From: an uncultured Bacilli bacterium | GTDB lineage: Bacteria; Bacillota_I; Bacilli_A; RF39; UBA660 | Assembly: GCA_944331895.1 (NCBI GenBank) | Contig: CALVIX010000002.1 | Location: 97,099 to 161,098 of the forward strand | Reading direction: 5' to 3' | Length of the DNA: 64,000 nucleotides | Shown here: piece after piece, positions 1 to 64,000 of the stretch | Layout: each line of letters opens with the position of its first letter | Position numbering within the stretch: position 1 is the first letter of the stretch | Made by a program: the position numbers and the translations under genes | The notes under the pieces: generated by a model | Databases searched by the model: none | What the model saw: the letters and a program-made list of their open reading frames with translations, nothing else | Told to the model about the DNA's origin: nothing

Positions 1-54
1 AAACACATCTATAATTTGTCTTTTCTTATCGTATATATAATCTTGTGGTCTCAT
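1..54 (-). CDS. N-terminal fragment of a CDS running off the window start (MRPQDYIYDKKRQIIDVF...)
   Basis: ATG at 54 preceded by GGAG RBS; frame open to position 1. Confidence 0.5.
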   Translation of the reverse strand, partial: MRPQDYIYDKKRQIIDVF

Positions 55-122
55 ATGTGCCTCCAATGTAGAATATTATATCACAAAAAAAGGAAGTGGG
101 CATTCTTATACCCACTTTATGC

Positions 123-1520
123 CTAATTTCGTTTTGCTTCAAAATAGAAAGTTGTTCCTTTTTCTTTTTTCGACATCACACCATATTCAAAATGATGATT
201 GATTAAAATATTTTTGACGATAGAAAGACCAATTCCCGTACCTACCGCATTTCGTTTATGTTTTTTACTATTTTTGTAATAACGATCCCAAATATGAGGT
301 AAGTCCTCTTCTTTAATTCCCTTTCCGGTATCTGAAATTTCAACTCGAATCACATCTTCTTTTGGAATCAAGCGAATCGTTACTGTATTATCTTCACCAG
401 TATAATTGATTGCATTATTTAATAAATTATAGATGACTTGTTCTAACTTCTTTTTGTCTGCATATACATAATAATCGTTCTTTTCATCGAATACAAACTT
501 AAGATTTTCTTTTTCTTTTAAAATATCGTAACGTTTTAAAATTGTATAAACAAGTTCCGTAATGTTAAATCGTTCCATATGCATCTCTAAGACTCGCGAT
601 TGTAGTTGTGATAAATCTACGATATCATTTACGAGCCCCGTCATGCGATCCGCTTCTTCTATAATAACATTACAATTTTGAATTCTCTTCTGTTTTTTAT
701 TATAAGTAAGATCTCGCACCATTTCCGCATATGCCTTGATCATCGTAAGTGGTGTTTTTAAATCATGTCCTACGTTCGCAAGCAAATCTCTTCTTAATTC
801 TTCCGTCTTAGATAGCTCGTCTTTCGCATGATTCAACGTCTGTACTAATTGATTGATTTCATCGATATCTTCTTCGGTTTTAAACGTAATATCGTAATTT
901 CCTTCTGCCATTTTGAGCGCTGTTTTATTTACTTTGACAATCGGTCTGGAAAGTTTTTTCGATAAGACATATCCGATCAATAATGAAAGGACAAAAACAC
1001 CAATCGATACATAAATTAACTGACTTTTAATAATGCGCGCTCCCTCATCTAAAGGTTCTAGAGAAGCACTGATAAATCCATAGGTGTCCTGATCTAATTT
1101 AATACCGTATAGTAATGTCTTATTATTTAAAGCAGGATTGATAAGTTCGTACTCTTTTTTTCTTTTCCCACTTTCTATAAAATCGTTTTTATAATATAGA
1201 ATACTAGGGTTCCGATCGCTGTTAATCATACAGCCACGATTAAAAGCAGAGGAAGTATATATCGTACGACCATCCTTTGATACCTCGATACAAATTCCTT
1301 TCTCATAAGCCATATCATCTAAAAGTTCCGTCCAATCATTATCTTGATACTGATTTCTTAAATCAGAGGCTAATGTACGAATCTGTTTACTCTTAACCCA
1401 TTCGTAGTACGTATTTAGAAAAAGAACCTGAAACAGCCATAGAAAAGCCAAAATCAAAAGAGAAAACAAACAGAGATACAACCATATCTTGACTCCTAAA
1501 CTATTTCTCTTTAATTTCAA
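123..1520 (-). CDS. Membrane sensor histidine kinase (HAMP-HisKA-HATPase), OmpR-type pair
   Basis: Two TM segments, H-box GHDLKTPL, N-box NLLNNAINY, G1 DTGKGI, G2 GTGIGL. Confidence 0.95.
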   Translation of the reverse strand: MKLKRNSLGVKIWLYLCLFSLLILAFLWLFQVLFLNTYYEWVKSKQIRTLASDLRNQYQDNDWTELLDDMAYEKGICIEVSKDGRTIYTSSAFNRGCMINSDRNPSILYYKNDFIESGKRKKEYELINPALNNKTLLYGIKLDQDTYGFISASLEPLDEGARIIKSQLIYVSIGVFVLSLLIGYVLSKKLSRPIVKVNKTALKMAEGNYDITFKTEEDIDEINQLVQTLNHAKDELSKTEELRRDLLANVGHDLKTPLTMIKAYAEMVRDLTYNKKQKRIQNCNVIIEEADRMTGLVNDIVDLSQLQSRVLEMHMERFNITELVYTILKRYDILKEKENLKFVFDEKNDYYVYADKKKLEQVIYNLLNNAINYTGEDNTVTIRLIPKEDVIRVEISDTGKGIKEEDLPHIWDRYYKNSKKHKRNAVGTGIGLSIVKNILINHHFEYGVMSKKEKGTTFYFEAKRN

Positions 1521-2175
1521 ATTTATACCCCATACTTCTAACGGTTACAATCAAATCACGATATGGTCCTAAATTGTTACGCAACATCTTAACATGTGTA
1601 TCGATCGTTCGATCATCTCCAAAAAAGTCATACCCCCAAATTTGATTTAAAAGTTGCTCTCTAGAGAGTGCAATATTAGGGTTTGTAACAAAGTATGTCA
1701 ACAATTCATACTCTTTTGGAGTCAATTTTACTTCTTCTTCATCTATGGTAACGACACGACCTTTAAAATCAATCTTGAGTCCTTTATAATGAAATAAATC
1801 TCCTTCCGTTTTTTCTAGATAACGTTTCATAACTGCTTTTATTCGTGCAACCAGTTCCTTTGGACTAAATGGTTTGGTTAAATAATCATCGATTCCAAGT
1901 TGGAATCCCATGAGTTTATCGTACTCTTCTCCTCTTGCAGAAAGCATAATCGTCGGAAGGTTACGTATCTTCTTAATCTCTTCATATGCAGTATACCCAT
2001 CCATCTTAGGCATCATGATATCTAATATCATAAGATCGATAGATGGATCGTTACGAACGATTTCTACTGCATCTAAACCATTTTCTGCTTCGACCACTTC
2101 ATATCCTTCGTTTTCTGCATATTCTATTACGACAGAGCGAATGAGTGCTTCATCATCTACAACAAGTATCTTCAT
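1501..2175 (-). CDS. OmpR-family response regulator (ResD/SrrA-like)
   Basis: ILVVDDE, LDIMMP phospho-Asp, KPFS, winged-helix RTIDTHVK..R; start set at ATG 2175 after GAGGTG RBS; overlaps the HK start. Confidence 0.95.
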   Translation of the reverse strand: MKILVVDDEALIRSVVIEYAENEGYEVVEAENGLDAVEIVRNDPSIDLMILDIMMPKMDGYTAYEEIKKIRNLPTIMLSARGEEYDKLMGFQLGIDDYLTKPFSPKELVARIKAVMKRYLEKTEGDLFHYKGLKIDFKGRVVTIDEEEVKLTPKEYELLTYFVTNPNIALSREQLLNQIWGYDFFGDDRTIDTHVKMLRNNLGPYRDLIVTVRSMGYKFEIKEK

Positions 2176-2192
2176 AGTATCACCTCTCATTC

Positions 2193-2224
2193 ATTATACA
2201 CCGATTCTGTGAAAAACGCATGAA
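2193..2224 (-). promoter_or_regulatory. TATAAT -10 with upstream TTCAT/TTCACA direct repeats 11 bp apart (possible OmpR-family autoregulatory site)
   Basis: Minus strand TTCATgcgtttTTCACAgaatcggtgTATAAT; no good -35. Confidence 0.45.
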
Positions 2225-2250
2225 AAAGCTAGTGAAAATTCACTAGCTTT
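2223..2250 (-). terminator. Intrinsic terminator after aspS
   Basis: AAAGCTAGTGA/TCACTAGCTTT inverted repeat followed by U-run. Confidence 0.85.
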
Positions 2251-2251
2251 C

Positions 2252-3568
2252 TTAAGGGTTTAACCTCGTAGGACCACGATAGATAAATGTAGCCTCACGA
2301 ATATTATCAATATTGAATAATTGCATCATAAAGCGTCCGATTCCGATTGCGAATCCTCCATGTGGTGGACATCCATACTCGAAGAATTCAAGATAGAACG
2401 CAAGAGACTTTGGATCGATCTCTTTTTCGATCATTTGGCGTTCTAAAATATCTCTACGATGTTCTCTTTGTGCGCCCGTCGTAAGTTCAATTCCTCTAAA
2501 TAATAAGTCGTAACTACACGTGTTTCCATCGCTATCAAGCATATGATAGAAAGGTCGTGCGGCAAATGGGAACTTCGTCACAAAGACAAAATCCGTTCCT
2601 GTTTTCTTTTTAAAATACTCGCAAATCAACATTTCTTCTTGACGTTCAAAATCATCTTCTCTCTCTCCTACAAAATTACATTCTTCTTTTAAAATACGTT
2701 TTGCTTCCTCAAATGTAACACGGGCAAATGGAATACTCGTATCAACCAAATCGACATGGAATGTAGACTTGATCTCCTCTCCATATTTTTCGTTCAATTT
2801 AGAAATGACATACTTTAAAAAGTCCTCTTCCATATCCATGACATCATCAAATGAATGGATCCATCCGATTTCTACATCGGCCATGTTAATCTCGGTTGCA
2901 TGATAACTTGTATGAGAATTTTCAGCACGGAACGCAGGACCAATCTCAAATACTTGATCAAACCCAGCAGCAATCGCCATTTGTTTGTAAAATTGTGGGG
3001 ATTGCGAAAGACAAGCTTCCTCTCCAAAATAATCGATCTTAAATACTTCCGCACCAGATTCAGCAGCCCCTGCAGCAATTTTAGGAGAATGTATTTCCAT
3101 GTACTCATGAGCGATAAAATACTCTCTCATCATATGCTCTAGATAAGTCTCACATTCGAATAAGAAATGATTATCCTTGCGACGCAAATCTAAGAAACGA
3201 TAATCTAGTCTCGTCTCTCTCAGCGTTTTTTCTTTATCTTTTAAATCGATTGGAAGTTCATTTTTAGATCGACTCGTCACTTCCACTTCGATCGGCAACA
3301 ATTCCATTCCACGTAATTTCACTTTAGGATTTTCAGAGACAAGTACTTTTGCTTTGATCGTACTTTCAAGAGGTAATTCCTTAAAAAGTTCAACCAATGA
3401 TGCATTCTTCTCTTCGCTTTTTTCAATCGTCATCTGTACTGTTGCACTTCCATCACGTAAGATAATGAATTGAACGTACTGTAAATCGCGAATATTTTCG
3501 ACGAATGCCTGTACTTCTATTTCTTTCCCAAAATATTGATCTAAATCCTTTAATTTAATTCGATTCAT
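2252..3568 (-). CDS. aspS: Aspartate--tRNA ligase, short archaeal/eukaryal type (438 aa, no GAD insertion)
   Basis: OB-fold ..RDLQYVQFIILRD, RLDYRFLDLR, LSQSPQFYKQM, motif 2 FRAE, GAQREH, motif 3 PPHGGFAIG; start ATG 3568 after AGGAGG. Confidence 0.9.
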   Translation of the reverse strand: MNRIKLKDLDQYFGKEIEVQAFVENIRDLQYVQFIILRDGSATVQMTIEKSEEKNASLVELFKELPLESTIKAKVLVSENPKVKLRGMELLPIEVEVTSRSKNELPIDLKDKEKTLRETRLDYRFLDLRRKDNHFLFECETYLEHMMREYFIAHEYMEIHSPKIAAGAAESGAEVFKIDYFGEEACLSQSPQFYKQMAIAAGFDQVFEIGPAFRAENSHTSYHATEINMADVEIGWIHSFDDVMDMEEDFLKYVISKLNEKYGEEIKSTFHVDLVDTSIPFARVTFEEAKRILKEECNFVGEREDDFERQEEMLICEYFKKKTGTDFVFVTKFPFAARPFYHMLDSDGNTCSYDLLFRGIELTTGAQREHRRDILERQMIEKEIDPKSLAFYLEFFEYGCPPHGGFAIGIGRFMMQLFNIDNIREATFIYRGPTRLNP

Positions 3569-3569
3569 A

Positions 3570-4895
3570 CTACTTTTCCTCCTTTTGACAATGACAGTTT
3601 CCTCCACAATGACATTCGTGAACCTCACCATCCAAATTCTGATCTAAAAAATCGACAATATCTTCTAACATCACTTTATATTCTTGCTTTGTGCGATTAT
3701 CTTTTACAGTTAATTCATTTGATTCTACTTCTGTCTCTCCGAGTAAAATGACATATTTCGCACCGACGCGATCGCTCATTTTAAAGTTGCTCTTCATACT
3801 TCGATTCATATAATCAGTTTCTACTTTGTATCCTGTCATACGAAGCGCTTGTACAAGACTTGCAGCATATGGCTTTTGCGCTTCTTCAATTGGCACAACA
3901 TATACATCTACTCCTGATTCGATTGGAAGTTCGATATGTTCATATTCTAATGCAGTAAGAAGTCTTTCCATACCGAGAGCAAATCCAACCCCGGGTGTAT
4001 CAGGTCCACCAATCGTACGTACGAGATCATTGTATCTTCCACCCGCACATAATACATTTTGGCTACCAAACCCCTCTACGGCTGCTTCGACTTCAAATAC
4101 TGTATAAGTATAATAGTCAAGACCCCGCACTAAGTTTGGATTTTCTATATATTCGATATTCATCGCTTCCAAATATTTCTTCACAAGCTCGAAATGTTGC
4201 TTACTCTCTTCCGTCAAATAATCTTTCATCTTTGGCGCATTTTTCATAATCTCTTTTTCAGCATCCACTTTACAATCTAACATACGAAGCGGATTTTTCT
4301 CATATCTAGACTTACAATCTTCGCACATCTCGTCTAAATGTGGTTTAAAATAATCTAGTAACGCCTCACGATATTTTAAACGTGATTCTGTATCTCCTAG
4401 ACTATTGATATTTACTTTGATCCCTTTTAATCCAAGTAGACGATAAAAATTAACTGGAATACTAATAATTTCAGCATCTAACATCGGATCGTTGCTACCG
4501 AATGCCTCTACGCCAAATTGATAAAATTCGCGAAATCTCCCTGCTTGTGGTCTTTCATAACGATACATCGGTCCATAATACCAAGTTTTCATCGGTTGTG
4601 TTGGATCTCCATACATTTTATTTTCGATAAAACTGCGGACAACTCCAGCTGTCCCTTCTGGACGTAGCGTCATATTACGATTTCCGCGATCAGTAAAATC
4701 ATATGTTTCCTTGGTTACAATATCAGTTGTCTCTCCTACGCCACGGTGAAATAGATCACTCTGTTCAAAGAGTGGTGTACGTAAGTACTGATAATTATAT
4801 TTTTCCATCAAAGATGCTAATAAATTTTCTAAATATAATATTTTTTCTCCTTGTGTCCCATACACATCGTAAGTTCCTTTTGGCTTTTGTAACAT
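3570..4895 (-). CDS. hisS: Histidine--tRNA ligase
   Basis: KPKGTYD, LRPEGTAGVVR, YERPQAGRFREFYQFG, LVRGLDYY, GGRY, GFALGMER. Confidence 0.98.
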   Translation of the reverse strand: MLQKPKGTYDVYGTQGEKILYLENLLASLMEKYNYQYLRTPLFEQSDLFHRGVGETTDIVTKETYDFTDRGNRNMTLRPEGTAGVVRSFIENKMYGDPTQPMKTWYYGPMYRYERPQAGRFREFYQFGVEAFGSNDPMLDAEIISIPVNFYRLLGLKGIKVNINSLGDTESRLKYREALLDYFKPHLDEMCEDCKSRYEKNPLRMLDCKVDAEKEIMKNAPKMKDYLTEESKQHFELVKKYLEAMNIEYIENPNLVRGLDYYTYTVFEVEAAVEGFGSQNVLCAGGRYNDLVRTIGGPDTPGVGFALGMERLLTALEYEHIELPIESGVDVYVVPIEEAQKPYAASLVQALRMTGYKVETDYMNRSMKSNFKMSDRVGAKYVILLGETEVESNELTVKDNRTKQEYKVMLEDIVDFLDQNLDGEVHECHCGGNCHCQKEEK

Positions 4896-4907
4896 ATTCT
4901 TCCTCCT

Positions 4908-5444
4908 TTAATCATACCAAGTCATAATATCTTCTAATTCTTTTCTAGGTCTTGGACTAGGTAATTCATCATAATACCCAAGTGCTACTGTCGCACTCAG
5001 TCTCATGCCATCCATATGATAGCATTCTCTTAGTTCATCTTCGATGATGTATGTCATTCGAATCCATACACTACCAATTCCAAGTTCCGTCGCAGTTAAA
5101 AGCATGTTTTCAATCGCAGCACCAATCGACTGCTCCATATTGATTACACTTTCTTCTGGCATCGTATTAAATACTAAAATCAAAGTATTAGCTCTTCTCA
5201 CAGTGCGAGAAGTAGGTTCTGCTGTCATCGTACTTTCATCTTTCTTCATTTTATCTACCATCATTTGATAGACATGTTCTACTTGTTCATTTTTTAGTAC
5301 GACAAAGTGCCACGGCTGCATATTTTTAGCAGAAGGTGCTAAACGTGCACTTTCTAAAATTTTCATAATATCTTCGTTCGAAATGTTCTTCTCATTAAAT
5401 TTGCGAATACTTCTTCGATTTTTAATCGCTTCCTGTAATTCCAT
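4908..5444 (-). CDS. Nitroreductase family flavoprotein
   Basis: RRSIRKF, APSAKNMQPWHFVV, ENMLLTATELGIGSVW, PRPRK; stop overlaps hisS RBS. Confidence 0.92.
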   Translation of the reverse strand: MELQEAIKNRRSIRKFNEKNISNEDIMKILESARLAPSAKNMQPWHFVVLKNEQVEHVYQMMVDKMKKDESTMTAEPTSRTVRRANTLILVFNTMPEESVINMEQSIGAAIENMLLTATELGIGSVWIRMTYIIEDELRECYHMDGMRLSATVALGYYDELPSPRPRKELEDIMTWYD

Positions 5445-5650
5445 ATAATCCCCCTTATACAATAAAAAGAAGCTAGATATAAGGGCGCAGATCGCGCGGT
5501 ACCACCTTATTTCATAGACTTCTCTACCTCGTTCTTTTTAACGCAAAGAATACGTTTTCATCCATGGTGTCTTCTAAAAATAATACTCGATATTCTCACC
5601 AACCATATCGTCTCTTTAAAGTATATCTTTTTATACTCTTCCACTTCATC
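5445..5650 (-). ncRNA. T-box riboswitch leader, probable Asp (GAC) specifier
   Basis: T-box AUAAGGUGGUACCGCGC..GCGCCCUUAU antiterminator (5480-5510); stem I AGAGA and GGUGAGA motifs; specifier loop GAAGACACC (5574-5566). Confidence 0.88.
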
Positions 5651-5664
5651 TGAAATCTACTCTT

Positions 5665-5693
5665 AGTATATAAAATTTTTAATCAAACGTCAA
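5665..5693 (-). promoter_or_regulatory. SigA promoter of the T-box operon
   Basis: TTGACG-N17-TATACT on the minus strand. Confidence 0.8.
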
Positions 5694-5705
5694 GAATATA
5701 CCTCT

Positions 5706-6263
5706 CTATATCTCTTGTATATAATAATTTTGCCTTAATTCACGTACCTTTTTTGGAGATTTCACAACTCCACACGGTAATTCCTGCCCATTGACAATTC
5801 CTAGCTTGTAAAACTCATTTTCATCCCTTTTCTGATAATATCGAAACACAGGATGAATTGATATTCCATCAAAGACATATTGAAGATCGTATAGTTTCCC
5901 ATTTTCTAAATAACATTGTTTTCGAAATAGATGTCCATTATCAAAAGGACTTCCCACCGTCACCTTTAAATCGAGAGGCTCCAATACTCCATTCCGATTT
6001 AATAGTGCGCGATAATGGTAAACGATCGTCATCATACGTTCATCTAATACCTTTTCATCTGGCATTTTTCTTAAATTCCCAGCTTTTATCTCCTGACATA
6101 AAATTAACTGACTCGTCTCTTCTCTACTCATCGTAAGATGCGGTAAGTAAGATATATCGGTGCTATCTTCCAATGACATATCTTTGTTTAAAATAAGATC
6201 AGAATTTTTACTAAAAAGCTTTTTTCTAAACTCCTGGTTATATTTCACAATGTTCAATGCCAT
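5706..6263 (-). CDS. Hypothetical protein, signal-less paralog of the two lipoproteins at 6343 and 9567
   Basis: Shares YLP..MS.EET.QL..., Y..F.GI.I...YQK.E...Y and G.V.S..K..EL motifs; own TTGACA-N17-TACTAT promoter and GAGGGG RBS. Confidence 0.75.
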   Translation of the reverse strand: MALNIVKYNQEFRKKLFSKNSDLILNKDMSLEDSTDISYLPHLTMSREETSQLILCQEIKAGNLRKMPDEKVLDERMMTIVYHYRALLNRNGVLEPLDLKVTVGSPFDNGHLFRKQCYLENGKLYDLQYVFDGISIHPVFRYYQKRDENEFYKLGIVNGQELPCGVVKSPKKVRELRQNYYIQEI

Positions 6264-6342
6264 ATCATCCCCTCAATCTTTTATCTAATATCATAGTATC
6301 TCAATTCTGATAGCTTGTCAAACAAAAAAGAAATCATATTGT

Positions 6343-6969
6343 CTATTTCAACACCTTCTGATTTCCATTCAATTCTTCTATTTTTCTTTCTGATAAGACC
6401 AATCCTGCAGATACAATTTCATTATTATTTGAATCAAGTCGAATATATTTTTCGTACTTTCCATCCTCATCTTTCCGATAGTCGACAATATCGACGATCT
6501 CAATTCCGAGAAAATGAATAACCTCTTTTTCCTCTTCTTCCATAATCGTCGCAGCACCATCAGGATATAAAAACTCTGGGTATGGCAAAGCATATTTTTT
6601 ACTTTCTAACTTCCCGTCCTGTTCTGTATTACTTGAATACCAATAACAAACTGCTTTATCCATCATTTCAAGCGTATTCTCATTCGGCATCTCTGTTATA
6701 TCTTCCGCCTCAATATAAGTACCTGTCGTTAACATTTTTGTTGTAGAACTATCCATAATTGCTGCAGGTAGATACTTCTTACCCAATGGTTCCTGTTGAA
6801 ATGTAGCATCATCGTATTCAGAACCATTATTCATCATCGTTTCCGAATATTCATCTTCCGATCCAATTTCACTATTATTACATCCTGTCATTCCCAATGT
6901 AGCAGTCGTAGCAATCAATGCAGCAAGCATTTTTTTATATAATCTTTTCTTTTTTTCAATCAATGACAT
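6343..6969 (-). CDS. Uncharacterised lipoprotein (paralog family)
   Basis: Signal peptide ending LGMTG-C lipobox; acidic linker; ends KIEELNGNQKVLK; TTGACA-N16-TATAAT promoter. Confidence 0.82.
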   Translation of the reverse strand: MSLIEKKKRLYKKMLAALIATTATLGMTGCNNSEIGSEDEYSETMMNNGSEYDDATFQQEPLGKKYLPAAIMDSSTTKMLTTGTYIEAEDITEMPNENTLEMMDKAVCYWYSSNTEQDGKLESKKYALPYPEFLYPDGAATIMEEEEKEVIHFLGIEIVDIVDYRKDEDGKYEKYIRLDSNNNEIVSAGLVLSERKIEELNGNQKVLK

Positions 6970-7045
6970 TTTCCCATCCCCTTTCACAACACAAACTATT
7001 ATATAAAAATCATATCAATTGTCAAGGAATATGTAAAGAGTAAGT

Positions 7046-7074
7046 AAAAAACAATATCAACATTGATATTGTTT
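7046..7074 (-). terminator. Intrinsic terminator
   Basis: AAACAATATCAA/TTGATATTGTTT hairpin with U-run, just past the 7082 stop. Confidence 0.8.
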
Positions 7075-7081
7075 CTATCGT

Positions 7082-8203
7082 CTATTTTACGATACGATAA
7101 GGACTATCTTCTGTTCCACTTCCAGTTAATAAAGTATCTGCTTTTAAATAGAATGCCATTCTAGCTCCGCTAAAACGGTATTCGTTAGAATAACCAATCG
7201 TATCTGAAAGTAAATTTCCTTGAGGCGTAACAAACCATGCGTCTTTCTCTTCCCCGTAGTTAATCGTCCACCATTGATATTTTGACTTGTATAAATAGTT
7301 GTTCTTAGAACAATCCGTAGTCGATTTACCTCCAGATGTTTGACATGATATTTTTAAATAGTCGCTATTATTTAAAAGTCCCATTGGAAAAGGTTGCGTC
7401 GATATTTCACTTCGTTCGTTTTGTATATCTTCAAATAGTGTCGTATTTCCTTCTTTCACTTTTCCAATATACCAATCTGCCATTGCGATAACGCTTGTGT
7501 CGATCGGTTGTTTTATGGCAACTGTATTGATCTTTTCTTCTCTATAGAATCGATTCAAACGATCCTTTAAATCAGATGAATTTTCAAAATTTCCAGATCT
7601 TTGCTTGTCTTCATCCCATGATAACAATGCAATAAAACCAGAATTATTATCAGCGATATCAACACAATTTCCATCTGCATTTGCAAGTCCTTCATAAACG
7701 ACTTTCACTGTATCATTTTGAGCGATATTTACAACTCGATAACAACTACCAGAATAATATAAATAATTGTCCGGATTTTCTCCAACAAAATATTTCTTAC
7801 TACTAAATGGTTTAGTTATATCTTTCCCAGTCGCTTCTGTGTCGTCTAATAATACTTTTCTATCGCTTGTCTTTTCGATGTATGAAGCTGCAGTGTCATA
7901 AGAAAAATACTTACATTCATTACGAATCACCGGTTTATCATTTGGATATTCTTGTACAATACAATAATCTCCGTAATCCCACGCGCCAAAAATTTTACCT
8001 TCTGGTGTCTGATACAAATCTCCTTGTTTGTAAGAATGTTTTGTGATTTTGTCAACTTTTTTTGCTAACAATTTCTCTGTAGTTGTTTTAAACTTTTCGT
8101 AAGCGTCATCTTCCATAATAAAAGGAATATGAATCATCAAGGCAGATAACACTGCACACGTCACTAAAAAAGCTAATAATATATACACCATTTGTTTTCT
8201 CAT
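7082..8203 (-). CDS. Membrane-anchored extracellular protein with C-terminal GSGT..SPY-type domain
   Basis: N-terminal hydrophobic helix; NPDNYLYYSGSCYRVVNI, WWTIN, R..FYLKAD....GSGTEDSPYRI motifs; start 1 nt after upstream stop. Confidence 0.75.
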   Translation of the reverse strand: MRKQMVYILLAFLVTCAVLSALMIHIPFIMEDDAYEKFKTTTEKLLAKKVDKITKHSYKQGDLYQTPEGKIFGAWDYGDYCIVQEYPNDKPVIRNECKYFSYDTAASYIEKTSDRKVLLDDTEATGKDITKPFSSKKYFVGENPDNYLYYSGSCYRVVNIAQNDTVKVVYEGLANADGNCVDIADNNSGFIALLSWDEDKQRSGNFENSSDLKDRLNRFYREEKINTVAIKQPIDTSVIAMADWYIGKVKEGNTTLFEDIQNERSEISTQPFPMGLLNNSDYLKISCQTSGGKSTTDCSKNNYLYKSKYQWWTINYGEEKDAWFVTPQGNLLSDTIGYSNEYRFSGARMAFYLKADTLLTGSGTEDSPYRIVK

Positions 8204-8204
8204 A

Positions 8205-9545
8205 CTACCAACCCACCTTTGTGATACGTGCATACCCGTTATCATCGTTACCTGTTATTTTTTTCTTACTATTTTTAGGATCTGGCATCTTACTATCTCC
8301 ATCTATCATAACAATATCAGAAAATTTCATTCCAGAATAGTGTACTCCATTCTTTTCAAACACCAACTTATCTTCTGTAGCAGACTCTTTAATCGCTTTG
8401 CAATCGTCACATCCAGAAACATAAGAAGAAGCACCTCCAGCACCAGTAGGCGGATACCAATCTGTATCATTACAAGCACCACTATATGATCCCATATAAC
8501 CTCCGGCGCCACCTCCAAGACCATTTAAAGTAGTTAAACACCATATTCCATTGTCGCCAATCCCAAACTCATAACCTTCTGTTTGTGTCGAACCATAACC
8601 ATACGGCTTTAGGTGTGGCAATTCTACCTTACCATTTTTACCAGTGATAGTACCACCAGAACCGCTCGCTCCTGTTCCAGCATAAGAACTACCCGTATAA
8701 CCATATAAACGGCTCATTCCTCCGCCTCCAGCAGCAACCATAATTCTACTCTTTAATGAATCAAAATCATCCCATTCTCCAGAAACCAAACGAATATCAG
8801 TAGCTCCGCCACCTCCGCCTCCAGCGTTCATTTCAGAATCATCCATAGCATCTCCACCGCCGTTATATCCACCTTTACCTCCGGCAGATGGATAACCAAA
8901 TGCAGTAAATCTTAAATAATCCTTAACTTTTTGACCATTTTCTCCGCGTGAGCCAACTTGCAAATATAACTTAGTTCCTTTTTTTAGACGAATATCTCCA
9001 CTTACATATGCTCCTTTCCCATGTGCAACAGAAGTATCTAAAAAAGCAGTAGACTCACCTCCACGAGCTCCCCACAATTCTATCTTGTAAGTGGCAGTCT
9101 CTGGAACGATATAAACTTGTTCTGTTCCTATTGTGCTATATGACACATCTGGATGAGAAAATAAAAAACTAATTGTATTTTTCTTTTGATTGTAATTTTT
9201 AAATGTAATAATTCCATGATTCCATATACGAATCATTTCTTTTGTCTCCGTTATATGAAGGTATCCATTGATCCATCCTAATAACGGTAGTGTATCTACA
9301 AACTCTTTATTCTCATTATCCACAAGATACACTCTACTCCCTTTAATATAAAATAACCCCTCTTTTATATCCTTTTTATCCATAATTTCTCTAATGTTAT
9401 CAACAATATGTTTCATTTGAACATGATTCCATATTGTAAAACTGCTAATAATTACTAATATAGTACAAATAATTGCAATACATTCCTTTTTATAATTTTT
9501 GAAAAAAGAATATAAAAAAGAAGCATATTTTCTTAATTTATTCAT
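8205..9545 (-). CDS. Membrane-anchored protein with a glycine-rich (ALK/LTK-like Gly_rich) domain
   Basis: TYKIELWGARGG, GKGAYVSG.I.L, GGGGGATDIR, SRIMVAAGGGG, GGASSYVSG; N-terminal TM helix. Confidence 0.82.
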   Translation of the reverse strand: MNKLRKYASFLYSFFKNYKKECIAIICTILVIISSFTIWNHVQMKHIVDNIREIMDKKDIKEGLFYIKGSRVYLVDNENKEFVDTLPLLGWINGYLHITETKEMIRIWNHGIITFKNYNQKKNTISFLFSHPDVSYSTIGTEQVYIVPETATYKIELWGARGGESTAFLDTSVAHGKGAYVSGDIRLKKGTKLYLQVGSRGENGQKVKDYLRFTAFGYPSAGGKGGYNGGGDAMDDSEMNAGGGGGGATDIRLVSGEWDDFDSLKSRIMVAAGGGGMSRLYGYTGSSYAGTGASGSGGTITGKNGKVELPHLKPYGYGSTQTEGYEFGIGDNGIWCLTTLNGLGGGAGGYMGSYSGACNDTDWYPPTGAGGASSYVSGCDDCKAIKESATEDKLVFEKNGVHYSGMKFSDIVMIDGDSKMPDPKNSKKKITGNDDNGYARITKVGW

Positions 9546-9566
9546 AATATGCTCCTTTCTTGTTTA

Positions 9567-10160
9567 TTATTTCAATGTTTTTTGACTACCATTTAACATT
9601 TCAATTTTATCTTCTGAAATTACTGGCCCTGCCAAGGTCAAAGTTCCGTCAATTTCGACATATTTATTCCAAACTCCATTATCATCTTGTAAGTAGCTAG
9701 CAATGTAAGCAATTTCAATTCCAGCAAATTCATCAGAATAAGTCACTCCTTCATATGTAATGCTAGCTTCCCCATTCTCGTCCATTTCAGCAGGCCTAGC
9801 AAAGCGATTCTCATATTCTGTTGTATTTCCATCCTCGGTAGTGGCAGTGCTTTTATAAATATAAATCATAGACATCTCAGCATCTTCTAAAGCTAATTCA
9901 TCAGGTAATTTTTTTAAGTCTTCTACATTTATTCTAGTGCCTAAAGCCAATTGCTGTGTTTCTTCTTTAGACATTACGTCGCTAGGTAAATATGCCAATT
10001 TATCGTTTTGATCATTTGTGTCAGCCGGTTCTTCCACCTTATCATCTTTTGGAGTTTCTTCATTACCTCCACATCCTGCAAGACCTAAAGTCGTTGTAGT
10101 CGCAAGCAATGCAGCCAAAGCTTTTTTATACATTGCCTTCTTTTTTTCATTTGAAATCAT
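9567..10160 (-). CDS. Uncharacterised lipoprotein (paralog family)
   Basis: LGLAG-C lipobox; ends KIEMLNGSQKTLK; TTGACA-N16-TATAAT promoter and GGGAGG RBS. Confidence 0.82.
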   Translation of the reverse strand: MISNEKKKAMYKKALAALLATTTTLGLAGCGGNEETPKDDKVEEPADTNDQNDKLAYLPSDVMSKEETQQLALGTRINVEDLKKLPDELALEDAEMSMIYIYKSTATTEDGNTTEYENRFARPAEMDENGEASITYEGVTYSDEFAGIEIAYIASYLQDDNGVWNKYVEIDGTLTLAGPVISEDKIEMLNGSQKTLK

Positions 10161-10210
10161 TTTAATTTCCTCCCTTTATGCGACCTATTATACACAAATT
10201 TTAATGATTG

Positions 10211-12346
10211 TCAACTTTTACCTTGTGCTTTATTTACTGCTTCTTTATCTTGATCAGCAGGTTTATCTGCACAGCGATAGAAATTACCTACTCTTGCGTT
10301 AACACATGATCCTTTCGCGTCTAGTCTGTCATAATATGTCTTCAAAAAATCACTATAACATCTTGTACCAATAGATTTTCCAGTACTATCTGTGCCTTTA
10401 CATGTTAATTCAAAATCAGAAAACTCATGACTGGAATTATATTTTCTTATTTCGGAAATATCTGATGGTTCTAATGTAAATTCATATACAGGAGACGTAT
10501 TATACACATCGTCATTATTCTGGTTACGATTATTATGTATATACGTTGTTATATCTTCTGACGTCCAATTCACTCCAGCGTTTCTTACTTTTCCGTTGCG
10601 ATAATGGAATGGTTCTGATAGTGAAATAGGACGATACACTACATTTAATCCTGAAAACGGATCTCCTGGATCTTCTAGTTTTGGTGGATCATCATAATAT
10701 CCAGGCGGTGTGGTATCAGAAGGATCAGGACATTCACCTTCCGGACACGCAATTCTATTTTTAACTCTATAAACACATGTATACAAACGATCTCCACCAA
10801 ATACAACCGGCATATTATAAGTTAGACTTATCGGATATACACCTGTCGGAGTTTGATAATGTACTGGGTAATTAGAAAATCCCACATCGATATAATTTCC
10901 AGATTCTAATACTGATGGTTTTAATTGACTTGCGTGTTGTACATTTCCATTTGGCTTTTCAGTATACTGATAAAAACCATCTGGCATTTCGTATTTATAC
11001 TCTGTCGTGATTTTTCCTTTTACCTTGTACTTTGCCCATTTAACATATTCGGTTTCTATAATATCTTGGTAAATATTTCCCCAGTTCCAACTTGTAGCTA
11101 TGAGAGCAGCAGGACTTGATACACCATCAACCTGTGATCTAATAGATGGCAAATTTTGCTTACCATTTGTTACATACACAGTACCGCTCGCATCTTCGGT
11201 ATATTTAGGTCCAGATACCACTTTAGTTGTTAATCGTAAATTTTTTGCATCATTATATTTCCCCATCGGTTCATTATAATGAACAATCGTTCTTGGATCC
11301 TCTGCTTGTTTATACAAGTATTCGAAGCCATTATCATTACAAGCTTCCAATTTGCTTGGCAATCCTTCAGGATTTAGTTTAGACAAAGTATTAACTGCGT
11401 CACGATAAACATTAAACCAGTAATTGTCAAATGTTGCATCGTCCCAATATGGTTTAGATATTGAACAGTATCGTTTTGTTGTAGTAGGATGACAGGTATT
11501 AGCAGTATCTCCGCATTGTACATTAGTGTAAGTATGAATTGTTCCTTTTTGGCTTGTATAATCTTTTACACAATATTTTGTCACTGTTGTCGGAGTTTCT
11601 TTCACACATACAGAACCTCCATTTGCATTCTTGCCTACTTTGAATCCTGGACATCTGTATTCACACCCTTGACTCGCATCTTCTGGATTCAAACATTGAG
11701 TAAGTGGTAAGGTTTCTCTGATCGGTTCACCTGCAACCTGCCATGTTTGTCCTACCCCAGATGGGAGCCTACTTGATTGAGGATCAGTCTTAGCAAATTC
11801 ATCAATAAGAGCAAGTTGCGAAAGATATCCAACATAAGAGGTTGTCTCGACTAGAAACTCAGACAAGTTTACTTCACGGCAATTGCTAGAATAATTCCGA
11901 ATCTCGCAAGTTTTTCCAGTATCACGATCAGACTGATATTGGTGCGCTTCTTTAGCAATCATACGCAGTGCTTCTTTTAATTTTGCTACTGCGTCAGTCC
12001 AATCCTTATACCATTGATCATAATAAATTTCGGTTTCACATACCATTTCAGTTTTTATCCGAATTTCTTCCCATTGAAATTGACCTCCGGCATTTACTGT
12101 TTGATCAACATTTACCGTCTGCACTGTATTAGGAAAGCTTGTTGTCCCCTTTGGAGTACAAGTAGTTTTACAATAATCATTAGGGTTATAGACTTTCGTT
12201 TTCCCAGTAAAGGTTTTTGGGGTTTCGCATAGTTCATCTTCTGGAACAGATGATGCTTTTACATTTGCCATACTTTCAACTGTAATATAATAACCAAAGC
12301 CAATGATAGAAATCACGACTACAATACCTGTTATAATTTTTTTCAT
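10211..12346 (-). CDS. Large cysteine-rich exported protein of unknown function (711 aa)
   Basis: Signal-like N-terminus MKKIITGIVVVISII; about 22 Cys; Thr/Tyr rich; start 1 nt after upstream stop. Confidence 0.8.
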   Translation of the reverse strand: MKKIITGIVVVISIIGFGYYITVESMANVKASSVPEDELCETPKTFTGKTKVYNPNDYCKTTCTPKGTTSFPNTVQTVNVDQTVNAGGQFQWEEIRIKTEMVCETEIYYDQWYKDWTDAVAKLKEALRMIAKEAHQYQSDRDTGKTCEIRNYSSNCREVNLSEFLVETTSYVGYLSQLALIDEFAKTDPQSSRLPSGVGQTWQVAGEPIRETLPLTQCLNPEDASQGCEYRCPGFKVGKNANGGSVCVKETPTTVTKYCVKDYTSQKGTIHTYTNVQCGDTANTCHPTTTKRYCSISKPYWDDATFDNYWFNVYRDAVNTLSKLNPEGLPSKLEACNDNGFEYLYKQAEDPRTIVHYNEPMGKYNDAKNLRLTTKVVSGPKYTEDASGTVYVTNGKQNLPSIRSQVDGVSSPAALIATSWNWGNIYQDIIETEYVKWAKYKVKGKITTEYKYEMPDGFYQYTEKPNGNVQHASQLKPSVLESGNYIDVGFSNYPVHYQTPTGVYPISLTYNMPVVFGGDRLYTCVYRVKNRIACPEGECPDPSDTTPPGYYDDPPKLEDPGDPFSGLNVVYRPISLSEPFHYRNGKVRNAGVNWTSEDITTYIHNNRNQNNDDVYNTSPVYEFTLEPSDISEIRKYNSSHEFSDFELTCKGTDSTGKSIGTRCYSDFLKTYYDRLDAKGSCVNARVGNFYRCADKPADQDKEAVNKAQGKS

Positions 12347-12347
12347 T

Positions 12348-13079
12348 TTACCACCCATTCGTTTTTTCATTTCTTTTTTCATTATATATCAGTACGCCAC
12401 ATATAATTATGATCAATGTTAAAGGAATATAATAATACTTTGTGTACCATGAAATAAATTGTTCTAATAATGTTAATGTTTGTTTTTTTTCTTCTTGTTC
12501 TTCAATAACTTTTTTAGTTTTATATTCCATTACTTGTTTTTCAAATTCGTCCTTTGATAACTCATGTTTCTGCCATTTGAAACACATATCATAGTCATCT
12601 AACCCATCACATACCGGTAAATTGTAATACGGGTTATATGTTGGGAGTGTTACGTAGATGCGTTTTAATTCAATATTGGCACAAGCGTCGGCATACACAG
12701 AAATATATTCTTTCTCAACCCACGTCCCATTTGTATATTCTGTATAAGTAAAAACTTTCGCTGGAACAGTAGATGCTTTTACCGAAAAGGAATAAGTTTT
12801 CCCAGCGTCTAATCCATCGATTACCATCTCACTAGTATTTGTATAAGTTTTTCCTGTACTCAAATCCTGCAGTATCACATGTTCTGAAATATTTGTGAAA
12901 CGAATACTAAATTTTACTGTATTATTTGTTTCAGTATAATTATAATCAAAACGTATGTTATTGGCATACTGTTTCAGCTTTGATAATTGTTGATAATCAC
13001 AGTCGGCTGCCTTAACTCCGCATGGTAAGATACCCAAACATAAAAAACTTAAAATCAAATAAATTTTCCACTTTTTCAT
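12348..13079 (-). CDS. Exported protein with C-terminal membrane anchor
   Basis: Signal peptide ..GVKA, Cys pairs, C-terminal TM plus basic tail; GAGGGG RBS. Confidence 0.8.
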   Translation of the reverse strand: MKKWKIYLILSFLCLGILPCGVKAADCDYQQLSKLKQYANNIRFDYNYTETNNTVKFSIRFTNISEHVILQDLSTGKTYTNTSEMVIDGLDAGKTYSFSVKASTVPAKVFTYTEYTNGTWVEKEYISVYADACANIELKRIYVTLPTYNPYYNLPVCDGLDDYDMCFKWQKHELSKDEFEKQVMEYKTKKVIEEQEEKKQTLTLLEQFISWYTKYYYIPLTLIIIICGVLIYNEKRNEKTNGW

Positions 13080-13186
13080 CGTTACCCCTCGCCTGATTCT
13101 CTATATCATTATACCTGCTATAGTGTCTAAAAGTCAATACAACATTTCGATTTCATTAAAAAATTCTAGACTATGCTAGAACTTTT

Positions 13187-14284
13187 TTATTTTTTTGATT
13201 TTTTTTGAATTGTTTTTTCTTTTTCGTCTTTACCTTCTTTGATTTCTTCGTATTTATCTACGATATCTTCACGGAAGAATTTATATGTAGCGATCAGTAA
13301 AATCGCGCATGGCAATGAAAGTATGATACCCGTAACACCAAATAAAATTCCTCCGGCAAATACAGACATAATAACGATGATTGGATGAACTTCGTTCGTC
13401 TTACCATAGACAAGTGGGTTGATCAAATATCCGTCTAAACTAGATAACACTAGAAAGGCAATAATTGTTTTAATGAATAAAACTGGGCCTGATACAAACG
13501 CAGTAATCACAGCGATACAGTTAACGACAATTCCTCCGAAATATGGAATCAATGTGGCAACTGCTGCTAAGAAACCTAATAATAATGCATTTGGATGCCC
13601 TATGATATAGAACGCTAATGTATATTCAATTAAAGAGATAAAGATGATCTTAACAAAGCCTGTTAAATAATTGTGCATTTCATGATCTAGAGTTTGGACA
13701 TAGCGAAATGCACGCGTTGAAGTTTTCTTTAAGAATTTTCTAACGCTTTCACGAATGCGATCCATATCAATTAGGAAATAAATGAATGCTGAAAAGGAAA
13801 TGACGATCGCAGATATAACAGATAGAGAAACTCCGATTACGGATAAAGCTCCATCAGATACATATTTTCCTAAATTCACGATAATCTCTTTGAATGTTTT
13901 AGATAGTGAATCTTGTAGTGGTCCTACGTTCCAATCGTAATTGATAGACATCTCTTTCAAGAATGAAATGATGCTACTGAATAAACTAGATAGTTGATCG
14001 AATAATAATGGTGCGATCAAAATTGCCGTAATTGCAAATAAACTTACGATGATGGCAACAACTGCAAAAATTGCAATTGATTTTGGAAAGCCTTTTTCCT
14101 CTAGATATTTCACTGCTGGATAAAAAGCATAGGCAATGATAAAAGAAAAGAAGAATGGCAATGTAATTGCAATAATTTTATCTGTTACTCCCATCCATAA
14201 CTTACCGGTATGATATAAAAGATAAATGATACCGGCAATGAGTGCAATATTTACTAATTTATAGTCAATTTTATTTTTTAACAT
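13187..14284 (-). CDS. AI-2E (PerM/YubA) family transporter
   Basis: Multi-TM; PFFFSFIIAY.FYP, LIPYFG, GYLINPLVYG...VHP, GIILSLP. Confidence 0.9.
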   Translation of the reverse strand: MLKNKIDYKLVNIALIAGIIYLLYHTGKLWMGVTDKIIAITLPFFFSFIIAYAFYPAVKYLEEKGFPKSIAIFAVVAIIVSLFAITAILIAPLLFDQLSSLFSSIISFLKEMSINYDWNVGPLQDSLSKTFKEIIVNLGKYVSDGALSVIGVSLSVISAIVISFSAFIYFLIDMDRIRESVRKFLKKTSTRAFRYVQTLDHEMHNYLTGFVKIIFISLIEYTLAFYIIGHPNALLLGFLAAVATLIPYFGGIVVNCIAVITAFVSGPVLFIKTIIAFLVLSSLDGYLINPLVYGKTNEVHPIIVIMSVFAGGILFGVTGIILSLPCAILLIATYKFFREDIVDKYEEIKEGKDEKEKTIQKKSKK

Positions 14285-14729
14285 GCCACTCCTCACTTTC
14301 TAACACTATCGTAATTGGTCCATCATTGGTAATAGAGACTTTCATATCCGCACCAAATATACCGGTGCTGACATTTATATTATGATCTTTTAACAATAAA
14401 TTAAACTGATCGTATAGATGAATCGCTTCGTCCCCTCTCAAAGCTTTCATATAGCTAGGTCTTCTTCCTTTTTTCGTATCGGCATATAAAGTAAATTGTG
14501 AAATACTCAAAACTTCTCCACCGACATCTAATAAGGAACGATTCATAACTCCATTTTCATCATCAAAGATACGAAGATGAATGATTTTATCGACCATTTT
14601 TTTAATATCCTCTATAGTATCATCATATGTAAATCCAACGAGAATTACAAGTCCTTTTTCGATTTCTCCAACAATTTTACCATCTACCTTGACATTAGAT
14701 TGTAAACTTCTCTGTATAACTGTTCTCAT
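14271..14729 (-). CDS. dtd: D-aminoacyl-tRNA deacylase
   Basis: MRTVIQR, SQFTL, FGADM.VS..NDGP.T; TAATG coupling with rel. Confidence 0.97.
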   Translation of the reverse strand: MRTVIQRSLQSNVKVDGKIVGEIEKGLVILVGFTYDDTIEDIKKMVDKIIHLRIFDDENGVMNRSLLDVGGEVLSISQFTLYADTKKGRRPSYMKALRGDEAIHLYDQFNLLLKDHNINVSTGIFGADMKVSITNDGPITIVLESEEWHVKK

Positions 14730-16897
14730 TATTGCATCCATCTTTCTACATCGCGAACTTCAGAAATACTTCTGATGTCGTTCATAAATTTATCTAATTG
14801 TTCTTTATTGGAAAGAATGACTGTTATTTTATATAAAAATCCATCGTTTGTATGAAGTGTCTGTATTCCTTGCACAGTAACATTCGTATTACTCGTCTTA
14901 GAAATAATATCTAAAAGTACATTCTTTTCTTCTATCGCATGTACTAAGACAGTTGTTGGATATTTCTTTTGGATCTCTTCGTTCCAATGGACAGAAATCA
15001 TTCTTTCGTGTAAATCGTGAATATTTGGACAACTCATACGATGAACTGTAATTCCATTTCCTTTCGTTATATATCCAGCAATTGGATCTCCTGGAATTGG
15101 CTTACAACAACTTGCGATATTTACTTTAATCTCATCGATCCCATCGACGACGATATCGTTTTTAATCGTCGGTACGTATACTTTATTGTTTTGTGTCCTC
15201 TTTAAAATGAGTTCTTCCTTGGTCTCTGTCTCGTTAAAAATAATGTTTAACAGAGTTCCAACAGGCAGTTTCCCATTTCCCACGTTAATATAAACTTCAT
15301 TTAACGTATCATATTTTAATTCTTTCAGTATCTTTTGTTCGTTCTCATCCGTGAAAAAGTCACCAAACGCGATCTTTCTCTTACGCAACTCTTTGTTAAT
15401 TGCCTCTTCTCCACGTTTCAAGTAATCTTCTTTATCGATACGATGGAAAAATGCACGAATTTTATTTTTCGCTTGGGCTGTATGTGCGATATTTAACCAT
15501 TCTTTACTAGGCCCAGGAGAGTTTTTACTCGTATTGATTTTAACGATATCATTATCTTTTAATTCGTAATCCAAAGGAACGATATTATTATTGACGATGG
15601 CTCCTACCATCTGATCTCCAACTTTACTGTGAACGCGATAAGCAAAATCAATTGGCGTACTTCCTTTCGATAATTCAATTACATCCCCCTGTGGAGTAAA
15701 TACATATACATTTTCTTTTAAAACTTCATCAGCAACAGAGTTTGCGATTTCTTCTTCGCTTGCTCCCTCTTGCTTCAATTCCATAAGAGAACGAAAGAAT
15801 TGCAACTTTTGTTCCATCGCATTTTGCAAACTTGCCTTCGTGCTACTTCCTTTTTCTTTATATGACCAATGTGATGCGATACCGTTTTCAGCCACCATAT
15901 CCATCTCGTAAGTACGAATCTGAATTTCGAATAGTTGTTCATCTACCCCGAATACTGTCGTATGTAGAGATTGATACATATTGGTCTTCGGCATGGCAAT
16001 ATAGTCTTTAAAACGTTTTGGCTTCGGCTTAAATTTCGAATGAATAATTCCTAGTACTTGATAACATTCAGCTTCGGTATCTACAAATACACGTAGGGCA
16101 AGTAAATCATAGATGTCGCTAAATTTCTTCCCTTTATCGAGTTTCTTATAGATACTATAGATACTTTTCGCTCTTCCCTTGATCTTATGTGGAATATTTG
16201 CCTCGTCCAACATCTTATGAATACTCTCTATCATATCCGTAACATACTGGTCACGCTCTTGTTTCGTTTGATTTAACTGTTCGACGATAGAAAAATATAC
16301 ATCCGGTTTTAAATAGCGGAGAGATAAGTCCTCTAACTCACTTTTAATGTGATTCATACCTAAACGGTGCGCAATCGGTGTCAAGATATCGAGCGTCTCT
16401 TTTGCTTTTTCTTTTTGCGACTTCTCAGGAAGTGCCCAAAGAGTTCTCATGTTGTGAAGGCGATCTGCCATTTTTACAAAGATGACACGCACATCTTCCG
16501 AAAGCCCAACCAAAATCTTTCTATGGTTCGCAATCAAAGACTGTGTATCTCCTTCAAAGTTCAAACGATTGATCACGGTAACTCCTTCGATGATCGAAAC
16601 GATATCTTCTCCAAACGTTTCTTTCAAATAAGGTAGGGCATCATCGTTTTCCTCTAACAAGTCGTGCATAAGCCCTGCACAAATCGTCGCACAGTCTGCA
16701 TTCATATGCGAGAGAATATAAGCGACAGAAAGAGGATGCTCGATGTAATCCTCTCCTGTTAAGCGTAGTTCTCCCATATGACACTCTTTCGCAAACTCAT
16801 AGGCTTTTTTTATGAGCGCGATATCTTCCTCTTTCATATATTTTTTACACTCTTGTTCTAACTTCTCATACGTTACGTTAGAATCTTTTTTCGTCAT
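14729..16897 (-). CDS. relA: Bifunctional (p)ppGpp synthetase/hydrolase Rel
   Basis: HD domain, ADRLHNMRTL, RFKDYIAMPK.NMYQSLHT, TGS (TPIDFAY..H), ZFD CCKPIPGD, ACT. Confidence 0.97.
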   Translation of the reverse strand: MTKKDSNVTYEKLEQECKKYMKEEDIALIKKAYEFAKECHMGELRLTGEDYIEHPLSVAYILSHMNADCATICAGLMHDLLEENDDALPYLKETFGEDIVSIIEGVTVINRLNFEGDTQSLIANHRKILVGLSEDVRVIFVKMADRLHNMRTLWALPEKSQKEKAKETLDILTPIAHRLGMNHIKSELEDLSLRYLKPDVYFSIVEQLNQTKQERDQYVTDMIESIHKMLDEANIPHKIKGRAKSIYSIYKKLDKGKKFSDIYDLLALRVFVDTEAECYQVLGIIHSKFKPKPKRFKDYIAMPKTNMYQSLHTTVFGVDEQLFEIQIRTYEMDMVAENGIASHWSYKEKGSSTKASLQNAMEQKLQFFRSLMELKQEGASEEEIANSVADEVLKENVYVFTPQGDVIELSKGSTPIDFAYRVHSKVGDQMVGAIVNNNIVPLDYELKDNDIVKINTSKNSPGPSKEWLNIAHTAQAKNKIRAFFHRIDKEDYLKRGEEAINKELRKRKIAFGDFFTDENEQKILKELKYDTLNEVYINVGNGKLPVGTLLNIIFNETETKEELILKRTQNNKVYVPTIKNDIVVDGIDEIKVNIASCCKPIPGDPIAGYITKGNGITVHRMSCPNIHDLHERMISVHWNEEIQKKYPTTVLVHAIEEKNVLLDIISKTSNTNVTVQGIQTLHTNDGFLYKITVILSNKEQLDKFMNDIRSISEVRDVERWMQ

Positions 16898-16917
16898 TTA
16901 TAACACCCTCTATTCGT

Positions 16918-19215
16918 TTATGCGTTAATTCCTTTTACGGTAAGCTCTTCTACCTCGTCACTCTCTTCCTCATACCATCTCTTTTGATTTGCTTTTCCTA
17001 TATTTCGTTTTGAAAATTCGATCCATAATTGACTAGCGATAAAGATAGATGAGTATACTCCTACTACGAATCCTACAAAAAGCGCTAAATTAAATGTAAT
17101 GATTTCATGTGATCCAAGTAAAATCAAACTAACTACTGGAATCAACGTTGTAAATGTCGTCATTAAACTACGATTCAAAGTTTCTCTTAAACTAATATTA
17201 ACAACTTCATTCAAATCTTCTTTCGTCTTTAATTTATTTTTAAATTTCGCATGAATATTTTCGCGAATACGGTCGAAAGTTACGATCGTATCGTTGATCG
17301 AATATCCAATAATCGAAAGAACCGCTGCAATAAAGATACTAGATACTTCGATTTGGAATAAACTAAATACTGTAAAAATCATGAAGACGTCATGGAATAA
17401 TGCGATAATCGCTGCAATTGCAAACTTAAACGTAAATCTAAGGGATACGTAGATTACAATCGCAATACTTGCCAAAATAACAGAAATGACTGCATTTTTT
17501 ACAAGCTCTTGTTTTACGATATTAGAAACCACTCCAATATCTGTCGTAGCTTCGTATTTTTCTTCAAAATAATCTTCTGTTTTCAACACTTGTTTACGAC
17601 TTAAAGAATCTTCTATCTTAATAGAATATGTTTCATCGTCAATTTGATCTGTCTCGATCACTTCATATCCTAATGACTCGATATCTTTGGTAAGTGCTTT
17701 CTCAGTCAATTTTTGACTACTTTGTACTGTAATCGAAGATCCGCCTTTAAAATCGATTCCAAGATGTAATCCATTGACTCCAAGAGATATTATTCCAATC
17801 ACAATCATCAAACTTGAAGCTAAGAAGAACCATTTTCTCTTACCTACGAAATCGACATTCTTCCAATCTTCATGTACACGTTTTTCCTTTTTCTCAATCT
17901 TTGGAATTTCTTCTGTACGAATACCGATAAAGGCACGCAATTTATCGTTAAAATAACCTGTTTTTACGAAAAGCCCGACAAGATATCTCGTGATAAATAC
18001 CATGACTACCATCGTTACGATCGTACTGATGATTAACATCGTTGCAAATCCTTTGACACTGCTTTCTCCAAAGATAAATAAAATAACTGCCGAAATCAAC
18101 GTCGTGATATTGGAATCAAAAATTGTCATAAATGAGTTCTTATTTCCCAGTTTAAAAGCCATGTTTAATTTCGTACCATTATACAACTCATCTTTGATAC
18201 GAGAAAAACTAATAACTGTCGCATCGACTGCCATACCGATTCCGATCACGAGTGCTGCGATTCCAGGTAAAGTAAGTACCCCACCGATCAACCAAAATAC
18301 TAAGAAGGTAATTGCCGTATAGAATAACAACCCAATACTTGCGATAAATCCAGAAAAACGATAAACCGCACACATCAGTAAAATAATCCCTGCAACCCCT
18401 ACAACACCTGCGACAAATGTTTTAGACAAGGAATCAGCTCCAAAAGAAGCGACGACCGTCTTAGATGAAACTTCCGTCAACTTTGTCGGTAAACTTCCTG
18501 AATTGATCAATTCCACTAGACTATTGACTTCTTGCTCTGTAAAGTTTCCCTGTATGATAACATCGCTTGAAAATCCTTGTGAAACGGTTGCAACAGAAAG
18601 ACATTTTGAATTAGAAAGGGATCCACAATTCGCCTGTTCTGTTTGAAATGAATCAGTCTCTGGATCGAAATCTAACCAGATCACTAATCGATTATCTGAC
18701 ATTTCACTTACTTTTTTCGTTGCTCTATAAAACTTAGAGTTATCTGCAACAGAAAGAGCAACTGCCGGTTTTCCATAGGAATCCTGAGATACTTTTGCTC
18801 CTCCACTTTTTAGTACATCGCTTGACATAATCAAGTTGTCGCTCGTATCGCGGAAAGTCAAATTGGCAGCTTGGCTAATCAAATTGCGAGCTTCTTCTGG
18901 ATCTGTCACTCCAGCTAATTGGACGCGAATACGATCGTCTCCTTCTACGACGATACTAGGTTCTGTAACCCCTAATACATCGATTCTCTTTTCGATCGTC
19001 TTATACGTACTTTTCATCATATCCGATGTAACTTTTGTCCCATCGATACTTTCCACTTTATATAAAACTTCAAATCCTCCTTGTAAATCAAGACCGAAAT
19101 TCAAGTTTTGCATCAGTGGAACCAACGCACAACCAACTACGATTGCAACAACCAATACTCCAAACAATGGTTTTACAATCGACTTTTTATCTTTCTTCTT
19201 TTCTTTTGCTTTCAT
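16918..19215 (-). CDS. secDF: Protein translocase SecDF fusion
   Basis: GLDLQGGFEV, GMAVDA, GIDFKGG, GYSINDTIV.FDRIREN. Confidence 0.97.
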   Translation of the reverse strand: MKAKEKKKDKKSIVKPLFGVLVVAIVVGCALVPLMQNLNFGLDLQGGFEVLYKVESIDGTKVTSDMMKSTYKTIEKRIDVLGVTEPSIVVEGDDRIRVQLAGVTDPEEARNLISQAANLTFRDTSDNLIMSSDVLKSGGAKVSQDSYGKPAVALSVADNSKFYRATKKVSEMSDNRLVIWLDFDPETDSFQTEQANCGSLSNSKCLSVATVSQGFSSDVIIQGNFTEQEVNSLVELINSGSLPTKLTEVSSKTVVASFGADSLSKTFVAGVVGVAGIILLMCAVYRFSGFIASIGLLFYTAITFLVFWLIGGVLTLPGIAALVIGIGMAVDATVISFSRIKDELYNGTKLNMAFKLGNKNSFMTIFDSNITTLISAVILFIFGESSVKGFATMLIISTIVTMVVMVFITRYLVGLFVKTGYFNDKLRAFIGIRTEEIPKIEKKEKRVHEDWKNVDFVGKRKWFFLASSLMIVIGIISLGVNGLHLGIDFKGGSSITVQSSQKLTEKALTKDIESLGYEVIETDQIDDETYSIKIEDSLSRKQVLKTEDYFEEKYEATTDIGVVSNIVKQELVKNAVISVILASIAIVIYVSLRFTFKFAIAAIIALFHDVFMIFTVFSLFQIEVSSIFIAAVLSIIGYSINDTIVTFDRIRENIHAKFKNKLKTKEDLNEVVNISLRETLNRSLMTTFTTLIPVVSLILLGSHEIITFNLALFVGFVVGVYSSIFIASQLWIEFSKRNIGKANQKRWYEEESDEVEELTVKGINA

Positions 19216-19228
19216 AAAACTCCTCCTG

Positions 19229-19492
19229 TTAATCTATCTTTCTTTCTACATGCTTTAACTGGTTTAAAACATACTTTTGAATCAAATCGTTTTCCGCATT
19301 TAAAATATCGCTCACAAGTTGTGATAAAGATAGTCCATCTGCCTGCTTCCACTTCGATTCTTTCAAAAAATTCCACACGTCCTCTTCTTTGATAAACGTA
19401 TATCCTAATCGACGCATCTCTTCTACTTTAGAACCAAGGGCAGGTCGAACTCTTCGATACAACTCTTGTTGTGTTTGAAAAACCTCTGCCAT
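19229..19492 (-). CDS. comN: ComN/YrzD-like post-transcriptional regulator
   Basis: PAL.SK.EE....GY..I.EED.W..L....WK; conserved position between secDF and spoVB. Confidence 0.8.
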   Translation of the reverse strand: MAEVFQTQQELYRRVRPALGSKVEEMRRLGYTFIKEEDVWNFLKESKWKQADGLSLSQLVSDILNAENDLIQKYVLNQLKHVERKID

Positions 19493-19589
19493 ATTTCCTC
19501 CTAACCTTGATAAGCTCATATTTATTATAAACTAATTTCCTATGTTTTTAAAGTGTTATCGATACGTTTTTAAAAGAATTCATTAGCGT

Positions 19590-19620
19590 TCGTATTTTTT
19601 GTCCAATCCGTTCATATGAT
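19590..19620 (+). promoter_or_regulatory. Probable SigE promoter of spoVB
   Basis: TCGTATT-N16-CATATGAT resembles the SigE consensus. Confidence 0.6.
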
Positions 19621-19635
19621 GAATCAGGTGATCGT

Positions 19636-20934
19636 ATGTACAAAAGCAAATTTATTCGTTCCACTATTATCTTGATGATCGGTGGCCTCATCACCAAAAT
19701 CCTTGGAATGCTGATCAAAATTGTCATGACTCGTTTGATCGGAACAGAAGGAATTGGTATTTACATGCTTATGAATCCCACTTTCATGCTTTTGATCGCT
19801 CTTGCCCAACTCGGTTTTCCAATCGCCATTTCTACACTCGTAGCTAAAGATCGCAAAGATCATAAAAATCTAGTTTTTTCTATTCTACCTCTATCCTTAT
19901 TTCTCAATCTCGTTATCTTCATAGTACTTTTTGTGTGTGCCTCTTATCTTGCTTTAGAACTTTTACACGAACCGAGATGCTTTTACGGTCTCATCGCAAT
20001 CGGATTCGTCCTTCCATTTATCAGCATTTCTAGTATCTTACGAGGTTATTTTTTCGGAAAACAACGCATGGTTCCACACGTCGTATCAAACGTTACAGAA
20101 GATATCGTAAGGCTCATAATACTCGCTGTTGGCATTCCTATCTTTCTCGTAAAAGGAATTGAGTATGCGATCGCTTTTATCATTCTATCGAATATCGCTA
20201 GCGAACTTACTTCAATTTTCGTCCTCTTTTTCTTTTTGCCAAAGAACTTTACAATTTCCAAGCAAGACTTCAAACCTAAAAAGAAAACCATCAAAGAAGT
20301 TTTATCGATTAGCTTACCTGCGACAGGAAGTAGACTCATAGGAAGTATCGGTTCTTTTTTCGAACCAATTCTACTAACATACGTCCTATTAAAAATTGGA
20401 TATTCTAATTCTTTCATCGTTAATCAATATGGTATTTTAAACGGGTACGTACTGCCGTTATTACTACTTCCTTCTTTCTTCTCTATGGCAATCAGTCAGG
20501 CATTGATTCCAGTTGTCAGTCGCAACTACGAAAAAAAACGTTACACGTATACGAAGACAAAAATCCGACAAGCAATTGGTTTTTCTCTGCTTATCGGAAT
20601 TCCTATTACAATCCTATTTTGCCTGTTTCCAGAAGTATTTCTACATCTTATCTATCATACCAATCAGGGAACTAACTATCTAAGAGTCCTTGCTCCTATT
20701 TTTATTCTCCACTATATTCAAGCACCTCTTACAAGCACTTTGCAAGCAACAGGAAAAGCAAAGACAGCCATGATGGGAACCCTCCAAGGAATGTTTTTGC
20801 GCACCCTCATTCTATTTGGAGCAAGTTACCTAAATATCGGTATGTGGGGACTCGTTGCCGCTATGGCAAGCAATGTCATTTGTGTAACACTCCATCAATA
20901 TATATCAGTACGAAAAATGTTTCATGCCATCTAA
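19636..20934 (+). CDS. spoVB: Stage V sporulation protein B (MOP flippase)
   Basis: Multi-TM; EGIGIY, LRGYFFG.Q, EDIVR, S.ALIP; divergent from comN as in B. subtilis. Confidence 0.9.
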   Translation: MYKSKFIRSTIILMIGGLITKILGMLIKIVMTRLIGTEGIGIYMLMNPTFMLLIALAQLGFPIAISTLVAKDRKDHKNLVFSILPLSLFLNLVIFIVLFVCASYLALELLHEPRCFYGLIAIGFVLPFISISSILRGYFFGKQRMVPHVVSNVTEDIVRLIILAVGIPIFLVKGIEYAIAFIILSNIASELTSIFVLFFFLPKNFTISKQDFKPKKKTIKEVLSISLPATGSRLIGSIGSFFEPILLTYVLLKIGYSNSFIVNQYGILNGYVLPLLLLPSFFSMAISQALIPVVSRNYEKKRYTYTKTKIRQAIGFSLLIGIPITILFCLFPEVFLHLIYHTNQGTNYLRVLAPIFILHYIQAPLTSTLQATGKAKTAMMGTLQGMFLRTLILFGASYLNIGMWGLVAAMASNVICVTLHQYISVRKMFHAI

Positions 20935-21509
20935 TCTTCGACAAACGTAACAGTACAAGAAGAAAGTTGACCAGAATTCATCTTGTCAATTTTTTTCATC
21001 TTACGTTCGAACCAGATCGTATTGACAAATTCCCAGATAGAAAACGTTCCTATAATCGATAAAATTTCACTCAAATAATTCATGTGTTCTATATCACGCA
21101 AGAAAAACGATAAGGCGAGTACGAGACATCCAATCAAAAATAGATTGATCGATTTCACTGTATTATACCTAAGTTCTACAGTCATATCGTGTGTAACAAG
21201 TCCAAATTGATCCGTAATCACATCGACGAGAGTTTCTTTTTCCTCTTCGGAAAACGTCATTCCCTCAAATTCCAAGACGATCGAATATTGATATGGAATA
21301 TAATACGCGATCTTTTCGATATAGGAAACTAAATTTTCATTTAACACCCTATTTTCTTTATCGTACTGTGAATAAATATCTGAAATAGCCTCCACGTGAA
21401 TTGGAATAATCGCCTTTTCTCCTTTAATATAGTGCTCGTTCAAATGTAATTTAGAATCGTAAGATGCATTAAAATAGCGTTTCATTTGTTCTTGTCGTTT
21501 ATGACTCAT
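20931..21509 (-). CDS. Hypothetical protein with two C-terminal TM helices
   Basis: 192-aa ORF with GGAGTGAGG RBS, convergent with spoVB. Confidence 0.7.
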   Translation of the reverse strand: MSHKRQEQMKRYFNASYDSKLHLNEHYIKGEKAIIPIHVEAISDIYSQYDKENRVLNENLVSYIEKIAYYIPYQYSIVLEFEGMTFSEEEKETLVDVITDQFGLVTHDMTVELRYNTVKSINLFLIGCLVLALSFFLRDIEHMNYLSEILSIIGTFSIWEFVNTIWFERKMKKIDKMNSGQLSSCTVTFVED

Positions 21510-21585
21510 AACCTCACTCCTATTCTATCTTTATTATACTATATTTTTTCAAAAATTGAGTGTATAATATTCACCGGGTGAAAAT

Positions 21586-22611
21586 ATGACAAAAATTTAC
21601 GATTTTAAGCAGACGATCAATCAAGAAGAATTACAAAAAACCGCTCAAGTTCTAAGAAATGGTGGACTCGTAATATTTCCAACAGAAACAGTATATGGCG
21701 TAGGTGCGAATGCATTACGAAAGGATGCGGTCGACCACATTTTCGAAGCAAAAGGAAGAGCAAACGACAATCCACTCATCGTTCATATTCACGACTTTAA
21801 ACAATTAGATGAACTCGCTTGTGATATCAGTGAGATGGAAAAGAAACTGATCGATGCCTTTTTCCCAGGACCTTTTACACTCATCCTAAAAAAGAAAGAA
21901 GTCGTTCCAGATAATGTATCTGCTCATTTAGATACCGTAGGAATTCGCATGCCTTCCAATAAAATCGCACATGAGATTTTGAAATGTGCAGATGTCCCTG
22001 TCGCTGCTCCAAGCGCCAATATATCTAGTAGACCTAGCGGAACGAAGATCGAAGATATCAAAGAAGAATTCGATGGGAAAGTAGACATCATCATCGACGG
22101 CGGACCATCAGATATCGGAATCGAATCGACTGTCGTTCGTGTCATAGATAATATTCCGACCATATTAAGACCTGGAAAAATAACACCTGAAGACATCAAA
22201 GACGTTGTTGGAATCGTATCGATCGATAAACATATCTTCGAAAAGGCAGAAGGTGTTGTCAGAAGTCCAGGAATGAAATATAAACACTACGCACCTAAAA
22301 GTCCTTGTACGCTCATTTATAGCGATGATGAAAAAACGCAGATTGATCTTGTAAATGAAAACATTACTCCTGGTACTGTTGTCATCGGGTTTAAAGAACA
22401 CGAAAACAAAATTTACTGTGATCAATTCGTCGCACATGGAAGTATCCATAACTATGATGAAATTTCGCACAATATATTTACGCTCCTTAGAAAAGTTGAT
22501 ACTTACAATCCAACGCAAATTCTAATCGAAGGAGTCAAAAAAGAAGGAATCGGTATCGCAATTATGAATCGCTTGATCCGATCTAGTAACTATCATTACA
22601 TCGAAAAATAA
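21586..22611 (+). CDS. sua5: L-threonylcarbamoyladenylate synthase, Sua5 type
   Basis: FPTETVYG.GA, K.R..DNPLIVH, APSANIS, SPGMKYKHYAP plus SUA5 domain. Confidence 0.96.
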   Translation: MTKIYDFKQTINQEELQKTAQVLRNGGLVIFPTETVYGVGANALRKDAVDHIFEAKGRANDNPLIVHIHDFKQLDELACDISEMEKKLIDAFFPGPFTLILKKKEVVPDNVSAHLDTVGIRMPSNKIAHEILKCADVPVAAPSANISSRPSGTKIEDIKEEFDGKVDIIIDGGPSDIGIESTVVRVIDNIPTILRPGKITPEDIKDVVGIVSIDKHIFEKAEGVVRSPGMKYKHYAPKSPCTLIYSDDEKTQIDLVNENITPGTVVIGFKEHENKIYCDQFVAHGSIHNYDEISHNIFTLLRKVDTYNPTQILIEGVKKEGIGIAIMNRLIRSSNYHYIEK

Positions 22612-22633
22612 AATGCATGTGGCATTTTATTTT

Positions 22634-23263
22634 TTATTCTAATTCATCCTGCGTAATAATAAATGTCTTTTTCTTCGTATAAAATGCGTAGAACACATTC
22701 TCCAATCGTACTTTCTTACGATCCAAAAGTCTCATAAGCCATCCTTTATCTTTCCCGATCTCGCCTAAGACAACTTCGTCGATCACACCATCTAAAATAA
22801 GAGGCATTGGATACTCGTGTGTGCCTTCAAAAACCGATAATGAACCGTTATTCTCTAAGATTGCAAAACTCACCTCTTCAATGCTTTGATATCCCTTTTC
22901 GCGTAATTGCAAGATCAGATCATCTAAGCTATATCTAATTTTCGACATCGCACTAAAATTCAACTTCCCATCTTTGATGATAACAGTCGGACTTCCCTCT
23001 AAAATCGTTCGAACTTTACTATTCTTCAAAGACCAATAACTAAGTGATATTTGAATCAAAATGAGTGTCGTAATAGGAACGATAGATTTTAATAGCGATT
23101 GTTCTGCACTCTCCAAGGAAAGCGCAGCGAGTTCTGCAATTAAAATGGATACAATCAAATCAATGACACTTAATTGCCCTACTTCCTTTTTCCCCATAAT
23201 GCGAAATCCTATCATGATAAAAAGATAGAGAAGTATCGTTTTTAAAATGATTACAATATACAT
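22634..23263 (-). CDS. DUF421 (YrbG/YetF-like) membrane protein
   Basis: MGKKEVGQLS..D, G.P..II..G, LRE.G..SI.EV.FAILE.NG.LSV. Confidence 0.9.
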   Translation of the reverse strand: MYIVIILKTILLYLFIMIGFRIMGKKEVGQLSVIDLIVSILIAELAALSLESAEQSLLKSIVPITTLILIQISLSYWSLKNSKVRTILEGSPTVIIKDGKLNFSAMSKIRYSLDDLILQLREKGYQSIEEVSFAILENNGSLSVFEGTHEYPMPLILDGVIDEVVLGEIGKDKGWLMRLLDRKKVRLENVFYAFYTKKKTFIITQDELE

Positions 23264-23291
23264 AGTATCACCCTATTTTGTTATGTGCCAA

Positions 23292-23320
23292 GCATATTTT
23301 TTTATACAAAAACATAGATT
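23292..23320 (+). promoter_or_regulatory. Probable SigE promoter of the YrzE-like gene
   Basis: GCATATT-N14-CATAGATT. Confidence 0.65.
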
Positions 23321-23335
23321 ATATTAGGTGAGATT

Positions 23336-23716
23336 ATGAATTACAAAAAATATTTTGAAACGATGAGTATCTGTTTCGGCGTTGGTTTGTTATCACTCTT
23401 AGTATCTAGCTTTATTTTAACTGTTTTAAACTACTTCGATCTTGTGACTGGAAACATTTTTACGATTTTAAAACTACTAATACCATTTTTATCCCTATTG
23501 ATAGCAGGTATTCTACTCGGTCGGAAAAGTAAATCAAAAGGATGGCTAGAAGGTCTAAAATTAAGTTTAGGATTCATCGTCTTATTTACGCTCATTCAAC
23601 TATTCTTTCTAGAAGATCCATTCCGCCTTACGAATGTTTTGTATGATGCTATTTTAATGATGATTACAATATTCGGTAGTATGCTTGGAATCAATATGAA
23701 AACAAATCAAAAATAA
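23336..23716 (+). CDS. TIGR04086/YrzE-like four-TM membrane protein
   Basis: GILLGRKSKSKGWLEG motif; divergent from the DUF421 gene. Confidence 0.85.
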   Translation: MNYKKYFETMSICFGVGLLSLLVSSFILTVLNYFDLVTGNIFTILKLLIPFLSLLIAGILLGRKSKSKGWLEGLKLSLGFIVLFTLIQLFFLEDPFRLTNVLYDAILMMITIFGSMLGINMKTNQK

Positions 23717-23750
23717 AACATAGATATCAACAATGGTATCTATGTTTTAT
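23713..23750. terminator. Bidirectional terminator between yrzE-like gene and toxN
   Basis: 14-bp perfect stem ATAAAACATAGATA/TATCTATGTTTTAT. Confidence 0.8.
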
Positions 23751-24249
23751 TTTTATTATATTCAATACATTTTTCCTCTAATAATGTAAAATTGCAACAC
23801 CTTTTAGCAATACTACGATTTAATGTTCCGTTAACATATTTATTATATAATTTTTTAGATCTACCATATAATTTGTTATTATTACGATTTAACCAAAACA
23901 ATTGTTCCTTTAATAACTTTATGTATTTTTCTTCTTGGCTTGTAAAACAATCCTTGTCTAAATCTAACTTAATGATATTTTGATTTGTTACTGGTAGCAT
24001 ATTATTAAAGTTAATTGCTCCTAAATTACCATTGTCTATTTTTAGAAAATCTAAAGTAGTTTTCATTGTTTTATGTTTCGGCTTAGGACTAGATAATGGT
24101 GCAAAGTACTTACAATTATTTATTTCAAATAAAATTCCTATAAATGGTCTTAATTCTTTTTTATTTTTATTATAAGGAACTTTATCATCAAACTGTCTTA
24201 AATAATCACAATAATTATAATCCAATCTTACCAATATAAAATGTTTCAT
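23740..24249 (-). CDS. toxN: Type III toxin-antitoxin endoribonuclease toxin, ToxN/AbiQ family
   Basis: ..Y.DYLRQFD.KVP.NK, RPFIGI.F.I....YFAPLSSPK.KH, LG.INFNNMLPV; preceded by repeats and a terminator. Confidence 0.92.
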   Translation of the reverse strand: MKHFILVRLDYNYCDYLRQFDDKVPYNKNKKELRPFIGILFEINNCKYFAPLSSPKPKHKTMKTTLDFLKIDNGNLGAINFNNMLPVTNQNIIKLDLDKDCFTSQEEKYIKLLKEQLFWLNRNNNKLYGRSKKLYNKYVNGTLNRSIAKRCCNFTLLEEKCIEYNKNKT

Positions 24250-24281
24250 AAAATCACCTTCGAGCCCATTGCATTTTAATT

Positions 24282-24314
24282 AAAAAAATAGGACTAGAGT
24301 TTGCTCTCTAGTCC
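24282..24314 (-). terminator. Intrinsic terminator between antitoxin repeats and toxN
   Basis: GGACTAGAG/CTCTAGTCC stem plus U7, the usual type III TA layout. Confidence 0.88.
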
Positions 24315-24315
24315 C

Positions 24316-24425
24316 TTTTTTATGTTCGCTGTTATGGCCGGAATCGCCGCTTTTTTAAGTTCCTGTCAAAGCCGGAATCGCTTCTTTTCAATTTCCTCTC
24401 ATAGTGGGAATCACTAGCTTTTTTT
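24316..24425 (-). ncRNA. toxI: ToxI-like RNA antitoxin: three diverged 32-37 nt pseudoknot repeats separated by A-tracts
   Basis: GAUUCC core recurs every 33-34 nt; each unit has a stem around the core and a downstream GGAA/GCGAA; A6-7 (or AAAAGAA) spacers. Confidence 0.82.
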
Positions 24426-24485
24426 GCAACAAGTTGCGTTATTATTATATGCAACAGTGTGCAACATAATCACTTATGCACTAAT

Positions 24486-24514
24486 AATATAGCAAAATAT
24501 TAAACAATTGTCCA
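24486..24514 (-). promoter_or_regulatory. SigA promoter of toxI-toxN
   Basis: TGGACA-N17-TATATT with extended TG. Confidence 0.7.
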
Positions 24515-24699
24515 GTTGCCAATAAAAAAGGGATAAATTTTATATAATCGGCGAAGAAAAAAATCTTCCTTACCTCTCAATAAATATGATACAAGCTATC
24601 ATTCAAAATTCCTTCTATTTCTATAAAAAACATAGACAGAATCAAAGCGCCTATGTTTTTACTTATAGTTTATATATTATTTTTCATACTTACAATCAT

Positions 24700-26049
24700 T
24701 TATAACTTCCACTCATTCTTTATCTTCGTAGCAACCAGATCCAAATGCATCTTGCGCGATCCTTTTACCAAAATAAAAGTATCTTCTAATTTCGCATAAT
24801 CTAATGCCTTCATTAACTCTTCTGTATCTTCAAAATGTGCACAGTGCTTTAACAATTTTGGAAATTGCTTTGTTTCTTCCCCAACACAAAGAACTTCTAA
24901 ATTACGGCATTTCTTTAATTTCTTCGCGATTTCTCGGTGAATCTTGTTTCCAAATGTACCTACCTCTAAAATATCACCAAAAATTAAAAGTTTCTTTCCG
25001 CGATAAAGGTTCATGTAATCGATATCAGCAAGTACGGAATCTAAACTCGCATTATAAGTATCGTCAACTAAAGTATTATTCCCCTTTAACGTGATTTTTT
25101 CCAATCGTTTTTCAAAACATGGCATCTCTTTCACTGCTTTTTGGATCAGTTCGATTGGAACATCACATAAAATACCCATTTCGATCGCTAAAAGTAAGTT
25201 TGTAAGTAAATGTTTTCCTCCATAAGGATAAAAGAAGGGATATTTCTTATGATCTATTAAAAGTTGAAAGGATAATGTATCTAAAGTCGCGTTAATTCTA
25301 CTTGCTTTCGTCATCGCATTTCTACGAGTACCACAAAAACCTACCTGATAATCTTTCGTATCCTTTAACTTACTCAGTCGTTTATCATCGCCATTTACTA
25401 ACAATATTCCATCTTTCAAACCTTCTGTAATTTCCATCTTAGCTTTCATAATACGGTCCATAGAACCTAAAAATCCAATATGAGCACTCCCTATTTTCGT
25501 AATCATTGCAACATGTGGTTCACACATACGAGATAATCTTGAAATTTCTCCTTCGTGATTCATTCCTAATTCGAGAACGCAAATTTCATCTGTTTCTTTC
25601 AAAGATAGCAAAGTAAGAGGAACACCAATATGATTGTTATAATTTCCTGGAGATTTTGCGACACGATACGTTTGACTCAAAATGTGCGCAACCATCTCCT
25701 TTGTCGTCGTCTTGCCAACGCTCCCAGTAATCGCAATCAAAAGTCCGTGAAAATATGTATTTTTATGGTGTTTTGCTAACGCAAATAGAGCTTCTGTCGT
25801 ATCCTCTACTAGTATCACTGGAGTAGATATGTTTTCTACCTTCTGCGATACGATAATAACCCCCGCACCTTTTTCGGAAGCCTCTTTCACATAGATATGT
25901 CCATCTTGCGTCTTTCCTATAATAGCAATAAATATATCTCCTACTTCCATTGTACGTGTATCGATAGAGACATGCTTCTTTATCTCTTTTTCATCACTCC
26001 CTGAAAGTATCTTCCCATTTACGATGTGCGCTATTTGTTTCAGTCTCAT
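24700..26049 (-). CDS. murF: UDP-MurNAc-tripeptide--D-Ala-D-Ala ligase
   Basis: DTR, ITGSVGKTTTKE, NNHIGVP, ELGMNH.GEI, DDTYNAS, VKGSR. Confidence 0.96.
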   Translation of the reverse strand: MRLKQIAHIVNGKILSGSDEKEIKKHVSIDTRTMEVGDIFIAIIGKTQDGHIYVKEASEKGAGVIIVSQKVENISTPVILVEDTTEALFALAKHHKNTYFHGLLIAITGSVGKTTTKEMVAHILSQTYRVAKSPGNYNNHIGVPLTLLSLKETDEICVLELGMNHEGEISRLSRMCEPHVAMITKIGSAHIGFLGSMDRIMKAKMEITEGLKDGILLVNGDDKRLSKLKDTKDYQVGFCGTRRNAMTKASRINATLDTLSFQLLIDHKKYPFFYPYGGKHLLTNLLLAIEMGILCDVPIELIQKAVKEMPCFEKRLEKITLKGNNTLVDDTYNASLDSVLADIDYMNLYRGKKLLIFGDILEVGTFGNKIHREIAKKLKKCRNLEVLCVGEETKQFPKLLKHCAHFEDTEELMKALDYAKLEDTFILVKGSRKMHLDLVATKIKNEWKL

Positions 26050-26695
26050 TTTGACCTCCTATCGTTTGAAAAAATGCATCAAACAACTTTTTACTTACTT
26101 TATCATATGCAATCATAGATTCTGGATGCCACTGTACACCAATATAAAAGTTTTTATGTGGATCTTCGATCGCTTCAATGATTCCATCTTTACTATAAGA
26201 ACTGATGAAATGATCCGTATCTAAAACATAATCACGATGTCTAGAATTGACTGAAATTTTTACTTCTCCTAAAATATTAAATAATTTTGTTCCCGGTTGA
26301 ATCCAATTTTCATGTGCATAGAGTTCATTTTTTCTATCGTAGTGTTGTTTTATTTTCATATCTTTCAAACGTCCTAGTTTTCCTTCTGCCATCGTCTGCA
26401 TACCTAAGCAAATTCCCAAAGTAGGAATATCATGTTCGTATAAATAGGAACATACATATCGGTCATATTCATAGATTTCCAAACCGCCTTGTAATATAAC
26501 GCCGCTACATTCTTTTAATTGTTCTTGAATGATATCTAAATCCGCTTCGGTTAATTTTTCATTCAAATGTCTCGGGTATATAAGATATGGTAAATAGCCA
26601 TACTCCATAATCACTTGTTGTATCTCTCCGTTGATACACCAATATAATCTCTCATCGTGTTTTTCTGGGCGTGCTAGTACCCCTATTTTTTTCAA
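25994..26695 (-). CDS. Peptidase C26 / gamma-glutamyl-gamma-aminobutyrate hydrolase family (class I glutamine amidotransferase)
   Basis: LGICLGMQ nucleophile, VNSRH, GVQWHPE; TTG start. Confidence 0.9.
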   Translation of the reverse strand: MKKIGVLARPEKHDERLYWCINGEIQQVIMEYGYLPYLIYPRHLNEKLTEADLDIIQEQLKECSGVILQGGLEIYEYDRYVCSYLYEHDIPTLGICLGMQTMAEGKLGRLKDMKIKQHYDRKNELYAHENWIQPGTKLFNILGEVKISVNSRHRDYVLDTDHFISSYSKDGIIEAIEDPHKNFYIGVQWHPESMIAYDKVSKKLFDAFFQTIGGQNETETNSAHRKWEDTFRE

Positions 26696-26725
26696 TTTGA
26701 TTCCCCCTCAAATAAAAAAGCAATG

Positions 26726-26944
26726 CTAGTCCATATACTTAGTCATTGCCTTCAGCGTTTGTTTTACCTGTTTTTGACTTGGAGTTCTCCCCATCTGCGA
26801 CATCATCGCACGAATCATCTGTTCGTTGATAGGTGGATTTTTCTTCATATATTTTTTCATATAATTACGAGCGATAAAAAATCCTACAATTGCTCCTGCG
26901 ATGAAACCACCTAAAACTTGTAATAAATCTATCACAAATGCCAT
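26726..26944 (-). CDS. yneF: YneF (UPF0154) family small membrane protein
   Basis: GFF.AR.YM......NPPINE.MIR.MM.QMGR.PS. Confidence 0.95.
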
Positions 26945-26974
26945 TTTTCATTCCTCCTTATATACTACATTTTA

Positions 26975-27421
26975 CTAAATATTGCCTATCTTTTCAACTC
27001 CTATTTTATTATATGAAGTCTTTCTGATTTCATGATAGTATTTTGAAAGCCAAAAATAATCTTGGTTATAAAAGTCACAGACAAATAAATCTCTACTATA
27101 GTAGTAAAAAGAGCGAAAAATAAGAGGAAAATTCGAATTCGTTCTCACGATACAACAAGACGACTGGATCTGAACTAGATTTCCTTTTGGAAAACGAAAG
27201 ATACCGTTTTGTGGCTGTAATTGAAATTTCCCCGAAAGATAGAAATTTAAAATATCTTGATCGAAGTGGTTACAAACTTGATCGTAAAAAGAAATTCCAT
27301 AACGTCCATAGTGTTTCGGCATTAAAAATAAATGGTGGAGTAACTGATATAAAGCTTTTGGTTTTTCTTCATAATACGTAATACACTCTCTTTTGATATG
27401 AAAAATATAATAAGTTCTCAT
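26975..27421 (-). CDS. sirA: Sporulation inhibitor of replication SirA
   Basis: MRTYYIF.IK N-terminus, C-terminal F..DF....YFWL; position between tkt and yneF. Confidence 0.85.
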   Translation of the reverse strand: MRTYYIFHIKRECITYYEEKPKALYQLLHHLFLMPKHYGRYGISFYDQVCNHFDQDILNFYLSGKFQLQPQNGIFRFPKGNLVQIQSSCCIVRTNSNFPLIFRSFYYYSRDLFVCDFYNQDYFWLSKYYHEIRKTSYNKIGVEKIGNI

Positions 27422-27483
27422 GCTATCACCTATTTTATTAAATCATTGAAAGACGAAATAATTTGTCAAAAAAAAGAGTTCAT

Positions 27484-29469
27484 TTAACGTAATAGTTGTC
27501 GAACTCTTCCATAGATCGTTTCTAAATCAAACCCTTTTTCCTTTAAGACATCCTCCGAAGATCCACTCGCACCAAATTCATTTACCGTAATTAAATATTT
27601 TTCGTTATAGACAAATTGATGCCATCCGAAAGATGAACCTGCTTCGATCACTACTTTTTTATAGCCGATCGGTAACACTTGCTCTTGATATGCTTTTTCT
27701 TGTCGCAAGAAAAGTTCTCTACTTGGCATACTTACAACGCGACAATCGATCTTCTCTTGTACGAGACGTTCCGCTACTTTCATAGCAGTATGAACTTCTG
27801 TCCCTGTCGCTATGATAATTCCGTTTAATTTATTATTTTCTTTTCTAACTACATAAGCTCCTTTTGCCACACTTGATGCATCCGTCGTAGGCAGTACAGG
27901 TACAGCGGTCTTCGAAATAACAAGAGAAACAGGTAAATTTTGATTCAATGTATAATTCCAAGCTCCAACAATTTCTCTAGCATCCGCCGGACGAAATACC
28001 GTCATATTTGGTATAGCTCGAAGCATCGCTAATTGCTCTATCGGTTGATGAGTAGGCCCATCACTACCAATTTCGATAGAATCATGTGTAAATACATAAG
28101 TCACTGGAAGTTTCATTAAAGCTGACATTCGCATCGCTGGTTTTAAATAATCTGCAAACGTCAGAAAAGTAGATCCAAACGGTCTAAAATTAGAAAGCGC
28201 TAAGCCATTTAATATGGCTGCCATCCCGTGTTCCCGAACTCCAAACCAAATATTTCTACCATTGTAATCTTTTTTACTTATATCTTTTTGTCCCAATAAA
28301 TAGGCATTTGTAGAGGATGCAAGATCGGCACTTCCTCCAACAAAATTAGGAACTAATTTAGAAATATCCGTCATAATTGTCTGGTTTGTATTACGTAAAG
28401 GTTCTGCATCGATCGAGCGAAAATCCCATTCGTATTTTAATAAATCAACAGACGTTTGTTTTCCAAAGATGAAATTAAATTCATCATCTTTTTCTACTGT
28501 GCGATCCGCAGTAAATTCGCGATATTCACTAGCCCACTCATCGTATTTTGCTCGGCTATGCGCAACGATCAATTTCTGAAATTCCGTTTGCAAAGCACTA
28601 GAATAACTAAACTCTTCATTCGTCAAATTTAAACTTGCTTTCCACTGAGCAATATCTTCGTCAGATAATGGTTTTCCATGAACTTTATTCGTACCTTCCG
28701 CTAAAGAACCACGTCCAATCACAGTTCGAATCTCTATGAAAGACGGTTTCCCTGATTCTTTTGCCTTTTCGATCGCACGATCGATTTCATGAACGTCTTC
28801 TCCATCTTTTACAAACTCCGTATGCCATCCCATCGCATGAAAACGTTCTCTTGTGTTCTCGGTAAAAGTATGTTCCGTACTACCATCCAAACTAACACGA
28901 TTAGAATCATATAAAACGATTAAGTTGTCCAAATTGTGACTTCCTGCAAATGAACAAGCTTCGTAACTAACGCCTTCCATTAAATCACCGTCGCCGCATA
29001 AAACATACACTCTATGATCCAACATCTTTCGATTTTCTTTTTTCTTCGCTAGTGGATGCAGTTGATACCGCGTCTCTAAAATTTTACCGCCTAAAGCCAT
29101 TCCAACAGCACTAGCGATCCCTTGTCCCAATGGACCAGTTGACATTTCAACACCCGAAGTTAACCCGTATTCAGGATGCCCTGGGGTTTTCGAATGAATC
29201 TTTCGAAACGACTTTAAATCATCGATCGTAAGTGGGTAACCGGCCATAAACATCGTCGCATATAGAAGTGCGGATCCATGACCAGCACTCATCACAAAAC
29301 GATCGCGATTGACCCAATTCGGATCGTTTACATTGATATTCAAATGATAAGCAAACAACGTATAGATAATAGGCGCAGCTCCGAGCACAATTCCAGGATG
29401 TCCGCTTCCTGCTTTGTGAATCATATCAATTCCTAACGACTTTATATTACTAATGATATCCTTGTCCAT
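27484..29469 (-). CDS. tkt: Transketolase
   Basis: SGHPG, RDRFVMSAGHGS, TPGHPE, GDGDLMEG, FGVREH, DGPTHQP. Confidence 0.98.
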   Translation of the reverse strand: MDKDIISNIKSLGIDMIHKAGSGHPGIVLGAAPIIYTLFAYHLNINVNDPNWVNRDRFVMSAGHGSALLYATMFMAGYPLTIDDLKSFRKIHSKTPGHPEYGLTSGVEMSTGPLGQGIASAVGMALGGKILETRYQLHPLAKKKENRKMLDHRVYVLCGDGDLMEGVSYEACSFAGSHNLDNLIVLYDSNRVSLDGSTEHTFTENTRERFHAMGWHTEFVKDGEDVHEIDRAIEKAKESGKPSFIEIRTVIGRGSLAEGTNKVHGKPLSDEDIAQWKASLNLTNEEFSYSSALQTEFQKLIVAHSRAKYDEWASEYREFTADRTVEKDDEFNFIFGKQTSVDLLKYEWDFRSIDAEPLRNTNQTIMTDISKLVPNFVGGSADLASSTNAYLLGQKDISKKDYNGRNIWFGVREHGMAAILNGLALSNFRPFGSTFLTFADYLKPAMRMSALMKLPVTYVFTHDSIEIGSDGPTHQPIEQLAMLRAIPNMTVFRPADAREIVGAWNYTLNQNLPVSLVISKTAVPVLPTTDASSVAKGAYVVRKENNKLNGIIIATGTEVHTAMKVAERLVQEKIDCRVVSMPSRELFLRQEKAYQEQVLPIGYKKVVIEAGSSFGWHQFVYNEKYLITVNEFGASGSSEDVLKEKGFDLETIYGRVRQLLR

Positions 29470-29532
29470 ATGTCCACCCTCTCTATTTTACTCTCTTATT
29501 ATTATAGCAAACTTCTAGACAAGAATAAAGTT

Positions 29533-29679
29533 TTATTTTATATCCATCGCTATATAACTATCTTGCGGCTGTTTTGTCGTATCCTCCATCTTTCTTGTTT
29601 GAACTCCGTTTAAATAAGTAATTCCTAAGATGAAAGCAACAAACCCTATCATTATTTTACTTTTCAACATTTCTTTCAT
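29533..29679 (-). CDS. 48-aa single-pass membrane protein, putative SOS-induced (YneA/SosA-position) protein
   Basis: ATG 29679 after GAGAGG; basic N-terminus, one TM (IMIGFVAFILGITYL), short polar tail; LexA box in its promoter. Confidence 0.75.
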   Translation of the reverse strand: MKEMLKSKIMIGFVAFILGITYLNGVQTRKMEDTTKQPQDSYIAMDIK

Positions 29680-29704
29680 ACCTATACCTCTCTTTCGTAC
29701 TTTC

Positions 29705-29733
29705 ATCTTACTACGAACAGTTGTTCGTGTCAA
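29705..29733 (-). promoter_or_regulatory. SigA promoter with a LexA box filling the spacer
   Basis: TTGACA-cgaacaactgttcgtag(17)-TAAGAT. Confidence 0.88.
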
Positions 29734-29814
29734 TGGTTTTTGTGAACAATTGTTCGTGTTTACACTTTTTTATCACCCTAAACAGAAACATTCGTTCACG
29801 CAAACAATTGTTTG
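29714..29814. promoter_or_regulatory. Cluster of four LexA (Cheo) boxes
   Basis: CGAACAGTTGTTCG 29714-27, TGAACAATTGTTCG 29743-56, GAAACATTCGTTCA 29785-98, CAAACAATTGTTTG 29801-14 versus Firmicute consensus CGAAC-N4-GTTCG. Confidence 0.9.
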
Positions 29815-29840
29815 ACTTGTAAGTAAAAATATGTTATATT
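29812..29840 (+). promoter_or_regulatory. lexA SigA promoter
   Basis: TTGACT-N17-TATATT with extended TG; -35 overlaps box 4. Confidence 0.8.
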
Positions 29841-29862
29841 GTAAATATAAAAGGAGGTTGCT

Positions 29863-30480
29863 ATGAAAGGTTTGACAAAAAGACAAGATGAAATTTTAAC
29901 CTATATTAAAGAATATGTCGTAAATAATGGATATCCACCAACAGTGAGAGAAATATGCGCTGCGATTGGTGTTTCATCCCCTGCAACAGTACATGCACAC
30001 TTACAAAATCTGGAAAATAAAGGAATGATCAAAAAGGAAGAAACAAAAAATCGTGCAATCGAATTATTAGTAGATAACGAGTTTGCATCTAAAGAAGATT
30101 CGGTCGTAGAAGTTCCACTACTTGGAAAAATTACAGCGGGAAGCCCGATCGAGGCAATTGAACATCCAGATGAATATTTTTCTCTTCCTGCTTATATGAT
30201 TCCAAACAACAAAGAGGTGTTTACTCTCAACGTAAGCGGAGACAGTATGATCAACGCCGGTATTTTCGATGGAGATATCATCGTAATTGAAAAAACAAAT
30301 ACAGCTCGCAACGGTGAAATCGTCGCTGCGATGACAGAAGAAAACGAAGTTACTTTAAAGCGATTCTATAAAGAGGATGGTTACTTCCGATTACAACCTG
30401 AAAACGATACGATGGATCCAATTATCTTAGATCAAGTTACTATCCTAGGAAAAGCAATAGGACTATATAGAAAATTATAA
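29863..30480 (+). CDS. lexA: SOS repressor LexA
   Basis: GYPPTVREI, S.ATVHAHL, cleavage site LGKITAG.P, V.GDSMI.AGI.DGD, catalytic VTLKR. Confidence 0.98.
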   Translation: MKGLTKRQDEILTYIKEYVVNNGYPPTVREICAAIGVSSPATVHAHLQNLENKGMIKKEETKNRAIELLVDNEFASKEDSVVEVPLLGKITAGSPIEAIEHPDEYFSLPAYMIPNNKEVFTLNVSGDSMINAGIFDGDIIVIEKTNTARNGEIVAAMTEENEVTLKRFYKEDGYFRLQPENDTMDPIILDQVTILGKAIGLYRKL

Positions 30481-30482
30481 TT

Positions 30483-30517
30483 AAAAAGAGAATCACTTCA
30501 TTCGTGATTCTCTTTTT
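30483..30517. terminator. Bidirectional terminator (lexA / rhomboid)
   Basis: AAAAAGAGAATCAC/GTGATTCTCTTTTT. Confidence 0.88.
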
Positions 30518-31676
30518 ATAGTCCTACAAATCCAACATAGATCAAAAACCCAAGAAAAATTGCTGTTAAAATCCAACCATTGATTTTTTCAAATAAAGTT
30601 GATTTATATTTTACTCCAAGTGCCATTGTAATGAGAGCTCCACCAATTAAACCGCCGATGTGAGCGGCATTATCAATGCCCCCGATGAAAAATCCCATCA
30701 TTAAATTTAAAATGATAATTGGAATAATCTGAGATTTCATGACACTTCCTAAATAAATACGATAATGGTATCCAAAATATAGTAGTGATCCTAAAAGTCC
30801 AAACAGCGCTCCACTCGCACCAGCGCTCACTCCATCCGTAAAACAGATAGATAGTAAACTGCCAGATAAAGCACTAAATAGATAGACGATGAGAAATTTT
30901 ACTTTTCCTAGAAAACTTTCTATTTGTGGACCAATAACATATAAAGAGTACATATTGACAAACAGATGCAATACACCAATATGTAAAAAAGCGCAAGTAA
31001 ATAAGCGGTAATACTCCCCTGCTCTTACTAGGTCTCCGTAGTTTGCTCCGAAACTTAATAACGTAAATGGATCTTGGCTTCCGTTTCCAAAAAGATACAT
31101 ACATAGGAACACAAATATGTTCATGGCGATCAAAAGATAAGTGATCACAGGCTTTTTCATGCGGAATACTTGTTCTGCCTTCATCGCATCTTCTTCGCTC
31201 TTCTTGTTGATTTCACGCGTTAATTTGATAAATAGATCCATTCCCTTTTCTTTATAATTTGTCTTCTTTGTAATATTTGGAAATGCCTCTAGTAAAAGTG
31301 GGTGTTCATTTAAATCGTCAATCTTCGTAAGTTGAATACAGGTTACGTTCGCAACACTATTTTCTCCATTTTCAAACGACACATTTTCTCCCATGTTTAA
31401 ATAGAAAGAAAGCACGTTCATATGCATCGCCATCATTTTCTTTTTGATTTTTCCCAAGATGTTTTTTGTCTTAAACAAATCGAAGTCTAACTGTTCTTTA
31501 TTATGGATATATCCTGTGTTAATTCGAACGATTCCATAGCTAGCATCGATATTCTCTAACCAAATTTCATTCTTCGCTCCATGGAGAACGATCGGATTGT
31601 ATCCTTGTTCTGTAATAAAATAATGTAATAATTTCATTACTAGTTCGTCATTTTGTTCTACTGTTACTTCTCCCAT
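30516..31676 (-). CDS. Rhomboid family intramembrane serine protease (GluP/YqgP-like, soluble N-terminal domain)
   Basis: YYRLFT..FLH.G..HL..NM, GASGALFG, AHIGG. Confidence 0.93.
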   Translation of the reverse strand: MGEVTVEQNDELVMKLLHYFITEQGYNPIVLHGAKNEIWLENIDASYGIVRINTGYIHNKEQLDFDLFKTKNILGKIKKKMMAMHMNVLSFYLNMGENVSFENGENSVANVTCIQLTKIDDLNEHPLLLEAFPNITKKTNYKEKGMDLFIKLTREINKKSEEDAMKAEQVFRMKKPVITYLLIAMNIFVFLCMYLFGNGSQDPFTLLSFGANYGDLVRAGEYYRLFTCAFLHIGVLHLFVNMYSLYVIGPQIESFLGKVKFLIVYLFSALSGSLLSICFTDGVSAGASGALFGLLGSLLYFGYHYRIYLGSVMKSQIIPIIILNLMMGFFIGGIDNAAHIGGLIGGALITMALGVKYKSTLFEKINGWILTAIFLGFLIYVGFVGL

Positions 31677-31689
31677 GAAAGCACCTCCT

Positions 31690-32592
31690 TTAATTTTCTT
31701 CAAAATGCTTCAATATGTTTGTAAAACACTCTGGAAGTTCTGATTCAAACTCCATATATTCTCCCGTCGTCGGATGATGAAAACCAAGTGCTGCTGCATG
31801 TAGACATTGTCCACTCTCATCGAATTTTTTTCTTTTTCCGTATACTGGATCATTGACAACAGGGTGCCCTATATAATTCATATGCACGCGAATTTGATGT
31901 GTTCTTCCTGTCTCTAATTTCAGTTCAACTAAAGTCGCATCCTTATATCGTTTTAACACTTTAAAATGCGTTACTGCATCTTTACTGTTTGTAGCTGTCA
32001 CTGCCATTTTCTTTCTATCTTTTACGTCGCGTCCAATCGGCGCATCAATCTCTCCTGTATCGTGAGGAATGACGCCCCATACAAGCGCGATATATTTCCG
32101 GTATGTCGTCTTTTCTTCTAGTTGACGTGCAAGTGCTTCATGCGCACGATTATTCTTAGCAACCATCAATAGTCCTGTTGTATCAGCGTCGATACGGTGA
32201 ACGATTCCTGGTCGAAATTCTCCATTGACATCACTCAACTCCTTCGAATGATATAAAAGTCCGTTGACAAGCGTTCCATGCGTATTTCCAACTGCTGGGT
32301 GTACAACCATCCCATTTGGTTTATTGACGACGATTACATCGTCATCCTCATATACGATATCTAAATCCATCTTTTCAGCTTCTGCCTTCATCTCTTCAGG
32401 AACATATTCTTCTATGGTAACAACATCACCCTTCTTGAGGCGATAACTATTTTTAACCGGATTCTGATTCACTAAAATTTTATTTGATTGAATCATCTTT
32501 TGAACGATACTTCGAGAGAGATCCAGCTCTCTCATCATGTCGTGATCAATTCTTTCTGAATGATCTTCCGTGATGTTGATTGTCTGTTTCAT
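31690..32592 (-). CDS. rluD: RluA/RluD family RNA pseudouridine synthase
   Basis: S4-like N-terminus, VHRIDADTTG, LETGRTHQIRVH; follows lspA. Confidence 0.95.
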   Translation of the reverse strand: MKQTINITEDHSERIDHDMMRELDLSRSIVQKMIQSNKILVNQNPVKNSYRLKKGDVVTIEEYVPEEMKAEAEKMDLDIVYEDDDVIVVNKPNGMVVHPAVGNTHGTLVNGLLYHSKELSDVNGEFRPGIVHRIDADTTGLLMVAKNNRAHEALARQLEEKTTYRKYIALVWGVIPHDTGEIDAPIGRDVKDRKKMAVTATNSKDAVTHFKVLKRYKDATLVELKLETGRTHQIRVHMNYIGHPVVNDPVYGKRKKFDESGQCLHAAALGFHHPTTGEYMEFESELPECFTNILKHFEEN

Positions 32593-33043
32593 CTTTTTTC
32601 CGCTCCTTCCAAAAATGATAAAAAATAATGATCACTGAACTTACAATACACATATCAGCAATATTGAATACAGGATAATGATACCCAAAGAAAATGAGTC
32701 CAATATAGTCTACGACATATCCCAGTAGCATGCGATCGATGAGATTCCCAATAATGCCTCCGATCAGCAATCCATATCCTAAAACCTCTCTTCGAGATAA
32801 CTTCTGTTGATAGATAAAGAAATAATAAATCAGTGCTAGGCAAAAAAATGCCATAAAAATCAAAAACACGCGATTTCCATCTAATATACTCCAAGCAGCA
32901 CCATAGTTTCGAACATTCGTAATATAAAAGAAATTAGGAATTACGAATATCTCTTCCATGAATGCTATCGCATGTGTGATAATCCATTTTATAAACTGAT
33001 CTATCGCAATACAGCAAAGTGCTAAAATTGTAATTTTCTTCAT
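32546..33043 (-). CDS. lspA: Lipoprotein signal peptidase II
   Basis: NYGAAWS, GNLIDR, VVDYI, FNIAD. Confidence 0.96.
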   Translation of the reverse strand: MKKITILALCCIAIDQFIKWIITHAIAFMEEIFVIPNFFYITNVRNYGAAWSILDGNRVFLIFMAFFCLALIYYFFIYQQKLSRREVLGYGLLIGGIIGNLIDRMLLGYVVDYIGLIFFGYHYPVFNIADMCIVSSVIIIFYHFWKERKKDETDNQHHGRSFRKN

Positions 33044-33093
33044 GTCCTCACCTGTAATATTATAACATTCTTTCTAGAAAAACAAAAGAGAAA

Positions 33094-34107
33094 TCATTCT
33101 TCCTCTTTCATCGTCCAATCATCAATTTTAGAAGTAGTGACAACATCCCCTTCCACTGTCGTCCAAATTGCTTCGACATTATCGTACGCCTTCAAATACG
33201 TACGTCCTTCTTCTACATCCATCTGATATAAAATGGAAGAAAGTGTATCTGCAAGTAATGGATCTTTAGAAATCACCGTAACGCTTCTAACTTTTTCAGA
33301 TGGGTATTTTGTGATGTGATCCATAATGGTACCATAAGTTTTACCATCTTCCAATACTACTTGCTCTTGATAATCTCCCTTCGTGATCATCGCTCGATTC
33401 GTAAGTGATAAAATTCGTTCAACCTCTCCATCCATCGACGAAGCAAGAGCCACTTTATAACCATCTTCGTTATAATGTTCTCCCACCATAGTATCACTAC
33501 CTACTTGTATCACGTATTTCGTGATCCCCTGGTTTTTTAAGTGGGACGCAATCTCTTTTAATGTATATCCAATTTCATATTGTGAAGTATTTAAAAATGC
33601 TTCCCCTGACTTATAAAGAGTTTGATTGTCGATATCGATACTATCTACACTAGGGATTTGGACGATATCTAATTCATCTTTAGTAGGTAAGCTCCCATCC
33701 TGAAAATGAGGCTCCCATGTTTCTATTAAATCATTTAATTGAAGATGGATCTTTCCTTCAGACTTTTTTTCCCATGTTCTTCCATAGTTCAAAAAATCAC
33801 TCATCTTTTTCGACAATTTTATATTAGATTCCGTACTCGTATTGATCATATATAAACTTTCTAACTGATTTTGATCTGTACGAGCTAACGTTTGATAAGT
33901 TTCAAAAATTTCTTTTACTTTACTTAAAGCTCGATCTGCTTTCTTTTCGTCTTTTTCATACAATGTCACTTTCACATCTTGGCCAAAATAATAACCAGAC
34001 ATTCCGTAAGATCGAATTTTCCCTTTTTGAATTGCTCCAAAAATAATGGTTCCTACAAGCAAAACAGGAATACATATCCATAGTACCCGATTAAATCTTT
34101 CCTGCAT
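33094..34107 (-). CDS. ApbE-family FAD:protein FMN transferase-like protein (diverged)
   Basis: N-terminal TM, .G..V.VTLY, GDY..., SVTVIS.D..LAD.LS; several catalytic motifs altered. Confidence 0.75.
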   Translation of the reverse strand: MQERFNRVLWICIPVLLVGTIIFGAIQKGKIRSYGMSGYYFGQDVKVTLYEKDEKKADRALSKVKEIFETYQTLARTDQNQLESLYMINTSTESNIKLSKKMSDFLNYGRTWEKKSEGKIHLQLNDLIETWEPHFQDGSLPTKDELDIVQIPSVDSIDIDNQTLYKSGEAFLNTSQYEIGYTLKEIASHLKNQGITKYVIQVGSDTMVGEHYNEDGYKVALASSMDGEVERILSLTNRAMITKGDYQEQVVLEDGKTYGTIMDHITKYPSEKVRSVTVISKDPLLADTLSSILYQMDVEEGRTYLKAYDNVEAIWTTVEGDVVTTSKIDDWTMKEEE

Positions 34108-34138
34108 AAATCACCTCATATAGAAAAAGTAGAATTAT

Positions 34139-35164
34139 CTACTTCGTCTCTTCTTCCTCTGGCTGTGCCAACACTTGCTCATAAGCCTTTTTTAGTTCAG
34201 CCCCAATCGATTTAATGTCTCTCTCTTCGGCAACCTTATACCCTTCTTCAGTGACATCTTTTAACGTATGGTTCAATATGCCGCGAATTTTTTCTTCGAA
34301 TTCCGGAAATGTCGAAGCTTTATAGACGTTCTTGCCATCCTCAAACCAACCTTCGTAGATTGGAATATCGCGCACTAACGTTGGAATCTTACTAGCAAGA
34401 GCTTCTAATAAAACGATACCTTCCGTCTCTTCATGTGTCATAAATAAAAACAAATCTGATCCTAAATAGGCATCGCGTAATTCTTCTCTAGACACATACC
34501 CTGGAAAATGTAAGTTATCTAATTTTGTCTGTACTGCTTCTTTAATCTTAGAAGGTACTGTATTTAAGTTACTATAACCAAACCAAACGAATTGATACTC
34601 TGGCATTTTCTTGGCAAGTTCGACAAAATCCAAAATACCTTTCCGTTCGATATAAAGACCTACAGAGATAATAATTTTATCCGTATCAGAAAATCCATAT
34701 TTCTTTCGAAAATTTTCTGCTTTCTTTTTATCCTGCTTATAAAAATCTAAATCAATTCCATTAGATATTGCAATAATAGGTTTTCCTAAACCATAATTAT
34801 CCAAAAGTCGTTTTGAATAAGGTGTTGGTGTGATAATCAAATCCGCTGAAGAGTAAAGTTTACACAACCATTTTTTAAATAACGGTGCAACCTGATTTGT
34901 AAGTAAATAGGAGTTGCGAAAATCTTCCTCTGTCGAATGAGCGTGAAAAATAACTTTTTTACCCATCTTTTTTGCTTTTTTGCCCATAAGATAAGATTCT
35001 GGAAAAATCGTATTGATATGCACAATATCATAATCTGTATCCTTTGGATCTAATGTATAGTCAACTCCATTCAGGCGTAATGCTTCCTGTTGATGCACGA
35101 TCGCACGTCCTACACCACTTTTCGCTATTTGATCTTGTTTATCAGAATGTAATAACACTTTCAT
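34139..35164 (-). CDS. GT4 glycosyltransferase, CpoA/LafB-like glycolipid synthesis
   Basis: SGVGRA..HQ..AL, HAHSTEEDFRNS, ISNGIDL, ETEGIVLLEALA. Confidence 0.9.
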   Translation of the reverse strand: MKVLLHSDKQDQIAKSGVGRAIVHQQEALRLNGVDYTLDPKDTDYDIVHINTIFPESYLMGKKAKKMGKKVIFHAHSTEEDFRNSYLLTNQVAPLFKKWLCKLYSSADLIITPTPYSKRLLDNYGLGKPIIAISNGIDLDFYKQDKKKAENFRKKYGFSDTDKIIISVGLYIERKGILDFVELAKKMPEYQFVWFGYSNLNTVPSKIKEAVQTKLDNLHFPGYVSREELRDAYLGSDLFLFMTHEETEGIVLLEALASKIPTLVRDIPIYEGWFEDGKNVYKASTFPEFEEKIRGILNHTLKDVTEEGYKVAEERDIKSIGAELKKAYEQVLAQPEEEETK

Positions 35165-35182
35165 TTTATCACCTAAATTTTA

Positions 35183-35827
35183 TTATATCATAGTTTTATC
35201 TTTTGTACTATCGTTTTCAAGTGACAATTTTGTCACGTTTTTTTTCATGACTTTTGCAAAAACCCAACATAAAAATAAACCAAGTAAATACCCGAGTAAG
35301 ATATCACTAAAATAACTTACTTTCAAATAAAAATTAGCAATTCCTACAATGATAATAAATATGATGCAAACTTTCTTTATGATGTTTTCTAACTTGTTCG
35401 TATGATCCATCAATAGATATACCATTCCATAGAAAAATGTTCCAAATAGGGCATCGATATTTAAATATCCTAAACCTGCAATCGGTAAGAAATCACTTAA
35501 TTCCGGATGCCCAACGACATAGTATTCTTTTAAGAAAAACATTGCAAGTCCACCAACGAGAACAAAACATAAAAAATAAGTTAAAGATTTTTCTTTCTTT
35601 TTACGGTATAAGTAAAAAGTAGCAAACAATGTCGCAATCAATAAGCACTCGAAAGAAGCAATCCATTTTACTCCATTCATAACCGTTACCAAAATAGGTG
35701 TCTGTATAAAGTCAAGTGCCGTTGAAATAAGAGAATTCAACCACACTTCCTGTCCTGTAAGCCCCAAGACAATTAGATAAAAGATTCCCATTATCACTGT
35801 TACAATTGCAAGTTTCATATCAACCAC
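35183..35827 (-). CDS. PAP2-fold membrane protein, catalytic motifs degenerate
   Basis: TM pattern and C-terminal YL.V.YFSDIL.G..LG resemble PAP2 motif 3. Confidence 0.6.
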   Translation of the reverse strand: MVDMKLAIVTVIMGIFYLIVLGLTGQEVWLNSLISTALDFIQTPILVTVMNGVKWIASFECLLIATLFATFYLYRKKKEKSLTYFLCFVLVGGLAMFFLKEYYVVGHPELSDFLPIAGLGYLNIDALFGTFFYGMVYLLMDHTNKLENIIKKVCIIFIIIVGIANFYLKVSYFSDILLGYLLGLFLCWVFAKVMKKNVTKLSLENDSTKDKTMI

Positions 35828-35860
35828 GCCCCTATTTTTAGTATACCATACTTTAGTCTA

Positions 35861-36094
35861 TTAAAAAATCATTTTTACTAAAATTACATCTTCCCCTATT
35901 TTTTCTATTTGCTCCCAATGAATCTCGATCTCATCTTTATTTGAAAACATGGAAATTAAAAACTTAGATTTTTCGACGATCAAGCTTTCCAAACGACCTG
36001 TACTATTTTCGATCATCACATCGATAATATTTCCAATTTTCTTTCCATCGTTCACATTAATTACATCTTTGTTTTGTAAATCAGATAAACGCAT
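35861..36094 (-). CDS. ylmC: YlmC/YmxH PRC-barrel sporulation protein
   Basis: MRLSDLQ.KDVIN..DG..IG, I.WEQI.KIGEDVILV. Confidence 0.93.
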   Translation of the reverse strand: MRLSDLQNKDVINVNDGKKIGNIIDVMIENSTGRLESLIVEKSKFLISMFSNKDEIEIHWEQIEKIGEDVILVKMIF

Positions 36095-36109
36095 ATTCTC
36101 ACCTATTTT

Positions 36110-36138
36110 AATATATGAAAAAGAAAACCATCTTACGA
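36110..36138 (-). promoter_or_regulatory. Probable SigE promoter of ylmC
   Basis: TCGTAAG-N14-CATATATT. Confidence 0.55.
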
Positions 36139-36209
36139 TTGATTTTCTTGTTTTACTACTCGTTCATTTTTTCAAACGATATAAATACTACATCATTTAT
36201 AACCATTGC

Positions 36210-36986
36210 TTATAATATCATCTTCTTAATATGATCGATTCCACTTTTTTCTAAGCGAGAAATCTGTGCTTGACTAATTCCGATCTCGCTTGCAAGTTCC
36301 ATTTGTGTCTTTCCAACTAAATAACGTTGTTCTAAAACATACTTTTCTTTTCCTTTCAATTTGTCTAAAGCATCTGTTAATGCGATTCTCGTCTCGATTG
36401 GGTATCGTTCTAATTTTTTGTCTTCCAGTTGATCCTCTAAATAGATCGTATCTCCTCCATCATTATAAATGGGTTCAAACATACTTACCGTTTCTTTTAA
36501 AGCATCTAAAGCATGACTTACTTCATACTCTGTTAGTCCCATCGCTTTACTAATTTCCAATACGCTGGGTTCTCTTCCTTTTTGATTTGTCATCTCCTCT
36601 TTTATTTTCAATGCTTTATATGCAGTATCTTTAATACTCCGTGCGATTCTAACACTATTGTTATCTCGTAAATAACGTTTAATTTCTCCTAGAATCATCG
36701 GGACACTATAAGTTGAAAATTTCACTTCAAAAGAAAGATCAAAGTGATCGATCGCTTTAATCAGTCCAATACATCCTACCTGGAATAAATCGTCCATATT
36801 ATCGACACGATTGTTAAACTTACGTAAAACGGATAATACGAGTTTTAAATTTCCCTTGATCAATTCATCTTTTGCAAATGGATCCCCTGCTTGCATCTTC
36901 CGGAATAACTCCATTTGTTCTTCACTACTCAGTACTTTAATATTCGCAGTATTCACGCCACATATTTCTACTTTGTGACGTGCCAT
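36210..36986 (-). CDS. sigG: Late forespore sigma factor SigG
   Basis: KVEICGVNT..., DDLFQVGCIGLIKAID, IYNDGGDTIY, GISQAQISRLEK; a GAATA-N17-CATTATG promoter-like element upstream. Confidence 0.96.
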   Translation of the reverse strand: MARHKVEICGVNTANIKVLSSEEQMELFRKMQAGDPFAKDELIKGNLKLVLSVLRKFNNRVDNMDDLFQVGCIGLIKAIDHFDLSFEVKFSTYSVPMILGEIKRYLRDNNSVRIARSIKDTAYKALKIKEEMTNQKGREPSVLEISKAMGLTEYEVSHALDALKETVSMFEPIYNDGGDTIYLEDQLEDKKLERYPIETRIALTDALDKLKGKEKYVLEQRYLVGKTQMELASEIGISQAQISRLEKSGIDHIKKMIL

Positions 36987-37060
36987 GTCATCCTCCTTCT
37001 TATTCATAATGGGGAAAAAAAGAATTTTTATTCATCCATAAGAAAAAACAACTTACGTTG

Positions 37061-37738
37061 TTATCTTTCTTGCATCAATTTCATATAGTGTGTATAAATT
37101 TCTTTTAATTCTTCTTGTTCACTACTAGAAAGCTTTATTTTAGGATCCGTTTGTGACTCAACTGTACCAATGTGACTTCCTAAAATGAGTCCATCACTAA
37201 CAAATACGACAGTCGGATAATAAATTCTCTTGATCGTGTCGTTATTTAATCCCTCATATGGGCCTAATTCAGAATATAAAATCGTGACCAGCTCTTGATA
37301 CTCTTTTGATCCTTCTTTATCGATGACGATATTCCCACTTTCATCTAAATGTTTTTCGTCTCGATCCCCGTAATGATCGTAATAATAAATCGTATCAATT
37401 CCTACTTCCTTTGCTGATTCAATCAAAATCGGAACGACATTTCTCGTCCAAGCAGACTTAGCGTTTCCAAAAAATACAACACCAGTTTCATTTTTCAACA
37501 CTTCTTTTATTTCTTTAAAAGAACTATATTTGATCTTGTTATCCTCTGTGATCGTCACTTGAGGATACTCCTTTGTCCCATCATCAGCTACATACTTATT
37601 ATACTGTTCATATTCTTTTTTAAATTTTTCTCCATCTGTTAACTCTTGCTTCTCATCTTTTCGAACATCCTTACTTCCACATCCAACAAAGATAATTAAA
37701 CTAAAACAGACTAGTACAATCATTCCTAATTTTTTCAT
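37061..37738 (-). CDS. Thioredoxin-fold-like lipoprotein lacking CxxC
   Basis: Lipobox FVG-C; GVVFFG...SAWTR..VP.L, YYPTVVFV..G...G.H.GT. Confidence 0.65.
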   Translation of the reverse strand: MKKLGMIVLVCFSLIIFVGCGSKDVRKDEKQELTDGEKFKKEYEQYNKYVADDGTKEYPQVTITEDNKIKYSSFKEIKEVLKNETGVVFFGNAKSAWTRNVVPILIESAKEVGIDTIYYYDHYGDRDEKHLDESGNIVIDKEGSKEYQELVTILYSELGPYEGLNNDTIKRIYYPTVVFVSDGLILGSHIGTVESQTDPKIKLSSSEQEELKEIYTHYMKLMQER

Positions 37739-38949
37739 TTTAAACTTCTTTTAATTCCTTTCTTATACACTTCTACACCCGGTTGATTAAATGGATCTAC
37801 TCCAAGTAAATACGCTCCAATTGCAGCACTCATCATAAAGAAATAACACAAACTTCCAAGATTTTTCTCGTTTAACTTATCCATGATAATCATACTACTT
37901 GGTGTATTTCCTTTTTTATGTGCTGAAGCAACCGCTTTTGCTGCAATCAAATTGATTTCGTCTAGTGTTTTCTCGTACTGAGGTACTGTTACTTTCGTCG
38001 TTTTTTCAATGGCGATCACAGTTTCAAAGAGATTGTCCGGCCCTTCTTGATAGTATTGTCCTAAAGAGTGTAAATCCCTCGTATTGATCGCACTCGTCGT
38101 AAGTAGTCCCTTCTTATTTTTACCTTGTGTTTCCATCATCAACTGTTTTAACCATTCGGTAAAATAGGCAAGCTTTGGTTCGTAGACAGTAAAAGATTCT
38201 ACTTGTCTACCCTCTTTTCTCAAAATATCTCTTACCATCGCATACATATATGCTTCATTTAAATAATTCTTTCCTTGTTTTGCTCCTTTTAATAGTGAAT
38301 CAATTTGAATTCCAGCAACCGCCATAGGAAATAACCCAGCTGCTGTAAATATAGAAAATCTTCCACCGATATTCTTAGGAATCGAAAGTGTATTTAAATG
38401 ATGTTTTTTAGCAAATTCTAATAGCGATCCAGATGATTCATCCGTCGTAATAATCAGTCTATGTTCTAGCTCTTCTTTTCCATAACGACGGCGCAAATAC
38501 TTTTGAAATATTGTGAATGCAATATTAGGTTCCAATGTGTTTCCCGATTTCGATATGACGTTGACGATGACATCTTTATCCCCGATCCATCCAATCAAAT
38601 CTTTGATATAAGAAGATGATAAAGAAGTCCCAAGATAGATCACTTCCGGATGAATTCCATCACTTCCAAAATATGGATGAATCGCATCGATTACAGCTTT
38701 GCTTCCTAGGTAAGAACCACCAATTCCAATTACGATAAATAAATCGCAATGTGATTTTGTATATTGAGCTAATGATTTTAATCTTTCCAGTTCTCCTTTC
38801 GAAATTGAAGTTGAAATTTCTAGCCAATCTAGCATCTCTAATTTACGATTCATGTGATTCGTAATCTTTTGTAGTCTCGGTAAATACTTTTTAAATTGCT
38901 CTTTTGTAATTACGGATCCCATATAAGTTTTAAAATCAAACGTTAACAT
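37735..38949 (-). CDS. pgi: Glucose-6-phosphate isomerase
   Basis: IGIGGSYLG, VISKSGNTLE, GGRFS, EWLKQL..ET.GK, DLHSLGQ, PFNQPGVE.YK. Confidence 0.96.
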   Translation of the reverse strand: MLTFDFKTYMGSVITKEQFKKYLPRLQKITNHMNRKLEMLDWLEISTSISKGELERLKSLAQYTKSHCDLFIVIGIGGSYLGSKAVIDAIHPYFGSDGIHPEVIYLGTSLSSSYIKDLIGWIGDKDVIVNVISKSGNTLEPNIAFTIFQKYLRRRYGKEELEHRLIITTDESSGSLLEFAKKHHLNTLSIPKNIGGRFSIFTAAGLFPMAVAGIQIDSLLKGAKQGKNYLNEAYMYAMVRDILRKEGRQVESFTVYEPKLAYFTEWLKQLMMETQGKNKKGLLTTSAINTRDLHSLGQYYQEGPDNLFETVIAIEKTTKVTVPQYEKTLDEINLIAAKAVASAHKKGNTPSSMIIMDKLNEKNLGSLCYFFMMSAAIGAYLLGVDPFNQPGVEVYKKGIKRSLK

Positions 38950-39030
38950 AAAACCACCCTGTCTATCATATAAAATAATTCTAACACACAAATAAAATCT
39001 CTTCAAGAGTGCAATCAAAAAGAGGTCATT

Positions 39031-39723
39031 TCATAACCTCACTAAATTCTTTAATTTACGAATCACTTTTTTCTCAATTCTAGAAATATACGATTGACTA
39101 ATATTTAAAACGCGTGCGACATCCTTTTGCGTCATATCTTTATGTCCAAATAAGCCATAACGTAATACCATAATCTGTTTATCACGACCACTCAACTTTT
39201 CTATTTCTCGGTACAACAGTTCTTTCTCTGTCGCTTCTTCGATTCCTTTCGTTACGATATCCGCATCTGTCCCTAAAACATCTTCTAAATGTAGCTCATT
39301 TCCTTCGGAATCGAAAGATAGGTTATCTTCGAAACTAATTTCTCCACGTCTTTTTTTATTCTTTCGTAAAAACATGAGGATTTCATTATCGATACATCTG
39401 GAAGCATAGGTTGCTAATTTAATATTTTTATCTAATCGATAAGTATTCACACCTTTGATGAGCCCAATTGTCCCAATACTGACGAGATCCTCTAAATCAA
39501 TTCCTGTATTTTCATACTTTTTTGCTAAAAATACGACCAACCTTAGATTGTGTTCAATGAGTTTACCTCGTGCGACAATATCTCCATCTTGTGCTTTTAA
39601 AACGCATTCTGTTTCAACCTCTTTTGATAATGGTTCTGGTAGTTTATCACTACTTCCAATAAAAAACAAACTTGTACCATCACTCCATAACCGATGTAAA
39701 AACTGCATTATTTTTCTTAACAT
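39031..39723 (-). CDS. sigE: Pro-SigE, early mother-cell sigma factor
   Basis: Pro-sequence then FIG..D.LP.PL, HNLRLVV..AKKYENTG, KLATYASRCI.NEILM.LR, ISQSYISR. Confidence 0.97.
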   Translation of the reverse strand: MLRKIMQFLHRLWSDGTSLFFIGSSDKLPEPLSKEVETECVLKAQDGDIVARGKLIEHNLRLVVFLAKKYENTGIDLEDLVSIGTIGLIKGVNTYRLDKNIKLATYASRCIDNEILMFLRKNKKRRGEISFEDNLSFDSEGNELHLEDVLGTDADIVTKGIEEATEKELLYREIEKLSGRDKQIMVLRYGLFGHKDMTQKDVARVLNISQSYISRIEKKVIRKLKNLVRL

Positions 39724-39724
39724 T

Positions 39725-40507
39725 TTATCCCTCCCATATACTTGTTTGTAAAATACAATCTACTCCATCTAGATGAATCTTATCTTCTAGAAGCCCCACC
39801 AATATCTTTCTTTTTTTGAGAATTCCATCCACTGTAACAGAAGTAATAGGAATACATTCTAACATCGCATGATGATTTGCTGTATCATAGGGAATGTAGA
39901 TTTTCTTTCCCTCCGTATCCTCAATCTTATCCTTTTCCACCAATATGACAGGGCGATGAAAGTATGGATCTTTCAAATGATTTCCCGTATCGACAAAGCC
40001 ATTCCAAGCATATGTCTTCCCGCGATAGCGAAACTGGACTAGATGAATTTGATCGTATAGTTCTTCTCTCTTTTTACCTTGTTTTACATAAGTATATAAA
40101 ATAATAGGCGAAAATATGAATAAAAAGATCATGTTGATGGAAAAGCTACGATGATAAAAAACAAGACCTTCTTGTTGATAAGAAAATTGAACATTTAAAA
40201 AGTATAAAAAGCCACCCATCACAATACTAACCATGTAAAGATATGCGAACTCTCTTACAAACTGTTTCAAATTATGATACCCAAACGTCGCAAGCAACAT
40301 TCCAATGCTGATCATTACTTTTAATAAAAATAATGTAAATGAAGATAACGTTAAAAAGAGAAAGAAGATACTAGTGGCACCAACCATCGAGCCCAAAAAA
40401 AGTCTCTTATAAGACGCTCTTCGATGCAGAATCGTAGATGTCGTAAGCAAGATTAAAAAATCAAAGATTACGTTTAGCAAGAACACTAGATCGACGTATA
40501 CTTTCAT
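39725..40507 (-). CDS. spoIIGA: Pro-SigE processing aspartic protease SpoIIGA
   Basis: VY.D..FL.N..FD, multi-TM, catalytic FVDTGN.L.DP. Confidence 0.95.
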   Translation of the reverse strand: MKVYVDLVFLLNVIFDFLILLTTSTILHRRASYKRLFLGSMVGATSIFFLFLTLSSFTLFLLKVMISIGMLLATFGYHNLKQFVREFAYLYMVSIVMGGFLYFLNVQFSYQQEGLVFYHRSFSINMIFLFIFSPIILYTYVKQGKKREELYDQIHLVQFRYRGKTYAWNGFVDTGNHLKDPYFHRPVILVEKDKIEDTEGKKIYIPYDTANHHAMLECIPITSVTVDGILKKRKILVGLLEDKIHLDGVDCILQTSIWEG

Positions 40508-40524
40508 GTTTTCACCTCATTTTA

Positions 40525-40558
40525 AGTATAAAAAAAGAACACAGTGATTTGTGTCGCT
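40525..40558 (-). promoter_or_regulatory. spoIIG promoter: TATACT -10 with a Spo0A-box-like TGTCGCT
   Basis: No consensus -35; one 0A-like heptamer (consensus TGNCGAA). Confidence 0.45.
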
Positions 40559-40684
40559 TTTTTTGAAATTTTTAATGAAATTATTTCAGCTTCTTCTACA
40601 AACTTTAACTTTATATAGACGATAAATGATGATCGCAACTCAACTATATGGTTGAATTTTCTAGCAAATGTCATCTCATAAAGT

Positions 40685-41064
40685 TTAAATGTAATTGTAA
40701 ATGTGTTTTCGTATTCTATGCTTCTTCAATAGTTTTTTTGTTTCATTATTATCACTTGATTGGGCACTTTTATATTTTAAATTATCCATTACCACTTTTA
40801 ATAAATTGTTAATATTTTGAGTTGTTTGATCAGTATTTAAATCAACCACTCCCAATTTCAATGTTTTCGTTGACATTGATACTGCTGGTGGCAGTGTTAG
40901 TAATGATTAATGGCTTCTTTTTCTAAGGTTATTGCATACCCCTTTTCAGGCTTAATTTTAAAATGCAAATAAGATTCAGAAAGTTCATTTATTAATAATT
41001 CAATCCAATCGTTATTATAAAAACTTAAATGATTAAAATTAAACGCTTTCATTTCTAAACAAAA
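40685..41064 (-). pseudogene. Short broken ORF fragments at the island border
   Basis: Two roughly 60-aa minus-strand ORFs in different frames, no clear RBS or recognisable family. Confidence 0.3.
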
Positions 41065-41067
41065 GTA

Positions 41068-41153
41068 GGGATATGTCAAAAAAGTGTGTCAGTTTTTGAA
41101 ACAAGAATTTTTAAATCCAAACTCTCAACTTACACACTTTATTTTACACTCCC
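41068..41153. mobile_element. 86-bp mini-element with IS256-family-like terminal inverted repeats
   Basis: GGGATATGTCAAAAAAGTGTGTCAGTT versus reverse complement GGGAGTGTAAAATAAAGTGTGTAAGTT; inner 14 bp match 13/14. Confidence 0.55.
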
Positions 41154-41226
41154 ACAATTGTTTAATATATTTAGTTATGAATTACAAATAGAGTGATCAT
41201 TTCAATATAAAAGAGCTATAATGAAA

Positions 41227-41766
41227 TTAAAAATTTTCACGATAACTCTTTTTTCGTTTTTTCACATCATATCTGATTATAGACACAACATTGGATACCA
41301 CTATGCAAAGATTAGTAAATAAATTAGCATAGGCATTAAACACTATATAATATGGTATCCATAATAATAAGCTGCTTAAATTTATTAATCTAATTCTATT
41401 TTCGTTAATTTGTATAATCGTGATTGTATGCAAAATTGCACTAATTAACGGAATTATATCAATCCATGACTTAAATGTGATTATTGATGCAATGATAGAT
41501 AAAGCAATATAAAATGTAATTAATTCCCACGTAATTTTCTTATTTTTTACTGCGTATATATAATTAATTAATGTTTGAATTCCAAACACAAATTGTATTA
41601 ATGCTCCAGCATATGCTTTTAAAAGCAACAATCCTGTCGCACCCACAATATTTCCTAACAAGAAAAATAGAAGTATATTTTTTCTTGTCTTACATTGCAT
41701 ACTAATTACATTCAATCCACAAGCAACTAACGCCAATATTTGTGCTAATATAAATATCAAACTCAT
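41227..41766 (-). CDS. YgjV-family inner membrane protein (possible small transporter)
   Basis: Six or so TM; Q.K.RK..L, LL..AY.G, Q..E...R.I.L....LW..Y.....AY motifs. Confidence 0.8.
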   Translation of the reverse strand: MSLIFILAQILALVACGLNVISMQCKTRKNILLFFLLGNIVGATGLLLLKAYAGALIQFVFGIQTLINYIYAVKNKKITWELITFYIALSIIASIITFKSWIDIIPLISAILHTITIIQINENRIRLINLSSLLLWIPYYIVFNAYANLFTNLCIVVSNVVSIIRYDVKKRKKSYRENF

Positions 41767-41796
41767 TTGATTCTCCTAATTATTAAGCACTAATAA

Positions 41797-42246
41797 CTAA
41801 TCTAGTTTATATCCTAATTGTTTAAGTGCTAATATTGTAATTGAAGATAAATCCGATTTTTTTAATTGATGTATATCATAGAACTCTGCACCTAATGAAT
41901 CGTCATTATTCTCTGTTACTTCGATTTCCTTTTTTATCTCATTATTATATTCTTCTATTTTATAGAAAAAGCAAATATGATGAATCTGTTGAGGTTCTCC
42001 GTGGTGTACCCATTCTATTATCGTAGAATTACCATCAAAAAGAGAACACTTTTTCACATCTATCCCCACTTCTTCTTTCATTTCTCTTAATAATGTTTGT
42101 TCTGGTGTTTCTCCAAACTCAATTGTGCCTCCAGGTAAATCTAATTTACCTTTATACGGCCCATTGGCTTTCTTTATTAAAACGACTTTATTGTTTTTTA
42201 TTATAACCCCGTATGAACCCAAATGACTTATTTTTTCCATATTCAT
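41797..42246 (-). CDS. Nudix hydrolase
   Basis: Nudix box GGTIEFGETPEQTLLREMKEEVG. Confidence 0.93.
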   Translation of the reverse strand: MNMEKISHLGSYGVIIKNNKVVLIKKANGPYKGKLDLPGGTIEFGETPEQTLLREMKEEVGIDVKKCSLFDGNSTIIEWVHHGEPQQIHHICFFYKIEEYNNEIKKEIEVTENNDDSLGAEFYDIHQLKKSDLSSITILALKQLGYKLD

Positions 42247-42256
42247 TCCTCCTAGT

Positions 42257-43402
42257 CTATTTCTTTTTCAATTTTAACACATAATCATCTAATTTAGCAA
42301 CATCCTTGTTAGCTCTTTCCCACTCAAAATTTTGTTCTTTAGATCTACAGTAATCACAAAATGGAATTGAATTATTTAACTGTTCTATTGCTTCCCATCC
42401 ATTAGTTATTTCTGATAATACAATGAAGTCGTCATCACTAATTATAAAATAAGTATTAAATAAATCATTTAAATTATCAATTAATAATGGATAGTAACAT
42501 TTAGAAATTTTACCATTTCTCAAAAACCTACAAAATCTTCCTCCACAATTCTGACTCACTTGAGCACCTTCATTATTTTTTTCTGTTGATAATCTTGTAT
42601 GAAATTGTGTTATAACTTCTGGTTTCTTAAAGTAATCATCATTTATAAAATATTTTATATTTTCTTTATTTAATCTTTCAAGTATTTTTGGAAGTAATTT
42701 TTCTGTTAGCTTGTATAATGAAATTGAAATAATTACATTATTGTCACGTAATGAATCAATCATTTCTTGATTAATTTTTGGTATTAATACTCCGTTTGTT
42801 ACAAGAACCAGTTCTGTTTTTGGCAACATTGCTCGTGCCACTTTTACAATTTCATCGAGTTTTGGATGAATAAGTGGTTCTCCTCCAAGTAATCTAAAAC
42901 ATAACAAGTGAAAATAATTGTTTATTATATATAAATCTTTGGCTAAATCTTCTGGTGTAACAAAATATGGTTTGCAAATATTTGAAAAATGCGCACAACC
43001 TTTACAATTTAGATTACAATTATCAACTATGTTTGTTTCCAAATAGTTTAAAATTGCTTTGTCACTAAAATCAACTGGTAACAGATAATTCTTCAAATCT
43101 TCGATGTCTCTTATGCTGTTAAAAAATATTTCTTCTTTAATCAAAAAGGCATTTCGAAAATTTTTATTTTTTAGATATTCAATAGCACTACCCATAAACA
43201 TTGGCTTTTTTGCCACAATAATATTAAAATCTGAATTAGTAAAATCTAAATTATCTATATTAATAACAGGTTTATTATTATAAACATCTGTAGGTAAATT
43301 TGTTTTATTGTTAACAAATGCATCTATATTAATATTGTATGATTCTAATTTTTTAGCTACCTCACTAGCAAATTTACCTGTTCCAAAAATTACATTTCTC
43401 AT
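42257..43402 (-). CDS. Radical SAM protein with N-terminal Rossmann-like domain and C-terminal Cys cluster
   Basis: CNLNCKGC, GGEPLIHP, TNG; N-terminal IFGTGKFA; C-terminal C....C...NG.ISKC and CDYC. Confidence 0.9.
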   Translation of the reverse strand: MRNVIFGTGKFASEVAKKLESYNINIDAFVNNKTNLPTDVYNNKPVINIDNLDFTNSDFNIIVAKKPMFMGSAIEYLKNKNFRNAFLIKEEIFFNSIRDIEDLKNYLLPVDFSDKAILNYLETNIVDNCNLNCKGCAHFSNICKPYFVTPEDLAKDLYIINNYFHLLCFRLLGGEPLIHPKLDEIVKVARAMLPKTELVLVTNGVLIPKINQEMIDSLRDNNVIISISLYKLTEKLLPKILERLNKENIKYFINDDYFKKPEVITQFHTRLSTEKNNEGAQVSQNCGGRFCRFLRNGKISKCYYPLLIDNLNDLFNTYFIISDDDFIVLSEITNGWEAIEQLNNSIPFCDYCRSKEQNFEWERANKDVAKLDDYVLKLKKK

Positions 43403-43418
43403 TTATACCTTTCTCCTT

Positions 43419-44420
43419 TTATTTTTTTACTAATTCTTTTCGTTTTTTCAATCTACCTATTTCTCTATAGAACTTCTTATACAACCATTCATACTCATCC
43501 AAATACTCATTTGATACTTTGTATTCTTTTTCTATGATCATCTTCATTAAAGTCCATACTCTATATATAATTGTTCTAGTCAGTTCTGATTCTGTTAGTG
43601 AAGGTTTACCATAACCTTTCAAAAACGAAGAACTTATTTCTGAGTGTATAGAATGAAAATAGAATGTCATTAGTTCATCACAGTAATATAAATCAGAAAA
43701 ATCAACAATTCCACTTATATTATTGTCTTTTATTATAAAGTTACCTTCCCAAGCATCCACATTTGTTAAACTGATTTCATTAACTTGGTTTAAATCATTT
43801 TTGAATGATGAAATGAGTTGAAGTAGTTTTTTGTAATCTATACCATTTATTTTGATATTCTTTTCATTTGCATTATTAACAAGAATATTGAATAAGGTGT
43901 ATACAAAATCGTAATTATTATCAAATTCAGTTTCAGGCAAACATGGTAAGAAAAATTTATTACCCTTAATCGAACATATTTGTGAACAAATCTTTCCTAT
44001 TTTTTCTTCTATTCTTGACACAACTTCTGGTTGCATACTTTTTTTCAAATTTTGGAACTGCTCTCCCTCAATATAAGTCATAAAGAAATATGGCGTTTTA
44101 TTAATTGTTCCTGAATCATCATATAATAAAAGTTTAGGTGATGGTATATTTAAGCATTCCATTAACTTTAACATTTCTACTTCCCAAGAAATATTATTAT
44201 TTTCAAAAGTTAACATTGTTTCATTATATGTTGGTGCAATTTTTAAAACAATTATTTCGTAGTCAGTTTTTATTAAATATAATATATTTTTCATCCCTAC
44301 GTATAATTCCTCAATTGCAAAATCAACTGTAGCATCACCCAAATAATTTCTTACAATGTTTTCAATCTGAAATTTACTTGGATAGCACAAATTATTATCA
44401 TACAATTTATTTTTGTACAC
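43419..44420 (-). CDS. Aminoglycoside-phosphotransferase (APH/choline kinase) fold kinase
   Basis: G.KN..Y, VLKIAP, YFFMTYIEG, catalytic-loop VDAWEGNF, IVDFSD. Confidence 0.82.
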   Translation of the reverse strand: MYKNKLYDNNLCYPSKFQIENIVRNYLGDATVDFAIEELYVGMKNILYLIKTDYEIIVLKIAPTYNETMLTFENNNISWEVEMLKLMECLNIPSPKLLLYDDSGTINKTPYFFMTYIEGEQFQNLKKSMQPEVVSRIEEKIGKICSQICSIKGNKFFLPCLPETEFDNNYDFVYTLFNILVNNANEKNIKINGIDYKKLLQLISSFKNDLNQVNEISLTNVDAWEGNFIIKDNNISGIVDFSDLYYCDELMTFYFHSIHSEISSSFLKGYGKPSLTESELTRTIIYRVWTLMKMIIEKEYKVSNEYLDEYEWLYKKFYREIGRLKKRKELVKK

Positions 44421-46440
44421 GTTTATTTAAACTCCCTTTAGAATATTGATGTCCCTTTTGTACGTATTTCTTGCATACTTGATCAGTGAATTCATATTCA
44501 TCCATGTCAACAGTCAAATGGAACACATTGTCAAATGCATATTCATCAATCTTGTTCATAAAGTATCCTCTAATCCAATCTTTAATTTCTGCTATTTCTT
44601 TATACATATATCCTTTTTTCTTACTATAATGTACAAAATTAGAAACGTCTATGTTCATTTTTAAGATTGCAATAGTATTAGAATCATATCTATCTATTAA
44701 TACATTCGCTTTAAAAACAGTAACACCGATTTTTTCATTATTATATAAATAGATTTCATTTATAAATGGACGATATTCTGAACCTAGATCCACAAAAGTT
44801 AAATCTTCAATTGTAGCTCTTGTTGATAACATTTGAATGGCCTCAGTCATCAAATCACCCTCTAATGAATTCCATAATATGCCTATACAAGGGAGTTCCA
44901 TTCTTGGTAATTTTTCTTGCATTATTATATTATCATTTAATAATTGTTCAATTATTCCTAACACATTATCTAGATCTTTAAATTTGCTAACATCATCAGC
45001 TTCAAATAAAACTTTTATTATTTTATTTACTAGATTTTGCATTTCATCAAAATAATAATTATCTAATATACCAGACTTATAATCTCTCATATAAGTTTTT
45101 AATACATGTGCTAAACTATTGAATAAAAATTTTTCAGCTTCATCTTTGTACTCATCACCCAGAGCCATAATTCTATTGTAAGATTCTTGACCCCATTCCT
45201 CTGTTGTAAAAAATCTACTATCAAATTTTCTTCCTGTCAATGATGTTCCTCTTCTTTTTATATAATGATAATATTGTTCAGAATCACAAACAAAACTATT
45301 AGAATTTAAACACACCTCTAACATAAATCCTGCATCTTCATTAAACAAATGTTCATCAAATCTAATTTCGTCAATCGCTTCTCTTTTAAATAATTTATCC
45401 CATACTGCAGTAGTAATCATTCCATTTAAATGCGAACCCAATATATCTTTACGAGTTACTGGGGTAGTTACAATTCTATCTTCATCAGAAAGATTTACAA
45501 TTCTACCATCTCTTGAATGCACAAATGCATGACCACAAGAAATATCCGCAGAATAATTTAAAGAATTTTTTAGCAAACTAGAATACATATTATTACTAAT
45601 ATAATCGTCGGCATCTACAAAACCTACATAATCACCTGTTGCAACACTTAAACCTGTATTTCTAGCATTAGACAAACCACCATTAGGTTGATTAACAACT
45701 TTAATTCTGTTATCTTTTTTTGCTAATTCTTCACATACAATTTGCGAATCATCTGTAGAGCCATCGTTAACTAATATTATTTCCAAATTCTGATAACTTT
45801 GTTTTTGAATACTACCAACACTTCTATTTAAAAATTGTTCAGCATTATATACTGGAACTATTACAGAAATTTTATTTTTTCCAAATGCATTTAGGTTTAT
45901 AAAATTCGTAATCTCCTCTTGCCATACGTGATTAGTATCTAATATTTTATGATATTCGCCCTTTAAGTTATCGTCAAAAACATTGTCTATATTACAAAAT
46001 TTGTTCATATTGATAGAACCATTTCTTTCAATATACCTTTTTTTTCGCAAATCATAGTCTGCTTCTGTTTTTATAAGAATATTACACTTTTTAAATAGTG
46101 CTGATTGTTCTAAAAAAAGCCAATCAATAATTACATTTTGCTGTGGATTTTTATTTATCTCAGTTAAAATGATGTTATCTATTTCTCTTTTAAAGTTAGT
46201 ATCCATAAGATATGCTTCAATTGAATTTTTAAAAAAAGATTCAACAATATCTATATCTTGATTTACATTTACGCCAAAATTATCACTTAAATACTGACTA
46301 ATTTTACTCAATTTGCCTTCCTTAATATAAGATTCAACTATTTTGTCTACCTCTATATGTTTAAAGCCATACTTATTACTCAAAAATTTTGATACTTCTG
46401 TTTTCCCTGAGCCAGCTAGTCCCGTTATTCCCATTATCAT
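44407..46440 (-). CDS. Three-domain fusion: CoaE-like P-loop kinase + GT2 glycosyltransferase + putative NDK-like domain
   Basis: GITGLAGSGKT and IIDW..L (CoaE-like); ISVIVPVYN, VNDGSTD, NGGLSNARN, FVDADD (GT2); IR.....DNVFH near the C-terminus. Confidence 0.8.
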   Translation of the reverse strand: MIMGITGLAGSGKTEVSKFLSNKYGFKHIEVDKIVESYIKEGKLSKISQYLSDNFGVNVNQDIDIVESFFKNSIEAYLMDTNFKREIDNIILTEINKNPQQNVIIDWLFLEQSALFKKCNILIKTEADYDLRKKRYIERNGSINMNKFCNIDNVFDDNLKGEYHKILDTNHVWQEEITNFINLNAFGKNKISVIVPVYNAEQFLNRSVGSIQKQSYQNLEIILVNDGSTDDSQIVCEELAKKDNRIKVVNQPNGGLSNARNTGLSVATGDYVGFVDADDYISNNMYSSLLKNSLNYSADISCGHAFVHSRDGRIVNLSDEDRIVTTPVTRKDILGSHLNGMITTAVWDKLFKREAIDEIRFDEHLFNEDAGFMLEVCLNSNSFVCDSEQYYHYIKRRGTSLTGRKFDSRFFTTEEWGQESYNRIMALGDEYKDEAEKFLFNSLAHVLKTYMRDYKSGILDNYYFDEMQNLVNKIIKVLFEADDVSKFKDLDNVLGIIEQLLNDNIIMQEKLPRMELPCIGILWNSLEGDLMTEAIQMLSTRATIEDLTFVDLGSEYRPFINEIYLYNNEKIGVTVFKANVLIDRYDSNTIAILKMNIDVSNFVHYSKKKGYMYKEIAEIKDWIRGYFMNKIDEYAFDNVFHLTVDMDEYEFTDQVCKKYVQKGHQYSKGSLNKRVQK

Positions 46441-46628
46441 TAAATCACCTCTCCAAATCTTTACTTTTTACACAATAATGTTATAGATATTTATTACTAG
46501 ATTGCTACCACTTTAATTTCTCGCTATACTATCACTATTGGAAAAAAATGTCAATAACATGTTGTTAAATCGTTATAAACACTTTAGGAAAAGATGAGGA
46601 AATGATATAATAATAAACGGTGGTTTAT

Positions 46629-48701
46629 ATGAGTCAAATGGAATTTGAAAAATTAAAACTTAAAGACATTTTAGAAAAATATGAGGAATATATCAATGAT
46701 ACAAAATTAGAACTCAAAAACATATACAAACTTTATAATCAAGACGAGGCAAAAGAAAGAGAACATAATTTAAAAAATAGACTTTACTCGTTAGAAGTAA
46801 ATGTTGACAAGCCTTACTTTGCTAGAATTGACTTTGATAATGAAAATGGGCTAAAGGATATATGTTATATTGGAAAAGTTGGAGTATCTAATTATGATAA
46901 TGAGATAATTGTTGTTGATTGGCGTGCTCCTATTTCTTCTTTATATTATGATTCTGCAATAGGAAAAACTTCATATAAAGTCAATGATGACATCATAAAC
47001 GGAAATTTAAAACTTAAAAGACAATATAATATTGAAAACAAACAATTAATTGATTTCTTTGATGTTGATACAGTTAGTAATGATGACCTGTTAAAGCCAT
47101 ATTTGAGCGTTAATGCCGATGCTAGAACAAAAAATATTGTTGCAACAATTCAAGAAGAGCAAAATGATATAATTAGAAGTGAGTTTTCTAAAAATTTGAT
47201 TATTCAGGGAGTTGCTGGATCAGGTAAAACAACTGTAGCTTTACACCGAATAGCTTACTTGGCTTACAACTACCGTAATCTCATTCATAATGATCAATAT
47301 ATGGTTATCGGTCCAAACAAATTTTTTGTTAATTATATATCTGATATGTTACCAGAGTTAGATGTTAATGATGTAGCACAATATGATTTGGTGGAACTAG
47401 CTGAAACTTTTATAAATCAAAAATTAAATCTACAAAACGAAAATGAGATAATAAAAAAATATTTAAATGGATATAAAAATGAACTTCCGAAAATCAAGAC
47501 CGATTTAGAATATAAAAATATAATTGATGCATACTTTAAAGATTATTTTACTAATAATATTAATTATAAACCGATTACAATTTATGATTTCGTTGTAATT
47601 GATCCAACCACTATAGAACAATACTGGGAAGAAGTCTTAAAGCGTGATTATGATGACTTAAAAAGTGCAATAAATAGATTAATAAACCTGTTATCAAAAT
47701 TTTGTGAAAACAATAAAGAAACTATTTTATCTAAAATAAACAAACATATTGATCTAAAAATCGAAAACGGATCTGATTTATTAGAATGTAGAAAAATGAG
47801 AACTAACATGATAAACAAGTTTCAATCTAATATTAACTCAATAATTAAAAACCACTTTAAACTAATGTTTAAAAAAAGTACAGTTATCTATGATGACATA
47901 AAAAACAACATGAATAAATATACTGACAATAAAATATTATTACAAAATATCGACAACATCTTAAAATATGAAGATCTACCAGCATTGATTTATATTGAAT
48001 ATAAGATTAATGGATATAAAAATTTTGATAAGTATAGACATATAGTTATTGATGAAGCACAAGACTATAATACTTTTTCATTTATAGCTCTTCAAAAAAT
48101 TTTTCCAAAAGCCAGTTTTAGCATATATGGAGATATAGCACAATCTATATATGCATATAGAAGTTTAGATAATTGGGAAAGTATAAAAAACAACGTTTTT
48201 AAAACAATAGATATAAAATATTTAAATAAAAGTTATAGAACAACTATCGAAATAATGAATGAAGCAAATAAAATTAATAAATATTTAAATCTTCCGGAAG
48301 CCTCTGCAGTAATTAGACATGGTAATGAAGTTACTTATAAAAAAGTTTTAAAAACAGAAGAATTTATACCTTTAATAAATGAACTAATGGCAGATGGTAA
48401 AAAAAATATTGCAATCATATCAAAAGATGCAGAAACATCTAACACCTTATATTTAAAATTAAAAAACAATATTAATCTTACTAACATTAGTGATAGATCT
48501 GTGGAAAATATCAATGGTATTTGTACTATTTCTTGTCATTTGTGTAAAGGATTGGAATTTGATGCAGTTATTATTAATAATGTAAATAATTTTGATATTA
48601 ATAATACTTTAGATATGAAATTATTATATGTCGCTATGACAAGAGCACTACACAGTTTAGTTATTACTTATAATGATAGTATTCCTAGAATATTACAATA
48701 A
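46629..48701 (+). CDS. helD: HelD-family RNA polymerase recycling motor (SF1 helicase-like ATPase)
   Basis: KPYFARIDF, YIGK, VDWRAPISSLYY, IVATIQ.EQN.IIR, GVAGSGKT, DEAQD, GDIAQ, KGLEFD, YVAMTRALH. Confidence 0.9.
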   Translation: MSQMEFEKLKLKDILEKYEEYINDTKLELKNIYKLYNQDEAKEREHNLKNRLYSLEVNVDKPYFARIDFDNENGLKDICYIGKVGVSNYDNEIIVVDWRAPISSLYYDSAIGKTSYKVNDDIINGNLKLKRQYNIENKQLIDFFDVDTVSNDDLLKPYLSVNADARTKNIVATIQEEQNDIIRSEFSKNLIIQGVAGSGKTTVALHRIAYLAYNYRNLIHNDQYMVIGPNKFFVNYISDMLPELDVNDVAQYDLVELAETFINQKLNLQNENEIIKKYLNGYKNELPKIKTDLEYKNIIDAYFKDYFTNNINYKPITIYDFVVIDPTTIEQYWEEVLKRDYDDLKSAINRLINLLSKFCENNKETILSKINKHIDLKIENGSDLLECRKMRTNMINKFQSNINSIIKNHFKLMFKKSTVIYDDIKNNMNKYTDNKILLQNIDNILKYEDLPALIYIEYKINGYKNFDKYRHIVIDEAQDYNTFSFIALQKIFPKASFSIYGDIAQSIYAYRSLDNWESIKNNVFKTIDIKYLNKSYRTTIEIMNEANKINKYLNLPEASAVIRHGNEVTYKKVLKTEEFIPLINELMADGKKNIAIISKDAETSNTLYLKLKNNINLTNISDRSVENINGICTISCHLCKGLEFDAVIINNVNNFDINNTLDMKLLYVAMTRALHSLVITYNDSIPRILQ

Positions 48702-48810
48702 TATTAATGAGGATGTTTATATTTTAAATTCATTTGTAAAAACTCATTCTACTTTTCAATACCAAAAATTTTATGATAATATTAAACGATGTGTTTATTA
48801 TATTTAGTAA

Positions 48811-48837
48811 GGAGCACAATTATCTTATTGTGCCCTC
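48811..48837 (+). terminator. Hairpin downstream of helD
   Basis: GAGCACAAT/ATTGTGCCCTC imperfect stem, weak U-run. Confidence 0.45.
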
Positions 48838-48954
48838 AAAGTTTAACTCATTTCCACTTCAGTTTTAATATCTTCATATACTGTCACTTTCAATATTTTG
48901 TTTCTTTGTCAAATAGTATTGGCGAGTAAAAATCACTAATGCTATTTTTTATAT

Positions 48955-48979
48955 GAAAAAGACACGTTTGTGTCTTTTC
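48955..48979 (-). terminator. Intrinsic terminator after Nudix
   Basis: GAAAAAGACAC/GTGTCTTTTC. Confidence 0.8.
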
Positions 48980-48981
48980 AG

Positions 48982-49416
48982 TTATTTTAATTGTTCCAAT
49001 TTCTTTTGAAAACTTTGAAATAATTCTATCTTGTCTTCCTTATAAACAATAGTCTCTCCATGATTTTTTATCATGTCGATTACGTCGTTGATAGAACACC
49101 ATTTTACTTGAGAGAGTTCCTCTTCCTGAAGTATAAAATCTGCTTCATTTTTATTGCATCGAACATAAAAATAATACGTTGCATGTGTTTCCGAATTCTC
49201 GATTGTCGTAAAAGGATGGAGTTCACTCAGCTCTACTTCGATTCCAAGTTCTTCCTTACATTCTCTTACTGCAGCAACTTCCACAGTCTCTCCTGCTTCT
49301 ACATGACCATGAAGTAATGCCCATCGATTAGGATAACTTCTTTTGTTCGCACTTCTTTTCTGTATTAGTATGTCATGTTGATCATTGTATATCAATACAC
49401 CAATTTCTTTTTTCAT
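48982..49416 (-). CDS. Nudix hydrolase (IDI-like subfamily)
   Basis: ILIQKRS..K.SYP..W, GHVEAGETVEVAAVRECKEELG. Confidence 0.92.
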   Translation of the reverse strand: MKKEIGVLIYNDQHDILIQKRSANKRSYPNRWALLHGHVEAGETVEVAAVRECKEELGIEVELSELHPFTTIENSETHATYYFYVRCNKNEADFILQEEELSQVKWCSINDVIDMIKNHGETIVYKEDKIELFQSFQKKLEQLK

Positions 49417-49425
49417 ATAATCCCC

Positions 49426-49878
49426 CTATAACTTGATCTGATACAATCTTTCTTCATTTTTTAAAACTTCCATGAATGTAGCACCAAATTTTTCATAGTA
49501 GTTTTCTAAATCACTCTTCAAATAAACACTATGATATCCTCTTCTTTTTGCTTCTTCTAGAATTGCCTGATGGAGTTTTTTAGAATACCCACGTCCTCTA
49601 TATTCTTCCTTGACATACATCGTTGCATACCACGGTGTCAAATCTCTTCTCTCATCGCCATCGTAATGAAATAGAGAGATGAAACCGATCAATGTATGAT
49701 CTTCAATATATCCTAATGCGACGATCAATTGGTCGTTCTCATTCGTTTGAATACGTTTTACTTTGTTTTGAATCTTTTGTTCTAATTTCAAAGGATCTTT
49801 TTCCGTACTCCATTCTTTCGCACATAATGTGCAGTATTCTTCTAGCCAAGCTGGATATTCTTTCAAATCGACAATCAT
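49426..49878 (-). CDS. GNAT family N-acetyltransferase
   Basis: PWYATMYVKEEYRGRGYS..L, YYEKFG. Confidence 0.92.
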   Translation of the reverse strand: MIVDLKEYPAWLEEYCTLCAKEWSTEKDPLKLEQKIQNKVKRIQTNENDQLIVALGYIEDHTLIGFISLFHYDGDERRDLTPWYATMYVKEEYRGRGYSKKLHQAILEEAKRRGYHSVYLKSDLENYYEKFGATFMEVLKNEERLYQIKL

Positions 49879-49889
49879 AAATTCCTCCT

Positions 49890-49914
49890 AAAAAAAGATA
49901 GCGCTTGCTATCTT
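49890..49914 (-). terminator. Terminator after ftsZ
   Basis: AAGATAGC/GCTATCTT plus U7. Confidence 0.8.
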
Positions 49915-50983
49915 AGAATCCTCTTTTTCTTAAGAAAGATGGAATATCGATCTCACTTCCTGCTGGTTCTTCATCTGTTGTATCTGTTTCTACAGTATTA
50001 TCTTTATTTCCATAAGAATGGTATAAAGGTTCTTTTTCTTCCTCGAATCCCGTTGCAATAACAGTTACGATAATTTCATCATTCAAATTTTCATTGATGA
50101 CAGCTCCGAAGATCGTATTGATATCTGTATTCGCGCTAGTACGGATTACATCTGCTGCCTCTTCTACTTCGAATAATGTCAAGTTAGAACCACCCGTAAC
50201 GTTGATAATTGCATCTGTTGCACCACTGATACTTGTTTCTAAAAGTGGGCTAGATACTGCTTGACGTGCAGCTTCTGCAGCTCTATCTTCTCCAACACCC
50301 ATACCGATTCCGATAAGCGCATTTCCACGATTTTCCATAACGGCTTTTACATCGGCAAAGTCAAGGTTGATAAGTCCTGCGACTGCGATCAAGTCTGAGA
50401 TAGATTGTACTCCTCGTCTCAATACATTATCTACTTCTCTAAATGAATCTACAAGTGGTGTAGATTTGTCGATAATCTCTCTCAAACGGTCGTTTGGAAT
50501 TACGATTAAAGTATCGACGTGTTTCTTTAATTCTTCCAATCCTGAAAGTGCTTGATCCATACGTTTCTTACCTTCGAATGAGAATGGTTTCGTTACGATT
50601 CCTACTGTAAGAGCTCCCATCTCTTGTGAGATTTCAGCGATAACTGGCGCAGCTCCAGTTCCTGTTCCACCACCCATACCACAAGTGATGAATACCATGT
50701 CAGCACCCTCTAGTGCAGCTTCGATCTCTTGTTTTGTCTCGAGTGCAGCTTCTTTTCCAATTTGTGGATTTGCTCCTGCACCTAATCCATTGGTAAGTTC
50801 CGCACCAATTTGAATTTTCACCTCAGCTTTTGAGTTGTTTAAAACTTGTAAGTCTGTATTGGCAACAATGAAGTCAACCCCTTTTACTCCTGATTCAATC
50901 ATTCTGTTAACGGCGTTATTTCCTCCACCACCAACACCAATGACTTTAATTTTTGCTAATTGATCCATTTCTAAGTCAAACAT
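49913..50983 (-). CDS. ftsZ: Cell division GTPase FtsZ
   Basis: [23 protein letters not shown]-terminal DIPSFLR. Confidence 0.99.
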
Positions 50984-50994
50984 TTTCTTCCTCC

Positions 50995-52275
50995 TTATTC
51001 GCTGAAAAAGTACCCAAATACTTTACCTAACATTGATTCGTTTGATACATTGATTAAATTTCTCGATATTGTTGATAATTCTTCTTGGTCCTCTCTACTT
51101 ACCATTGTATAACTTTGACCTCTTAATTTCAACTTATTTACGAAATAAACTATATTTCCTACGGCAGAAGCATATCGATTATTTCGAATTCCTACTAATT
51201 TTACATTTCCAACAGTCGTTCCTTTCCCAAAGACATCATCGGCAATATAGCCAAAGTTTGTCATATTGCTCACACCACCCGTAATGATCGTGTAATCTAA
51301 ATGACGATTCGTAAGAGATTGAATTTCTTTTTTGGCAAGCGATAAAATCTCTTCCAAACGTGACATGACAACTTCAGATAGTTCATATTGATTGATCTTA
51401 ATCGTCTCTCCATATGTGTTTATAACATCATAAACCTCACTAGAATTTGCGTGTAATTTATGAGCTAATGCACATTTTTCCTTTAAATGGACTGCTGTAC
51501 TATGATCTAGCCTGTACATGTACGAAATATCGTTATCGATATTTCTACCACCGAGTCCAATCAAATGGTTTTTTACGATAATTCCTTTGTTATATAAAGA
51601 TACCGATGTCACTTCGCTTCCAATATTGATAATAGCACCCACAGATTCATCCATTTTCTTATCTTTGAATGCGAAACTATCTCCGATCGGATTGATCGAT
51701 ACATCGACAACCTCAATTCCAATACGATCTAAAAGTCCTACGACAGAATACATGTTTTTCTTTGGCGTCGTTACCAAAATACCACGAGCAGATAACGTTT
51801 TTGCAGTAAGTCCTTTCGGATCCTTCACCACTTTGCTATCATCCACTTTAAAATCGATTGGAAGAATCGTTACGATCTCCTGATTCGTCTTCTCCTTAGA
51901 TTCCATCGCTACTTGAAGGACTCTCGTGATATCTTCCCCTGTGATTGTACCATCGACCGGTTTCGCATCCATCACATCTTCGTCGACATATTGTTCAATA
52001 TTAACCTCTCCTGTTACCATCGTAAATTCTACTTGGTAGCTCGGGATGGAAGCGATTACTTTTTTGATTTGAATACCAAGCATTTCCTCAACTTCAGTAA
52101 ATGCCTGTTTCACAGAACGTCCTGCTTCTTCTAAATCAGTAATTAGTCCCTTTTTGATTCCTTTTGATTTAACAGAAGATGCTGCTAGTAAGTTTAACTT
52201 ATTCTTATATAGTTCGCATACGACAAGTTTAATGGTATCTGATCCAATATCGATGCTAGAATAAATGTGCTTCAT
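50995..52275 (-). CDS. ftsA: Cell division protein FtsA
   Basis: IDIGS..IK, S.GIKKG.I, NIGS..T, GG..I..DI, ITGG.S. Confidence 0.95.
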
Positions 52276-52351
52276 ATCACCATCTCCTACAATCTAACAC
52301 ATATTATACTATATTTTTTATGAAATGTAAAAGAAAAAAGTTCATTTCGAA

Positions 52352-53089
52352 CTAATTTTCAAGGATTCTAAAATATTCACCAGAGTCTAGATATAAAATT
52401 CCTTTTTTATTTTGAAATGTCTTCATAATATCTAGATAGCTGTTAATTTTTTGAAACTGATTTAAAGATAGATACACATAGTTACCATCTGTCATCGATA
52501 GTAAAAATCTACTCTGATCTACTTCGTTGGGATTATACTCTATTTCTGAAATACGACTCAAGATTACCATATCGAGTTCAGCTAACTTCTTCTGTAATTT
52601 TTGATATAGTTTATCCGGCGTGTAATTGATTAACGTCGGAACGACATAATTACCATCCGTCGTCTGTCCATCTAATAAAATAACTTTGTTTTTGTTGACA
52701 TCGTAAAATAGGGGCCTATTCTCTTCGACCGTAATCGTAACTGAGAATAGTCCATCTTTTTCCACATGCGCACTTTTAATCATAATATCATCTTCTAGAC
52801 GACTTTCGATAAAAAAGGAAAGCTCTTCAAAAGTCGATGGATAATCTTCCAACTGTGCACGTTCTATTACTTGTTGATCTGTTAAAACATGATTGTTTTT
52901 TACATAGATATTGCGGATCGATAGATCGAGTGTGTGATATAAAATGATCCCGACACAAAGAAGGATTAAAAGGGCAATGACGATACGACCATAACGAATC
53001 TTCACGTGTTTTTTCTGGTGCTTATTTTTCTTAGTGCGCTTTTTCGACTGCTTTGTAGAAGTGCTTTGTTTCTCTTTTTGCTTCGCCAT
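52352..53089 (-). CDS. divIB: Cell division protein DivIB/FtsQ
   Basis: Basic N-terminus, TM, POTRA-like I.V..N..LT; between murB and ftsA. Confidence 0.88.
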   Translation of the reverse strand: MAKQKEKQSTSTKQSKKRTKKNKHQKKHVKIRYGRIVIALLILLCVGIILYHTLDLSIRNIYVKNNHVLTDQQVIERAQLEDYPSTFEELSFFIESRLEDDIMIKSAHVEKDGLFSVTITVEENRPLFYDVNKNKVILLDGQTTDGNYVVPTLINYTPDKLYQKLQKKLAELDMVILSRISEIEYNPNEVDQSRFLLSMTDGNYVYLSLNQFQKINSYLDIMKTFQNKKGILYLDSGEYFRILEN

Positions 53090-53158
53090 ACCGATCCTCC
53101 TTATTCTTTTTCATTATATCATATTTGTTTCAAAAAGGATATCTAAAAAAAACAAGAA

Positions 53159-54049
53159 TTAGTCTACGAATTCTTGCTCGCATTTTAGTTTAATTTTTTT
53201 CTTCTTCCAAACTGTATCCTGAACAGTCAGAATCAATTTACGGATATCATTCGCATTCGCATGATCGACATTGATAATGAAATTGGCATGTTTCCGACTG
53301 ACTTCTGCCCCGCCAATTCTCATTCCCTTAAGACCACAGTCTTCAATCAATTTTCCAGCTGCGATTCCTTCCGGATTTCGAAACACACTGCCTGCAGAAG
53401 GATATTCTAAAGGTTGAGTCATCAATCTTCTTTTTTTTCTATCTTCCATGACACTGTGGATTGCGGCCTCCGTTCCCTTCGTTAAAATCAATGTTGCTTC
53501 TAAACAAATGTATCCAGGATGCGTCTGTAAAAAAGAAGTACGATAGTGAAACTCTAACTCTCGATTATACATCGTTTCCACCGTAAGTTCCGGTGTTAAC
53601 ACTTTGATTTCACTTACGATATATCCCATATCACTTTTATACGCTCCCGCATTCATGTAGATCGCTCCACCGATCGTCCCAGGTATTCCTGCTGCAAACT
53701 CTAATCCAGTCAGTCCTAACTTAGCAGCTTTGATCGCGAGTTTCATAAGAGGATACCCAGCACCAACTACAACTTTAGTTCCATAAAATTCGCATGTATG
53801 TAACGCATCCAGTCTGATTAAAACACCCTGGTATCCATCATCGGAAAAAAGCAAATTGGATCCATATCCTACCACTTTATGCTTGATCTTTTTTTCTTTT
53901 AGATACTGCATTAAATTCTTTAATTGTTCTATCGATTCCGGAAACACGATATAATCGGCAATTCCACCTGCACGATAAGTCGTATACTGTTTTAAACTAC
54001 AGTTTTCTAATACTTTCCCACAATTGATTTTTTCAAGTTCTATCTTCAT
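53159..54049 (-). CDS. murB: UDP-N-acetylenolpyruvoylglucosamine reductase
   Basis: GYGSNLL, GIPGTIGGAIYMNAGAY, QPLEYPSAGSVFRNP, HANFI.N. Confidence 0.97.
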   Translation of the reverse strand: MKIELEKINCGKVLENCSLKQYTTYRAGGIADYIVFPESIEQLKNLMQYLKEKKIKHKVVGYGSNLLFSDDGYQGVLIRLDALHTCEFYGTKVVVGAGYPLMKLAIKAAKLGLTGLEFAAGIPGTIGGAIYMNAGAYKSDMGYIVSEIKVLTPELTVETMYNRELEFHYRTSFLQTHPGYICLEATLILTKGTEAAIHSVMEDRKKRRLMTQPLEYPSAGSVFRNPEGIAAGKLIEDCGLKGMRIGGAEVSRKHANFIINVDHANANDIRKLILTVQDTVWKKKKIKLKCEQEFVD

Positions 54050-55127
54050 ATGCCTCACCTATTAACTCTCTGATGCAATCGTAAATTTTCTCGGCACTAT
54101 CAGGTACCTGCAATTTGCGCAAATTTTGCTTCATCTCGACGCGAGTACTCGCCTTCATCAAATTATCAACTTTTTCTACCAACAATTCTTTTGTAAAGTC
54201 TTTTTCTTCTAGAATATCTGCCGCATGTGCCTCTACCAACCCCATCGCATTTTTATACTGATGATTGTTTGGCACATAAGGACTCGGTATCAAGATAGAA
54301 GGTACTTCCAGCGCAATTATTTCACTTAAAGTAGAAGCTCCGGCACGAGAGATCATGACATCTGTTTTTTTCATCACACGAGGCATGCCTTCTACGTATG
54401 GAACTACTTTAACATTTTCTGGAAACTCTTTTTTAGCAATTTCCTCATAACTATCTTTCCCAGTTACAAATAGTAATTGATAGTCTTTCCGTGCAAACAG
54501 AGAAAAACTATCCATCATCATCTCATTTACTTTGGAAGAACCTAAAGAACCCATGACGATCAAAACGAGTTTTTTATGTTCGCTCAATCCTAGATCTATC
54601 TTTTTCATCGCAGGTTGCTTCAATGCATCTTCACTGCAAGGATTTCCAGTATAAACGGTTTTTTCTTTCGGAAAGTAATCAATGCTGGACTTGAAAGATA
54701 CACCTATTTTATCGACAAACTTCATCAAATACTGATTGGAAGCTCCCGGGACGCTATTCTGTTCGTGAATAAACGTCGGAATATGATATTTCTTTGCCGC
54801 TTTTAATACAGGTGCCGTTACATATCCACCGACACCGATCACGACATCCGGACGAAATTCTCGCATAATTTTCTTACATTTTTGATAACTTTTTATCATG
54901 CAATAAAGTGTCTTAACATTCTTGTATATCTTCTTGCGATATACTCCATATATTTCGATTGTTTCAAAAGGGATTCCCTGCTTTGGAACGATATCCTTCT
55001 CCATTCGATTATGAGTACCTATGTATAAGATCTCACTATCAGGCTCTTTTTCTTTAATTTTATTGATAATAGCAAGAGCCGGATAGATATGTCCACCTGT
55101 TCCTCCAGCACTAATGATCACTCTCAT
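54033..55127 (-). CDS. murG: Lipid I GlcNAc transferase MurG
   Basis: GGTGGHIYPA, GGYVT.P, HEQN, GSLG, RAGAST, NHQYKNA. Confidence 0.97.
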   Translation of the reverse strand: MRVIISAGGTGGHIYPALAIINKIKEKEPDSEILYIGTHNRMEKDIVPKQGIPFETIEIYGVYRKKIYKNVKTLYCMIKSYQKCKKIMREFRPDVVIGVGGYVTAPVLKAAKKYHIPTFIHEQNSVPGASNQYLMKFVDKIGVSFKSSIDYFPKEKTVYTGNPCSEDALKQPAMKKIDLGLSEHKKLVLIVMGSLGSSKVNEMMMDSFSLFARKDYQLLFVTGKDSYEEIAKKEFPENVKVVPYVEGMPRVMKKTDVMISRAGASTLSEIIALEVPSILIPSPYVPNNHQYKNAMGLVEAHAADILEEKDFTKELLVEKVDNLMKASTRVEMKQNLRKLQVPDSAEKIYDCIRELIGEAYEDRT

Positions 55128-55198
55128 TTATAATCACATCCTAATATCATTATATCATAGCATTCTTCGTTTATGAACCATTTATTAAAAAAAGCGAA

Positions 55199-56563
55199 TT
55201 AGTTCGCTTTCAATGAGTAGTATACTTCTCCAGGGTTTAACTCTATCTCTCGCAGCATCGCAAGTTCAGAGACAGTTACAAATTCAAAACCTTGTCCCCA
55301 TGCATAATCGATAAACTCTAATGCTGCATCGACACTCGTTTGATAAATATCGTGCATCAAGATAATGTCTCCATCTTTTACTGTTTCTTTCATACGTGTA
55401 AGGATCGCATCTTTATTTTTTAATTTCCAATCTAACGTATCTACATTCCATAAAACAATCGGCATCCCAGCTGATTTTACTCGGGCATCATAACTGCCAT
55501 ATGGCGGTCTAAGTAATCCGACAGATCCACCCGTCGCACTACTAATAATCTGATTTGTCGTAACGATTTCAAATTGAACACCTTCCGAAGATAATTTTTT
55601 TAGATTTTGGTGATCATACGTATGACTACCGATTTCGTGTCCTTCACGACTCGCACGAGCGACCAATTCCGGAAAACGTTCAGCTCTCGTCCCCAATTGG
55701 AAAAATGTCACTCTAGCATTTCTCACCTTTAATCCATCTAACAATGCTGTCGTCGTCTTTCCACCTGGACCATCATCAAAAGTAAGTGCAACTAATTTTT
55801 TTCCTTCGACATCCGGAAGTCCTATTTTTACATATTCTAATTCTTCCTCCGTCGGTCGATCTTCTTTTCGAACTTGCTTCGTTTGAATATAAAACCACAT
55901 TTTAGCATATGACAATGTAATTTGAATTGGTTCATTTATTTCCTTTAAGAATTCCTTTCCAAAGAAAAACGTAACGCCATTTTCATGAAATACAAATTGA
56001 AGCTCGGAAAGTTCCAACTTTTCTAATTTCTGGTTAACCTTCTCTTGATCAACCAATATTTGTTGTCGGAATAATTCCTGTAGCAACATCGACTTGATAG
56101 TTTGTTTTATTTTACCAAAACTCTTTTGATCTGTATTTAAAAAGTCGGAATAACTAAGTAAAGTACCATTTTTATCATCGTAATGTAAAGAAGTTACTTT
56201 CGCTTGCGAAGTAAAGAGAATTGTTTTCACAGATTGATAAGTATACATTCGATATGTGATTTCCAAACGTTGTTTTTGCTTTTGATCTTTATCGACAGTA
56301 TCCAGAAATTGATCCATCTCATCTTTAATATATTTTTTTATCTCGGAGTCTACTTTGCGATGATGACTGATCGGATAAGAAAGATGCATACTATAATGTT
56401 TATTATCTTTTAAAACCGTAACGACATCATCAGTCCTATATTCCGTCTTTGGAAACATTCTATAGCAAAATAGTAATAACATCCCCAAGAACAGTACAAG
56501 AAGTACTTTTCCAAATTTTCTGACGAAAGATTTTCGAAACACCAAACGCTTATCTAACCTCAT
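55199..56563 (-). CDS. Membrane-anchored CE4 polysaccharide/peptidoglycan deacetylase (PdaC/PgdA-like)
   Basis: LTFDDGP, HTYDH, RPPYG, DTLDW, LMHD; TM and long N-terminal extracellular domain. Confidence 0.92.
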   Translation of the reverse strand: MRLDKRLVFRKSFVRKFGKVLLVLFLGMLLLFCYRMFPKTEYRTDDVVTVLKDNKHYSMHLSYPISHHRKVDSEIKKYIKDEMDQFLDTVDKDQKQKQRLEITYRMYTYQSVKTILFTSQAKVTSLHYDDKNGTLLSYSDFLNTDQKSFGKIKQTIKSMLLQELFRQQILVDQEKVNQKLEKLELSELQFVFHENGVTFFFGKEFLKEINEPIQITLSYAKMWFYIQTKQVRKEDRPTEEELEYVKIGLPDVEGKKLVALTFDDGPGGKTTTALLDGLKVRNARVTFFQLGTRAERFPELVARASREGHEIGSHTYDHQNLKKLSSEGVQFEIVTTNQIISSATGGSVGLLRPPYGSYDARVKSAGMPIVLWNVDTLDWKLKNKDAILTRMKETVKDGDIILMHDIYQTSVDAALEFIDYAWGQGFEFVTVSELAMLREIELNPGEVYYSLKAN

Positions 56564-56641
56564 AACATCACCAGCCGTATTATATCACATTTTTTTTAAA
56601 TTTCATAAAATAGCCTCCTTCTTATTTATAATAACAAAAAA

Positions 56642-56678
56642 AAATGTAGACTGAGTCTTTTTTAGACTGTCTACATTT
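56642..56678 (-). terminator. Terminator after the ABC permease
   Basis: AAATGTAGAC/GTCTACATTT followed by U-run. Confidence 0.75.
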
Positions 56679-56712
56679 ATTGTATCACTTCATTAAGATG
56701 CCCTTTTTTTAT

Positions 56713-59340
56713 TTAAATATTCTCATCTCGAATTGCATCTAAAATATTTTCTTTTCTAATTTTTTTAGATGCATAAAACATCGATAACAACACGATTAAG
56801 AAAACTCCAATTGCTGCATAAACCATCGCTTTCCATGGGATCATCATTCCTCCAAGATTGACGATATTGATAATTTGTGTATGAAGTAAATATACAATGA
56901 TCAAAGAAGCGATATATCCATAACACAGTGATTTCAGTCCAAAGAACAAACTTTCAAAGCATAAAATTCGATTAAATCCACCTGGAGTAAGTCCCATACT
57001 TCGCAACATTGCAAATTCTTTTCTTCGCAGCATGATATTTGTGTTGATCGTATTAAATACACTCGTAACGCCAATCAATGTTACAAGTCCAATAAATCCA
57101 TAAAGTAGGATTTTCAACACGAGAATCAGATTCCTCTGCATCTTCATACTTTCTGCAATATTATTATAAGAGAAAAATTCAAATCGAGTTCCTTCTTCCT
57201 CCTCTTTTTCAAATTTCTTGTCGAGTTCTTGATATGTTGATGCTTTAATAGAAATTTCATAAGCAGTAGACATTACACTTTCAGTATCCTCGTTAGATAG
57301 ATGGCTTACAATGTCATCGTACATTTCTGGAGAAACGATCACAAGTGGTGAAGACATGGTATCATCTTCCGGAACTCCAAATGGCGTTTGATCCGCGTAA
57401 TATAAATTTTCGAGAATATAACCATCTTTCTTATAATTTGCACTTGGATCTTCCATGTTATATGTCTCATCACTTGCGACATATTTCCATAATGCCAGAC
57501 TCGTCACGTTTTTCTTATTGTAAATTGGACCGTGATATGTTTTTCTATCTAAATTCTCATCATAGTAAATTCGATTTGTGATATCAACTAATATCGGCCG
57601 GTCCGATGTAAGTCCCAATGATTTCTTATATGCTTCATATGCACTTTTCTCAAGCCCATACACGCGTACCATTCCGATATCTGAACCATCCATATTCAAA
57701 TAAGATTTAAAAATACGGTATATTTCTGGATCGTAATCTTCCTTCTGCAGTGGTTCAGCCTCGAAATAATAATTTTGGAAATAACTGATTTTCTCTACTT
57801 CCTCTTCTTTCTTTAAAGAATCAATATAATCTTCTATCTTCTCGGTTTGCTGATCCGTAATAAAAAGTGTTATATCGTAATCTCGATCGTTAAAGTAAGA
57901 AGAACTTCCCACAATTCCATAGTCCAATAAAGCCGAGAAAGAAACAAATAGAACGATGCTAATAAATAAAGATACAATTGTAATACGATATTTCTTTTTG
58001 CTACGTTTCATATTCTTTAATGCGATTTCCCCTTCGACACCAAACAATTTGCGAACCCATTTTGGAGTTTTTACTTTTCGTCCGCTAATTTTAATGTCAT
58101 CATTTTGTCGGATCGCTTCGATTGGAGTTACCTTTCCTGCTTTACGTGCTGGAAGATAAGCCGAAAGCAAGATGACGGCAATCATAAATCCAATTGGAAT
58201 TAAAACGAGTGGCAAATACGTAGATAACACAAGCGGAACTGAAAATGCATTAGGTAAAAGTGCATTGATGATTTCAACTACACACCAAATACCTATATAT
58301 CCACCTAATACTCCTAATAGAATTCCAATTATTCCAATAAAGAATGCTTCGAAAAATACAGTATGACGAATTTGCTTCTTCGTTGCTCCGATACTTGCAA
58401 AAAGCCCAAATTGTTTTTTTCTTTCCATTACGGAAATAGCAAATGAATTATATATCACAATAATACAAGCGACAGATATCAAAGTTAAAATAATGACAAT
58501 CAGCCCGTACATTCCCTCTAACACATTTCCGTATTGCGATTGACCATACATACTAAGTAAATACTCGTTATAAGAAACTTCCTCAAAATAAGAGAAATTT
58601 CCTTCTGACTTTTCCTTAAAACCAAGGTTTAGAGCGATATCTCTCGTTTTTTCATATACATTATCTACCGAATAATACGTGATAATTGCGTCCAACGAGC
58701 GCCCAGAATCATAGTCGATTTTGGTATAAACAGGTTGCCCTGCCCCACTTCTTGCCTCAAGCAGTAAAGGTTCTACAACACCAACAATCGTATAAGTCCT
58801 CTCTAAGCTCGGCGTAAACGTTTCCTTTTGAGAGTACGATGTATTACTAGTAATCGTTTCTCCATCGATCTTCCGATCACCTATATCCATAGTAATTTGA
58901 TCTCCAATATGATAGTCTTTTAAAACTTCATCTCCACTTGCTAAAACTATCTCATCATTCGCTTGTGGAAGTCTACCCTCTTTTACTTTCAATTCTTTTA
59001 AATAAGAATCCGAAAGGCCTGATACGTAAAAATATGGTCGATAATCTTCTTGGGCATTTTCTATCTTACTAAATCCAATCATCTGACGCATCCACACTGT
59101 TTTGATCTTTCCGTTTTTTTCTAGTTGCTCTTTTTGATCTAATGCGACATTGCTGATCACGACATGATGCGAACCGCTCGACTGAATTGCCGTTTGGATG
59201 GAATTTTCACGAACAGTCGAGAATAAAAGACCAATACCTACCATCAATGCCGCCGATAATATGACACCAATGATCGTTACTGTGGTTCTTTTCCGGTTCA
59301 TCTGTAAATGTTTAATCGTTAATTTATTTAAAACATTCAT
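56713..59340 (-). CDS. FtsX/MacB-type ABC transporter permease with two FtsX domains
   Basis: SV.ERKKQFGL..SIGAT.KQIR, R.KEFAMLRS.G.T, large extracellular loops. Confidence 0.93.
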   Translation of the reverse strand: MNVLNKLTIKHLQMNRKRTTVTIIGVILSAALMVGIGLLFSTVRENSIQTAIQSSGSHHVVISNVALDQKEQLEKNGKIKTVWMRQMIGFSKIENAQEDYRPYFYVSGLSDSYLKELKVKEGRLPQANDEIVLASGDEVLKDYHIGDQITMDIGDRKIDGETITSNTSYSQKETFTPSLERTYTIVGVVEPLLLEARSGAGQPVYTKIDYDSGRSLDAIITYYSVDNVYEKTRDIALNLGFKEKSEGNFSYFEEVSYNEYLLSMYGQSQYGNVLEGMYGLIVIILTLISVACIIVIYNSFAISVMERKKQFGLFASIGATKKQIRHTVFFEAFFIGIIGILLGVLGGYIGIWCVVEIINALLPNAFSVPLVLSTYLPLVLIPIGFMIAVILLSAYLPARKAGKVTPIEAIRQNDDIKISGRKVKTPKWVRKLFGVEGEIALKNMKRSKKKYRITIVSLFISIVLFVSFSALLDYGIVGSSSYFNDRDYDITLFITDQQTEKIEDYIDSLKKEEEVEKISYFQNYYFEAEPLQKEDYDPEIYRIFKSYLNMDGSDIGMVRVYGLEKSAYEAYKKSLGLTSDRPILVDITNRIYYDENLDRKTYHGPIYNKKNVTSLALWKYVASDETYNMEDPSANYKKDGYILENLYYADQTPFGVPEDDTMSSPLVIVSPEMYDDIVSHLSNEDTESVMSTAYEISIKASTYQELDKKFEKEEEEGTRFEFFSYNNIAESMKMQRNLILVLKILLYGFIGLVTLIGVTSVFNTINTNIMLRRKEFAMLRSMGLTPGGFNRILCFESLFFGLKSLCYGYIASLIIVYLLHTQIINIVNLGGMMIPWKAMVYAAIGVFLIVLLSMFYASKKIRKENILDAIRDENI

Positions 59341-60020
59341 GCGCGAACCTTCTCATCATTTACAATCTTACCATCATCGATTGTAATAATACGATCTGCA
59401 TGGAGCGCTAAATTATGATCGTGTGTAATCATAATAATTGTCTGATGATATTTTTTATTCGAAAGTTTTAACAACTCGATAATCTCTTTTCCTGCCTTGC
59501 TATCCAAATTCCCCGTCGGCTCATCCGCGAGTAACAACGTAGGACGATTCATCAAAGCACGACCGATCGATACTCTTTGTTGTTGTCCCCCAGATAATTC
59601 ATTTGGTAAATGATTCACGCGATCTTTTAAATTCAAAGTTTCGATCAACTCATTTAAATACGTTTGATCTATTTTCTTACGATCTAATAAAATTGGAAGC
59701 GTCATATTTTCCTCTACATTTAAAACAGGGATTAAATTATAAAATTGATAAATAAGTCCCACTTGTCTCCTTCTGAAAATCGCAAGCGCATTTTCATTTA
59801 GTCTATATACATCTTCTCCATCGACATACACTTTTCCGCTCGTTGGACGATCAACGCCTCCTAAAATATGAAGAAGTGTACTTTTCCCACTACCACTCGC
59901 ACCTACGATCGCAACAAACTCACCCTTATTCACGGAAAAAGACACATGATCCAAAGCTCGTACTAACGTCTCCCCTTTTCCATAATTTTTACATAAATTT
60001 TCTACTTTTAATATTTCCAT
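59337..60020 (-). CDS. ABC transporter ATP-binding protein (LolD/MacB-like)
   Basis: GASGSGKST, LSGGQQQR, ADEPTGNLD, ITHD; ATGA overlap with permease. Confidence 0.96.
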   Translation of the reverse strand: MEILKVENLCKNYGKGETLVRALDHVSFSVNKGEFVAIVGASGSGKSTLLHILGGVDRPTSGKVYVDGEDVYRLNENALAIFRRRQVGLIYQFYNLIPVLNVEENMTLPILLDRKKIDQTYLNELIETLNLKDRVNHLPNELSGGQQQRVSIGRALMNRPTLLLADEPTGNLDSKAGKEIIELLKLSNKKYHQTIIMITHDHNLALHADRIITIDDGKIVNDEKVRA

Positions 60021-60045
60021 ATTCATTTTCCTTTCTAATGAAATC

Positions 60046-60159
60046 TCAATTGATAAAAGCTCCATTCAAGCATATATAAAATCCCAACATCACCAAAATA
60101 AGCCCCACAACAATGAGAAAAGCAATATTGGCATACGCAAGTCGTTCTTTTCTTTTCAT
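60046..60159 (-). CDS. Unannotated 37-aa membrane peptide MKRKERLAYANIAFLIVVGLILVMLGFYICLNGAFIN
   Basis: Strong GAGGTG RBS, basic N-terminus plus one TM, first gene downstream of the ABC promoter. Confidence 0.7.
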   Translation of the reverse strand: MKRKERLAYANIAFLIVVGLILVMLGFYICLNGAFIN

Positions 60160-60177
60160 CTGTTTCACCTCATTACC

Positions 60178-60232
60178 ATCATACTGTAATGATATGACTT
60201 TAGAGTGACTTCTTCGATTACAATTTTGTCAC
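60178..60232 (-). promoter_or_regulatory. ABC operon promoter with four GT(G/A/C)A(C/T) half-sites at 11-12 bp period
   Basis: GTGAC-GTAAT-GTCAC-GTCAT, then TATGAT 21 nt after GTCAC. Confidence 0.65.
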
Positions 60233-60288
60233 TTTCTATCAACTTCATTATACTATAAGAAAGAAAACAAACACCTGTTTTCTTTCTC

Positions 60289-61509
60289 CTATTTATAAAA
60301 GCGCAATCGAAATGTCGTTCCTTTTAAAACTTCACTTTCTACTAAAATCTCTCCCTGCATCGATTTTACGATCTTTTCTGCTAAATGCAGTCCTATTCCA
60401 ACACTATCACTTTTACTTGTCTTCGCTTTGTAAAAACGTTCAAATAGATGTGGAAGATCTTCTTTATCGATCCCACAACCATTATCTGTGATTACGATTT
60501 CTTTATAAATCGGATTATTGTTTGCACAAATCGTAATCGTTCCTCCCTCATCCGTATGTTCATGTGCATTTTTTAAAATGTTAACCAATGCTTCCGTAAG
60601 CCACGCTTCATCTCCTATGATAAATAAATTTTTCTTGATATCGATCACTAACTTTTGATTCTTTAATTCAATCGGAATGCGTAGCGGATCAATCGATGAA
60701 GAAACAAGTTTTTTTACGTTAATCCGATGATGCTTCATTTGAATCATACCACTTTCCATTCGAGATAATTTTAAAAGAGAAGATACGAGCCACTCAATCC
60801 GTTCCAATTGTTTTCTATTCTTACTTAAAAATTCTTGTCTCGTATTAAGGTCCATATCGGAATCAGAAAGTAAATCGTTCATCACATACATGCTCGTAAG
60901 TGGTGTTTTGATCTGATGAGATATATCTGACAGTGTTTCTTCTAATGCTAATTTATCTTTCATCGCACCATCTGACTTTTCTTTCAAAAGAACTGTCATT
61001 TTATATATTTCGTTTTTTAAATGACTCATTTCCCCTTCTTCGTAATCGCGGATATCCAAACTATAATCACCATTTAAAATTCGATTCATATACCGATTTA
61101 ACTCTTTTACTTTCTTATGTTCTCTCACGATATAAAAGAAAAAGACGAAAGAAACAATTCCAAACGAAATCAACACCATCCATATCGTATCTATTTCCAT
61201 CTTTTCTTCTAATGCACGCAAGTCACGAATGCGATAATAAACTTCCGTATCCCCTAGACCATACTTTTCTAATATTTTCATGCCAGATTCCTTATGATCT
61301 TCATCGCTCAAAATGGAGTCGACGACGTCTTCTTCTAATTCCGGATGACGTGATAAAATAGCACCTGTCAAAGATGCATGCGCATCAATTAGCGCTTGTT
61401 CATACATGCGATAATGTTGTCTTGTCCAAAAGAGCATAATGCATGTCGTCAAAAAAACACACGCTAAAAAAACGAATACTAGCCGATGAAAATACTTACT
61501 TTCTAACAT
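60289..61509 (-). CDS. Sensor histidine kinase
   Basis: SHQIKTPL, EALVNILKNA.EH, DNGCGI, GIGL. Confidence 0.95.
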   Translation of the reverse strand: MLESKYFHRLVFVFLACVFLTTCIMLFWTRQHYRMYEQALIDAHASLTGAILSRHPELEEDVVDSILSDEDHKESGMKILEKYGLGDTEVYYRIRDLRALEEKMEIDTIWMVLISFGIVSFVFFFYIVREHKKVKELNRYMNRILNGDYSLDIRDYEEGEMSHLKNEIYKMTVLLKEKSDGAMKDKLALEETLSDISHQIKTPLTSMYVMNDLLSDSDMDLNTRQEFLSKNRKQLERIEWLVSSLLKLSRMESGMIQMKHHRINVKKLVSSSIDPLRIPIELKNQKLVIDIKKNLFIIGDEAWLTEALVNILKNAHEHTDEGGTITICANNNPIYKEIVITDNGCGIDKEDLPHLFERFYKAKTSKSDSVGIGLHLAEKIVKSMQGEILVESEVLKGTTFRLRFYK

Positions 61510-62189
61510 AAATCACCTACTTTATATCCAACACCTCTTACCGTTAATATGATTTTAGGATGCATTGGATCATCTTCGATCTTTTCACGAATTCTTTTAA
61601 TATATACAGTCAATGTATTATCATTGACATAGGCCTCGTTCACATCCCAAATATCCGCCAAAATCTTCTCACGTGTAAATACCGTATTTGGATTTAAAGC
61701 AAGAATTAGTAAAATTTTATATTCTAACGCTGTCAACATGACATCGATTCCATTTTTTAATACTTTCGCCTGTTCTAAATCGATTGTAAGATCTTGAATT
61801 TGAATCACATTACTATTTTGCTTTCCCTTCACTCGACGCAATACCGCTTTCATCCGAGAGATAAGTTCTCGTGCCTTAAATGGCTTTGTAATATAATCGT
61901 CTGCACCCATATCGAGTCCCATGACAATCGATACTTCAAGATCATTTGCTGTCAAAAAGATCACCGGAATATCATGTTTTTCCTTAATTGTTCGAAATAA
62001 ATCAAAGCCGTTTCCATCCGGTAAGTTCAAATCCAGTAAAATCAAATCGATCTCTGCATCATTTTCTACTGCTTTGCTCGCTTCTAAAACCGTGCTGCTT
62101 TCAAACACTTGATAAGACTCTTGTTCTAGATAATATCGCAACCCTAAACGAATACTATCATCGTCTTCGACGAGCAATATCTTGGTCAT
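61503..62189 (-). CDS. OmpR-family response regulator
   Basis: LLVEDD, LDLNLPDG, KPF, NTLTVYIKRIREKIE. Confidence 0.96.
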   Translation of the reverse strand: MTKILLVEDDDSIRLGLRYYLEQESYQVFESSTVLEASKAVENDAEIDLILLDLNLPDGNGFDLFRTIKEKHDIPVIFLTANDLEVSIVMGLDMGADDYITKPFKARELISRMKAVLRRVKGKQNSNVIQIQDLTIDLEQAKVLKNGIDVMLTALEYKILLILALNPNTVFTREKILADIWDVNEAYVNDNTLTVYIKRIREKIEDDPMHPKIILTVRGVGYKVGDLC

Positions 62190-62209
62190 ATTACCACCTC
62201 ATAGCTTAT

Positions 62210-62252
62210 ATTATACTATAATTTCAAAATTTTGAAATGACGATTTCGTCAC
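62210..62252 (-). promoter_or_regulatory. TCS promoter with GTGACgaaatcGTCAT operator
   Basis: Box followed 21 nt later by TATAAT, same geometry as the ABC promoter. Confidence 0.65.
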
Positions 62253-62270
62253 AAAAAAATTCTAGAAAAT

Positions 62271-64000
62271 CTAGAATTTTGATTCTGTTCCACCTAACAA
62301 AGACCAAAGATCTTCTTCTGACAACTTAGTAAGCATCGTCTCTGACGTCTCTTGTCCTTGATCGATCAAGCGTGCACTTAATTCACTTTTTCGCTTCTGT
62401 AGTTCGACAATTCTCTCTTCAATCGTGCCTTTCGTAATGAGTTTGATTACCTCGACGACATTCTTTTGACCAATACGATGAGATCGATCAGTCGCTTGAT
62501 TTTCAACTTGTGGATTCCACCAAGGATCTAGGTGAATTACAACATCCGCACTTGTTAAGTTAAGTCCTGTTCCTCCTGCTTTTAACGAGATTAAAAAGAC
62601 TGTCTCATCATTTTTTTGAAAATTTTCTACTAATCGCATACGTTCTTTACTCTTCGCCTGACCATCTAAGTAAGCATAAGAAATTCTATTTTCTTCTAAC
62701 TTCGGCATCAAAAGTTTTAGTGCGGAAGGAAACTGAGAAAATAGTAAGATCTTGTGCCCGTTTTCTTTAATTTGACGCACGAGATCGATTGCTGTCTCCA
62801 TCTTGCTTCCAATACAACCATTTTCAAACAACAACCTTGGATCGATACAGATTTGTCGTAATTTCATCAAAAGAGACAATATGAGAAATTGATTTTTTTG
62901 AAATCCTGACTCGGCGATTGCCTCCTCGATTTTCTGTTTGGTCTCCTCTAATGTTTGAACGTAAAGAGCTTTTTGCTCATTACTTAATTCGACATAGACA
63001 TTGTTTTCTATCTTCGCAGGTAAATCTTTCAATACATCGCATTTTTTTCTTCTCAAAATAAATGGAGTGATCACCGAACGTAATTCATCCAACGCATCTG
63101 CACTCTCTTCTAAATTTTTAATTTGATACCGTTCTTTAAAACTTGGCAAGTCTCCTAAGAAGCCTGGCATCAAATAATCGAAAATACTCCAAAGTTCTAA
63201 AATTGAATTCTCAATTGGTGTTCCAGTCAAAGCAAATTTCGTATTTGCTACAACTTGCTTTACTGCCATCGTCGTTTCCGAACCGACATTTTTAATACTC
63301 TGTGCCTCATCGATGAGACAAGTGTCAAAACAAATATCTTTATAAAACTCGATATCGTTGCGAAGCGTTCCATACGACGTAATTACAACTTGACAACGAT
63401 CTAAATGCTCCAACTTCTTTTGACGCTTTTCTTTCGTTTCGTGAATCACCTCATAACGAACTTCAGGGGCAAACTTTTCCCATTCGTTTTGCCAATTATA
63501 TACAAGAGACGTTGGTACGACGATGAGAAACTTTCTCTTGGCATCTTCCTTTAATCGATGCTTAATATATACGATGGTCTGTAGCGATTTTCCAAGCCCC
63601 ATCTCATCTGCCAATATTCCCCCGAACCCTAAATGGGCAATCATGAGCATCCATTTGACTCCTGTCATCTGATAATCGCGTAATATAGACTCTTCTTTTG
63701 TAAATTTAACCTCTCTATCTTTGTAGGTTTTAAACTCTTTCATATAATTTTGAATAGAGTCATCTAAAGATAGTGAACCCAAGTTATGCCGCCCCATCTC
63801 TAGTAAACGAACGCATTCATAAATCGGCAATTTCCCTTTTAAATCATAGCTAGAGAATCTAAGAGATTGGTAGATTTGATCAAATTCTTCTAATGATTCC
63901 TGTTCGAGATCTAAATAATCTCCAGATTTTAATTGCACGTATTTTTTCTTCTTTTCAAGTGCATCCAACACGTTGGCAAAATCTTCTTGTTCTACACCTT
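62271..64000 (-). CDS. SNF2/SWI2-family helicase, C-terminal part (5' end outside the window)
   Basis: GILADEMGLGKS, DEAQ, LTGTP.EN, LRR.K.DVL.DLP.K, SLKAGGTGLNL, QATDR.HRIGQ; frame open to 64000. Confidence 0.95.
   Translation of the reverse strand, partial: GVEQEDFANVLDALEKKKKYVQLKSGDYLDLEQESLEEFDQIYQSLRFSSYDLKGKLPIYECVRLLEMGRHNLGSLSLDDSIQNYMKEFKTYKDREVKFTKEESILRDYQMTGVKWMLMIAHLGFGGILADEMGLGKSLQTIVYIKHRLKEDAKRKFLIVVPTSLVYNWQNEWEKFAPEVRYEVIHETKEKRQKKLEHLDRCQVVITSYGTLRNDIEFYKDICFDTCLIDEAQSIKNVGSETTMAVKQVVANTKFALTGTPIENSILELWSIFDYLMPGFLGDLPSFKERYQIKNLEESADALDELRSVITPFILRRKKCDVLKDLPAKIENNVYVELSNEQKALYVQTLEETKQKIEEAIAESGFQKNQFLILSLLMKLRQICIDPRLLFENGCIGSKMETAIDLVRQIKENGHKILLFSQFPSALKLLMPKLEENRISYAYLDGQAKSKERMRLVENFQKNDETVFLISLKAGGTGLNLTSADVVIHLDPWWNPQVENQATDRSHRIGQKNVVEVIKLITKGTIEERIVELQKRKSELSARLIDQGQETSETMLTKLSEEDLWSLLGGTESKF

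Follow-up and report, generated by a model that had tools for sequence, protein, structure and literature searches.

The described type III toxin-antitoxin systems closest to the locus analysed here are ToxIN_Bt from the B. thuringiensis conjugative plasmid pAW63 (4ATO), ToxIN_Pa from P. atrosepticum pECA1039 (2XDB/2XDD; Rfam ToxI) and the AbiQ/antiQ pair of Lactococcus lactis. ToxIN_Pa combines a promoter, 5.5 repeats of 36 nt that are reported to be uniform, a terminator and toxN; its antitoxin is an H-type pseudoknot cut within A-rich sequence at AA/AU, its toxin uses the catalytic residues Y29, K33, T52, S53 and K55, and published ToxI_Pa work found that a single repeat type suffices. ToxIN_Bt has approximately three 34-nt units (x 2.9-3.1) that start AAAAAA, each laid out as an A-tract, 2 nt, stem 1, a 2-nt loop, stem 2, stem 1', an A-rich loop, stem 2' and a 3-nt tail. 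ToxN_Bt cuts at A/AAAA and AbiQ at A/AAA, and the complexes are triangular with 3:3 composition (PMC5086642). One lactococcal plasmid array (36 nt x 3.1, unit AAAAGCGGUGAAUCUCCACCAUCAAGUGAGAAUCAA) is 96% uniform, and plasmid arrays other than that of pAW63 are 87-98% uniform.

A recent paper (PMC12283969, Sci Rep 2025) describes toxI repeats as 'nearly identical' and treats non-identical repeats as a feature of tenpI, the antitoxin of the TenpIN family, whose repeats differ by up to 35% and are still able to form pseudoknots. The same paper asks whether each non-identical tenpI repeat works. Here we describe a ToxIN locus and its relatives that together provide a comparative answer for ToxIN to the question posed for tenpI. 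TenpIN itself differs from our locus in having another toxin family, longer units and usually two repeats.

The locus studied here shares the cassette order and the unit layout of ToxIN_Bt, and the two arrays are equally heterogeneous. The heterogeneous design is therefore already present in the characterised B. thuringiensis system and is not new in kind. A sequence-only reading of our locus, made without database searches, had described characterised arrays as near-identical; that is how PMC12283969 presents them, but ToxI_Bt reaches only 75-76% TRF matches, and as read from the pAW63 sequence and the present one, the 'nearly identical' contrast is contradicted. The differences between the two systems lie elsewhere. 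The ToxI_Bt units carry compensatory changes in stem 2 (ACCU/AGGU, ACUC/GAGU and GCCU/AGGC), whereas those of our locus are concentrated in stem 1, with one further pair in stem 2; the stem sequences are unlike, our leader is long and structured, and our cassette is chromosomal in a gut metagenome-assembled genome (MAG) rather than on a conjugative plasmid. The lactococcal plasmid array, unlike ours, is nearly uniform, and it has in common with our family a GCGGUG...CACC stem 1 and the layout.

A complete toxIN cassette in a gut Bacilli genome

The window analysed is a 64,000-nucleotide stretch of an uncultured gut Bacilli MAG (1.12 Mb, 83% complete). Sequence reading combined with scans identified a complete toxIN cassette of about 0.8 kb on the minus strand, comprising a promoter, a leader, three ToxI units, a terminator and an intact toxN. 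The earlier proposal of a type III toxIN locus was thus borne out. Apart from the units, which are listed below, its parts are:

24486..24514, minus strand, candidate promoter P1, with -35 TGGACA at 24514-24509, a 17-nt spacer and a TG-extended -10 TATATT at 24491-24486
24426..24479, minus strand, toxI leader RNA of about 55 nt, from sequence and fold, with a start point deduced from the position of P1
24316..24321, minus strand, fourth A-tract, read from sequence; the AAAAAAG before the terminator is conserved in related loci
24282..24315, minus strand, intrinsic terminator between toxI and toxN, with a stem-loop at 24315-24290 and a U-tract at 24288-24282
24255..24261, minus strand, toxN ribosome-binding site GAAGGUG, read from sequence; GAAGGTGAT is conserved in relatives
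23740..24249, minus strand, toxN, 169 aa, intact, from the open reading frame and Pfam
23709..23754, both strands, palindrome of 20 pairs with a T-run on each strand, a bidirectional terminator for the convergent genes toxN and DUF3792

The toxin matches Pfam PF13958 (ToxN_toxin) over profile positions 3-159 of 159 with an E-value of 1.5e-49 and 168.6 bits against a cut-off of 25. It also matches the PADLOC AbiQ model at 1.3e-40, with only about 40% identity to the toxins of AbiQ and related lactococcal plasmid loci. Its closest solved structures are 4ATO (ToxN_Bt, 1.5e-23) and 2XD0 (ToxN_Pa, 4e-20), followed among PDB matches by 7D8O (E. coli ToxN) and 4GLK (AbiQ). When aligned with phmmer, the window toxin places S-S-P-K over T52-S53-P-K55 of ToxN_Pa and an R over K33, and Y29 falls in a gap. 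The genome encodes one ToxN only, and a search of this 83%-complete assembly for a second ToxN or for orphan ToxI-like units found none, which argues against the earlier suggestion that the units neutralise different ToxN variants.

P1 matches the consensus at 10 of 12 positions and carries the TG extension. The -35 element (TTGACA/TAGACA), the spacing and TGnTATATTA are kept in nearly all of 50 aligned related loci, and we infer that P1 is used as the promoter. Downstream, the leader begins with a hairpin or palindrome (CAUAA-GUGA-UUAUG), carries a UGCA..UGCA element around a second TATAAT-like box and ends in a hairpin (GCAAC-UU-GUUGC, 24437-24426) directly 5' of the first A-tract. Among related loci the structure of this last hairpin is kept and its sequence changes (GCAACUUGUUGC, GCUACUUAGUAGC, GCCUUAUGGC and GCUAUUAAUAGC). 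The leader as a whole is structured and conserved, with a short leader in its place in some related loci, and it could serve transcript stability or act as an operator or a second promoter.

The terminator between toxI and toxN has a 10-pair stem that includes 5 G-C pairs and leads into a U-run; its sequence, ACUAGAGAGCAnACUCUAGU, is conserved in almost all relatives, and the region holds four terminator-like sites against 0.2 expected from shuffles. Cleavage at the fourth A-tract, just upstream, would release the 3' end of the last unit. Between this terminator and the toxN ribosome-binding site, most relatives (e.g. L004, L016, L023 and L060) have a TATAAT box, often as TGTATAAT or TATATAAT, at a place where the window has TAAAAT (24274-24281, minus strand). 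Judging from these boxes, toxN may have a weak promoter of its own, unlike the model of a single promoter with a leaky terminator. The cassette layout is the same in nearly all of the best 80 of 322 ToxN relatives.

Three unlike ToxI units

The array consists of three units, all on the minus strand, whose sequences and pairings are as follows.

24389..24425, minus strand, ToxI R1, type A, 37 nt, AAAAAAAGC-UAGUG-AUUCC-CACUA-UGAGA-GGAA-AUUG
R1 stem 1, minus strand, UAGUG 24416-24412 with CACUA 24406-24402, from sequence and comparison
R1 stem 2, minus strand, UUCC 24410-24407 with GGAA 24396-24393, plus C24406:G24398 over bulged A24397
24357..24388, minus strand, ToxI R2, type B, 32 nt, AAAAG-AAGC-GAUUCCG-GCUU-UGACA-GGAA-CUU
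R2 stem 1, minus strand, AAGC 24383-24380 with GCUU 24372-24369
R2 stem 2, minus strand, UUCC 24377-24374 with GGAA 24363-24360, plus G24373:C24365 over bulged A24364
24322..24356, minus strand, ToxI R3, type C*, 35 nt, AAAAAAGC-GGC-GAUUCCG-GCC-AUAACAG-C-GAA-CAU
R3 stem 1, minus strand, GGC 24348-24346 with GCC 24338-24336
R3 stem 2, minus strand, UUCC 24343-24340 with G24329 and GAA 24327-24325, bulged C24328 between them, plus G24339:C24331

Every stem and loop that the sequence-only reading had written out is present in the minus-strand sequence where it had been placed. Each unit opens with an A-tract and four A-tracts bound the array, so that the unit lengths of 37, 32 and 35 nt agree with the 32-37 nt products that had been predicted. 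UUCC is present in all three units and GGAA is whole in R1 and R2, but a one-base bulge splits GGAA in R3. The base after UUCC, previously assigned to stem 1 or the loop, instead has its partner two positions upstream of GGAA and so lengthens the pseudoknot stem 2 over the bulged A. The units had also been said to conserve structure but not sequence; the changes between them are indeed compensatory (see below), but pairwise identities of 68%, 69% and 74% show that much of the sequence is kept as well.

The A-tract at the 5' end of R2 is only AAAA (24388-24385), and these four A's fall short of the A/AAAA site reported for ToxN_Bt. Should the window ToxN need A/AAAA, cleavage of the R1|R2 junction may be less efficient or displaced. 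At this junction (24385-24391, minus strand) the window, L002 and the same-genus genome G001 have UUGAAAAG, and other relatives have CUUAAAAAAG.

Repeat detection depended on the settings. A repeat search returned 3 copies with spacings of 34 and 33 nt, and TRF with relaxed mismatch settings recovered all three units with a score of 104, at a period of 33, 3.2 copies and 74% matches. Under its strict published default (2,7,7; score 50), TRF reported R2-R3 only, as 1.9 copies with a score of 89. The expectation that repeat finders would miss such an array therefore fails for the window, which TRF does report, but holds for L003 and L025, two related arrays of three units that go completely undetected by default TRF. 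Strict tandem-repeat settings thus under-call heterogeneous arrays.

Comparative evidence for an intra-unit pseudoknot

Scanning one genome per species yielded 322 stretches encoding ToxN relatives, of which the best 80 were kept (59-93% identity, almost all of them gut 'Bacilli' or 'Tenericutes' MAGs), and 95 distinct units from these 80 related loci were aligned. In the proposed H-type pseudoknot, columns 9-12 pair with 20-23 as stem 1 and columns 15-19 pair with 42-47 as stem 2, with column 43 bulged. Over the 95 units, which are related paralogues and for which covariation therefore counts cells and not independent events, 90.1% of cells were paired compared to 77.7% in shuffles, of which 0 of 500 got as high, and 26-50% in controls with slid partners, and the covariation score was 0.383 compared to 0.178.

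Stem 1 varies while remaining paired: among the 95 units, pair 10:22 is GC in 55 and AU in 38, pair 12:20 is UA in 50, CG in 32 and UG in 8, and pair 9:23 is UA in 28 and AU in 19. The same columns vary within the window, where 9:23 is U-A in R1, A-U in R2 and unpaired in R3, 10:22 is A-U in R1 and R2 and G-C in R3, and 12:20 is U-A in R1 and C-G in R2 and R3. Two-sided changes separate R1 from R2 at 9:23, 12:20 and 19:42, and R2 from R3 at 10:22, and the fold is retained by all three units alike. Together with the covariation across the 95 units, these changes bear out the earlier proposal of non-identical pseudoknots with compensatory changes in stem 1.

For stem 2, UUCC:GGAA is nearly invariant and hence uninformative for covariation, with the exception of L079, in which it is replaced by GCCC:GGGC. 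Pair 19:42 covaries, being CG in 41 units, GC in 38, AU in 6, GU in 3 and UA in 1, with 6 of the 95 unpaired. With stem 2 mostly invariant, the support for the pseudoknot comes mainly from this one covarying pair plus the divergent locus L079.

Two other pairings were considered and rejected. Closing the hairpin with 13:19 in place of 19:42 pairs 46% of units, compared to 94%. The minimum-energy fold pairs GGAA with the UUCC of the next unit, and heterogeneous arrays provide a natural test of whether this helix forms within a unit or between neighbours. We scored the partner of column 42 at the 50 discriminating junctions, i.e. those at which neighbouring units differ at column 19, and counted 47 pairings inside the unit and 3 with the following one. 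This places the helix within single units and makes it a pseudoknot. Overall, covariation gives good support to each unit being an H-type pseudoknot with single-stranded tails.

Folding energy did not add to this. Stem 1 is the minimum-energy fold of each single unit, with z-scores of -0.9, 0.0 and +0.2 relative to shuffles; as these values do not improve on shuffles, they do not count as evidence for the fold. For the 176-nt region as a whole, z is -2.3, a value dominated by the terminator. A search of Rfam over 23500-24800 on both strands returned no family, ToxI included, at E <= 10 apart from chance-level snoRNA and miRNA matches. On this comparison the window ToxI is a sequence lineage other than the Rfam ToxI seed, one that the Rfam models leave uncovered; its membership of the toxin-antitoxin family is unaffected.

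Array composition and conservation among relatives

We next compared arrays among the relatives. The ordered array A-B-C* occurs in 15 loci, the window included, where A is UAGUG/CACUA, B is AAGC/GCUU and C* is GGC/GCC with the one-base bulge CAG-N-GAAC. These arrays make up two well-supported ToxN clades and also occur in L059, and the derived arrays A-B-D, A-B-B and A-C-C* are nested inside the A-B-C* clades. The bulge form (N = U, C or A) is the last unit in all 15 loci, and its surroundings are fixed.

Over the 15 loci, orthologous units are 0.969 (A), 0.947 (B) and 0.961 (C*) identical, compared to 0.840 for toxN overall, 0.712 for its third codon positions and 0.601 for its fourfold sites, and paralogous units within one array are 0.752 identical. 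Conservation of 95-97% in the units, compared to 60% at the fourfold sites of toxN, places each unit individually under purifying selection. By the same sequence comparison, the heterogeneity of the units is older than the divergence of the 15 loci.

Unlike units are common in the family. Among 74 complete arrays, 63 have three units, 2 have one, 4 have two, 4 have four and 1 has five. Only 4 of the 68 arrays with at least three units show a single stem-1 signature, and 29 show three. TRF match percentages of related arrays have a median of 92 and range between 71 and 100, and 27 of 71 related arrays, mostly with intact toxN, are at least 95% homogeneous. Uniform arrays (C-C-C, D-D-D and E-E-E-E) and other mixes (A-D-D, A-B-B and A-E-E) exist alongside intact toxins, and intact toxN is likewise found with C* units only in L054 and with a single A unit in L051. 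Uniform arrays and other mixtures with an intact toxN indicate that no particular mix is required. The first unit is almost always of a distinct type (GCUAGUG...CACUAU), even where later units match each other, a pattern compatible with homogenisation in which the array edge is spared.

Seven related loci (L009, L068, L074, L038, L045, L063 and L066) carry a toxN broken by nonsense or frameshift. L009 and L068 have two-unit arrays with a B/C chimeric second unit, the product that inter-unit recombination would be expected to give.

Proposed mechanism and competing explanations

We consider it very likely that the locus is a complete, probably active type III cassette of the ToxIN family (ToxN/AbiQ) whose pseudoknot units reflect structure-constrained divergence. 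Cassette anatomy, toxin family, the pseudoknot by covariation, selection on each unit and unit order were computed directly. By analogy with the characterised systems, transcription would start at the conserved promoter and run through the structured leader and then the three ToxI units, and the terminator would pass only part of the transcripts into toxN, leaving antitoxin in excess. ToxN would then cut the precursor at the four A-tracts into monomers of 37, 32 and 35 nt. Each monomer is predicted to adopt the same H-type pseudoknot, with a stem 1 of 3-5 bp and variable sequence, an A-rich loop 3, and a stem 2 made of UUCC:GGAA plus one covarying pair across the bulged A. The monomers would neutralise ToxN by keeping it inactive, most likely in a closed ring of 3 RNAs and 3 proteins as in ToxIN_Pa, ToxIN_Bt and ToxIN_Ec; the modal number of three units per array (63 of 74) fits such a ring. 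A stop in transcription, for example upon phage infection, would deplete the short-lived RNA and free the RNase. An anti-phage role acting through abortive infection, which the sequence-only reading had also thought probable, is suggested by the family annotation (PADLOC AbiQ).

According to this explanation, the three units are old paralogues, each kept functional, as the conservation values indicate, by purifying selection. Unit sequences differ mainly in stem 1, where pairing alone seems to matter, and the tails, stem 2 and A-tracts that stay unchanged among units are likely the parts for protein contact and cleavage. The best reading of the heterogeneity, here as in ToxI_Bt, is divergence under structural constraint in the absence of homogenisation and not a new mechanism, and our findings leave the known type III mechanism unchanged. 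In this family, then, arrays often combine unlike ToxI units, purifying selection acts on each unit separately, and the differences between units preserve one pseudoknot.

Divergence could also have been selected for array stability, as unlike repeats would recombine or slip less and the antitoxin copies would be protected. This idea is compatible with structure-constrained divergence, and we regard it as possible but rather improbable. It would account for the two-unit arrays of L009 and L068, which combine a chimeric second unit with a broken toxN, and more generally for the enrichment of broken toxN among reduced arrays of one or two units (3 of 6 compared to 4 of 68, Fisher p = 0.009), although these counts are low and come from MAG assemblies. 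The many arrays (27 of 71) that are at least 95% homogeneous and mostly have an intact toxN speak against it, as does the genome G001, in which toxN is deleted internally while the A-B-C* array is intact, so that loss of the toxin can come first.

Less probable still is a specialised heteromeric design, in which one A, one B and one C per transcript form an ordered, asymmetric 3:3 ring, or in which graded affinities or half-lives tune the release of ToxN. Several regularities described above point in this direction: A-B-C* order is kept in 15 loci whose units are 95-97% conserved while toxN fourfold sites are at 60%, exactly three units occur in 63 of 74 complete arrays and match the 3:3 complexes of the literature, the first unit is nearly always distinct, a single stem-1 signature is seen in only 4 of the 68 arrays of at least three units, and the bulge in the last unit is conserved. 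If the three units were a stoichiometric kit for one ordered 3:3 ToxN ring, or set three thresholds of ToxN release, this would explain the retention across species of the number three, the order and the sequence of each unit; we judge that to be just as unlikely. Against specialisation stand the intact loci with A-D-D, A-B-B, A-E-E, C-C-C, D-D-D or E-E-E-E arrays, the intact loci L054 (C* units alone) and L051 (one A unit), the restriction of unit differences mostly to stem 1 with tails and stem 2 common to all, and the published sufficiency of single repeat types for ToxI_Pa. The present evidence does not require unit specialisation, and differing affinities, as suggested by the sequence-only reading, would be a matter of conjecture.

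That only one unit works as antitoxin and the others are drifting relics, as might be imagined from units only 68-74% alike, the interrupted GGAA and 3-bp stem 1 of R3, the short A-tract of R2 and the same question raised in print for non-identical tenpI repeats (PMC12283969), is highly improbable given that the interspecies conservation of each unit far exceeds that of neutral sites, that changes between units are compensatory, and that the R3 type in L054 and the R1 type in L051 are sole units beside an intact toxN.

Genomic setting

The cassette lies between a DUF3792 gene and murF. Among the best 80 of 322 relatives the same flanks occur only in L002, and they recur in the same-genus genome G001. 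In G001 (L097 230-720) the A-B-C* array, promoter and terminator are intact, and an internal deletion has removed approximately codons 21-122 of toxN; as its sequence reads, this is an antitoxin array outliving its toxin. A same-family genome has DUF3792 and murF without toxIN, and in other species the cassette sits among assorted unrelated housekeeping genes. A search for an integrase or transposase within 1.5 kb of the cassette in related loci found none. Plasmids gave no close relatives of the window ToxN, the best match being from Fusobacterium at 48% identity and all falling below 60%, and phage records gave only distant ToxN matches at up to 44% identity. We read the cassette as one inserted between housekeeping genes of a small-genome gut bacterium.

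Between murF and the toxIN promoter, L097 (960-1455, minus strand) and L002 have an extra open reading frame of about 165 aa, which is absent from the window (24530-24700). By eye, this reading frame of the same-genus genomes carries a Nudix-box-like motif (GRVRFMETTKEALIREVLEEVG).

Follow-up and report, generated by a model that had tools for sequence, protein, structure and literature searches.

A putatively LexA-repressed gene for a membrane mini-protein opposite lexA: a candidate SOS cell-division inhibitor in gut Bacilli

The gene opposite lexA and its promoter

The stretch of DNA analyzed here, referred to as the window, is 64 kb long and belongs to the genome of a gut bacterium of the genus Candidatus Fimihabitans (assembly of 1.12 Mb in 13 contigs, 33.8% GC). 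Within it, a short gene on the minus strand diverges from lexA, as the original prediction had it, and is followed by the transketolase gene tkt, a 148-aa ORF labelled 'sirA' and yneF (Table 1). The lexA product carries the A-G cleavage site in ITAGSP, the Ser of GDSM and the Lys of TLKRF, and tkt is part of a conserved lexA-(inhibitor slot)-tkt-yneF synteny. The downstream order tkt-sirA-yneF that had been announced stands for tkt and yneF, both recognized by Pfam, whereas the sirA label is weakly supported: the Pfam SirA match covers profile positions 1-137 of 140, but at E=0.19 and 12.6 bits it falls below the 26-bit cut-off, and a remote SirA relative would be odd in a genome of 1.1 Mb. 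Several other genera have similar ORFs of 136 to 143 aa (MR.YY.F.I...), there located immediately downstream of the small gene.

Table 1. Features of the small-gene locus (positions in the window), predicted SOS-regulon sites in the host genome and prophage copies of the gene (contig or locus positions)
Feature	Position	Strand	Basis or remark
lexA	29863..30480	plus	Pfam LexA DNA-binding and S24 peptidase domains
lexA promoter, TTGACT-17-TATATT, extended -10	29812..29840	plus	promoter scan
LexA-like box 4, CAAACAATTGTTTG	29801-29814		overlaps lexA -35 TTGACT
LexA-like box 3, core GAAC-N4-GTTT	29785-29798
LexA box 2, TGAACAATTGTTCG, 1 mismatch	29743-29756		9 nt upstream of -35; pattern search
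-35 of small gene, TTGACA	29733-29728	minus	promoter scan
LexA (Cheo) box 1, CGAACAGTTGTTCG, perfect	29714-29727		fills the -35/-10 spacer (17 nt); pattern search
-10 of small gene, TAAGAT	29710-29705	minus	promoter scan; same geometry in relatives
Shine-Dalgarno, AGAGAGG	29693-29687	minus	7 nt before the ATG at 29679
48-aa CDS, stop included	29533..29679	minus	orthologues share the MKE start
Extended -10 of tkt's own promoter, TGCTATAAT	29509-29501	minus	promoter scan
tkt (transketolase)	27484..29469	minus	Pfam; next gene downstream
'sirA', 148 aa, between tkt and yneF	26975-27421	minus	sub-threshold Pfam SirA match
yneF/UPF0154	26726-26944		Pfam
Predicted SOS-regulon sites, host genome (G000)	C2:68138, C3:43641, C3:14372, C5:22336, C5:25335, C5:53954, C10:10013, C6:63366
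Prophage copy	L100:4001-4150 (G002:C16)
Prophage copies, two	L103:4001-4150 and 4920-5066 (G001:C12)
Prophage copy, viral contig	L140:5001-5147 (IMGVR_UViG_3300029700_000232)
Prophage copies, two	L141:5082-5231 and 6001-6147
Prophage copies	L104:4001-4147; L116:4001-4135

A perfect Cheo box in the spacer of a TTGACA-N17-TAAGAT promoter, with a second box just upstream of the -35 hexamer, had been reported at this locus. Pattern search confirms both boxes, and the promoter scan listed the TTGACA-17-TAAGAT combination independently. Read on the minus strand, box 1 is CGAACAACTGTTCG (29727-29714), with TAG between it and the -10, and box 2, which is kept within the genus, is CGAACAATTGTTCA (29756-29743). 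With at most one mismatch allowed, these two are the only matches in the window, where 1.13 would be expected; they are separated by 15 nt, and both lie in the lexA control region. Two further LexA-like boxes, absent from the original list, were found in the same region: box 3, which has a perfect core in congeners (GAACAGATGTTC), and box 4, the putative lexA autoregulatory operator of the whole family.

The start of the small gene deserves some care. A mechanical ORF list opens it at the TTG of the -35 hexamer (29733), which yields 66 aa, and a 57-aa database call opens it at another in-frame ATG (29706-29704) located within the -10. The objection, raised from the outset, that the listed start is too early is borne out: both of these starts precede any transcript from the small-gene promoter and every orthologue begins at MKE, so that the correct reading is the one of 48 aa, which ends at the TAA at 29535-29533 and gives the product MKEMLKSKIMIGFVAFILGITYLNGVQTRKMEDTTKQPQDSYIAMDIK. 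In ten close orthologue pairs pN/pS ranges from 0.02 to 0.25 (in one pair, formed by two congeners, 10 synonymous changes stand against a single non-synonymous one). Together with the positional survey and its decoys (see below), these ratios rule out a chance ORF or non-gene; judged from sequence, the small ORF truly codes for protein and evolves under purifying selection.

Its product has a basic N-terminus (MKEMLKSK), an uncharged span of 20 residues (9-28) and a polar C-terminal tail (29-48). AF2 models one helix over residues 2-35 (pLDDT 80), followed by a disordered or flexible tail, and in 45 of 46 positional orthologues the N-side is more positive than the C-side, which predicts an N-in/C-out orientation. 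The 48-aa single-TM protein that had been proposed is supported, as a prediction, by the uncharged span, the charge bias and the modelled helix, and we describe the product as a predicted single-pass N-in/C-out membrane protein. Membership of a known protein family was rejected: at E<=10 the product has no Pfam match except a chance DUF, contains no LysM domain and matches no NCBIfam family, and PHROGs and PADLOC gave no family match either.

The host has wall-synthesis genes, with MurF in the window and three SEDS genes in the genome, at C7:8072-9031, C1:79388-80458 and C2:41739-42833, so a septal-wall checkpoint would be meaningful in this organism; the genome also contains one gene for an S41 (CtpA-class) protease. 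A genome-wide scan for the box at no more than one mismatch gave 20 matches. Intergenic boxes precede recA, dinB (IMS), ruvA, recX, xseA, thyX, a peptidase U32 gene and a MutS_I-like ORF (Pfam-confirmed), the last being 125 aa long. Just three perfect boxes exist in the 1.12-Mb genome; that of the small-gene promoter is one of them, and xseA and the peptidase U32 gene have perfect boxes too. Because it precedes recA, dinB, ruvA, recX and xseA, the motif is a credible LexA operator for this host. That the small gene is repressed by LexA and encodes a single-pass membrane mini-protein appears to us close to certain.

A lexA-linked family in small gut genomes

The congeners of this genome are Candidatus Fimihabitans intestinipullorum and an 'uncultured Tenericutes' MAG, and NCBI places the genus under Mycoplasmatota incertae sedis. 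Its family includes 'Acholeplasma sp. CAG:878' and many gut MAGs labelled Bacilli, Tenericutes or Mollicutes, with genomes of 0.8 to 1.3 Mb. Conservation opposite lexA in related genomes was a check named in the original prediction, and we surveyed the regions upstream of lexA across the family, lexA itself being found in 61/61 sampled genomes. An RBS-preceded ORF of 28 to 58 aa (median 48) with one hydrophobic span occupies the strand opposite lexA in 46 of 55 usable genera, and its start lies 115 to 194 nt from that of lexA (median 128.5 in the 46 genera). The same positional test found such an ORF in none of 55 reversed decoys and in 15 of 1100 shuffles (1.4%). One further genus has a small ORF 231 nt from lexA.

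The promoter is conserved along with the gene. When 65-nt promoter windows were searched, a box with at most two mismatches to CGAACNNNNGTTCG was present in 44 of the 46 genera, compared with 0.4% of shuffled windows. As at the window locus, the box of about 26 genera directly adjoins TTGACA and occupies the 17-nt spacer ahead of a TAnAAT-like -10. Downstream, tkt follows the small ORF in fewer than half of the genera, and its place is otherwise taken by a sirA-like gene, a polA-like gene, yneF or another gene. As the downstream gene varies, the small ORF is linked to lexA rather than to tkt. Recognizable homologues occur at 35 named genome loci, and at 30 of these lexA is 124 to 336 nt away.

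Although the sequences diverge fast, their layout does not change: after a basic N-terminus come about 20 uncharged residues and then a polar tail, again of about 20. The last 10 residues follow an alternating-hydrophobic pattern in 41 of 46 genera, as against 53% of shuffled tails. Within the subfamily that begins with MKExLKSK, residues M1, E3, K6, S7, K8 and F13 show no variation and K2 and G19 very little; the best-conserved part of this subfamily is the cytoplasmic N-terminus.

Profile searches extended the family well beyond the sampled genomes. A profile of eight sequences retrieved 45 clusters (90% identity), all unnamed or annotated 'hypothetical protein', and a profile of 40 sequences, run with HMMER on 1.84 billion representatives, retrieved 283 clusters (50% identity) at E<=0.001. 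The best 150 of these 283 matches are 29 to 85 aa long, mostly 42 to 50; the longer ones among them match at their C-terminal end and have extra N-terminal residues before the family start. A relation to longer LysM proteins was considered and rejected, none of the best 150 of the 283 matches being LysM-sized, and no SosA-sized or SosA-like full-length protein was found among these same 150.

The kind of protein is known, its family is unnamed, and public database entries call it 'hypothetical protein'. The word 'new', used of the inhibitor in the original prediction, needs qualifying, as the sequences were already deposited under that label. We found no paper describing this family in the literature searched. 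What this study contributes is a family-wide survey with controls, a genome-scale view of the SOS regulon, the parallel with sosA in synteny and promoter, and the prophage copies; hundreds of metagenomic 'hypothetical proteins', many of them with wrong starts, could be named.

Two departures from the common arrangement were observed. In one subgroup (L108:3816-4141, and also L101, L102, L111 and L113) the LexA-boxed promoter first drives a 62-aa ORF, MEYYTINDIQILTGYPEKK..., which has no family match; its stop overlaps the start of the membrane peptide (ATGA), forming a two-gene operon, and a hairpin follows the peptide gene. In another genus (L063, G011:C1) the slot holds a 222-aa N-terminally anchored protein and no mini-protein.

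Homologues in prophages

Six homologues that are not linked to lexA were examined (in G001, G002, an IMG/VR contig, an ENA scaffold, L104 and L116), and all of them reside in prophage early-lytic operons. On the repressor side these prophages encode a serine integrase, (Abi_2), an ImmA/M78-like protease and an XRE repressor, divergent from a Cro-like gene. The early operon consists of the Cro-like gene, small ORFs, the peptide, sometimes in two copies, and genes for a DnaD-like initiator, Erf, NinB, SSB and a RusA-like protein. The phage-borne peptides are 48-49 aa long; they keep the N-terminal half (MKExLKSK..F..F.LG) and have a different tail, ..VDGLQAQKKDLNGAGTQ.SSQ.. (DLNGAGTQxSSQ). In a tree of 40 members they form one well-supported clade (100/100) on a long branch, the alignment having too few columns to place this clade.

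A position after a cro-like gene is typical of phage kil-type genes, and operons of this sort are switched on at prophage induction. The phage copies share this operon position with lambda Kil, Qin DicB and e14 YmfM/SfiC (bioRxiv 10.1101/2020.11.19.390815) and, like those genes, would be expressed upon SOS-triggered induction. The resemblance stops there: Kil, DicB and YmfM of E. coli are unrelated in sequence and mostly cytoplasmic, whereas the phage copy described here has its homologue in the lexA-linked gene of the host itself. The operon position lends independent, though indirect, support to the idea that the protein acts to hold the host cell when DNA is damaged or a phage develops. Such a host-phage angle is undescribed for YneA and SosA in the literature searched.

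Comparison with known inhibitors and possible function

The Gram-positive SOS division inhibitors YneA, ChiZ, DivS and SosA co-localize with lexA and have a single TM and an extracellular C-terminus, but are otherwise dissimilar; SosA and DivS are devoid of LysM (PMC6851548). The TM of YneA docks on TM7 of FtsW, the YneA TM domain alone localizes without inhibiting, LysM being needed, and structure predictions have suggested FtsW as the target of several other SOS inhibitors (PMC13396833). YneA and ChiZ (of Bacillus subtilis and Listeria, and of Mycobacterium tuberculosis) resemble the 48-aa protein in being SOS-controlled, lexA-adjacent, single-TM and N-in/C-out, but their LysM is absent here, and a domain of that type, at about 44 aa, would not fit in the tail of about 20 residues. 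Since YneA needs its LysM, the 48-aa protein must work differently. The window locus parallels that of B. subtilis, whose order is lexA<->yneA-yneB-ynzC-tkt-sirA-yneF, except that yneB and ynzC are missing from it.

The closest parallel is sosA. Comparator loci were retrieved from the Staphylococcus xylosus group (L137-L139) with a published-sosA-primer pattern, a 25-mer derived from the S. aureus sosA primer having retrieved no locus. In the S. xylosus group the order is lexA<->sosA-ynzC-tkt-yneF and the sosA promoter reads TTGACAT-AGAACAGATGTTCT-GATAAAGT. The slot divergent from lexA is therefore the same (lexA<->X-(ynzC)-tkt-yneF), as is the promoter design, with a LexA box filling the spacer after TTGACA, and SosA too lacks LysM and has one N-terminal TM with a C-tail predicted to be extracellular. 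The two proteins differ in length (77 aa for SosA according to Bojer et al. 2019, PMC6851548, versus 48 aa), in the juxtamembrane Y-E..D-H residues of SosA, which the 48-aa protein does not have, and in the location of what is most constrained, the key residues of SosA being extracellular and the best-conserved part here being the cytoplasmic N-terminus of the MKExLKSK subfamily. Homology to SosA was examined with hhalign and rejected: the family and SosA alignments were paired with a probability of 4.8%, and just the TM was aligned. Of the suggestion that the protein is a LysM-less minimal analogue at the yneA/sosA locus, the lack of LysM (Pfam) and the shared slot (Staphylococcus loci) hold; the small gene is a positional and architectural analogue of sosA without detectable homology. 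SidA and DidA of Caulobacter and DivS of Corynebacterium glutamicum are also very small or LysM-less membrane inhibitors of the late divisome induced by damage (PMC6851548, PMC13396833), but neither their lineages nor their sequences are related to those studied here, and sidA and didA do not lie next to lexA.

Our preferred reading, to which we would give a probability of about 0.6, is that the product of the small gene is induced in the SOS response and inhibits division by acting, in the manner of SosA, on the late divisome. The assignment rests on analogy, because no SosA homology, LysM domain or family match came to light. From position, regulation and architecture we infer division inhibition, and the induction by DNA damage, the division arrest, the target and the turnover are inferred likewise. 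In the undamaged cell, LexA dimers bound to boxes 1 and 2 would block RNA polymerase; upon DNA damage, RecA-stimulated self-cleavage of LexA would free the promoter. The peptide would then be made from an mRNA with a short leader, insert into the membrane and, as SosA and YneA do, use its transmembrane and juxtamembrane helix to bind a component of the late divisome and so delay septation, the most likely target being the FtsW-type septal wall synthase complex. Finally, an extracytoplasmic protease would remove the peptide. SosA and YneA are both turned over by CtpA, and the one S41 protease gene of the host is of the CtpA class. The diverged copies in temperate phages of the same hosts might serve as a brake that keeps the host undivided during phage development.

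A bolder extension of this scheme is that one mini-protein family serves both the host SOS checkpoint and the early programme of temperate phages: a peptide of 44-50 residues with no wall-binding domain would dock its helix on an FtsW-type synthase and thereby stop septal wall synthesis, which would make it the smallest Gram-positive DNA-damage checkpoint effector, and the phage version would keep the docking N-terminal half while its different extracellular tail escapes the tail-dependent proteolysis by which the host recovers, so that the cell stays undivided. In this complete form we consider the idea rather doubtful.

Each lineage seems to have its own, unrelated lexA-linked inhibitor, and for the mechanism of those without LysM the present family provides a natural minimal case, with about 48 residues that form a single helix and a short tail. 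Should it indeed block division, it would set the lower size limit for such an activity in a walled Gram-positive and would be a compact probe or lead for inhibiting SEDS-type wall synthases.

Other functions are conceivable for a small hydrophobic peptide under a LexA box. E. coli tisB and dinQ, which encode type I toxins, are LexA-controlled genes for hydrophobic peptides of this sort, and a protein that folds as a single helix and has no domain pointing to the divisome might, like TisB, be an SOS-induced membrane toxin that lowers the proton-motive force or ATP and leads to dormancy or tolerance; the phage copies would then shut down host energy metabolism. TisB and DinQ are shorter, however, and the protein described here devotes about 40% of its length to a polar extracytoplasmic tail whose C-terminus is patterned, while its N-terminus is conserved. 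Moreover, what marks out the YneA/SosA class is its fixed place opposite lexA (PMC6851548). As weak evidence against a toxin, no antisense promoter-like site was seen within or just after the ORF, and no Rfam match rose above chance or gave a sign of a type I antitoxin RNA. A structured RNA was in fact rejected in this region: a match to the idnO motif at 29683-29872 (+) is full-length but scores 28 bits against a 100-bit cut-off, the motif is the unrelated Streptococcus manX-idnO one, and the match appears to be a chance one driven by the palindromic operators. We regard the toxin as improbable.

Equally improbable in our view is the remaining group of roles, that is, another SOS-regulated membrane function (transporter, membrane protease or envelope repair) or a LexA-controlled uORF that reads through into tkt. 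Function cannot be read from a 48-aa sequence, which leaves room for the former. As to the latter, no terminator was found between the small gene and tkt (29470-29532), so SOS-induced transcripts probably read into tkt and could raise its expression. A leader or uORF for tkt is nevertheless unlikely: an extended -10 promoter serves tkt itself, more than half of the genera have another gene downstream and yet keep the small ORF by lexA, the peptide sequence itself is under purifying selection, and no tkt lies near the phage copies.

Least probable of these readings, the first 25 residues could be a cleavable Sec signal peptide, from which about 23 residues (VQTRK...YIAMDIK) would be released as an SOS signal or antimicrobial; the basic n-region, the 15 to 18 or so hydrophobic residues, the small G, S or A that most members of the subfamily have near position 25 and the conserved C-terminal motif fit this, and Mo and Burkholder are said to have found in 2010 that the N-terminus of YneA is processed, but the 20-residue uncharged span suits a membrane anchor, the hydrophobic core of more distant positional orthologues is not followed by a small-x-small site, the AF2 helix runs past the putative cleavage site to residue 35, and no processing, export or receptor genes are linked.

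Beyond the family, LexA was matched in 12 of 24 sampled genomes of class-level relatives (G037-G060), and it seems to be missing from about half of those lineages. In a genome of the sister family in the same order (L117), tkt lies directly opposite lexA with no small ORF, and in a genome of another family of the class (L118, G049:C43) a 60-aa single-TM ORF has a LexA box in its promoter.

Follow-up and report, generated by a model that had tools for sequence, protein, structure and literature searches.

A horizontally acquired, AT-rich island in the genome of an uncultured Bacilli bacterium of the chicken gut carries one member of a conserved, mobile enzyme cassette that recurs in other uncultured gut Bacilli, repeatedly next to a gene for HelD, a motor that frees stalled RNA polymerase. 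The island lies within a 64,000-nt window of contig CALVIX010000002.1 (assembly GCA_944331895.1) and comprises five tightly packed minus-strand genes, encoding a YgjV-family membrane protein, a MutT-like Nudix hydrolase, a radical SAM enzyme (rSAM), an APH-fold kinase and a fusion of CoaE-like, family-2 glycosyltransferase (GT2) and predicted NDK-fold domains, which are divergent from a class-I helD. No described pathway was found to match this combination, and its product was not identified here. The location of the features is given in Table 1.

Table 1. Features of the island, with positions in the 64,000-nt window
Position	Strand	Feature	Size and internal landmarks
40508-41226	-	Left edge of the AT-rich island, with two small soluble ORFs of unknown function	63 aa (40685-40876) and 60 aa (40897-41079)
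41227-41766	-	YgjV-family small polytopic membrane protein, the presumed transporter	179 aa
41797-42246	-	MutT-like Nudix hydrolase	149 aa; Nudix box at residue 40
42257-43402	-	Radical SAM enzyme	381 aa; Rossmann-like N-domain (about 1-110), rSAM core (CX3CX2C at 129-136), Cys-rich twitch-like C-domain
43419-44420	-	APH-fold (protein-kinase-like) small-molecule kinase	333 aa; VDAWEGN at 221, DFS at 240
44407-46440	-	Three-domain fusion	677 aa; CoaE-like P-loop kinase (1-~170), GT-A family-2 glycosyltransferase (~188-400), helical linker, predicted NDK-fold domain (514-677 = nt 44410-44901)
46441-46619		Divergent promoter region between the operon and helD	Minus-strand TTGACA-17-TAGTAT with TG at 46554-46526; plus-strand extended -10 TGATATAAT at 46602-46610
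46620-48701	+	Class-I HelD-type RNA-polymerase recycling ATPase	693 aa; true start probably the ATG at 46629; DWRAP at 100, Walker A at 197, DEAQD at 478
48982-49878	-	Second Nudix hydrolase and GNAT acetyltransferase	Nudix 48982-49416; GNAT 49426-49878

The initial annotation had described these five genes and the divergent helD, in very AT-rich DNA between ftsZ and spoIIGA, and this observation is confirmed, with all six ORFs at the positions it gave and every domain assignment holding. Gaps between the five operon genes are 30, 10 and 16 bp, followed by a 14-bp overlap between fusion and kinase that is kept in L009, L011 and L127 (G and L numbers designate the genomes and loci used for comparison), while 179 bp separate the fusion from helD. 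The GC content is 0.23-0.28 across positions 40500-49000 against 0.33-0.40 in the flanks, that is, a drop from about 35% to 25%. The flanks are spoIIGA-sigE on one side and ftsZ-ftsA on the other. Two members of the family, G003 and G205, have ftsZ directly abutting spoIIGA, so that the stretch is a true insertion. The second Nudix and the GNAT, which the initial annotation left out, are also absent from this empty junction and are thus part of the insertion, although it is uncertain whether they belong to the system; Nudix hydrolases of this second type replace the MutT-like one in L129, L138 and G005, and a GNAT that is 53% identical lies near HelD in L138. The same uncertainty applies to the two small ORFs at the left edge, which gave no Pfam, NCBIfam or PADLOC hit and were found only in the near-identical genome G001/L014. 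The promoter elements listed in Table 1 are consensus matches only, and a search of this region against Rfam detected no riboswitch.

Profile searches with Pfam identified Imp-YgjV (3e-21) and NUDIX (8e-17) in the first two proteins. YgjV is the best conserved protein of the cassette, with 69-72% identity in L009, L015, L127 and L129, but its substrate is unknown. The best solved relative of the Nudix is E. coli MutT (8.7e-11) and its Nudix box, GTIEFGETPEQTLLREMKEEVGI, is intact and fits GX5EX7REUXEEXGU, yet it scores 55 bits against the MutT equivalog TIGR00586 (cutoff 97.9) and is therefore MutT-like but not MutT; it is 54-58% identical in other cassettes. The kinase matches APH (PF01636, 3.5e-9; 37 bits, above the 23.2 cutoff) and Fructosamin_kin (1.8e-5) and retains the catalytic Asp/Asn and DFG-like Asp, but it falls far below the resistance equivalog (APH_3p, 22.9 against 205 bits) and has no sequence relative in the PDB.

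The radical SAM enzyme (Pfam Radical_SAM, 1.3e-14) carries C129, C133 and C136 together with invariant Cys at 286, 291, 302, 349 and 352; a CX3CX2C core plus an auxiliary-cluster Cys set in a short C-terminal twitch domain is also a feature of the twitch radical SAM dehydrogenases SpeY and BtrN of aminocyclitol/aminoglycoside pathways. Its AF2 model (pLDDT 89.7) had SpeY, a sugar-hydroxyl dehydrogenase, as top Foldseek hit (E 3e-17, TM 0.68, 286 columns), followed by MoaA (6e-7) and viperin-like proteins (5e-6), and SpeY was also the best sequence hit (phmmer to 7wzv, 4.4e-11). Identity to SpeY is nonetheless only about 17%, there is an extra Rossmann-like N-domain of the PglD_N type (family members carry PglD_N or C2185-like_N hits), no aminoglycoside pathway surrounds the gene, its substrate is unknown, and oxidation of a secondary alcohol on a sugar or cyclitol was not assayed. 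Prokaryotic viperins (pVips) with neighbouring nucleotide kinases follow a similar logic, a radical SAM enzyme plus nucleotide kinases on a mobile island with a possible polymerase-directed nucleotide product, but a viperin identity was not supported, since the PADLOC pVip model matches only positions 5-106 of 257 (1.5e-11), corresponding to the generic rSAM core, and the structure is ten orders of magnitude closer to SpeY. In addition, pVips carry no GT2, Nudix, YgjV or HelD.

In the fusion, Pfam detected GT2 (PF00535, 1.6e-36, 126 bits) and CoaE (2e-7), and Walker A and DxD (DAD at about residue 276) motifs are intact. The GT2 domain is nearest to GalT1 (5hea, 5e-37), with TarS (1.5e-15), TarP (3.6e-13), PglI and TuaG also among its relatives. 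Like the wall-teichoic-acid glycosyltransferases TarS, TarP (which can be prophage-borne) and TarM, it is a soluble GT-A domain carried on a mobile element in a host that has TagF-like genes, but these are on another contig and the C-terminal trimerisation domain of TarS/TarP is lacking, a helical linker and an NDK-fold domain being found in its place. A nucleoside-diphosphate-kinase fold, suggested by the initial annotation, is supported for this C-terminus by structure prediction (pLDDT 86.6), at least the top 25 Foldseek hits in the PDB being NDKs (prob 1.0, TM up to 0.65 on target), whereas no match to the Pfam NDK model (PF00334) was obtained even at E 5 and identity is about 10%. Invariant Y, R, D-N-x-F-H-x-T (here with the His of FHLT) and E residues, in alignments of 14 and 7 sequences, resemble the Y...R...N-x-x-H-x-[ST]...E catalytic set of NDK, but the K of the IKPD motif is replaced by W-N, and because residue-by-residue equivalence to NDK His118 was not checked, these data do not settle whether the histidine is catalytic. 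Only 259 clusters among 1.84 billion proteins carry this domain, which is always fused or adjacent to kinase and GT2 partners; elsewhere it is fused to kinases and to a MobA-like nucleotidyltransferase, and in G002, L129 and L138 the domains of the fusion are separate genes.

The helD product, the only HelD-type protein encoded in the genome, has a UvrD-like SF1 core (UvrD-helicase, UvrD_C_2 and AAA_19 hits; Walker A GVAGSGKT and DEAQD) and the HelD-specific N-terminal DWR[A/S]P motif (PMC10719064), preceded by PYFARIDF. Its best PDB relative is B. subtilis HelD (6wvk, 9.4e-79), followed by M. smegmatis HelD, and the N-terminal region aligns to B. subtilis HelD residues 75-314 at 4.7e-49. It scores 393 bits in two stretches against HelD_BACSU (NF041464), just under the 419-bit cutoff, the clamp-arm region and the first ~44 residues not aligning, which is consistent with a divergent class-I paralogue. 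HelD proteins have a long N-terminal coiled coil that enters the RNA-polymerase secondary channel; here the N-terminus is helical and charged over about 55 residues, about 30 residues shorter than in B. subtilis HelD, and neither its structure nor binding to RNA polymerase was examined. Like HelR of actinomycetes, the gene is accessory and sits among modifying enzymes, but known HelD and HelR genes are not described as operon partners of a GT2/kinase/Nudix/rSAM cassette (PMC10719064).

The initial annotation had named outcomes that would count against its reading, among them absence of the gene combination elsewhere and confinement of homologs to capsule or teichoic-acid loci with wzx/wzy, and neither of these was observed. 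The cassette recurs at 33-57% identity (YgjV about 70%) in at least ten arrangements from chicken, rabbit and other gut metagenomes; no close copy lies in a capsule or teichoic-acid locus with wzx/wzy-type genes, and no flippase, polymerase or priming transferase flanks any close copy. It is mobile: it lies next to an integrase and an HTH gene in L009, splits ksgA/yabG in L011-13, and occurs in a different version at the ftsZ-spoIIGA site in G002. The same HelD orthogroup (47-49% identical over full length) lies next to it in six gene arrangements, at four different positions: divergent upstream (this window), downstream (L009/L015), upstream (L127), upstream with a different gene order (L129), after the Nudix with no rSAM or YgjV (L138), and downstream of a NeuB/CMP-sugar variant that keeps the NDK-like, rSAM and Nudix genes (G005). 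As HelD is present in only 17 of 41 genomes of this family, repeated adjacency by chance is very unlikely, although this is an estimate and not a formal test. A second HelD lineage is translationally coupled to an rSAM/SPASM enzyme, a P-loop-like protein and a HAD phosphatase in G030 and G003. However, HelD is not obligatory, since it is lacking from type c cassettes (L011-13, L022-24, L130 and G156) and from G002, L128 and L136, and it also occurs without the cassette, in G014 and in G003, where the closest HelD stands alone between miaB and cotE.

Overall, the interpretation offered in the initial annotation is partly supported: a conserved, undescribed kinase/glycosyl/radical-SAM pathway paired with HelD stands, whereas a nucleotide-like product, the Nudix as sanitiser, YgjV as transporter and HelD as self-protection are inferences. 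The recurring core consists of a GT-A glycosyltransferase, a CoaE-like P-loop kinase, the previously unmodelled NDK-fold (probably phospho-histidine) domain, a protein-kinase-like small-molecule kinase (APH-fold here, HipA/CtkA-like elsewhere) and a Nudix hydrolase, with the SpeY-like rSAM, YgjV and class-I HelD as frequent additions. In our preferred but tentative reading, these soluble enzymes would build or remodel, in the cytoplasm, a glycosylated and phosphorylated nucleoside-diphosphate- or triphosphate-linked compound, the glycosyltransferase adding a sugar, the three phosphotransfer modules setting the phosphorylation state, the rSAM oxidising a sugar hydroxyl and YgjV moving the unphosphorylated precursor or product across the membrane. 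Because the compound or its intermediates would interfere with transcription, in an invader, a competitor or the producer itself, the cassette would carry two safeguards, the Nudix cleaving the nucleotide-linked species and HelD releasing stalled RNA polymerase. The nucleotide theme is supported by the NDK fold and its His motif, the CoaE-like P-loop, the MutT-like Nudix, the fusions of the NDK-fold domain and the PglD_N-type domain of the rSAM. The analysis itself establishes gene content, folds, motifs, conservation, mobility and the linkage to HelD, while substrate class, order of steps, the link to transcription and the protective roles are deduced, no substrate or product having been tested and every chemical step being inferred from folds. 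Against this reading, the cassette of the window has no nucleotidyltransferase or base-modifying enzyme and no riboswitch or regulator that would name a ligand, and class-I HelD has no demonstrated protective role against any inhibitor (PMC10719064). Aminonucleoside antibiotic pathways with a Nudix safeguard (puromycin Pur7; the adg operon, PMC9239236) combine sugar-hydroxyl oxidation of a nucleotide with a MutT-like Nudix that protects the producer's RNA polymerase, a parallel not tested here; there is no aminotransferase in the island, the oxidising enzyme would be a radical SAM enzyme, and a GT2 and three kinases have no counterpart in those pathways.

Among the alternatives, surface-glycan decoration, already raised as the more mundane option in the initial annotation, is less likely but not dismissed. 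In this view, the GT2 (two in some versions) would add sugars to wall teichoic acid or another envelope polymer on the cytoplasmic face, as TarS, TarP and TarM do, with the rSAM and kinases tailoring or activating the sugar, possibly from a compound imported by YgjV, in the way the lic system decorates teichoic acid with an imported molecule, and HelD as unrelated cargo; such a module could alter phage adsorption or immune recognition. The GT2 relatives are indeed glycan-elongating enzymes, distant rSAM homologues (about 30% identity) with PglD_N or C2185-like_N domains lie in clusters with TagF-like, RgpF, GT4 and GT2 genes, a distant NDK-fold domain lies in a polysaccharide cluster next to a sulfotransferase in G088, G005 carries NeuB and a CMP-sugar synthetase, and the host has three TagF-like genes, an LCP ligase and ten other GT2 genes. 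Alternative versions of the cassette at one hot spot in the genus are also typical of glycan variation. This view explains neither the linkage to one HelD orthogroup nor three phosphotransfer modules plus a MutT-like Nudix, and no close cassette sits in or beside a wall-polymer locus or has an LCP partner.

Somewhat less likely still is a detoxification island against an outside RNA-polymerase-directed compound, an anaerobe's counterpart of the actinomycete rifamycin resistome (HelR, Rph, Rgt, Rox), in which HelD would protect or clear the target, the kinases, glycosyltransferase and rSAM would inactivate the compound by phosphorylation, glycosylation and anaerobic oxidation, the Nudix would destroy its activated nucleotide form and YgjV would export it. 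Phosphorylation and glycosylation are classic inactivation chemistries, some kinase homologues give chloramphenicol-phosphotransferase-like hits, the cassette is mobile and patchy like resistance genes, and target protection of the HelR type is established for class-II HelD (PMC10719064). Conversely, three different phosphotransfer modules fused or coupled to a GT2 look like a pathway rather than alternative inactivators, scores against resistance equivalogs are low, class-I HelD gave no rifampicin resistance in B. subtilis (PMC10719064) and no candidate compound is known in these gut habitats. Least likely is the absence of any functional link, operon and helD being independent accessory genes that collect in the same insertion hot spots of small, AT-rich genomes. 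The occurrence of each without the other, their divergent, not co-transcribed arrangement in the window and the different inserts at the ftsZ-spoIIGA site would fit, but HelD often lies co-directional with gaps under 100 bp (62 bp in L015, 21 bp in L138) and stays 47-49% identical while the enzymes diverge to 33-36%.

No matching system was found in PADLOC, in the HelD review (PMC10719064) or in text searches, and no Pfam model detects the predicted NDK-fold domain. A more far-reaching reading, which is possible but held with less confidence than the preferred one, is that of a previously unrecognised kind of chemical conflict system of gut Firmicutes, in which a dedicated enzyme line, often including the SpeY-like rSAM, would make a sugar-modified nucleotide that poisons transcription of phages or competitors, and in which the cassette would carry its own antidotes, a Nudix that destroys the active form and a class-I HelD that pulls poisoned RNA polymerase off DNA. 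If so, this would give class-I HelD paralogues their first dedicated physiological role.

All six ORFs lie exactly where the initial annotation had placed them, and the observation on which it was based is thus confirmed. Coordinates are listed in the table below. The five genes on the minus strand are separated by gaps of 30, 10 and 16 bp, followed by a 14-bp overlap between the fusion and the APH-fold kinase genes, and 179 bp separate them from the divergent helD. The same overlap is kept in three other loci carrying the cassette (L009, L011 and L127; here L and G designate the loci and genomes compared). In silico inspection indicates that helD more likely starts at an ATG with a GGTGG Shine-Dalgarno sequence than at the GTG of the predicted ORF, and that an extended -10 (TGATATAAT) is present in its 5' region; expression data were not examined. 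GC content falls to 0.23-0.28 across the island, against 0.33-0.40 outside, and the island is flanked by spoIIGA-sigE-(PGI)-sigG on one side and by a second Nudix, a GNAT and then ftsZ-ftsA-ftsQ-murB on the other.

Coordinates of the features described in the island and in related loci
Sequence	Positions	Strand	Feature
Window	39725-49913		ftsZ-spoIIGA junction, insertion hot spot (see also loci L131, L132, L134 and L017)
Window	40500-49000		AT-rich interval
Window	40745-40783 and 48692-48730		39-nt direct repeat
Window	41227-41766	-	YgjV
Window	41797-42246	-	Nudix (MutT-like)
Window	42257-43402	-	Radical SAM enzyme
Window	43419-44420	-	APH-fold kinase
Window	44407-46440	-	Fusion protein, 677 aa
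Window	46602-46610		Extended -10
Window	46619-46631		helD start region
Window	46619-46623		GGTGG Shine-Dalgarno
Window	46620		GTG start of helD
Window	46629		ATG, more likely start of helD
Window	46620-48701	+	HelD, 693 aa
Window	48982-49416		Second Nudix (Nudix2-type)
Window	49426-49878		GNAT
L138	6937-7392		GNAT 53% identical to that of the window
L018 (genome G015, contig C8)	8929-16224		GT2-radical SAM fusion and neighbours within a que operon
L120 (genome G030, contig C2)	8259-13525		Second HelD lineage
L117 (genome G003, contig C27)	15789-19942		Second HelD lineage
L118 (genome G005, contig C2)	2092-10711		NeuB/CMP-sugar variant with HelD
L126 (genome G088, contig C44)	9203-11797		Protein with C-terminal predicted NDK-fold domain, and sulfotransferase

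The genome is a 1.12-Mb, 83%-complete MAG whose nearest named relative, Candidatus Fimihabitans intestinipullorum from chicken gut, has the same island at 99% identity. In two genomes of the same family (G003 and G205) ftsZ directly abuts spoIIGA, a third (G450) has a different insert of 4.5 kb at this position, and the congeneric G002 holds a divergent, inverted version of the cassette despite 98-99% identical flanking genes, indicating that the stretch is an insertion at a hot spot. No integrase was found in the window, and the only repeat near both edges of the AT-rich island (39 nt, 72% identity, last 15 nt identical) is too weak in AT-rich DNA to be called an att site. Searches for carriage on deposited phages or plasmids returned only generic GT2 or radical SAM-core hits, and no Rfam match that could have pointed to a riboswitch or a ligand was found in 40400-49500.

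The Pfam and NCBIfam assignments match those of the initial annotation. The fusion protein consists of a CoaE-like P-loop kinase (Walker A GLAGSGKT), a GT-A family-2 transferase whose nearest solved relatives are GalT1, TarS and TarP, and a C-terminal region that has no Pfam hit even at E 5. Residues 400-677 were modelled from an alignment of 21 homologues (pLDDT 86.6), and the model shows a helical linker and an alpha/beta domain whose Foldseek hits are all nucleoside diphosphate kinases (prob 1.0, TM up to 0.65 normalised to the target), so that the designation of this region as NDK-like is correct at the level of fold. Across 14 and 7 diverse sequences, a Tyr, an Arg and a D-N-x-F-H-x-T...E pattern are invariant, which resembles the NDK Tyr52/Arg105/Asn115/His118/Ser120/Glu129 set, although residue equivalence was not checked structurally. 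No canonical NDK gene (PF00334) was found in this 83%-complete genome, while 12 of 14 control genomes have one, but the fused domain is far too divergent to be a housekeeping NDK.

The model of the radical SAM enzyme (pLDDT 89.7) has a Rossmann-like N-domain, the CX3CX2C core and a Cys-rich C-domain. Its best relative, both by sequence (7wzv, 4e-11) and by structure (E 3e-17, TM 0.68), is SpeY, a twitch radical SAM dehydrogenase that oxidises a sugar hydroxyl in spectinomycin biosynthesis, while MoaA, viperins, BtrN, AbmM and BlsE follow ten or more orders of magnitude behind. Family members carry PglD_N or C2185-like_N hits on the N-domain, which in PglD holds the nucleotide of a UDP-sugar. 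A prokaryotic viperin or another known defence system was therefore not retained, since PADLOC gave only generic radical SAM-core, Nudix and UvrD hits and structure places the enzyme with SpeY rather than with viperin. A RiPP cluster was also rejected because the two small downstream ORFs are soluble, are not Cys-rich and are conserved only in the near-identical genome, and because SPASM/peptide-maturase hits are weak.

Of the remaining proteins, the Nudix is MutT-like, and the kinase passes the Pfam APH threshold but is far from any resistance equivalog. Assignment of YgjV to PnuC/SWEET-superfamily nucleoside-type transporters, as suggested by its Pfam clan, was not examined and is not used as evidence, and text searches on YgjV as a transporter, as on the structure 7WZV, gave nothing useful. 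The helicase is a class-I HelD, with B. subtilis HelD as best PDB match (9e-79) followed by M. smegmatis HelD, and it has the DWRAP hallmark motif (PMC10719064). It scores 393 bits against an equivalog cutoff of 419, its N-terminal arm is about 30 residues shorter than that of B. subtilis HelD, and it is the only HelD-type gene in the genome. All catalytic motifs are intact.

The fusion and the radical SAM enzyme (rSAM) each have dozens of homologues at 40-60% identity in gut metagenome assemblies. The initial annotation had made its reading depend on whether the genes co-occur in other genomes, and tblastn synteny over the retrieved loci, together with gene tables, shows that they do, in several arrangements. 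In the window, in the near-identical genome G001 and in L021, HelD is divergent from Fusion-APH-rSAM-Nudix-YgjV. In L009/L010 (beside a phage-type integrase and an HTH gene) and L015/L016 (rabbit-gut Bacilli), the order is GT2-Fusion-APH-rSAM-Nudix-YgjV-HelD, all on one strand, while it is HelD-GT2-Fusion-APH-rSAM-Nudix-YgjV in L127 and HelD-rSAM-GT2-kinase/GT2-standalone NDK-like-YgjV-Nudix in L129. In L138, a GT2, a CoaE-like kinase, an NDK-like domain fused to a ~300-aa kinase-like domain, a Nudix and HelD follow each other with no rSAM or YgjV. In G005 (locus L118), a HAD phosphatase, an unknown protein, NeuB and a CMP-sugar cytidylyltransferase, in place of the GT2 and kinases, are followed by NDK-like, rSAM/SPASM, Nudix, an unknown 487-aa protein and HelD, all on one strand.

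Other versions lack HelD. L011-13, L022-24, L079, L130 and G156 have Fusion-APH-(rSAM, often broken or absent)-Nudix, without YgjV or HelD; in L011-13 the element splits ksgA/yabG, with a partial duplication of both genes (truncated copies upstream, full copies downstream), and the rSAM is reduced to fragments. In G002, which belongs to the same genus as the window, rSAM, NDK-like, CoaE-like kinase and GT2 occur as four separate genes at the same site, next to a 98%-identical spoIIGA. L128 has Fusion-YgjV-rSAM, and L136 has a 902-aa P-loop/GT2/NDK-like/kinase-like fusion, without HelD. A GNAT 53% identical to that of the window lies 1.5 kb from HelD in L138, and Nudix2-type hydrolases replace the MutT-like Nudix in L129, L138 and G005, suggesting that the GNAT and Nudix2 pair may belong to the wider module.

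The HelD copies of the window and its like, L009/L010 and L015/L016, L127, L129 and L138 are 47-49% identical over their full length, and that of G005 is 41-44% identical. YgjV stays at 69-72%, and in L129 the enzymes have drifted to 33-36%. HelD itself is accessory in this bacterial family, being present in 17 of 41 relatives, sometimes in multiple copies, and it also occurs alone, for example in G003 between miaB and cotE. A second HelD lineage, 55% identical between G030 (L120) and G003 (L117) and 33-35% identical to that of the window, is translationally coupled in the order rSAM/SPASM (533 aa), P-loop-like protein (208 aa, weak thymidine-kinase hit), HelD, unknown protein (177 aa) and HAD phosphatase. 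Adjacency of one HelD orthogroup to the cassette in six gene orders, at four relative positions, is estimated as very unlikely to be due to chance, although no phylogeny-corrected test was run; the link with HelD is robust but facultative.

The predicted NDK-fold domain is rare. It was found in 3 of 399 genomes sampled across the class, and a profile search of 1.84 billion representative proteins found 259 clusters at E 1e-3 or better. It occurs standing alone, at the C-terminus of P-loop/GT2 fusions, in the middle of ~900-aa proteins, at the N-terminus of ~450-aa proteins, or behind a MobA-like nucleotidyltransferase domain. The C-terminal part of the ~450-aa proteins carries an LQ[SG]DR-PNNWGI motif that is read here as a HipA/CtkA-type kinase loop. 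The constant partners of the domain are therefore a protein-kinase-like kinase, a P-loop kinase and sugar-nucleotide enzymes.

Taken together, the cassette combines sugar, nucleotide and phosphate chemistry, with one or two GT-A transferases, three phosphotransfer modules, a radical SAM enzyme that has a nucleotide-sugar-type N-domain and would oxidise a sugar hydroxyl, and a MutT-like pyrophosphohydrolase, all soluble, to which a small membrane protein is attached. The odd piece is the genetic partnership with HelD, whose only known activity is on RNA polymerase. The explanation favoured here, although tentative, is a cytoplasmic pathway to a glycosylated, phosphorylated, nucleotide-linked compound that interferes with transcription, with Nudix and HelD as safeguards; this would resemble in its logic viperin-plus-kinase systems, as well as aminonucleoside pathways in which a Nudix shields the polymerase of the producer. 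While gene content, conservation, mobility and the association with HelD are shown, the product and its effect on transcription are inferred, and no chemistry was tested. The initial interpretation of an undescribed kinase-glycosyl-radical SAM pathway paired with HelD is thus supported in part, its functional side being left at the stage of inference. PADLOC has no matching system, the HelD review describes no such neighbourhood and reports no resistance role for class-I HelD (PMC10719064), and text searches of a limited literature found nothing, so that the cassette is undescribed as far as could be found. It is a real, conserved and mobile cassette that contains a new NDK-fold domain family, and its function is unresolved.

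Decoration of a wall glycan, with HelD as a passenger, is considered unlikely but has support from more distant relatives that sit in ordinary glycan loci. An rSAM at 35% identity lies among TagF-like, RgpF, GT4 and GT2 genes, and many rSAMs at about 30% identity have GT2 neighbours. In G088, a 545-aa protein with no Pfam hit in its N-terminal ~380 residues and a C-terminal NDK-fold domain lies next to a sulfotransferase, inside a GT4-rich polysaccharide cluster. The host has three TagF-like genes, an LCP ligase and ten other GT2 genes, so a wall-polymer acceptor exists. On the other hand, confinement of the homologs to capsule or teichoic-acid loci had been set in advance as an outcome that would count against the initial interpretation, and no close cassette lies in or next to such a locus or has a flippase, polymerase or priming transferase beside it. 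Detoxification of an outside polymerase-directed compound seems somewhat less likely still, and pure coincidence the least likely of these alternatives. A queuosine or 7-deazapurine link is seen only in G015, where a GT2-rSAM fusion (579 aa), a second GT2, a NodU/CmcH-type carbamoyltransferase and a GNAT sit between queC and queD-queE-folE, downstream of two RrnaAD-type methyltransferases; this could be a 7-deazapurine tailoring pathway or an insertion into the que operon, but the link does not hold for the cassette of the window.

If the cassette proves to be a wall-glycan decoration module, it would still be an unusual one, because a kinase and an NDK-fold domain are fused to the transferase and because it uses radical SAM sugar chemistry. 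If instead the link to transcription is real, it would show that low-GC bacteria use HelD paralogues as dedicated partners of small-molecule pathways, which has been an open question since HelR was shown to protect RNA polymerase from rifamycins while class-I HelD showed no such role. It would also define a new NDK-fold phosphotransfer domain family that no Pfam model detects, and would point to an unknown nucleotide- or sugar-nucleotide-derived metabolite made by abundant but uncultured gut bacteria, which could be an antiviral or antibacterial transcription inhibitor.
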